From contig SDNY01000050.1 in the NCBI GenBank assembly GCA_004524535.1, forward strand, positions 1 to 23,709: DNA of 23,709 nucleotides, given 5' to 3'. The notes beneath the pieces were generated by a model. The model worked only from the letters and a program-made list of their open reading frames with translations. It had not been told where the DNA came from and did no database searches. This DNA comes from Promethearchaeota archaeon (GTDB lineage: Archaea; Asgardarchaeota; Lokiarchaeia; Sigyniarchaeales; SOKP01). The translations under genes were made by a program, and so were the position numbers. Shown here piece after piece: positions 1 through 23,709 of this stretch. How positions within the stretch are numbered: position 1 is the stretch's first letter; each line of letters starts with the position of its first letter.

Positions 1-53
1 GGCATTTACAAGATAATCAGGATTCCTTAGAAGAGATATTTCTCGAAGTTTAA
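1..53 (+). CDS. 3' end of a gene running in from the left edge, possibly an ABC transporter ATP-binding protein
   Basis: Frame reads HLQDNQDSLEEIFLEV* (TAA 51-53). SLEEIF(L) is a typical C-terminal motif of ABC-2/CcmA-type ATPases. Only 16 codons are visible. Confidence 0.4.
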   Translation, partial: HLQDNQDSLEEIFLEV

Positions 54-183
54 AAAAAATTAGATATATCCAACTGTTAAGGTGAGAATAATGTCGGATT
101 AAAAAAAATAAAAAATTAAAGATAAAAAAATACTTCATTAGATACTGAATAAAAAAAAGAAAAAAGATTCAAATTTATAATTT

Positions 184-555
184 TTAGAGATTTAATCTCT
201 TTATTGTGGTGTTAATATCGGTTTTTAATTGTTCCATCATTTCCCTTACAGAATTAAAGCTTCTATTCTTTAATTTATTATATATATCATACGGATGAAA
301 TACATAGTTTCCAAATTCGTTAATCTCTAATCGAAAAATTCCCTTTTCAAACTCTAGAAAATAATTCGATCGTTTTCTTCCTTTGGTGGTTCCGCCAAAT
401 GCCTTTTTAATGGTTTTTAACTCTGGTTTAAATTGTTTTCTAATTTTGGCGATCTCTTGGTTTAAATTTTCTGCTGTAAAATATATAGAAGACAATTTAG
501 AAATATAAGAAAAATCGATAATATAAAAGATAGAATAAAAGATCCCATTAATCAT
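184..555 (-). CDS. hypothetical protein, probably 5'-truncated (real part likely about 184-485)
   Basis: The C-terminal ~95 aa look like normal protein. The first ~25 aa are I/F/Y/S-rich and antisense to the open + frame starting at 466. Confidence 0.45.
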   Translation of the reverse strand: MINGIFYSIFYIIDFSYISKLSSIYFTAENLNQEIAKIRKQFKPELKTIKKAFGGTTKGRKRSNYFLEFEKGIFRLEINEFGNYVFHPYDIYNKLKNRSFNSVREMMEQLKTDINTTIKRLNL

Positions 556-1275
556 ATATATAGTAAATTATATGAAGCGTTAAAGACCTATCAAGAGAAA
601 TACTTTTATCACGGCACAGCCCGAAGCCCTCAAGCCGAGAAATTTATAGTTTCCTTTTACAGACCTGGTTTAGGAGGGATGGGCACATCAGCTAGCATGT
701 CTAGCCAATTTAACGAACATGGAAGGTATCCTGTATTAATAAACCAAATTGAATTGGACGCTCGTCCGGGACATGAAGAAGAGTTTAAAAGAAATCTTGG
801 TGCCGTTGTAATGTATATGGTGAAACATTCAGCCACTATTGTCGTTAAGCAAGGATATCGAAATTCATTATATAACGTGCTTTATGCGGATCCTTTCTCA
901 TTTCTATTAGATAGTTATATGAAACAAGCCTTTTTTATAGATAGTAGAGGATATGGATAGATTGGAGGAAACATCGATAATAACAAAAACAATGGTTGGT
1001 ATGAGTCAGATGATTATAAGAGAATTAGTTCAGAGTACGGATATGGAGCCTTTAAACTTGATAATTTATTTCCAATATGTGATTTTATAGACGCACATGA
1101 GTTTCACAAGTGGTTTGCCGAATTCATGAATGACTTAAGAACTCAGACTCCCGCTGGAGAAGATAATATTTATCCAAGATTCCCAAGAAGATCAAATCCA
1201 TTTTTTGAGATAATATTATTAGAGCAGTTATTACTACTTTACAATTTTGAACCTAATCCTCAAGAAGGCACCTAA
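466..1275 (+). pseudogene. 5'-truncated gene with one in-frame TAG (958-960)
   Basis: The frame of ORF 679-960 is open from 466, with no start codon before 679. It stays open after TAG 958-960 (...GYG*IGGNIDNN...) to TAA at 1273-1275. Confidence 0.6.
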
Positions 1276-1331
1276 GAAGAGTGAATTTATTTTTTTAGTA
1301 TTATTAAAAAGTCTTATGAAATTTAATGAAC

Positions 1332-2537
1332 CTATTCTCTATAAAGAACATCTCTTGAGAAGCTCAGATCACCGATCTTTATTGGAGGGTTCAAGATTTT
1401 ATTTTCGCTCAAGTTAAGTGTTTTTAGCGATTTGAGGTTTTTTAAAAAGTCTGGAACATCGGTAAAGTTATTCCCTCTTAGGTTCAAGTATTCTAATGTT
1501 TTAAGGTTTCCAATAGATTCGGGTAATGATTCAAGCTTGTTATGGTGTAAATTTATACTTTTTAAAGATCTTAAAGATCCAATAGAATCAGGCAACGATT
1601 TAAGCCCATTATAGTATAAGGTTAAGCTTTTTAGTGATTTAAGGTTTCCAATAGACTCAGGCAACGATTTAAGCATATTTTGACCCAATTCCATTTCTTC
1701 AAGATGTTTTAGATTACCGATAGATTCGGGGAGCCTATCTAATCCATTATTTGCAAGATTTAACTCTTCCAAAGAGATGAGCTCTCCTATATTATTAGGT
1801 ATCTTTTCCAGAGAATTATTGCATGCATCTAAAACAATAAGCGATTTTAGATTTACGATAAATTCTGGGAGTTCGGTTATCCTATGTCCTGCTATCCGCA
1901 ATTTTTTAAGGTTTAAACAATATTTAATGATTTCCGGCACTTTCTTTAACATTTTCTCTTCCACTCCATTTTCATCCGATAAATCAAGTTCTGTTATATC
2001 TAAAATGGCTCTGTCTAAATTCTCTTCCTCCATAGTATGAATAATAGTTTCAACTTCATCATTACTCAGAAAATTTAGATATCCATTTTTAATCAAATAA
2101 ATTATTACAGGTTTATAACCTGTTGAAAATCTTTTTGCGATCTCTTCTTTAAAGATTTTCATTGCTAAGGGATCTCCAACTTCAGTCAACTTTTTAAGCA
2201 ACGGAAATGCCAGATTCGAGTGGATTAATCTTGTATCATAGGCGTTTTCTACCCATACTTGCAAGTTTGAACAATGAACCCAAAATCGAGTTTCATCAGG
2301 AATAGCAAGCAATTTTGTGTTCTTTCTTGTAGCATGTTCTAAATTCTCTGCCATTTCATCAACAGAATCAATATTTTCAATGAAGTCTTCTAATTCATTG
2401 ATCGTTTTTCTCAACAACACATAAAGGCATTGGATAAAATATTCATAATCCCCTTTTTTAGGATTATAGACATAGATTTTAGTTTTACCATTTTCCAATT
2501 TTAGCGTAATATACTCATTTACCTTGAATTTTCTCAT
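1332..2537 (-). CDS. leucine-rich repeat protein with Lokiarchaeia-type N-terminal domain
   Basis: About 8 LRRs of 23 aa (LxxLxLxxNxLxxLPESIGNLxx). The N-terminal block FKVNEYITLKLE...FWVHCSNLQVWVENAYDTRLIHSNLAFPLLKKL...GDP...FKEEIAKR is typical of the expanded Loki LRR family. Confidence 0.9.
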   Translation of the reverse strand: MRKFKVNEYITLKLENGKTKIYVYNPKKGDYEYFIQCLYVLLRKTINELEDFIENIDSVDEMAENLEHATRKNTKLLAIPDETRFWVHCSNLQVWVENAYDTRLIHSNLAFPLLKKLTEVGDPLAMKIFKEEIAKRFSTGYKPVIIYLIKNGYLNFLSNDEVETIIHTMEEENLDRAILDITELDLSDENGVEEKMLKKVPEIIKYCLNLKKLRIAGHRITELPEFIVNLKSLIVLDACNNSLEKIPNNIGELISLEELNLANNGLDRLPESIGNLKHLEEMELGQNMLKSLPESIGNLKSLKSLTLYYNGLKSLPDSIGSLRSLKSINLHHNKLESLPESIGNLKTLEYLNLRGNNFTDVPDFLKNLKSLKTLNLSENKILNPPIKIGDLSFSRDVLYRE

Positions 2538-2675
2538 TATTAAAAAGTTAAATTATTTACTTTCTCTATGATGTAATTAAAATTTAGAAATTTAAATTTA
2601 ATCTCTCTTAGAATTTACTATACCTTTAAAACTTTAATTACTTTTAGGTTATCAACAGAGTTAAATAAATAAGTT

Positions 2676-2984
2676 TTAATAAAAAACATAAGTAAGAAAA
2701 TAATTAAGAATAAAGAATGACAAGAATATTAAATAGATTATTACAATCACTTGTCTCCGTTTATTTGGTTTATTAGATCCTTTTGACTTCTTTTGAGAAT
2801 TGATAACAAATAAATTGCTCTGCGTCCCATATTGAATATATTGGTTTACGAAAAGAGACCCAGCTTGGGGGTACCCTTCACTCCTTTCTGTCCCCCCAAT
2901 AGAATCTAATTCCTTTCCACAATTTTCACAGAAGCGTTGATCTGATTCCCTAACCTCAGAACCACACTCACAACAACAATTCAA
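2676..2984 (-). CDS. zinc-ribbon protein with C-terminal transmembrane helix
   Basis: CCECG...FCENCG ribbon, basic linker, hydrophobic C-terminal stretch; TTG start preceded by SD-like GAGGT. Confidence 0.75.
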   Translation of the reverse strand: MNCCCECGSEVRESDQRFCENCGKELDSIGGTERSEGYPQAGSLFVNQYIQYGTQSNLFVINSQKKSKGSNKPNKRRQVIVIIYLIFLSFFILNYFLTYVFY

Positions 2985-3213
2985 TTTAAACTACCTCGAA
3001 AAACATCCATAAAATAAATTATTTTCTCTATTTTTATATGGTAATTTATTTTAATAGACTTCACGAAAAAAGTCCTTTAAGAAATTAAAGAAGTTCATTG
3101 ATAATACATTTTTGTATAAAGAATTAAAATTACAAAGACTCAGGAAGAATAAAATAAAAAGATTATAGGAATAATAACAACCTCAAAGATGTTTAGACAT
3201 AGATTTGAAAGAT

Positions 3214-3287
3214 CAAGCCTTATCCAGCAGTCAATAATTAAAAACCATTTCAAGCCTTATCCGGCAGTCAATAATTAAAAACCATTT
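3214..3287. repeat. tandem duplication, 2 x 37 bp
   Basis: caagccttatcc(a/g)gcagtcaataattaaaaaccattt at 3214-3250 and 3251-3287; one mismatch, no spacer. Confidence 0.9.
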
Positions 3288-3322
3288 AATATCAATTTTT
3301 AATAAACAGGAGAGTAAAAATA

Positions 3323-3490
3323 ATGGTATCAAAAACTAAAGTAAATGTTAAAGACTTGAAATATTTTTTAAAAGAAGCCTACGAGAACGAAACAATTACT
3401 TGCCCCAAATGTTATAACCTAATAGAGCCCGACGCAGAGCAATGTTCTTATGGCTGGAAAAACCCTTTAAGGCAGTTTGGCTTAATATAA
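3323..3490 (+). CDS. small 55-aa zinc-ribbon-like protein (not in ORF track)
   Basis: MVSKTKVNVKDLKYFLKEAYENETITCPKCYNLIEPDAEQCSYGWKNPLRQFGLI*; GGAG SD-like element at about 3309-3312; followed by T-rich tracts. Confidence 0.65.
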   Translation: MVSKTKVNVKDLKYFLKEAYENETITCPKCYNLIEPDAEQCSYGWKNPLRQFGLI

Positions 3491-3963
3491 TTATATCTTT
3501 TTATTTTTTATCTTTTTTTTTGAATGTATATAAATATTTATAGTAAAATATATTTTCAGAGAATTATGAATGAAAATCAAATTAAAGAAAAATTGTTGGA
3601 ATTGATTCATTCCAAAACAGGTTGGGGAAATCTATTAAATTTTTTTATAATCTTAAAATGAGTTAGATAAAAAAATTATTCTTTTTTTCTTTCTTTGGTT
3701 TTTTAATTCTTTTCTTTTTTTTTGTTTTTTAAAGAGGAAAACAAAGATATCTAATTCAGTTTTCAAATTCTTTCTTTATTCGATCAAATATATCCATTAT
3801 ACATAGATTTTTTTATATTTAATGATTTGTTAAAATTAGTCAAAAAATCTATTAAAGAACAAAATAAATCTTAATTTCTGTTAATTTGAGAGTAAGATCA
3901 AAAATTTCATCATTTTTTTTATGAAAAATCTAAATTTAAAAAATTCTAATTAAAGTGAATTAA

Positions 3964-6303
3964 ATGACAAGGAATGAATCGGAGGAGGAATTAAAAGGAT
4001 TTAAAAAAAAATATGAAAGAATCATTAAACATTTGGATATTGGTTATTTTAAATCTGATGCTAATGGAAAGATATTAGATCATAATCCTAGCTTTAGTAA
4101 AATATTTGGTTACGAACCTAATGAGAGTTTAATAGGTTTTTCAGCTACAGATTTATGGGCTAAACCTGAAGATTTCAATACTTATCTAAAGGAAATAACT
4201 GAAAAAGGAAGATTAGGAAGTTATATACACAAAGCAAGAAAGAAAAATGGAGAGATTATTGTTTTGCACTCCCATTCACATGTATATAAAAATAAAGAAA
4301 AAAATACATTTGAAGCAGAAGGTACTATTTTCGATATATCTGAGAAATATTTTTTAGAGCAAAAATTAAAAGAATCGGAAAAAAATTATAGAAATATTAT
4401 AGAAAATGCTCAAGATGCTATAGTTATATTTGGACTTGATGGAAATCTTAGATATATTTCTCCTCAATTAAGTAAGATGTTAGGAAGAGAAATAGAACTT
4501 GGAACTAGAGCTTTTGATGGGATCCATCCAGATGACCAAAAAGTTTTAGTTGAAGCTTTTAAAAAAGCCGTTAGAGAAAAAGGGACCTATACAAATGAGG
4601 AATTCGAATTTAGAGCTATTCATAACGATGGCCATTATATTTGGTTATCAAGTTTGACGAAAAATTATTATGATGATGAGGGAAATCTGGATGGGTTTAT
4701 CGCATTATTAAAAGATATTGCAGACAAAAAAGAAACACAGAGAAAATTATTGGAATCCGAACAAAAATATAGAAATATTATTGAAAATACTAAAGATGCA
4801 ATTGTCATAATAGGGTTTGACGGTAAGTTTAAATACATTTCTCCTCAATTATCCAAAATAGTGGGCAGAGAAGTCAATCTCGAAACTACATTATTCTCTG
4901 ATATCCATCCAGATGATCTCGATTATTTGAAAGATATTGTTTTTACTTCTATTAGAAACAAAAATGTTAGTATTAAAGATGATATTGAAGTCCGAGTGCG
5001 ACATAACGAGGGATATTATATATGGTTGTCTAGCTCTTCGAAAAATTATTATGATGAAAATGGAAATGTAATAGGGTTCATTACATTATTAAGGGATGTT
5101 ACTGATAAAAAAGAAGCTGAACAAAAATTAAGAGAATCTGAAAAAAAATATAGAGAAATCCTCGATAATCTAGAACAAGGCTATTATGAGGTAGATCATA
5201 AGGGAATTTATACATTAGCAAATGAATATTTTGCTAAATTTAACGGAACTACACCAGATGAGATGATTGGAACGAGTTATAAAAAATACATAGATAAGGA
5301 CGCAGATAATGCTTTATTTAAGGTATATAATCAAATTTATAGAGAAGACATTCCAAAAATGACGCGACAGTTTGAAATTACAGATCGGGATGGATTAAAA
5401 CGCGCTTTTGAATTAATAATTTATTTAAAACGCGATTCGAATGGTAAAAAAATTGGTTTTTATGGTACATTGTATGATATTTCAGAACGAAAAAAATGGG
5501 AGCGAAAATTAGAAGAATCCGAAGAAGAATTAATACTATTAAATAAAGAATTAGAAAAAAAGGTTAAGGAAAGAACCAGAGAGTTAGAAGAGAAGAATCT
5601 TCAATTAAAGAAATTAGATAAAGCAAAAGATGATTTTATTACAATGGCAGCTCATGAATTAAAGACACCTCTAATATCTATTGCGGGGTATACAGATTAT
5701 ATCTTAACTACTCATATAGACGATCTAAATGTTGAGATTAAAAACGATTTATTAATAGTGCAACGAAATATAAAACGTTTACAGACTTTTATGAATCAAT
5801 TATTAGATATTATGAAAATCGAATCCCATAAAATAGAGTTAAAGTTAGAACGAACGAATATTAGTAATATTATATATGCATGTTTACATGAATTAAATTA
5901 TCTATTTAAAGAAAAAAATCATGAAATGATTTTAAATATAGATAATGAGATATTTTTAAATGTAGATTCTAACCGAATTTTTCAAGTCTTTTCCAATTTA
6001 CTATCTAATGCTATTAAATTTACGCAGAAGAATGGTAGAGTCGCAATAAAAGCAAAAAAAGAAGAAATGCATTATCTTTTTGAGGTTAAAGATAATGGTA
6101 TTGGCTTACCTGAGGAAGATCTTGAACGTATCTTTAAAAAATTTGAAAGGATTGAACAAATGAGTGAAACCTATGATCAAACTGGTACCGGAATCGGATT
6201 ATACATATCTAAAGGATTCATCGAAGCTCATGGAGGAAAAATGTGGGCGACTTCTGAAGGTTTAAATAAAGGAACATCGATTTATTTCACGATTCCTATT
6301 TAA
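3964..6303 (+). CDS. cytoplasmic PAS-domain (x4) sensor histidine kinase
   Basis: Four PAS/PAC units (ESEKxYRxII...D(I/V)xxxK), coiled coil, H-box AAHELKTPL, N-box NLLSNAIKFT, G1 DNGIG, G2 GTGIGL; no TM segment. Confidence 0.95.
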   Translation: MTRNESEEELKGFKKKYERIIKHLDIGYFKSDANGKILDHNPSFSKIFGYEPNESLIGFSATDLWAKPEDFNTYLKEITEKGRLGSYIHKARKKNGEIIVLHSHSHVYKNKEKNTFEAEGTIFDISEKYFLEQKLKESEKNYRNIIENAQDAIVIFGLDGNLRYISPQLSKMLGREIELGTRAFDGIHPDDQKVLVEAFKKAVREKGTYTNEEFEFRAIHNDGHYIWLSSLTKNYYDDEGNLDGFIALLKDIADKKETQRKLLESEQKYRNIIENTKDAIVIIGFDGKFKYISPQLSKIVGREVNLETTLFSDIHPDDLDYLKDIVFTSIRNKNVSIKDDIEVRVRHNEGYYIWLSSSSKNYYDENGNVIGFITLLRDVTDKKEAEQKLRESEKKYREILDNLEQGYYEVDHKGIYTLANEYFAKFNGTTPDEMIGTSYKKYIDKDADNALFKVYNQIYREDIPKMTRQFEITDRDGLKRAFELIIYLKRDSNGKKIGFYGTLYDISERKKWERKLEESEEELILLNKELEKKVKERTRELEEKNLQLKKLDKAKDDFITMAAHELKTPLISIAGYTDYILTTHIDDLNVEIKNDLLIVQRNIKRLQTFMNQLLDIMKIESHKIELKLERTNISNIIYACLHELNYLFKEKNHEMILNIDNEIFLNVDSNRIFQVFSNLLSNAIKFTQKNGRVAIKAKKEEMHYLFEVKDNGIGLPEEDLERIFKKFERIEQMSETYDQTGTGIGLYISKGFIEAHGGKMWATSEGLNKGTSIYFTIPI

Positions 6304-6441
6304 TTGAAAGTTTGAAATATATATTCGAATTTTTTAATTGTAAATTAGCTATCTCTTAGCCCTTAATTTAATTTTCATTTATATATTAAATGATTGATTA
6401 TTAAAATATAAAGTAAAAAATTCTTAATTAAAAATTAATAA

Positions 6442-8625
6442 ATGTCAACATTAATAATAGCTGAAAAAAATAAAGCTGCTTTAGCAATCGCAGAAGCGCT
6501 TGGTACAGTTAAAGCAATAAAAAAATCAAAAGGTATTTCAATTTATTATGTTCCTTCAAAAAATATTTATGTTGTACCTCTAAGAGGACATATTCTCGAA
6601 CATAGAAATACGGATGAATATAAAAGTTGGATTAACTCAGTTCCTCGTGAAATTATTACTAATCCCAATTCTATTAAAAAATATCCAAAAAATTACGCCG
6701 GACCATACATTAATGCATTGATAGAATATGGAAAACAGTGTGACGAGATTATAATAGCAACGGATGCGGACATTGAGGGGTGTAATATTGGTTTCTTTGA
6801 TGCACTTCCTTTTGTTAAAAAAGTTAATTCAAATACCAAGATTTCTCAATTATGGCTGAGTTCTTTACAAAAGAATGAGATTCAAAGAAAATTCAATAAT
6901 TTGATCCAACCTAAGTTTAGTTGGGGAGAAGCTGGAGAAGCACGAGCTATAATTGATGCCGTTATTGGTTTTTCTGCCACAAGAGAGGTAACTAATACTT
7001 TAAGACCTATTCTAAAGAAATTTAAAGTCGGATTTACCTCAATAGGTAGAGTACAATCCTCAGCTTTATATTTACTTTATATCAGAGAAAAAGAAATTAT
7101 GGATTTTTTACCAGAGAAATATTTTACAATCGATGCAATTTTAATCGCTGAAAAATCCACATTTAAAGCATATCATAAGAATAATCCCTTTAAGAAGGAG
7201 AATATGGATAAAGCTAAGCATATTTATAGTAAAATTAAGGATGAGAAAATAACGGTCATTAAGAATTACAACCAGAATCTAGTTCAAAGAAAGCCACCAA
7301 CTCCATTGAATACAAATAAAGCACTTATCTTACTTACGAAAAATTTGAACATTAATGCTAATACTGCTTTAAATATTATGAATCAACTATATCTCAATAA
7401 AATTATAACATATCCTCGAACAGATAGCGATGTGTATAAACCAGACTTTCCACATAAAGATTTAATTGATTTATTCAAAACTCACTCTGATTATGGGGTA
7501 TACACTAAAGGTTTGATCAGTAATAACCGATTTACTCCAACTAAAGGGAAAAAGGATGCAGGAGATCACCCCCCTATTTCTCCCTTGATAAGTCTAGAAT
7601 TAGAGAGTAATGAGCTCAAAGATGATCTTCAAAAAAAAGTATATGATCTATTAGCAAGACATTATCTTTCTTTATTTGGAGAGAATGCTACTGAATCTAA
7701 GCAAGATTTAGATTTATTAATAAAAGATGAACCATTTAAAGCACAAATTGTTTCATTAGTAGATCCTGGCTTTTTAATAATCGCACCATTTTTAAAACCT
7801 AAATATGATACAGAAATACAAATTAGTGGAGATAAAATCCCAATAGAAAATATTGAACTTAATGAAAAAGAAACTAAGCCTCCTCCACATTATACAGATA
7901 CCACGCTTCTTAAATTAATGGAAAAAAATGGACTGGGAACAAAATCAACCAGACCAGCCATAATAGAGATTATGAAAAAAAGAAAAGTCATTGATAGAAA
8001 GAATGGAAGGTATTTCATCTCAAGTCTCGGCATCTTTCTAATTGAAAATCTTATTAAAGTCTGGTTGCCGTTTTTGAAACCTACATTCACTCATGATGTG
8101 GAAACTCAACTTGAAATGATAAAAGATGAAAAACTTGGAATGAACGTAGTTATTGACAAAGTGAAAAAAGATTTCTTAATGTTGTTTGATAAATTTCTTG
8201 CTAACAAGGAAAAATTAATTGCGAATGCTAAAGAATATGAAAATGAAGTCAAAGATGTGGGAGTAGATCTTAAAGAAAGAAAAGCATCTCCATTAACAAC
8301 AGCTAATTGTCCCTTCTGTAAAAAAGCCCCGATGAAACTCATTACTCCATATAAAAAAAGAAGATTCTTAGTATGTACAAATGAGAAATGTAGTAAGAAG
8401 TATCTAGCTGTTCCCGCAAAGGGAAAAATACAAATTTTAGACTCCACATGTAAAATTTGCGGTTTTAATATTTTTAAAATTGGAACTTATAAGAATAATA
8501 AGTATTTCAATTATTTTATATGTCCCAAATGTTGGACTGAAGGTTTGGAAACTAAATCAGGAAAAGGATTTTGTTCAAATTGCGATAATTATAAAATCGT
8601 AAAAAATCAATGTGTGAAAAAATAG
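6442..8625 (+). CDS. topA: DNA topoisomerase type IA (archaeal TopA/TopoIII-like) with C-terminal Zn ribbons
   Basis: TOPRIM IIAEK and ATDADIEG, SIGRVQS, catalytic ITYPRTDS, GLGTKSTR; C-terminal CPFC, CKIC, CPKC and CSNC motifs. Confidence 0.95.
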   Translation: MSTLIIAEKNKAALAIAEALGTVKAIKKSKGISIYYVPSKNIYVVPLRGHILEHRNTDEYKSWINSVPREIITNPNSIKKYPKNYAGPYINALIEYGKQCDEIIIATDADIEGCNIGFFDALPFVKKVNSNTKISQLWLSSLQKNEIQRKFNNLIQPKFSWGEAGEARAIIDAVIGFSATREVTNTLRPILKKFKVGFTSIGRVQSSALYLLYIREKEIMDFLPEKYFTIDAILIAEKSTFKAYHKNNPFKKENMDKAKHIYSKIKDEKITVIKNYNQNLVQRKPPTPLNTNKALILLTKNLNINANTALNIMNQLYLNKIITYPRTDSDVYKPDFPHKDLIDLFKTHSDYGVYTKGLISNNRFTPTKGKKDAGDHPPISPLISLELESNELKDDLQKKVYDLLARHYLSLFGENATESKQDLDLLIKDEPFKAQIVSLVDPGFLIIAPFLKPKYDTEIQISGDKIPIENIELNEKETKPPPHYTDTTLLKLMEKNGLGTKSTRPAIIEIMKKRKVIDRKNGRYFISSLGIFLIENLIKVWLPFLKPTFTHDVETQLEMIKDEKLGMNVVIDKVKKDFLMLFDKFLANKEKLIANAKEYENEVKDVGVDLKERKASPLTTANCPFCKKAPMKLITPYKKRRFLVCTNEKCSKKYLAVPAKGKIQILDSTCKICGFNIFKIGTYKNNKYFNYFICPKCWTEGLETKSGKGFCSNCDNYKIVKNQCVKK

Positions 8626-8663
8626 ATTGGGATAGCTATTTTCTTATAAACCGATATTTAGTA
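8341..8663. repeat. direct repeat copy 1 (323 bp): topA 3' end, intergenic spacer and last codons of the convergent gene
   Basis: Aligns without gaps to 9681-10003 with 14 mismatches (hand count). Confidence 0.95.
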
Positions 8664-8747
8664 AGATAGACCAAAAGATATTAAGCAATAAGAAATTTTT
8701 TTCAAGAAAATGGAAAGTATTTATTTTAAATCTCAAATCTTAAATAT

Positions 8748-9332
8748 TTATGACTTTTCTATTGGATTGTCCCAATTCCTCCCATTTATAAAAAAATAAA
8801 TTTCCAAGTCTTTACGATGGGACTGTAGTTCCTTGAGCTGTGAAATTGAAAGATTATTATAACTTAAAATTACGATTTTTAAATTAGGCAGTTCATAAAG
8901 ATATTCAATATTTTTTATCTTATTCATACTCAAATTCAACCTTACTAATTTATTAAGAGCCTTCAGACCTTTGATTTCATTTATTTGATTACAACTTAAC
9001 TCTAATTCTCGCAAATTAATTAATGAATCTAGACCTTTTATCTCGGTAATTTTATTGCTATTAAGGCATAATACTTTAAGATTAACAAGGTTCTCAAGAC
9101 CCTCTATTTCAGCAATTTTATTGGAATCTAAAAATAATTCTTCCAGATTAAGTAAATTGTCGAGACCATGAATCTTTTTAAAGCTATTACCGCCTAATTC
9201 TAATCTTTTAAGCGATTTTAAATTATCTAAATCCTTTATTTCACTAATATCGGAAATGAACAAATTATTTACCTCTAAACATTTGTAAGACCCTTTGACA
9301 TAAAATTTCTTACCTTTGAATGATACTGACAT
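8748..9332 (-). CDS. leucine-rich repeat protein (SDS22/internalin-like 22-aa repeats)
   Basis: Repeats of LxxLxLxxNKIxEIxGLxxLxN. Confidence 0.9.
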   Translation of the reverse strand: MSVSFKGKKFYVKGSYKCLEVNNLFISDISEIKDLDNLKSLKRLELGGNSFKKIHGLDNLLNLEELFLDSNKIAEIEGLENLVNLKVLCLNSNKITEIKGLDSLINLRELELSCNQINEIKGLKALNKLVRLNLSMNKIKNIEYLYELPNLKIVILSYNNLSISQLKELQSHRKDLEIYFFINGRNWDNPIEKS

Positions 9333-9382
9333 TTTATCTCTGAAAAATATATATTTTTATTTATTTATATCTGCCTATTTAT

Positions 9383-9680
9383 TTAAAGTAAATCTAAATA
9401 ATTTAATTCTCCCGAAGTAGTCTGCGAAGGTCTTTTTCTCCTTAGACTATGTTCATAACTATTCATCATTGCGTCAAATATTTGAGGATCGATATGAATA
9501 GAATACATACCTTTAGTCTCACACATTTTACCAAGGACCTCCATTACCGTTCCGGGTTCAACTAACGTTCTTACTTTGCCTTTTAATCCAAAAAGCTCTT
9601 TTATCTCATATAAATACGCTTCATTTGAGCTAAAAAACTCCCCATAATTATGTCCCTTATATTTTCCTGAATAGGAAAAT
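9383..9680 (-). pseudogene. 5'-truncated gene fragment, possibly a LAGLIDADG-like homing endonuclease remnant
   Basis: The first ~35 aa of ORF 9383-9787 are just the antisense of the duplicated topA tail. The rest (GEFFSSNEAYLYEIKELFGLKGKVR...MYSIHI) resembles the strand-helix-strand pattern that follows a LAGLIDADG helix. The motif helix itself is absent. Confidence 0.4.
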
Positions 9681-9965
9681 ATTACTCCATATAAAAAAAG
9701 AAGATTCTTAGTATGTACAAATGAGAAATGTAATAAGAAGTATCTAGCTGTTCCCGCAAAAGAAAAAATACAAATTTTGGACTCCACATGTGCAATTTGT
9801 GGCTTTAATATTTTTAAAATTGGGACTTATAAGAATAATAAGTATTTCAATTATTTTATATGTCCTAAATGCTGGACTGAAGGTTTGGAAACTAAATCAG
9901 GAAAAGGATTTTGCTCAAATTGCGATAATTATAAAATCGTAAAAAATCAATGTATGAAAAAATAG
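9681..9965 (+). pseudogene. duplicated topA C-terminal Zn-ribbon fragment
   Basis: Encodes the last ~94 aa of TopA with 4 substitutions. An in-frame TAG lies just upstream (9672-9674), and the only usable start is TTG 9777. Confidence 0.8.
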
Positions 9966-10003
9966 ATGGGGATAGCTATTTTCTTATAAACCGATATTTA
10001 GTA
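9681..10003. repeat. direct repeat copy 2 (323 bp)
   Basis: Offset 1340 bp from 8341-8663, about 96% identical. Confidence 0.95.
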
Positions 10004-10347
10004 TACGCTGCTCTGGTTAATAGTATATAATTGTCAGAGAGTTTGTAATAAATATTTCCATTAACAATTCTTTTCTGCAAATAATTGGTTGTTAAATTCT
10101 TATTAATATTAGAAATCATAACTTGTAAAGTTACAGTTCCCATAAATCCATGTTGTTTCCGCGTGATTCTTATTATTTCGTTTTCCGAATGCCATTGCCC
10201 GTCTAATAATATCATTAGAATATTATTTTTTGGGCTTTCAGGAGTATTTATTTCTTTAATTTTTTGGAAGATATTGGTATATTTTGGTTTGAAATAAATT
10301 CTCATGAGGGTAGCCATATTAAAATTTTTTTCATTAAAATTTTCCAC
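9976..10347 (-). CDS. hypothetical protein, possible winged-helix fold; paralog of 10398-10763
   Basis: Shares YFKPKY...LLDGxWHSExxxxR...MGxVTL..M...YYKxxDN..xLTRAAY with its neighbour; GTG start. Confidence 0.8.
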   Translation of the reverse strand: MENFNEKNFNMATLMRIYFKPKYTNIFQKIKEINTPESPKNNILMILLDGQWHSENEIIRITRKQHGFMGTVTLQVMISNINKNLTTNYLQKRIVNGNIYYKLSDNYILLTRAAYTKYRFIRK

Positions 10348-10397
10348 CTAGCTACACCATCAAAATTAGAATTATAATTAAGATTATCAATATTAAA

Positions 10398-10763
10398 TTA
10401 GATTAGATTGGAGAGGTCTCTATTATAGGCGGCTCTTGTCAATCCGACGAAGTTATCGCAAATCTTGTAATACATTTCATTATTTATTATTTTTTTCTCA
10501 ACATAATTACTTTTTAGCATATGATTTATTGAATTTAACATAGTACCAAGAGTTACAATCCCCATATATCGATGTTGCCTTTTAGCTAATCTTACTAAAT
10601 CCGATTCGCTGTGCCAGCACCCATCGAGTAGAAAGCCGAGTAGATCGTTCTTTACAGGAGTCTGTATATCTTTAATTTTTTTAAAAAGTATTGAATATTT
10701 TGGTTTGTAATACCTATTGGTATTAGTCGATTTTTCAATTTTATATTCAGGATGTTCTTCCAA
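10398..10763 (-). CDS. hypothetical protein, possible winged-helix fold; paralog of 9976-10347
   Basis: Same conserved blocks as the neighbour; TTG start preceded by SD-like AGGTGG. Confidence 0.8.
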   Translation of the reverse strand: MEEHPEYKIEKSTNTNRYYKPKYSILFKKIKDIQTPVKNDLLGFLLDGCWHSESDLVRLAKRQHRYMGIVTLGTMLNSINHMLKSNYVEKKIINNEMYYKICDNFVGLTRAAYNRDLSNLI

Positions 10764-10981
10764 GTTTGTGCCACCTTTCAGAATTTAAATAAATTACTAA
10801 GAATATGTATAAAAATCTTCTTCTTAATTAGATGTATTATCTTCGTATTACTACGGTTTTGTGATCACTTTATTATCAGTTCAAAAAACATTAAAAATTA
10901 TACTAGAAAGAAAAAAAGATATACCTATATTTACCGTCTTATTTTTCTCCTTATTAAATTCTGTATTTTTTTAAACTGAAA

Positions 10982-12343
10982 ATGAGTGTAGATCAAAAAG
11001 AAACTGATAGAACTTTCAATATTTTATGCTTATTTACTTCAGCGCACTTCTTCAATGGGGCCATTCTTCCTGTAAATATAGGGATTATACTTAATGATCT
11101 TCCTGGAACTTCAGCTTATTTAATCAGTATTTTGGTAGCTTTAACAACTATGACGCTCTTAATTAGTACAATATTTTTTGGATTTATTAGTGAAAAACTA
11201 AAAAGTCAAAATGCTAAGAAAAATGCTTTAATCATTTCAGAGTCAATCTATTTTATCCCTCTTATATTCCAGGCTCTTTCACCTAATTTTATGTTTTATT
11301 TTATATGTGCTTTAATTGTCGCATTTGGTTCTGGTGCTTACACTCCTCTCGCAGTAGTAATGATCTCAGAATTATATGCTCCAGAAGAGAGAGGAAAAAG
11401 ATTTGGTCAGATGAATTTCTTTAACATTCTTGGTGCTGGAGGTGGGCTTCTATTTGGAGCGCTATTTATTTATTTACTTGGTCCATTTGGATGGAGATTT
11501 ACCATCGGATTAATTGCTATATTAGGCTTATTAGATATAGTAGTATATTTTTATAGGGGAATTGAACCTGAAAGAGGACGTGTCGAGCCAGAGTTTCAAG
11601 ATTTTGATGGAGTTATTGAATATGATTACAAAATAACATTTTCTAAATTTAATCAATTATTAAAGAAAAAGACAATTGCGGGAATATTTCTATATATCCT
11701 AATTTCGATGATATGTGTTGGTCCTCTCAGTTTATGGATGATCTTTTATCTAAGTCAAAAATTTGGAGGAGAAAATGCTATAATCATTGCTACAATTTTA
11801 GTTATTCTGACAGGAATTGGAGCCTTATTTGGGGCCATATTGGGGGGAAAATTAGGCGATAAGCTATATAAGAAAGGGCATCCTAGAGGTAGAGTTTTAT
11901 TATCCATGGTAGGTATAATGCTAGGTGTTATTTGTTTCTTCATATTTTATCTAATACCATTTACTTCGTCTAATTTAACTGAACTCATCATTATATGGAT
12001 CTTTTTGTTACTTATTGGTTTTACTGCGTTTTTTCTAACATCTTTTCCCGCTTCAAACATTAATGCCATATATGCTGAGGTCTGCGTTCCAGAGGAACGA
12101 AGTTCCATTAATTCTATTAGTTTAATAATGTCTAATATTGGAACGATAATAGGACATTTAATTGTAGCAATTATAATTCAGGATTCGATTTCAAACTTAT
12201 CCTTTGCTATATCATTCCTTTTAGTAATTTATTTGCTTAGTACTCTTCTATGGATAATACCTCACATATATTATCCAAGAGAAGCAGCGGAGTGCAGAGA
12301 ATTAATGAGAAGTAGAAGAAAAGAACTTGATGGAAGAAAATGA
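10982..12343 (+). CDS. MFS transporter
   Basis: About 12 hydrophobic helices; ISELYAPEERGKRFG, GGKLGDKL and VPEERS MFS loop motifs. Confidence 0.92.
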   Translation: MSVDQKETDRTFNILCLFTSAHFFNGAILPVNIGIILNDLPGTSAYLISILVALTTMTLLISTIFFGFISEKLKSQNAKKNALIISESIYFIPLIFQALSPNFMFYFICALIVAFGSGAYTPLAVVMISELYAPEERGKRFGQMNFFNILGAGGGLLFGALFIYLLGPFGWRFTIGLIAILGLLDIVVYFYRGIEPERGRVEPEFQDFDGVIEYDYKITFSKFNQLLKKKTIAGIFLYILISMICVGPLSLWMIFYLSQKFGGENAIIIATILVILTGIGALFGAILGGKLGDKLYKKGHPRGRVLLSMVGIMLGVICFFIFYLIPFTSSNLTELIIIWIFLLLIGFTAFFLTSFPASNINAIYAEVCVPEERSSINSISLIMSNIGTIIGHLIVAIIIQDSISNLSFAISFLLVIYLLSTLLWIIPHIYYPREAAECRELMRSRRKELDGRK

Positions 12344-12435
12344 CTAACAATTCAAGACAATCAAGATTGGATATTCCATATTATGAGCAAGATCCTATGA
12401 AATGTGGTCCTATTTGCCTTAAAATGATTTTCTAA
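12340..12435 (+). pseudogene. truncated N-terminus of a C39-like cysteine peptidase
   Basis: ATG overlaps the MFS stop (ATGA). Reads MTNNSRQSRLDIPYYEQDPMKCGPICLKMIF*, matching the C39 pattern LxxPxxxQxxxxCGPxCLxM, then stops. Confidence 0.6.
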
Positions 12436-12627
12436 TCAATATCTATTAGAAGTTATATGTCTAATAACATGTTCATTCACCAATTTAAAGTAATTAATTA
12501 ATTTTTAAAATAATAATATATTATTCTCTTTAGCTTTTATAAAGAATAATTTAAAATCGTTCTGAGGCTTTGAGGATTTATCATAATAATTTATTAAATT
12601 ATTCAATAATAGATAGGAAATTTAAAA

Positions 12628-13749
12628 TTGACTGTTTTAGATGATTTTACTAAAGGAGATTCCCTTTTAAATCCGTGGATGGATGAATGGAAAAAACAGG
12701 GAAAAAAAATATTAGGATATTTTTGTACTTATATCCCAGAGGAGATAATTCATGCAGCAGATATTTTACCAGTTAGGATTAGAGCAAAAGGTTGCACGGA
12801 CACTCCAATGGGAGATGCCTACTTATCACCTACGACTTGTTCTTTTACCCGCTGTTGCCTTGAGATGGCAAATAGAAAGCAATTTGATTTTCTTGATGGG
12901 ATAATTTCTTGTAATAGTTGTGATCAAATCCGTAGACTTTACGATAATATACGATATAAAACACCATTTTCCAATCAATATTTTCTGAGTGTTCCTAGTA
13001 ATGTAAATGATATAACAATAGATTTTTTTAAATATGAATTAAATAAGTTCAAAAATTATTTAGAAAAAACATTTAATGTCGACATTACTGAGGAAAAACT
13101 CAAAAATTCAATAGAATTACATAATAAAAGCAGAACTCTTCTTAAAGAATTATATTTGCTCAGAAAGAAAAAGAATCCTCCTATTACTGGCACTGATATA
13201 ATGAATATTCTACTCTCTGGAGTTTCAATGCCTAAAAATCAATTTAATGAGTTATTAACTACACAGCTAAAAGAAATTGAAGGAAAAGAAGGAATCTCTG
13301 ACGATAAATCAAGAATAATGCTGGTAGGAAGCATGCTGGATGATCCTGAATATGTTAAAATAATTGAGGATTTAGGGGGTTTAATTGTTAATGATGCCGT
13401 TTGTATTGGCACGAAATATTTTTGGGAGATAGTAGATGAAAACTTAGATCCTTTAGATGCTCTTGCGAACCGTTATTTATCAAGAGTATCTTGTCCGCGG
13501 ATGGCTGGTGAACAGTCTAAAAGAGTTGATTTTGTATTAAATTTAATTAAAGAGTTCAATGTTGATGGAGTTATCTTTCAGAGAATGAAGTTCTGCCCGT
13601 TTTGGTGGGCAGAAATATTTGTTCTTAGGGATGAATTGAAAAAACAAGGCGTTCCCTTTCTTGATTTGGAAAGGGAATATGTATTAAGTGGTGCCGGAGC
13701 GATGAAAACACGTGTTCAAGGATTTATGGAAGTATTAGAGGGGAAGTAA
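12628..13749 (+). CDS. hgdB: 2-hydroxyacyl-CoA dehydratase / benzoyl-CoA reductase family subunit (HgdB/BcrC-like)
   Basis: GYFCTYIPEEIIHAA, TCSFTR, SCDQIRR, RYL...SCPR, MKFC, KTRVQGFME; TTG start. The symbol is family-level and the substrate is unknown. Confidence 0.85.
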   Translation: MTVLDDFTKGDSLLNPWMDEWKKQGKKILGYFCTYIPEEIIHAADILPVRIRAKGCTDTPMGDAYLSPTTCSFTRCCLEMANRKQFDFLDGIISCNSCDQIRRLYDNIRYKTPFSNQYFLSVPSNVNDITIDFFKYELNKFKNYLEKTFNVDITEEKLKNSIELHNKSRTLLKELYLLRKKKNPPITGTDIMNILLSGVSMPKNQFNELLTTQLKEIEGKEGISDDKSRIMLVGSMLDDPEYVKIIEDLGGLIVNDAVCIGTKYFWEIVDENLDPLDALANRYLSRVSCPRMAGEQSKRVDFVLNLIKEFNVDGVIFQRMKFCPFWWAEIFVLRDELKKQGVPFLDLEREYVLSGAGAMKTRVQGFMEVLEGK

Positions 13750-13859
13750 ATTGGATGAGGAGATCTCCAGAGAATATAAAACGAGACGAGGAAAAATTTC
13801 AGATTTCTGAAGCCAAATTATTAGATAAATTATATTTAATTTGAATTAAAGGTAAAAAA

Positions 13860-15215
13860 ATGAATGAACTAAGAATTGAAGAAGAACTTAAAGAATATAA
13901 AAAGCTTGGAAGAGGAAATTGGGGTGAAGGATTCGGTCTTTTGAAAGGAATGTATAATGGGTTCATTACTCGAATTAGAGACGAAGCAGCAGAAATGGAA
14001 GAAGAACAAGACGAAATAATGCCCCCCATGAAAATGCTCTTAAACTTATTACTCGATCTCAGAAATGCTAGGCGCGAAGGAAGAAAAATTTGTATGCATC
14101 CTTTCAATTATGGACCAGAGTTACTTTATACTATGGGTTTAGTCCCTCTAATGCAAGAGCTTTTCAGTGTAGGATTGGCAACTACCCATATTAATGAATT
14201 TTATCTTGATATAACCAACAAAATCGGATATGGAGATAATCCCACTTTATGTAATGCGCAGAGACCATTAATCGGAGCTTATATGCAAAAAGCTGCTCCT
14301 GTTCCAGATCTTCTCTTCTTTTTATCAACTCCATGTAATTCTCTTTCAATAACATATCAAGTATTTCAACACATAACAAATGTTCCTTTATTCAACATAG
14401 ATATCCCCTATTGGGCACATGAACATAGCAGTGAATTTTATGATGAGAGAATAATGGATTATATGCTCTCTCAATTAAAAAATTTTATACCTTGGTTAGA
14501 AAAACAAACAAACAGGAAATTTGAGATTGAGAAATTTCAGGAAACTATGAATTTAGTGAACCAATCGCGGGAATATGTAAGTGATTTCAATGAACTTTTA
14601 AAGACTGTTCCTTGTCCTGTACCTAGTATAGCAGGTTTTGGGAATTGGTTAGCAATGACATTACGTGGTGGTACTTCCGAGGCTGTTAAAGTTACTAAAT
14701 ATATACGTGATCAGGCTGCGGAAAGAGTTAAAGAAGGATTAGGTGGAGTAGAAGATGAGAAACTTCGAATTGCATGGCCCTATACTCATGTATTTTTTGA
14801 TCAAGAGCTATTCAAATGGTTAGAGGAAGAATTTCAAGCCGTTACAATAATGGATATTTTAGGGTTCTATCCAGTGGGCCCTCATGATACATCAACACTA
14901 GAAAAATGTTATGAAAGCTTAGCGTTAGGTACTTTAGATTATTCTATGATTGGAACATGTCGTGGACCGGTTGAGTATTTTGTTGATTTTCTGATAAATT
15001 GGATAAATGAATATAAAATTGATTGTGTTATCATTCCTATGCAGTTTGCGTGTAAACATGCTTACGCTATGACAACGTTAGCTTCCGAAATAGCGAGACA
15101 GGAAACTGGAGTCCCTACATTGGTTTTTGGTTGCGATCCTTATGACTCAAGAGAAGTTCCCTCAGAAACGATACGAGCAAAAATTTCAGAATTTTTAAAC
15201 CAGATTGTATTATAA
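13860..15215 (+). CDS. hgdA: 2-hydroxyacyl-CoA dehydratase / benzoyl-CoA reductase family subunit (HgdA/BcrB-like)
   Basis: Three putative Fe-S cysteines (LCNAQR, STPCNS, FACKH), PCPVP, GVPTLVFGCDPYDSR. The symbol is family-level. Confidence 0.8.
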   Translation: MNELRIEEELKEYKKLGRGNWGEGFGLLKGMYNGFITRIRDEAAEMEEEQDEIMPPMKMLLNLLLDLRNARREGRKICMHPFNYGPELLYTMGLVPLMQELFSVGLATTHINEFYLDITNKIGYGDNPTLCNAQRPLIGAYMQKAAPVPDLLFFLSTPCNSLSITYQVFQHITNVPLFNIDIPYWAHEHSSEFYDERIMDYMLSQLKNFIPWLEKQTNRKFEIEKFQETMNLVNQSREYVSDFNELLKTVPCPVPSIAGFGNWLAMTLRGGTSEAVKVTKYIRDQAAERVKEGLGGVEDEKLRIAWPYTHVFFDQELFKWLEEEFQAVTIMDILGFYPVGPHDTSTLEKCYESLALGTLDYSMIGTCRGPVEYFVDFLINWINEYKIDCVIIPMQFACKHAYAMTTLASEIARQETGVPTLVFGCDPYDSREVPSETIRAKISEFLNQIVL

Positions 15216-15263
15216 AAAGAGGATATGAATAATTACAAATTGTATTATAAAAAAAGGATATGA
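15204..15263. repeat. short direct repeat (2 x 25 bp, 35-bp period) duplicating stop codon, RBS and ATG
   Basis: attgtattataaaaagaggatatga (15204-15228) vs attgtattataaaaaaaggatatga (15239-15263). Confidence 0.8.
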
Positions 15264-16051
15264 TTAAAATGATTGTAGCAGGATGTGATGTCGGATCTTT
15301 AACTGGAAAGGCAGTAATTTTAAAAGACGGAGATATACTTTCTCAATGTATTGTTCCAACAACTCCTAAGCCAGTAAGAACCGCAAAAAATGCAATGAAT
15401 GGAGCATTAGAAAAATGTGCTCTATCTTTGGACGATATTGAATATATCGTAGGGACGGGTTATGGTCGAGTAAAAATCCCGTTTGCAACTATGGAAACTT
15501 CAGAATTAACATGTCATGGGAAAGGAGCTCATTCATGTATACCAGAAATAAGAACCATAATTGATGTAGGCGGTCAAGATTGTAAAGTTATAAAGGTTAA
15601 TAAAGATGGGAAGATGCTAGACTTTGCGATGAATGATAAATGTGCTGCCGGAACCGGGAGATTCTTAGAAGTAATGGCAAAAACTCTTGAGTTAAAACTA
15701 GAAGAACTCGGTCCTATTTCTCTTAAATCAAATAGCCCCGCAAAAATTACATCTCAATGTAGTGTATTCGCGGAAACGGAGGTTGTAAGTCTAATGGCTG
15801 ACGACACAGAAGTATCAGATATAGTTGCTGGGATTCATGATGCCATAGCAGCAAGAATCATGACTTTAGTTTATAGAGTGGGTCTTGAGAAGGAAGTCGT
15901 TATTTCAGGAGGAGTCGCAAAAAATGTCGGCGTAGTTAATTACTTAGAAAAAAGAATGGGTATGAAAACAATGGCACTGCCAGTTGATCCTCAAATAATA
16001 GGTGCCTTGGGGGCTGCTCTTATAGCGAATGATAAAGCAAAATCCCAATAA
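15260..16051 (+). CDS. hgdC: CoA-substrate-specific enzyme activase (HgdC/BadF/BcrA-D family ASKHA [4Fe-4S] ATPase)
   Basis: GCDVGSLTGK, GTGYGR, ELTCHGKG, IDVGGQDCK, MNDKCAAGTGRFLE, CSVFAETE, SGGVAKN, GALGAAL. The start may be ATG 15269. Confidence 0.92.
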   Translation: MIKMIVAGCDVGSLTGKAVILKDGDILSQCIVPTTPKPVRTAKNAMNGALEKCALSLDDIEYIVGTGYGRVKIPFATMETSELTCHGKGAHSCIPEIRTIIDVGGQDCKVIKVNKDGKMLDFAMNDKCAAGTGRFLEVMAKTLELKLEELGPISLKSNSPAKITSQCSVFAETEVVSLMADDTEVSDIVAGIHDAIAARIMTLVYRVGLEKEVVISGGVAKNVGVVNYLEKRMGMKTMALPVDPQIIGALGAALIANDKAKSQ

Positions 16052-16148
16052 TAAGATAGATTCAATACCCTATTTTTCTTATCTAAATAATAATTTTTAA
16101 AAATTCCTCAATACTTTAGTATTTTCTTCCAGATTTCGAAAAATAATT

Positions 16149-17261
16149 TTATAATAAGTTGCCCGGAATGCCATCTGAATAATATTTTGAGCGTGTTATC
16201 CAATTTTCAGAAAATTCTGGAATCATTGCTAAAATTGATCCTCCAATCCATACTGAATAAGTTCTTTCCCTAGGTGCGATGATTCTTATTCCTTGGTTCT
16301 TCTTTTTTTGCCTTGCTAATTCCACTTCCAACTCACTATAAATTCGTGATTTAAGATTAGGAAACATCGATGATCCTCCTGATAAAAAAATATTATTTAA
16401 CAGTTCCGAACGTATATCTAAATCACATAAATCAAGAACTTCTATAATAGCTTTAGGTAATGAAGTATATTCTAAGTTTATTAGGGAAGGATTAAATAAA
16501 ACTTCAGGAAGCATAAATCTTTCTTTAGAAAGAGTAATTGTTGAACCGTCTGGCAATGAATATTGCTTTGAATATTGTTCCGCTCTATTAAGATCTTCTT
16601 TATAATCTAAAGAGACAAAACAAGCTTTTTCTTTTAAAACTCTAACTAAGTCCCTTCTTATAGATGAATCAACCACGAAACCTATTGAAGTCAAAATTGT
16701 TTCCAATTGCCGAGTTAATACCTTTCCACCTATATCAATAATCTTAACTGCGTGATTTAATTTAAAGCCTTCATAAATAGGGACAATTCTAGTATTACTA
16801 TCTCCAATTTCAATTACTAAACCTGTTTGAAATCCCCCTGAATAGAGAGTGCACATGGAATCTAAAACGGGATAAAATGCCATGCATTGATAATCTTCTA
16901 AGAATAGCTGAAATAATCTTTCCAAATCCTGTTTTGGAAACAGAGGATGTACGGCATATAATACATTTACAAGAGTTGGATCTACTCTTAAACCATAAAA
17001 GATATAATCCAAAATTTTAGAAAAATAGTTCCAATCAGTAATTTTACCCTTTTCCATAGGTGAATAAATTTTGTATAGTCCAATCGACTGAATCTCATCG
17101 CCCACATATAATTCTTGCTCACGTGTACCATGCCCTTCAAAATCTTGATATTTTGGTTTCCCGACCATAGTAAAAAACACTTGAGATGGATAATCCTCTC
17201 CAGCAAAACCCCCCTTTGTAGAAAATTGACCGATATCTAAAACAATAGTAAGATTACCCAT
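16149..17261 (-). CDS. actin-family protein (divergent Asgard actin-related protein)
   Basis: IVLDIG..STKGGFAGEDYP, YVGDE, IVPIYEGF, VLKEKACFVSLDY, YSLPDG..I....ERF..PEVLFNPS, LSGGSSMFP and ERTYSVWIGGSILA are colinear with eukaryotic actin over 370 aa. Confidence 0.95.
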   Translation of the reverse strand: MGNLTIVLDIGQFSTKGGFAGEDYPSQVFFTMVGKPKYQDFEGHGTREQELYVGDEIQSIGLYKIYSPMEKGKITDWNYFSKILDYIFYGLRVDPTLVNVLYAVHPLFPKQDLERLFQLFLEDYQCMAFYPVLDSMCTLYSGGFQTGLVIEIGDSNTRIVPIYEGFKLNHAVKIIDIGGKVLTRQLETILTSIGFVVDSSIRRDLVRVLKEKACFVSLDYKEDLNRAEQYSKQYSLPDGSTITLSKERFMLPEVLFNPSLINLEYTSLPKAIIEVLDLCDLDIRSELLNNIFLSGGSSMFPNLKSRIYSELEVELARQKKKNQGIRIIAPRERTYSVWIGGSILAMIPEFSENWITRSKYYSDGIPGNLL

Positions 17262-17346
17262 GGGAAAAAAAAGAAAAAATAATTCACTATAAATAACTAA
17301 ATAAAATCATTTATTTAATTTTATACAAACTTTTCTAATTATACAA

Positions 17347-17372
17347 TAAGCTCTGTTTGAGCTTAAAAAAAA
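17347..17372 (-). promoter_or_regulatory. inverted repeat plus T8 tract between the proline-rich gene and the actin-like gene (possible terminator or operator)
   Basis: taagctc-tgttt-gagctta (17347-17365) with an adjacent A run (17365-17372) that reads as oligo-T on the - strand. Confidence 0.35.
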
Positions 17373-17449
17373 TCAAAAATAAGAGCGTTAAATCAAATAT
17401 TTAGAAAAATAAATATTCAGAAAAGTAAGTTACAACGAATTTTTGTAAC

Positions 17450-18202
17450 TTATTCTCCTCTCATAATTTTCTTAAGTCTAGTTAGCTCTTCAAGCATTTC
17501 ATCTCTAAGTGAACCTAGTCCACCGCCTGGCGTTGCTGCTTTCGCTGGAGCTGCAGGGCTACCAGCTAAGGGAGGTGGAGCTCTTTTAGCAAAAGACCCA
17601 CTTGCAGTAGGAGCTGTTGGAGGGGCTGTTCCTGATCCTGGTGCCGGAGGAAGTTTCGGAGCAGGAGGCAATTTACTACCACCTGGAGCCTTTGGAGGAC
17701 CACCGCCACCTGGAGCCTTTGGGGGACCACCACCACCCGGAACTTTTGGAGGACCACCGCCACCTGGAGCCTTTGGAGGACCACCACCACTCGAAACTTT
17801 TGGAGGACCACCACCACCCGGAACTTTTGGAGGACCATCACCACCCGGAACTTTTGGAGGACCACCACCACCCGGAACTTTTGGAGGACCGCCTGATAAG
17901 GCAGCAGTGGCTGGAGTTCGTGGAGCACCGCCTCCTGAAGCTCCACTTAATAAATTAATTAACGTACTAGCAGCCGCTGTTTTTGCTGTCCCTGCATCTG
18001 CAATAACTTGCGTAGAGGATGTACTGACTGTTTGAACTTCGCTTTCTACGGTTACTTCTGTCATATCCTTTTGAGCCTTTGATAAGGAGTCTAAAAATTC
18101 ATTGATACCTTTAACCGTTCCTTCTAATTCGTCGGCTAATCCAGATAATCCTTTTTTAAGAAATGCAATAACTCTGGAAACTTTCTTCTTATCCGAAACC
18201 AC
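17450..18202 (-). CDS. proline/glycine-rich repeat protein with C-terminal WH2-like or Ena/VASP-like helix; candidate actin regulator
   Basis: GTG start with upstream AGAGGA; N-terminal amphipathic helix, S/T/A linker, 8 x GGPPK(V/A)PGG, 2 x KLPPAP, C-terminus GGGLGSLRDEMLEELTRLKKIMRGE. The CDS is confident; the function is inferred. Confidence 0.75.
   Translation of the reverse strand: MVSDKKKVSRVIAFLKKGLSGLADELEGTVKGINEFLDSLSKAQKDMTEVTVESEVQTVSTSSTQVIADAGTAKTAAASTLINLLSGASGGGAPRTPATAALSGGPPKVPGGGGPPKVPGGDGPPKVPGGGGPPKVSSGGGPPKAPGGGGPPKVPGGGGPPKAPGGGGPPKAPGGSKLPPAPKLPPAPGSGTAPPTAPTASGSFAKRAPPPLAGSPAAPAKAATPGGGLGSLRDEMLEELTRLKKIMRGE
17678..17893 (-). repeat. in-frame tandem repeat, 8 x 27 bp
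   Basis: Units such as accacctggagcctttggaggaccacc on the + strand, encoding GGPPK(V/A)PGG; GC-rich within an AT-rich window. Confidence 0.95.
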
Positions 18203-18493
18203 TGTCCAATCAATTCCTCTAATGTTATTAAAATTTTATTTTTAAAATATAGATTAGTTCAAATACTAATATATTTTATTAATATCTTTATTTTATTATA
18301 TTAACAAAAATATTTATATATATTTTTAATTCAAAATTTTTAATTTAAACTTTCTTAAATCGGAAAAAAAAAGATTAAAAAGATTAAAAAGAATATATAT
18401 TTATATTTCATATATTCTTAAAAAATCGATTATTAATAATTTATCAAAATTGTATAATCGCTAAAATTTACATTTAATTGGTGTTTAAAACTT

Positions 18494-18760
18494 ATGGCAA
18501 AGAAAGAGCTGTTTATAAAACGCGTCTATGAAATAGTTAACGAGTTAAAGATTCCTTTAATTGACGAGAGAGTATACGATAAAGTTGCATTTAATCCGGG
18601 GGCATCAATCGCTAATGTTTCCTTCCAATTTGAGGAAGATGAGAGTGTGATCCGTGGATTCCTCGGTTTGGCTGAATATTTCCACACTGTTGTAATCAAG
18701 CGAAAAGATGAGTTCTATATACCCCATTCATCACTATTGTTTAAATTGGTAAGCTCGTAA
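18494..18760 (+). CDS. hypothetical protein (88 aa)
   Basis: Clean ORF, more GC-rich than its flanks, GGTG SD-like element upstream, followed by a long T tract. Confidence 0.8.
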   Translation: MAKKELFIKRVYEIVNELKIPLIDERVYDKVAFNPGASIANVSFQFEEDESVIRGFLGLAEYFHTVVIKRKDEFYIPHSSLLFKLVSS

Positions 18761-18763
18761 ATA

Positions 18764-18790
18764 TTTTTTTTTTTACTTTTCTTTATTTTA
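18764..18790 (+). terminator. archaeal oligo-T terminator candidate
   Basis: Long T runs directly after the stop at 18760. Confidence 0.5.
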
Positions 18791-18841
18791 ATTGTTTTAA
18801 TAAACGCTTTTTATTGAAATCTTTATAATTGTTTAAGACGT

Positions 18842-19630
18842 GTGAAATTTATGTATGATTGGAATTTAAGACTTTCAAATAGAAAAGATGTATGGATTAT
18901 TGGGTTCTGCTGGGTAATGACGATACTATTTACTATTGCTAATTATTATGTCTATGCTACTGCATCTTCATATGATTTATACCATAAAGACACAACTGCA
19001 TCAATCGAAGCGCTACTAGGATTCTTATATTTAGGTGCCGTAGCTATGATTGTAACTATTTTATTGCTTGTAGATCGTTTGTTAGCAAGTAAACAAGCTA
19101 AATCACAAGAATTGTCCTCTGATTTTACTCTGCCCAGTTTCGATTTTAAAAGAAGAAATCTAATAAGAATTATCTTAATAGGCATAGTTACCTTTCTTTC
19201 ATTACCATGGATATTAGCTTTAATTGGAATTTATATTTCTGATGTTCCTGGTTTAAATTTAATTTTTCTTGGTGCACAACCATATCATGGTCTTCCATCC
19301 GTGCATTTAGGACGTCATCATGGAACTAACGCCTATATTTTTGGAGTTTATGCCATTGTCTTTTCAATGACTCTTGATAGCGAATATTATTTGAAAAATC
19401 TCTATGCTCGCTCAATAATGGCAGGCGGTATCGTATTTTTAAGTTTATATGCATTTATCGCAGGTGTCGAAGATGGGATGAATGAACAACTAATAAAACG
19501 AGGAATAGATATAGTAATATATCCTTACATACAATATGCTTATGGCTCTACGTTAGTATGGGTAATAGTAGCGATATCATCATTGATGTTCATGATAATA
19601 TGGTATAAGATGGCATTACGTAAACAATAA
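18842..19630 (+). CDS. integral membrane protein of unknown function
   Basis: About 6-7 hydrophobic segments and a His-rich loop PYHGLPSVHLGRHHG. The start may be ATG 18851. Confidence 0.8.
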   Translation: MKFMYDWNLRLSNRKDVWIIGFCWVMTILFTIANYYVYATASSYDLYHKDTTASIEALLGFLYLGAVAMIVTILLLVDRLLASKQAKSQELSSDFTLPSFDFKRRNLIRIILIGIVTFLSLPWILALIGIYISDVPGLNLIFLGAQPYHGLPSVHLGRHHGTNAYIFGVYAIVFSMTLDSEYYLKNLYARSIMAGGIVFLSLYAFIAGVEDGMNEQLIKRGIDIVIYPYIQYAYGSTLVWVIVAISSLMFMIIWYKMALRKQ

Positions 19631-19782
19631 TTCTCTAGTCTTATTTTTAATAATAATTAGAATTTTTTAATATTTCCACCACTTCTGATTCTGGTACATA
19701 CAGTGGTTATTGCATTTCTTTATTTTAAAGAAATTTTAGAGTAATTTAATTAAGGTTTAAGATTTTTTTTACTTGATTAATT

Positions 19783-20961
19783 TTGGACCTTAAAAGTGAA
19801 GCTTCAGAACAAGCTCCCTTTAAAAAGTATAAGAAGCTTTCTATAAAGGAATTTGGAGGTGCATTTGGAGATTGGGGCACTTTAGTCCCCTTTATAATTG
19901 GATATATAGCGATTGTAGGATTAAATCCAGCAGGTATTTTTTTCTGTTTAGGATTTACTAATCTTATATTGGGAGTAAAATTTAATCTTCCTTTACCAGT
20001 TCAACCGCAAAAAACAATAAGTACTATTGCCATATCTCAAAATTGGAGTCCAAATTTAGTGATATCAACAGGTTTCGGTACTGGTATAGTTTGGTTTATC
20101 TTAGGATTATCAAAAAAGCTTAATAATATCGTAAAAAGAGTGCCAACAATTGCAGTTCGGGGCGTCCAACTTGGATTAGCATTAATTTTAGGATGGACAG
20201 CGATTATTATGTTAAACGATAATTTAATATTAGGAATCATTTCAATCTCAATTATCGTACTTTTAATAAAAGTAAAAAAAGTCCCTTCTGCAATCATTCT
20301 TATGTTTATAGGTATATTCATATTGTTTTTCACAGGCGCTTTAACTTTTTCTGAAATTAAATTTGGATTACCTCGTTTTGAATTTCAAGTACCTACTATA
20401 GAAAATTTATTGATTGGGATGCTTATTGCTGGAATTGCACAATTATTTTTAACATTAACAAATGTTATGATCGCTACAATTAGTTTAGTTAAGGATTTGT
20501 TTCCTGAAAAAGAAGATATAATTGATGCTAATTCTTTAGCATTAAATATGGGTATCATGAACTTGATAAATCCTTTTTTAGGTGGAATGCCCATGTGTCA
20601 TGGTTCTGGAGGCTTAGCTGCTCAGTATGCGTTTGGTGCGAGAACAGGAGGTTCAATGATTTTTGAAGGAATTATAGAGATTATTCTTGGATTATTTTTT
20701 TCTCAGATGCTATACAAGTTTTTTAACCAATTCCCTAAAGCAATCTTAGGTGCAATGTTGATTTATATCGCTATATTATTAGGTAGAATTGCTTTTAAAG
20801 AGTTTAATTTGAAAACATTTCCTATTATTTTAATTTCAGCAATTATTTGTTTTGCATTTAATATCGCTCTCGGTTTTTTTATAGGCTTGATTTTGTTCTT
20901 GGTTTTTAGAAAAAAAATCGAAGAACCTCAAAAGGGAGAAGAAAATTCGGAAAACGATTAA
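19783..20961 (+). CDS. putative molybdate/sulfate transporter (MOT1 family)
   Basis: EFGGAFGDWGTLVP, PLPVQPQK and GGMPMCHGSGGLAAQYAFGARTGG signature motifs; multiple TM helices. Confidence 0.88.
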   Translation: MDLKSEASEQAPFKKYKKLSIKEFGGAFGDWGTLVPFIIGYIAIVGLNPAGIFFCLGFTNLILGVKFNLPLPVQPQKTISTIAISQNWSPNLVISTGFGTGIVWFILGLSKKLNNIVKRVPTIAVRGVQLGLALILGWTAIIMLNDNLILGIISISIIVLLIKVKKVPSAIILMFIGIFILFFTGALTFSEIKFGLPRFEFQVPTIENLLIGMLIAGIAQLFLTLTNVMIATISLVKDLFPEKEDIIDANSLALNMGIMNLINPFLGGMPMCHGSGGLAAQYAFGARTGGSMIFEGIIEIILGLFFSQMLYKFFNQFPKAILGAMLIYIAILLGRIAFKEFNLKTFPIILISAIICFAFNIALGFFIGLILFLVFRKKIEEPQKGEENSEND

Positions 20962-21067
20962 TCCAAATGGGGCTAGGAGTTCTTTTTTTAATCTCAACCA
21001 TATTAATAGAACTTTTATTTAACATAGTATTTCGAATTTTTGATTTATATTTAATTTTGTAGTTGAT

Positions 21068-21817
21068 TTATTCATCATTATCATGCTCATTCATAATGTT
21101 TTTATACATTTCTATCATAATTTGCTCTGGATTGAGATTAGGGTCGAGATCTCTAAAATCCCTTGGATCGATTTTAATAGCTTCACCATGTTTAAATGCT
21201 AAATTTATAGTTCGAATATATCTTTCATTTGAGTCAGGCTCCAATGGTTCCTCAAAATAGTCTATATTCTTTTCGAGGGCATTAATCAGATCTGCCATAT
21301 TAACAACTGTTTCTTCTTTTATAATACATTTTTCTTCAGGTTTAAGTTGGGTGATTTTAAACATCATCTCGTTATTTTCACCAAGAGAAATATTTATTAT
21401 CTCATATATAGAAACAAAAGTGTTTTTTAATTCTCTTTTTATATATTTTACAGATGTAGGATTTATAAATAGAATTACGGGATCTAAGGTTGAGGATTTC
21501 AGATTAAGTCGTGGTTCACTGCGTAAAGGAGTAAGAACGATTAATTTAGCTACTTTTACGTTCTCTTTTCGTACTTGAACACTGTCACCATAATTTACAG
21601 CTATGATTTGCCTCATTCTCTCGCTAAGCCGTATTATTCCTTTTTTTTTATCCTTGGGATAACAAGGCAGTGCAATACCAGCACTTTCATTTTTTCCTAT
21701 CAATTTTACCATATCTCCAGTTTGAAGCCCTAATTTTTCAATTTCAAATCTAAGGATATCACTCTCTTTATCTTTCTTTTTCGCTTTTTCAACAATTAAA
21801 GAAATAATATCACTCAT
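21068..21817 (-). CDS. Cdc48/VAT N-terminal-domain protein lacking AAA+ modules
   Basis: LIVEKAKKKD....LR....EKLGLQTGDMVKLIG...GIIRL...MR......GDSVQVRK..V..AK.IVL.P matches CDC48_N, followed by a CDC48_2-like subdomain; no Walker A or B. Confidence 0.8.
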   Translation of the reverse strand: MSDIISLIVEKAKKKDKESDILRFEIEKLGLQTGDMVKLIGKNESAGIALPCYPKDKKKGIIRLSERMRQIIAVNYGDSVQVRKENVKVAKLIVLTPLRSEPRLNLKSSTLDPVILFINPTSVKYIKRELKNTFVSIYEIINISLGENNEMMFKITQLKPEEKCIIKEETVVNMADLINALEKNIDYFEEPLEPDSNERYIRTINLAFKHGEAIKIDPRDFRDLDPNLNPEQIMIEMYKNIMNEHDNDE

Positions 21818-22177
21818 TTTGATCTCTTTTTATTTTGTTATTTTTTAGATATTTAATTTCATTTATGCTAAAATCTTCTAAAATTATTAAAGTAAAATAA
21901 AAATAAGAAAAACATAAATTTTTCTTAAAGCTTCATGATTTCAGATAATATTTTGATTTATTTATAATATTTATTACTTCAAATTCAGTAATCATATCAT
22001 CAATAGTGATAAAATAAGCATTAAATATATTTTATATAACATAAGAAATCAATAAAACTCTACAGTCCCTTGAAATATTTATAGAAAAGAGTTTTTCATC
22101 ATATTAAATTTATATTTTAGTGATTATATAATAATCTTTAAAAATGATAAAGTGAATATGAATAACAAAATTTTTCT

Positions 22178-23542
22178 ATGAATCCAGAACAATTTAAAGC
22201 GGTTTACAAAGGTCCATATAATGTTTACTTTAAACACGTAAAGCCACACCACAATCGTTTTATGCGTATCAAAACCATGAGTAATTTCATTAAATTAATG
22301 AATAAAATGAATTATTATGGTCTTGTATATAAGATATCATTAGTTAAAGATTCATCAGGAAAGTGTTTGTATGGTTCTAGTCCTTCTATTTTTTTTTCAG
22401 ACAAGGAGTTAAAACAAGGTTTGAATAGAGTTGGAAAAACTAAAGAATTAAAGTATCGTTTCAGAAAATATTTATGGTCAGCAATGAATAAACCTACTAA
22501 TAATTTTGAATTAACTTTAGCTTCATTTTCAATGAATAAGGAGAATATTTGCAAGTCTTTTAAAATTGAGCTTTTAGCAATTTGTAAGAATAAAAAGGAA
22601 TATGATGCAACTGAGATTTTTTGGACTCTATATCTTAATAGAGAAAACAATCAATATGGATATGATCTAGCTCAGAATTCTTTTTTTAATCCAATTATAG
22701 GTGATTTAAAAGATTTTCAGACTGTTGATTATTATCTTAGAGGTACTTTATTTAAATATAAAATTATTAAAGATTTATTAAATGGATACCAGCTAAAATC
22801 ATTAACTATGAAATACGGCACATTTAGGATGAAAGGAATAGACCGCCATGTGATTACTAGAAGACTTGATAAATACTTCTCTATAGCAGATATTTTTAAA
22901 ATTAAAGCACGTTTGGTTTATCCCTATTTAGATTACTGTCTAAAAAGTGGATTTTCAAGAGAAGAGGCAGTTGATTATTTAATTAATTCAGGTTTTGGTA
23001 TGTTTGATATCAATGTTGTTAAACACCATAATGTTATATATGGTCTCAAACCACCATCTACAATCCGGTTGAAATATAGATTACTGAATAATTTTATAGA
23101 GTACTTATATGGAGATTATCTCATTGGTAAACCACGTTCTTTTACTGGTTATAGTTTTTATGAGAAAATTCAAGAGGGGGTCTATATTCGTCCATTTGTT
23201 GATAAACTTCAGCAAGCTGGTGTCATGGATATGTATAGGACAGATATTCTTAAGCCAGATTCTCAACCACGTGGATTTTATGGGCGATTTGTTAGTTATA
23301 CAAACATTTTACCTAATAAATTTACAATCATTGAGCATCTTATTGTAAAAGATGTTTTACCTTCTAGGATTGCAGTGATTATTGGATTGTGTTCAGATCA
23401 AGACTCCACTGATGTTAGAATAAAAGCAGCAAATCAAATTAATACGTATCTCAGAAATTTGTGGAGTTACGAAATGGAGACTTCAGGTTATATTTATTCT
23501 ATGAGGAGATTTAAAAAATTTTTAAAGACTCAAATTATCTAA
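22178..23542 (+). CDS. hypothetical protein with a GIY-YIG-like nuclease domain in the N-terminal half
   Basis: YYGLVYKI...RVGKT..LKYRF..Y...FKIELLAIC....EYDATEIFW....N...YGYD resembles the GIY-YIG motif series. The C-terminal ~280 aa are unrecognised. Confidence 0.55.
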   Translation: MNPEQFKAVYKGPYNVYFKHVKPHHNRFMRIKTMSNFIKLMNKMNYYGLVYKISLVKDSSGKCLYGSSPSIFFSDKELKQGLNRVGKTKELKYRFRKYLWSAMNKPTNNFELTLASFSMNKENICKSFKIELLAICKNKKEYDATEIFWTLYLNRENNQYGYDLAQNSFFNPIIGDLKDFQTVDYYLRGTLFKYKIIKDLLNGYQLKSLTMKYGTFRMKGIDRHVITRRLDKYFSIADIFKIKARLVYPYLDYCLKSGFSREEAVDYLINSGFGMFDINVVKHHNVIYGLKPPSTIRLKYRLLNNFIEYLYGDYLIGKPRSFTGYSFYEKIQEGVYIRPFVDKLQQAGVMDMYRTDILKPDSQPRGFYGRFVSYTNILPNKFTIIEHLIVKDVLPSRIAVIIGLCSDQDSTDVRIKAANQINTYLRNLWSYEMETSGYIYSMRRFKKFLKTQII

Positions 23543-23575
23543 TAAATATTTTAAGTAACAATTTTCAAAATAGCT

Positions 23576-23709
23576 CTATTTCATATAGAACTTAGAATTT
23601 TCTATAATTTTAACTATTTCATCTTCACTGAGATCTCTCCATGCTTTATATGCGTCCGCAACAGCAAATCTCCACACATTTCTAATATTGGGACAAAAAA
23701 GCTCATCAA
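23576..23709 (-). CDS. 3' end of a putative phosphoribosyltransferase-family protein (runs off the right edge)
   Basis: Reads DELFCPNIRNVWRFAVADAYKAWRDLSEDEIVKIIENSKFYMK*, the C-terminal pattern (DE..C....FAV..AY..W.DL...E) of predicted PRTases. Confidence 0.65.
   Translation of the reverse strand, partial: DELFCPNIRNVWRFAVADAYKAWRDLSEDEIVKIIENSKFYMK

Follow-up and report, generated by a model that had tools for sequence, protein, structure and literature searches.

Ena/VASP proteins consist of an EVH1 domain, a proline-rich region, and an EVH2 region with a tetramerization coil, and nucleation-promoting factors (NPFs) of the WASP/WAVE type bind the Arp2/3 complex through a C-terminal central/acidic region containing a tryptophan. 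The WH2 motif is defined as an amphipathic helix followed by a conserved L-[KR]-[KR]-[TV], and it occurs in tandem copies in Spire and Cobl. Another short C-terminal element, the MIM1 of ESCRT-III (consensus (D/E)xxLxxRLxxL(K/R)), binds the MIT domain of Vps4. In Asgard archaea, nucleation, elongation, and anchoring of actin filaments form a wider gap. Nucleation machineries are described as yet to be discovered in the accessible part of PMC9433394, and gelsolins and profilins are the only regulators named in the accessible part of a 2025-2026 motility study.

The window analyzed here is a 23,709-nucleotide stretch of a Promethearchaeota archaeon. It contains two genes for which the original prediction proposed an actin regulator encoded next to its cognate actin-related protein (ARP). 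Their shared orientation and 188-bp separation were borne out by the list of open reading frames, which adds that both lie on the minus strand. Features of the locus are as follows.

16149..17261, minus strand: divergent actin paralog gene (not Lokiactin), 370 aa, Pfam Actin 292 bits
17262..17449, minus strand: spacer between both genes, 188 bp, AT-rich; position of a PIG-L gene in other genera
17395..17459, minus strand: two hairpins right after the stop codon of the proline-rich gene, then U-rich sequence; terminator-like
17450..18202, minus strand: gene for a Pro/Gly-rich protein, 250 aa, GTG start; member of an uncharacterized Asgard family
17459..17518, minus strand: C-terminal amphipathic helix, residues 229 to 248 (L232 RDEMLEELTRLKKIM); proposed docking helix, AlphaFold2 pLDDT 90 to 94
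17582..17593, minus strand: FAKR motif, residues 204 to 207
17645..17671, minus strand: LPPAPKLPP motif, residues 178 to 186, from the 46-sequence alignment
17678..17890, minus strand: 27-nt tandem repeat, 7.9 copies, encoding GGGGPPK[VA]P repeats; disordered spacer of variable length
17948..17986, minus strand: second short conserved helix, residues 73 to 85 (KTAAASTLxxLLSG type), an AlphaFold2 helix
18053..18193, minus strand: N-terminal long helix, residues 4 to 50, coiled-coil type; proposed oligomerization module, AlphaFold2 pLDDT 80 to 92

The hairpin region at 17395..17459 has a predicted RNA fold of −17.8 kcal/mol (z −4.36), and none of 200 shuffled sequences was equally stable. It would serve as a terminator after the proline-rich gene, and the two genes are probably transcribed separately.

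The upstream protein had been described as an N-terminal helix, a linker, a Pro/Gly tract, and a C-terminal helix with LKKI, a layout that composition, AlphaFold2 model, and alignment all confirmed. The 250-aa protein has a mass of 23.77 kDa (relatives, 21.5 to 22.4 kDa; actin paralog in the window, 42.22 kDa) and consists of 19.2% Gly, 16.0% Pro, 12.0% Ala, and 9.2% Lys. It matched no Pfam family at an E value of ≤0.1, 185 homologs were found at an E value of ≤0.01, and its family is present in 35 of 40 related genomes. Conservation was scored in an alignment of 46 sequences, the query plus 45 homologs, with an overall identity of 56 to 72%; all 45 homologs begin MVSxxKK-like and end GGGLxSLRDEMLxELxRLKKIMRG. 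On sequence grounds, the proline-rich reading frame is real and not a repeat artifact. No description of the family was found in the literature searched, where most subscription-journal papers fell outside coverage, and the ESM Atlas returned only the protein's own Promethearchaeota cluster, with structure rows at TM scores of <0.3.

The AlphaFold2 model, with 46 aligned homologs as input, places helices at residues 4 to 50, 73 to 85, and 229 to 248, while residues 86 to 228 lack secondary structure and mostly have pLDDT values of <60. The N-terminal helix resembles a coiled coil only in general terms: a profile of this region picked up designed coiled-coil bundles from the PDB (E values down to 4.6e-11), and over residues 1 to 56 a fold search returned nothing but single long coiled-coil helices (Z up to 6.0). 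In the second helix, K74, A77, A78, T80, L81, L84, and L85 are invariant in the 46 sequences, and a similar hydrophobic-xx-LL-x-G motif is present in distant soluble forms. The 27-nt repeat (88% matches, score 321) yields eight GPPK units with 9-residue spacing across residues 105 to 168; the number of GGGGPPK[VA]P repeats differs among homologs, as seen from alignment gaps, and pLDDT stays below 60. Between this tract and the last helix, P179, A181, P182, L184, and P185 of LPPAPKLPP are invariant in the 46 sequences and L178, P180, K183, and P186 are at least 90% conserved, as are A205, K206, and R207 of FAKR. The related sequence FAKS directly precedes the C-terminal helix in membrane-anchored relatives.

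The C-terminal helix has the 17-residue consensus LRxEMLxELxRLKxxM. Residues G226 to G249 are almost entirely invariant in the 46 sequences, and 26 diverse Asgard sequences from many families all retain the L, M, E, R, and K of the helix. A profile built on the C-terminal 36 residues matched in 171 of 201 sampled Asgard genomes, mostly once per genome, and in 80 of the 86 high-quality ones, compared to 75 of 201 for a profile of the full-length soluble form. A poorly conserved helix had been set beforehand as grounds for refutation; both alignments and the genome counts show the opposite. In most Asgard lineages, the helix ends a membrane-anchored protein with an N-terminal transmembrane (TM) helix, a coiled coil, and a Pro/Thr-rich spacer. 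It also ends polytopic membrane proteins of ~550 to 570 aa and is carried by Ras-family GTPase-like proteins (P0122, P0158, and P0172), and in some proteins two or three tandem copies stand ahead of a Cys-rich domain, a form of which a variant is present in this genome. The GTPase-like and tandem carriers came from a helix scan of 1.84 billion representatives, which gave 63 matches at an E value of ≤1e-3. What emerges is a family without annotation that most of the sampled Asgard genomes encode; its terminal helix hardly varies and recurs on membrane anchors and small GTPases.

The downstream gene was predicted to encode an actin homolog distinct from Lokiactin, and this was upheld. The Pfam Actin family (PF00022) covers residues 5 to 364 of the 370-aa protein (292.1 bits against a cutoff of 27; E value, 6.9e-87). 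Its best PDB matches are actins (E value, about 1e-87); the 60 matches listed are all actins and include no Arp chain. Four actin-family genes are present in this genome; the best, on contig C50 (441 bits), is Lokiactin, to which the paralog is 42% identical, while Lokiactins of other families are 67 to 99% identical to the contig C50 protein. Orthologs of the paralog are 64 to 84% identical within the window's family and 47 to 56% in its sister family, and the paralog was found in only two families of the order sampled. In this clade, D-[IVM]-G-[QE]-[FY]-S replaces D-N-G-[TS]-G in the nucleotide-binding loop, and D/G and R occupy positions that we take to be Q137 and H161. The sequence marks the downstream gene as a divergent actin paralog, restricted to certain lineages and altered in its nucleotide-binding loops. 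Like Lokiactin and the Asgard ARPs, its product has a full-length actin fold, and the four actin-family genes here are comparable to the Lokiactin plus three ARPs given for L. ossiferum in the accessible part of PMC9834061.

Conservation of the gene pair across Asgard genomes had been proposed as a check, and it was found in part. In the window's family, 19 other genomes encode both genes; in 17 of these the two lie on one contig and one strand, and in the remaining 2 contig ends separate them. The sister family shows no linkage, and none was found beyond it. The gap is 158 to 193 bp in six linked genomes of the window's genus (G001 to G005 and G007) and 477 to 2,436 bp in the others. Eight loci of other genera contain an intervening gene of ~249 aa, three of which were confirmed by Pfam as PIG-L (deacetylase). 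In the window, the spacer at 17262..17449 holds no PIG-L remnant, and no PIG-L ortholog was found elsewhere in this genome. Three long contigs of the sister family carry both genes, 43, 70, and 100 kb apart. Among 30 loci from other families, none had an actin-family open reading frame (ORF) within ~6 kb of the proline-rich gene, and the neighboring ORFs scanned (89/165) are housekeeping genes that include no actin, profilin, or gelsolin. Neighbors outside the window's family, such as adenylosuccinate synthetase, restriction-modification methylases, and tRNA synthetases, give no hint of function; a ribose-5-phosphate isomerase gene adjoins seven of the eight loci scanned for the membrane-anchored form.

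A dedicated proline-rich/Arp module, as first proposed, does not agree with linkage in a single family, with PIG-L between the genes in other genera, with the distances in the sister family, or with the presence of the proline-rich family in lineages where the paralog was not found. Three genomes of the window's family (G006, G009, and G013) lack both genes, a joint absence that fits codependence and equally fits one missing contig. Adjacency alone is no evidence of cooperation between the two proteins. The synteny is long-lived at the family level, spanning genera whose proline-rich proteins are only 50 to 70% identical, and it could still reflect function.

On balance, and by a small measure, the probable reading is that the upstream protein tethers a docking helix and that its adjacency to the actin paralog is inherited gene order. 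The gene would encode a tether or adaptor of an uncharacterized, nearly Asgard-wide family, with an N terminus that holds the protein in place. Here, this would be achieved by the 47-residue coiled-coil-type helix, which probably oligomerizes; in other Asgard lineages, the anchor would mostly be at least one TM helix plus a coiled coil, with the remainder presumably cytoplasmic. The long disordered Pro/Gly-rich spacer, variable in length, would bear the short proline motifs LPPAPKLPP and FAKR, and the terminal 17-residue helix would be the working part, docking to a conserved cytoplasmic partner. Because no partner was identified, we infer a docking helix from conservation and modularity alone. 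Gene adjacency would have been inherited within one family and would have become tight in the window's genus via loss of the intervening PIG-L gene. In most Asgard lineages, the succession of TM anchor, coiled coil, Pro-rich spacer, and terminal element resembles the tethers ZipA of bacteria, TANGO1/cTAGE5 of eukaryotes, and CdvA of crenarchaea. Unlike these, the family shows no detected sequence homology to them, its terminal element is a 17-residue helix rather than a domain, and the window's own form has no TM segment.

The question is now a concrete one, namely, whether the 17-residue helix binds actin, ESCRT/Vps4, a coat, or itself, and whichever binder is correct would represent a new and widely conserved piece of Asgard cell biology. 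Actin is a minority candidate. The version originally predicted, a proto-NPF or proto-VASP that binds actin through a WH2-type C-terminal helix and forms a nucleation or elongation module specifically with the neighboring actin-related protein, now appears very unlikely. By analogy, an oligomerizing helix, a proline tract, and an LKKI helix could parallel the logic of Ena/VASP and WASP. The proline-rich tract, short amphipathic helix, and L-K-K-hydrophobic sequence of the window protein are shared with WH2 proteins (WASP/WAVE, WIP, and thymosin-beta4), the hydrophobic spacing before LKKI is compatible with the WH2 consensus, and the tandem helices of some relatives recall Spire and Cobl. However, a WH2-type helix was not borne out. 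None of 26 diverse C-terminal 36-mers matched Pfam WH2 (PF02205) even at an E value of ≤10, although the weakest matches may be lost to HMMER filters. Across the 26 members, only the L/I and first K of LKKI are kept, the basic pair varies as KK, KE, KA, KR, or KT, and in place of T or V the fourth position holds I, L, F, Y, or M (for example, IKEI, LKAL, LKAF, or LKRL). The whole C-terminal segment is also predicted as a single continuous helix, unlike WH2. An NPF-type acidic or Trp tail is missing from the 250-aa protein, which ends ...RLKKIMRGE, and Pfam ARPC4 and ARPC2 had no match in this genome in searches run without a positive control. With Ena/VASP, the protein shares a putative oligomerizing coiled coil, a proline-rich region, and a short conserved helix within one small protein, but no EVH1, EVH2, or VASP Pfam match was found in it, the order is reversed, with the coil N-terminal, the prolines are mostly paired without long runs, and most relatives are membrane anchored. 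Linkage in 17 of 19 genomes of one family would suit the proposed module; the intervening PIG-L gene, the unlinked sister family, and a proline-rich family far wider in distribution than the paralog argue against it. LPPAPKLPP does resemble the VASP peptide PPPAPPLPAAQ, a profilin ligand in the accessible part of PMC8410842, and the missing nucleation machinery noted in what is accessible of PMC9433394 leaves room for such a factor, but the present analysis does not demonstrate that the proline-rich protein fills that gap.

Independently of the paralog, the helix might bind Lokiactin, in the monomer cleft or on the filament side, and act Asgard-wide as an actin-membrane linker or elongation aid, which we regard as unlikely. 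Whatever the helix binds has to occur in almost all Asgard archaea, and Lokiactin was found in 51 of 61 sampled genomes at an E value of ≤1e-100; in three families without a helix match (f13, f19, and f22), the best actin is just 51 to 54% identical to Lokiactin. This phyletic overlap is nevertheless confounded by deep divergence and few independent lineages, and the helix has no sequence-level WH2 match. Membrane-anchored forms with proline tracts may recall actin assembly factors, and the proline motifs could recruit profilin, which has two matches in this genome, but Loki and Odin profilins are reported without polyproline binding in the accessible part of PMC8410842. A bolder form, a shade more doubtful still, would make LRxEMLxELxRLK an ancient Asgard actin-binding element that is unrelated in sequence to WH2 or is its distant forerunner. 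The family would then couple Lokiactin assembly to the membrane as a counterpart of formin FH1/VASP/ActA predating eukaryotes, membrane anchored in most lineages, an abundant soluble oligomer in Lokiarchaeia, and secondarily paired with the nucleotide-loop-altered paralog in one Lokiarchaeial family.

Two further readings do without actin, and both seem to us quite improbable, to a similar degree. The C-terminal helix may self-associate rather than dock, because it resembles the end of the GCN4 zipper, if weakly (E value, at least 0.2). As a short coiled coil, it would act alongside the N-terminal coil, and the protein would be a multivalent cross-linker or a scaffold that forms condensates. 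In the PDB, the helix profile matched nothing other than zipper fusions and the C-terminal end of the GCN4 leucine zipper (E values, 0.2 to 8); in a heptad reading, the invariant E and K lie where inter-helix salt bridges could form in a parallel zipper, and tandem helix copies within single proteins would also fit. Yet the helix is only ~2.5 heptads long, it does not pack on the N-terminal helix in the monomer model, and a self-zipper does not explain single copies on GTPases and membrane anchors. The other reading has the helix docking to a Vps4-type MIT domain, in the manner of an ESCRT-III MIM, or to a coat of Sec23/24 and small GTPases, as a membrane adaptor with a layout comparable to TANGO1/cTAGE5 or CdvA. 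As in MIM1, a conserved amphipathic helix with R-L-x-x-hydrophobic would lie at the extreme C terminus past a flexible proline-rich tail, but the fit to the consensus is partial, limited to R-L-x-x-I/L and a hydrophobic spacing of i, i+4, i+7, and the window protein has no ESCRT-III core. MIT domains occur in every helix-bearing family and in 186 of 201 genomes, with 11 matches in this genome; because they also occur in families without a helix match (f22, 7/7; f8; f11), this phyletic pattern does not discriminate. A coat is suggested by the helix on Ras-family GTPase-like proteins, by Ras- or Arf-family genes adjoining the proline-rich gene in two loci, and by a helix-like match inside a Sec23/24-like protein of a related genome, although that match may be a chance helix and no ESCRT gene is among the neighbors in the loci scanned.

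Published L. ossiferum data bear tentatively on the choice of partner. By mass and adjacency only, UYP44126.1 (42.18 kDa) and its neighbor GNAMCCOK_00419 (21.43 kDa) fit as candidate counterparts of the window pair. Another ARP, UYP44711.1, and its neighbor were rejected as counterparts because their masses, 55.6 and 41.9 kDa, are wrong. In the accessible data of PMC13716822, the 21.43-kDa protein was not enriched in a Lokiactin coimmunoprecipitation (log2 ratio, −0.60; adjusted P, 0.098; quantified in one actin immunoprecipitation and three IgG controls), which, if the match by mass and adjacency is right, speaks against Lokiactin as the partner. Of about 3,061 ranks by abundance, the 42.18-kDa ARP stands at 2258 and is rare; should both proteins prove to be orthologs of the window pair, these data would argue against a stoichiometric pair as well as against stable Lokiactin binding. 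In supplementary file 10, as far as that source is accessible, the 21.43-kDa hypothetical protein encoded beside the 42.18-kDa ARP is abundant, at rank 259.

The proline-rich gene and the actin paralogue lie on the minus strand in the middle of the following series of genes, and the ORFs, repeat units, and AlphaFold2 helices agree with the original prediction in its description of both genes and of the protein layout.

Genes and features of the window, in coordinate order
1332-2537, minus strand: leucine-rich-repeat protein
3964-6303, plus strand: multi-PAS histidine kinase
6442-8625, plus strand: type IA topoisomerase
8748-9332, minus strand: leucine-rich-repeat protein
16149-17261, minus strand: actin paralogue gene, ORF of 370 aa
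17262-17449, minus strand: intergenic gap between the proline-rich gene and the actin gene, 188 bp
17450-18202, minus strand: proline-rich gene, ORF of 250 aa with a GTG start
17678-17890, minus strand: 27-nt tandem repeat in the proline-rich gene, encoding GGGGPPK[VA]P units
19783-20961, plus strand: MOT1-type molybdate transporter
21068-21817, minus strand: protein with a CDC48 N-terminal domain

The proline-rich protein belongs to an uncharacterised family of probable tethers that spans nearly the whole phylum and whose terminal helix is portable and almost invariant. Its 250 residues are rich in Gly (19%), Pro (16%), and Ala (12%), include eight GGGGPPK[VA]P units, and matched no family in a Pfam search. 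An AlphaFold2 model built on 46 aligned homologues contains a long helix (residues 4 to 50), a short helix (73 to 85), and a C-terminal helix (229 to 248, pLDDT 90 to 94), while residues 86 to 228 are without secondary structure and mostly of low confidence. A sequence search retrieved 185 relatives (E value, ≤0.01), all of the named ones "hypothetical" and with source labels of Promethearchaeota or Lokiarchaeota. In the ESM Atlas the protein sits in an unnamed cluster of 357 members, and no description of the family was found in the literature searched. When 45 of the 185 relatives were aligned with the query (overall identity to it, 56 to 72%), conservation was seen in the N-terminal 90 residues, in LPPAPKLPP and FAKR, and most strongly in the last 25 residues, where GGGL-x-SLRDEML-x-EL-x-RLKKIMRG was invariant or nearly so; the length of the repeat tract differed between relatives. 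A whole-genome search placed the protein in 35 of 40 related genomes. Its full-length profile matched in 75 of the 201 sampled genomes of the phylum, with the weaker matches spanning only the proline tract and C terminus of longer ORFs.

The terminal helix is spread more widely. When the last 36 residues were used as a profile, 171 of the 201 genomes gave a match, including 80 of the 86 of high quality, mostly with a single match each; seven families gave none (f19, 0/5; f22, 0/7; f8, f11, f13, f25, and f28, 0/1 each). Among the unmatched families are those whose actin is most divergent (f13, f19, and f22, best actin 51 to 54% identical to Lokiactin); these lineages are few in number and probably deep. 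An alignment of these 36 residues from 26 diverse members gives LRxEMLxELxRLKxxM, in which L, M, E, R, and K do not vary. Searched against 1.84 billion representative proteins, the helix profile found 63 at an E value of ≤1e-3; among these are Ras-family GTPase-like proteins bearing the helix at or near the C terminus, as well as proteins that repeat it two or three times in tandem before a Cys-rich domain. In one representative, P0156 (549 aa), an entire soluble-type proline-rich protein, helix included, is fused to a TM segment and to a TIR domain at the C terminus (Pfam TIR_2, E value of 6.3e-18); this fusion could be real or a gene-calling artefact.

The longer ORFs that the full-length profile matched more weakly have a second architecture: an N-terminal TM helix, then basic residues, a stretch of coiled coil, a spacer rich in Pro and Thr, FAKS, and the same helix. 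In one family, polytopic membrane proteins of about 550 to 570 aa also end in spacer and helix. Two such proteins of about 560 aa, both terminating in a proline-rich spacer and the conserved helix, are encoded by adjacent paralogous genes in genome G169 (L108:519-2222 and L108:2804-4483, both minus strand). Because it occurs on several protein architectures, we read the helix as a putative docking element. The window's genome has one strict copy of the helix, and a 166-aa Cys-rich protein encoded there carries a variant of it. This ORF (contig C5, L086:1234-1734, minus strand) carries the variant QLRDQMLNELNNLK and then a Cys-rich domain (CPVCG...GIPCCNCFKK), the architecture of the tandem-helix proteins P0121, P0134, P0165, and P0167; a Pfam search assigned it to no family, and a weak gelsolin match lies ~2.3 kb away.

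Against the PDB, a profile of residues 1 to 95 found only designed coiled-coil bundles (best E value, 4.6e-11), and the matches of a fold search, covering residues 1 to 56, were all single long coiled-coil helices, with Z scores up to 6.0, a range the tool calls common. We infer that the N-terminal helix oligomerises. The C-terminal helix is not packed on it in the monomer model; the weak match of the helix profile to the end of the GCN4 zipper makes self-association of this helix possible as well.

The original prediction had placed the protein near WH2-containing, VASP-like, or nucleation-promoting factors, whose layout it does parallel, and in the window's protein the hydrophobic residues ahead of LKKI are spaced compatibly with the WH2 consensus. 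WH2 identity is not supported, since neither the 250-aa protein nor any of the 26 C-terminal peptides matched a WH2-type profile, the basic pair of LKKI is not conserved among the 26 diverse members, and the residue that follows is a large hydrophobic one. The protein also has no acidic/Trp tail, and a search of the window's genome for ARPC4 and ARPC2, run without a positive control, gave no match. Even outside these classes, the protein may be capable of binding actin.

The downstream 370-aa protein has a full-length actin fold (Pfam Actin, 292.1 bits versus a cutoff of 27), with actins as its closest solved structures (E value of about 1e-87). Four actin-family genes occur in the window's genome, as in L. 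ossiferum, for which Lokiactin and three ARPs are reported (PMC9834061). The Lokiactin of the window's genome, on contig C50, is 42% identical to the paralogue. Orthologues of the paralogue share 64 to 84% identity in the window's family and 47 to 56% in the sister family f2; f3 yielded a partial match (53%), and no orthologue was found in f4. One orthologue match, in G007 (C48:1-1081, L009), falls into two overlapping pieces (residues 1 to 133 and 121 to 357), suggesting a frameshift or assembly error.

This paralogue is lineage specific and loop altered. Seven paralogue and three Lokiactin rows were read from an alignment of 21 paralogues (20 orthologues and the window's) with 8 Lokiactins, and the first phosphate loop was D-[IVM]-G-[QE]-[FY]-S in the paralogues versus D-N-G-[TS]-G in the Lokiactins. 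In the same seven paralogue rows, D or G and R occupy two further positions, which we take to be Q137 and H161 of muscle actin, and in f2 the Asp of the second phosphate loop is also changed. Judged from these residues, nucleotide handling is probably altered, and the first-loop and Q137/H161-position substitutions suggest that ATP hydrolysis is altered or lost.

A second part of the original prediction, that the pair is a module of the protein with its cognate Arp, was examined by combining match coordinates of both genes across the 23 other genomes of the window's family. Both genes were present in 19, and in 17 of these the proline-rich gene was upstream on the same strand and contig; in G016 and G019 the genes were on different contigs, near contig ends. 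In G008 the proline-rich gene was at a contig end and the paralogue was not found, and both genes were absent from G006, G009, and G013 (72 to 91% complete). Within the window's genus the gap was 158 to 193 bp (all six linked genomes), compared with 477 to 2,436 bp in other genera; a gene of about 249 aa lies inside it at eight loci and a remnant at a ninth. A Pfam search identified three of these ORFs as PIG-L family deacetylases; in the window's genome, no remnant or orthologue of the gene was found. In f3, PIG-L is also next after the proline-rich gene, and no actin was found closer than about 6 kb; at 30 loci of other families a search run with a positive control found no actin-family ORF within about 6 kb. 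Outside the window's family, a scan of 89 of the 165 neighbouring ORFs showed housekeeping genes. In f2, distances of 43, 70, and 100 kb separate the two genes on the three long contigs, and in the other f2 genomes that have both, each gene is on a contig of its own. With linkage restricted to one family, PIG-L between the genes, and such distances in f2, the module is not supported; the adjacency probably reflects inherited gene order.

An 88-aa ORF (18494-18760, plus strand, 10.23 kDa) without a Pfam family, divergent from the proline-rich gene, occupies the same place at loci L012, L015, L017, L018, and L024, which represent several genera of the family, and local gene order is therefore generally stable there. 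Directly 3' of the proline-rich stop codon, RNA folding found a stable hairpin (z score of −4.36) followed by U-rich sequence, which suggests that the two genes are transcribed separately. Directly downstream of the actin paralogue, and convergent with it, are two 2-hydroxyglutaryl-CoA dehydratase D-component-like genes and a BcrAD/BadFG-type activator ATPase (12628-16051, plus strand).

A published L. ossiferum data set may bear on the pair if a candidate mapping is true. The ARP UYP44126.1 (42.18 kDa; proteome rank, 2258) was quantified in two Lokiactin immunoprecipitations and no IgG controls, and the adjoining gene, GNAMCCOK_00419, encodes a 21.43-kDa hypothetical protein of rank 259 that showed no enrichment in the Lokiactin co-IP (log2 ratio of −0.60, adjusted P of 0.098) (PMC13716822, supplementary file 10). 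These masses fit the window's paralogue (42.22 kDa) and relatives of the proline-rich protein (21.5 to 22.4 kDa), making the two, by mass and adjacency, a lead as candidate orthologues. Two genes from the candidate orthologue, a 10.01-kDa hypothetical protein of rank 39 in the same proteome (PMC13716822) is a candidate counterpart of the 88-aa ORF.

There are two other leads. In G015, of the same family as the window, a 555-aa Sec23/24-like protein (L115:363-2030, minus strand), in which Pfam recognises a zinc ribbon, Sec23 trunk, and beta-sandwich, contains LKSEMLNELNRLK; this helix matches the C-terminal helix profile, by chance or as a docking element that the proteins may share. Every helix-bearing family has MIT domains, as do several families without a helix match; Pfam gives 11 MIT-domain matches in the window's genome, versus 1 to 3 in most genomes outside its family.
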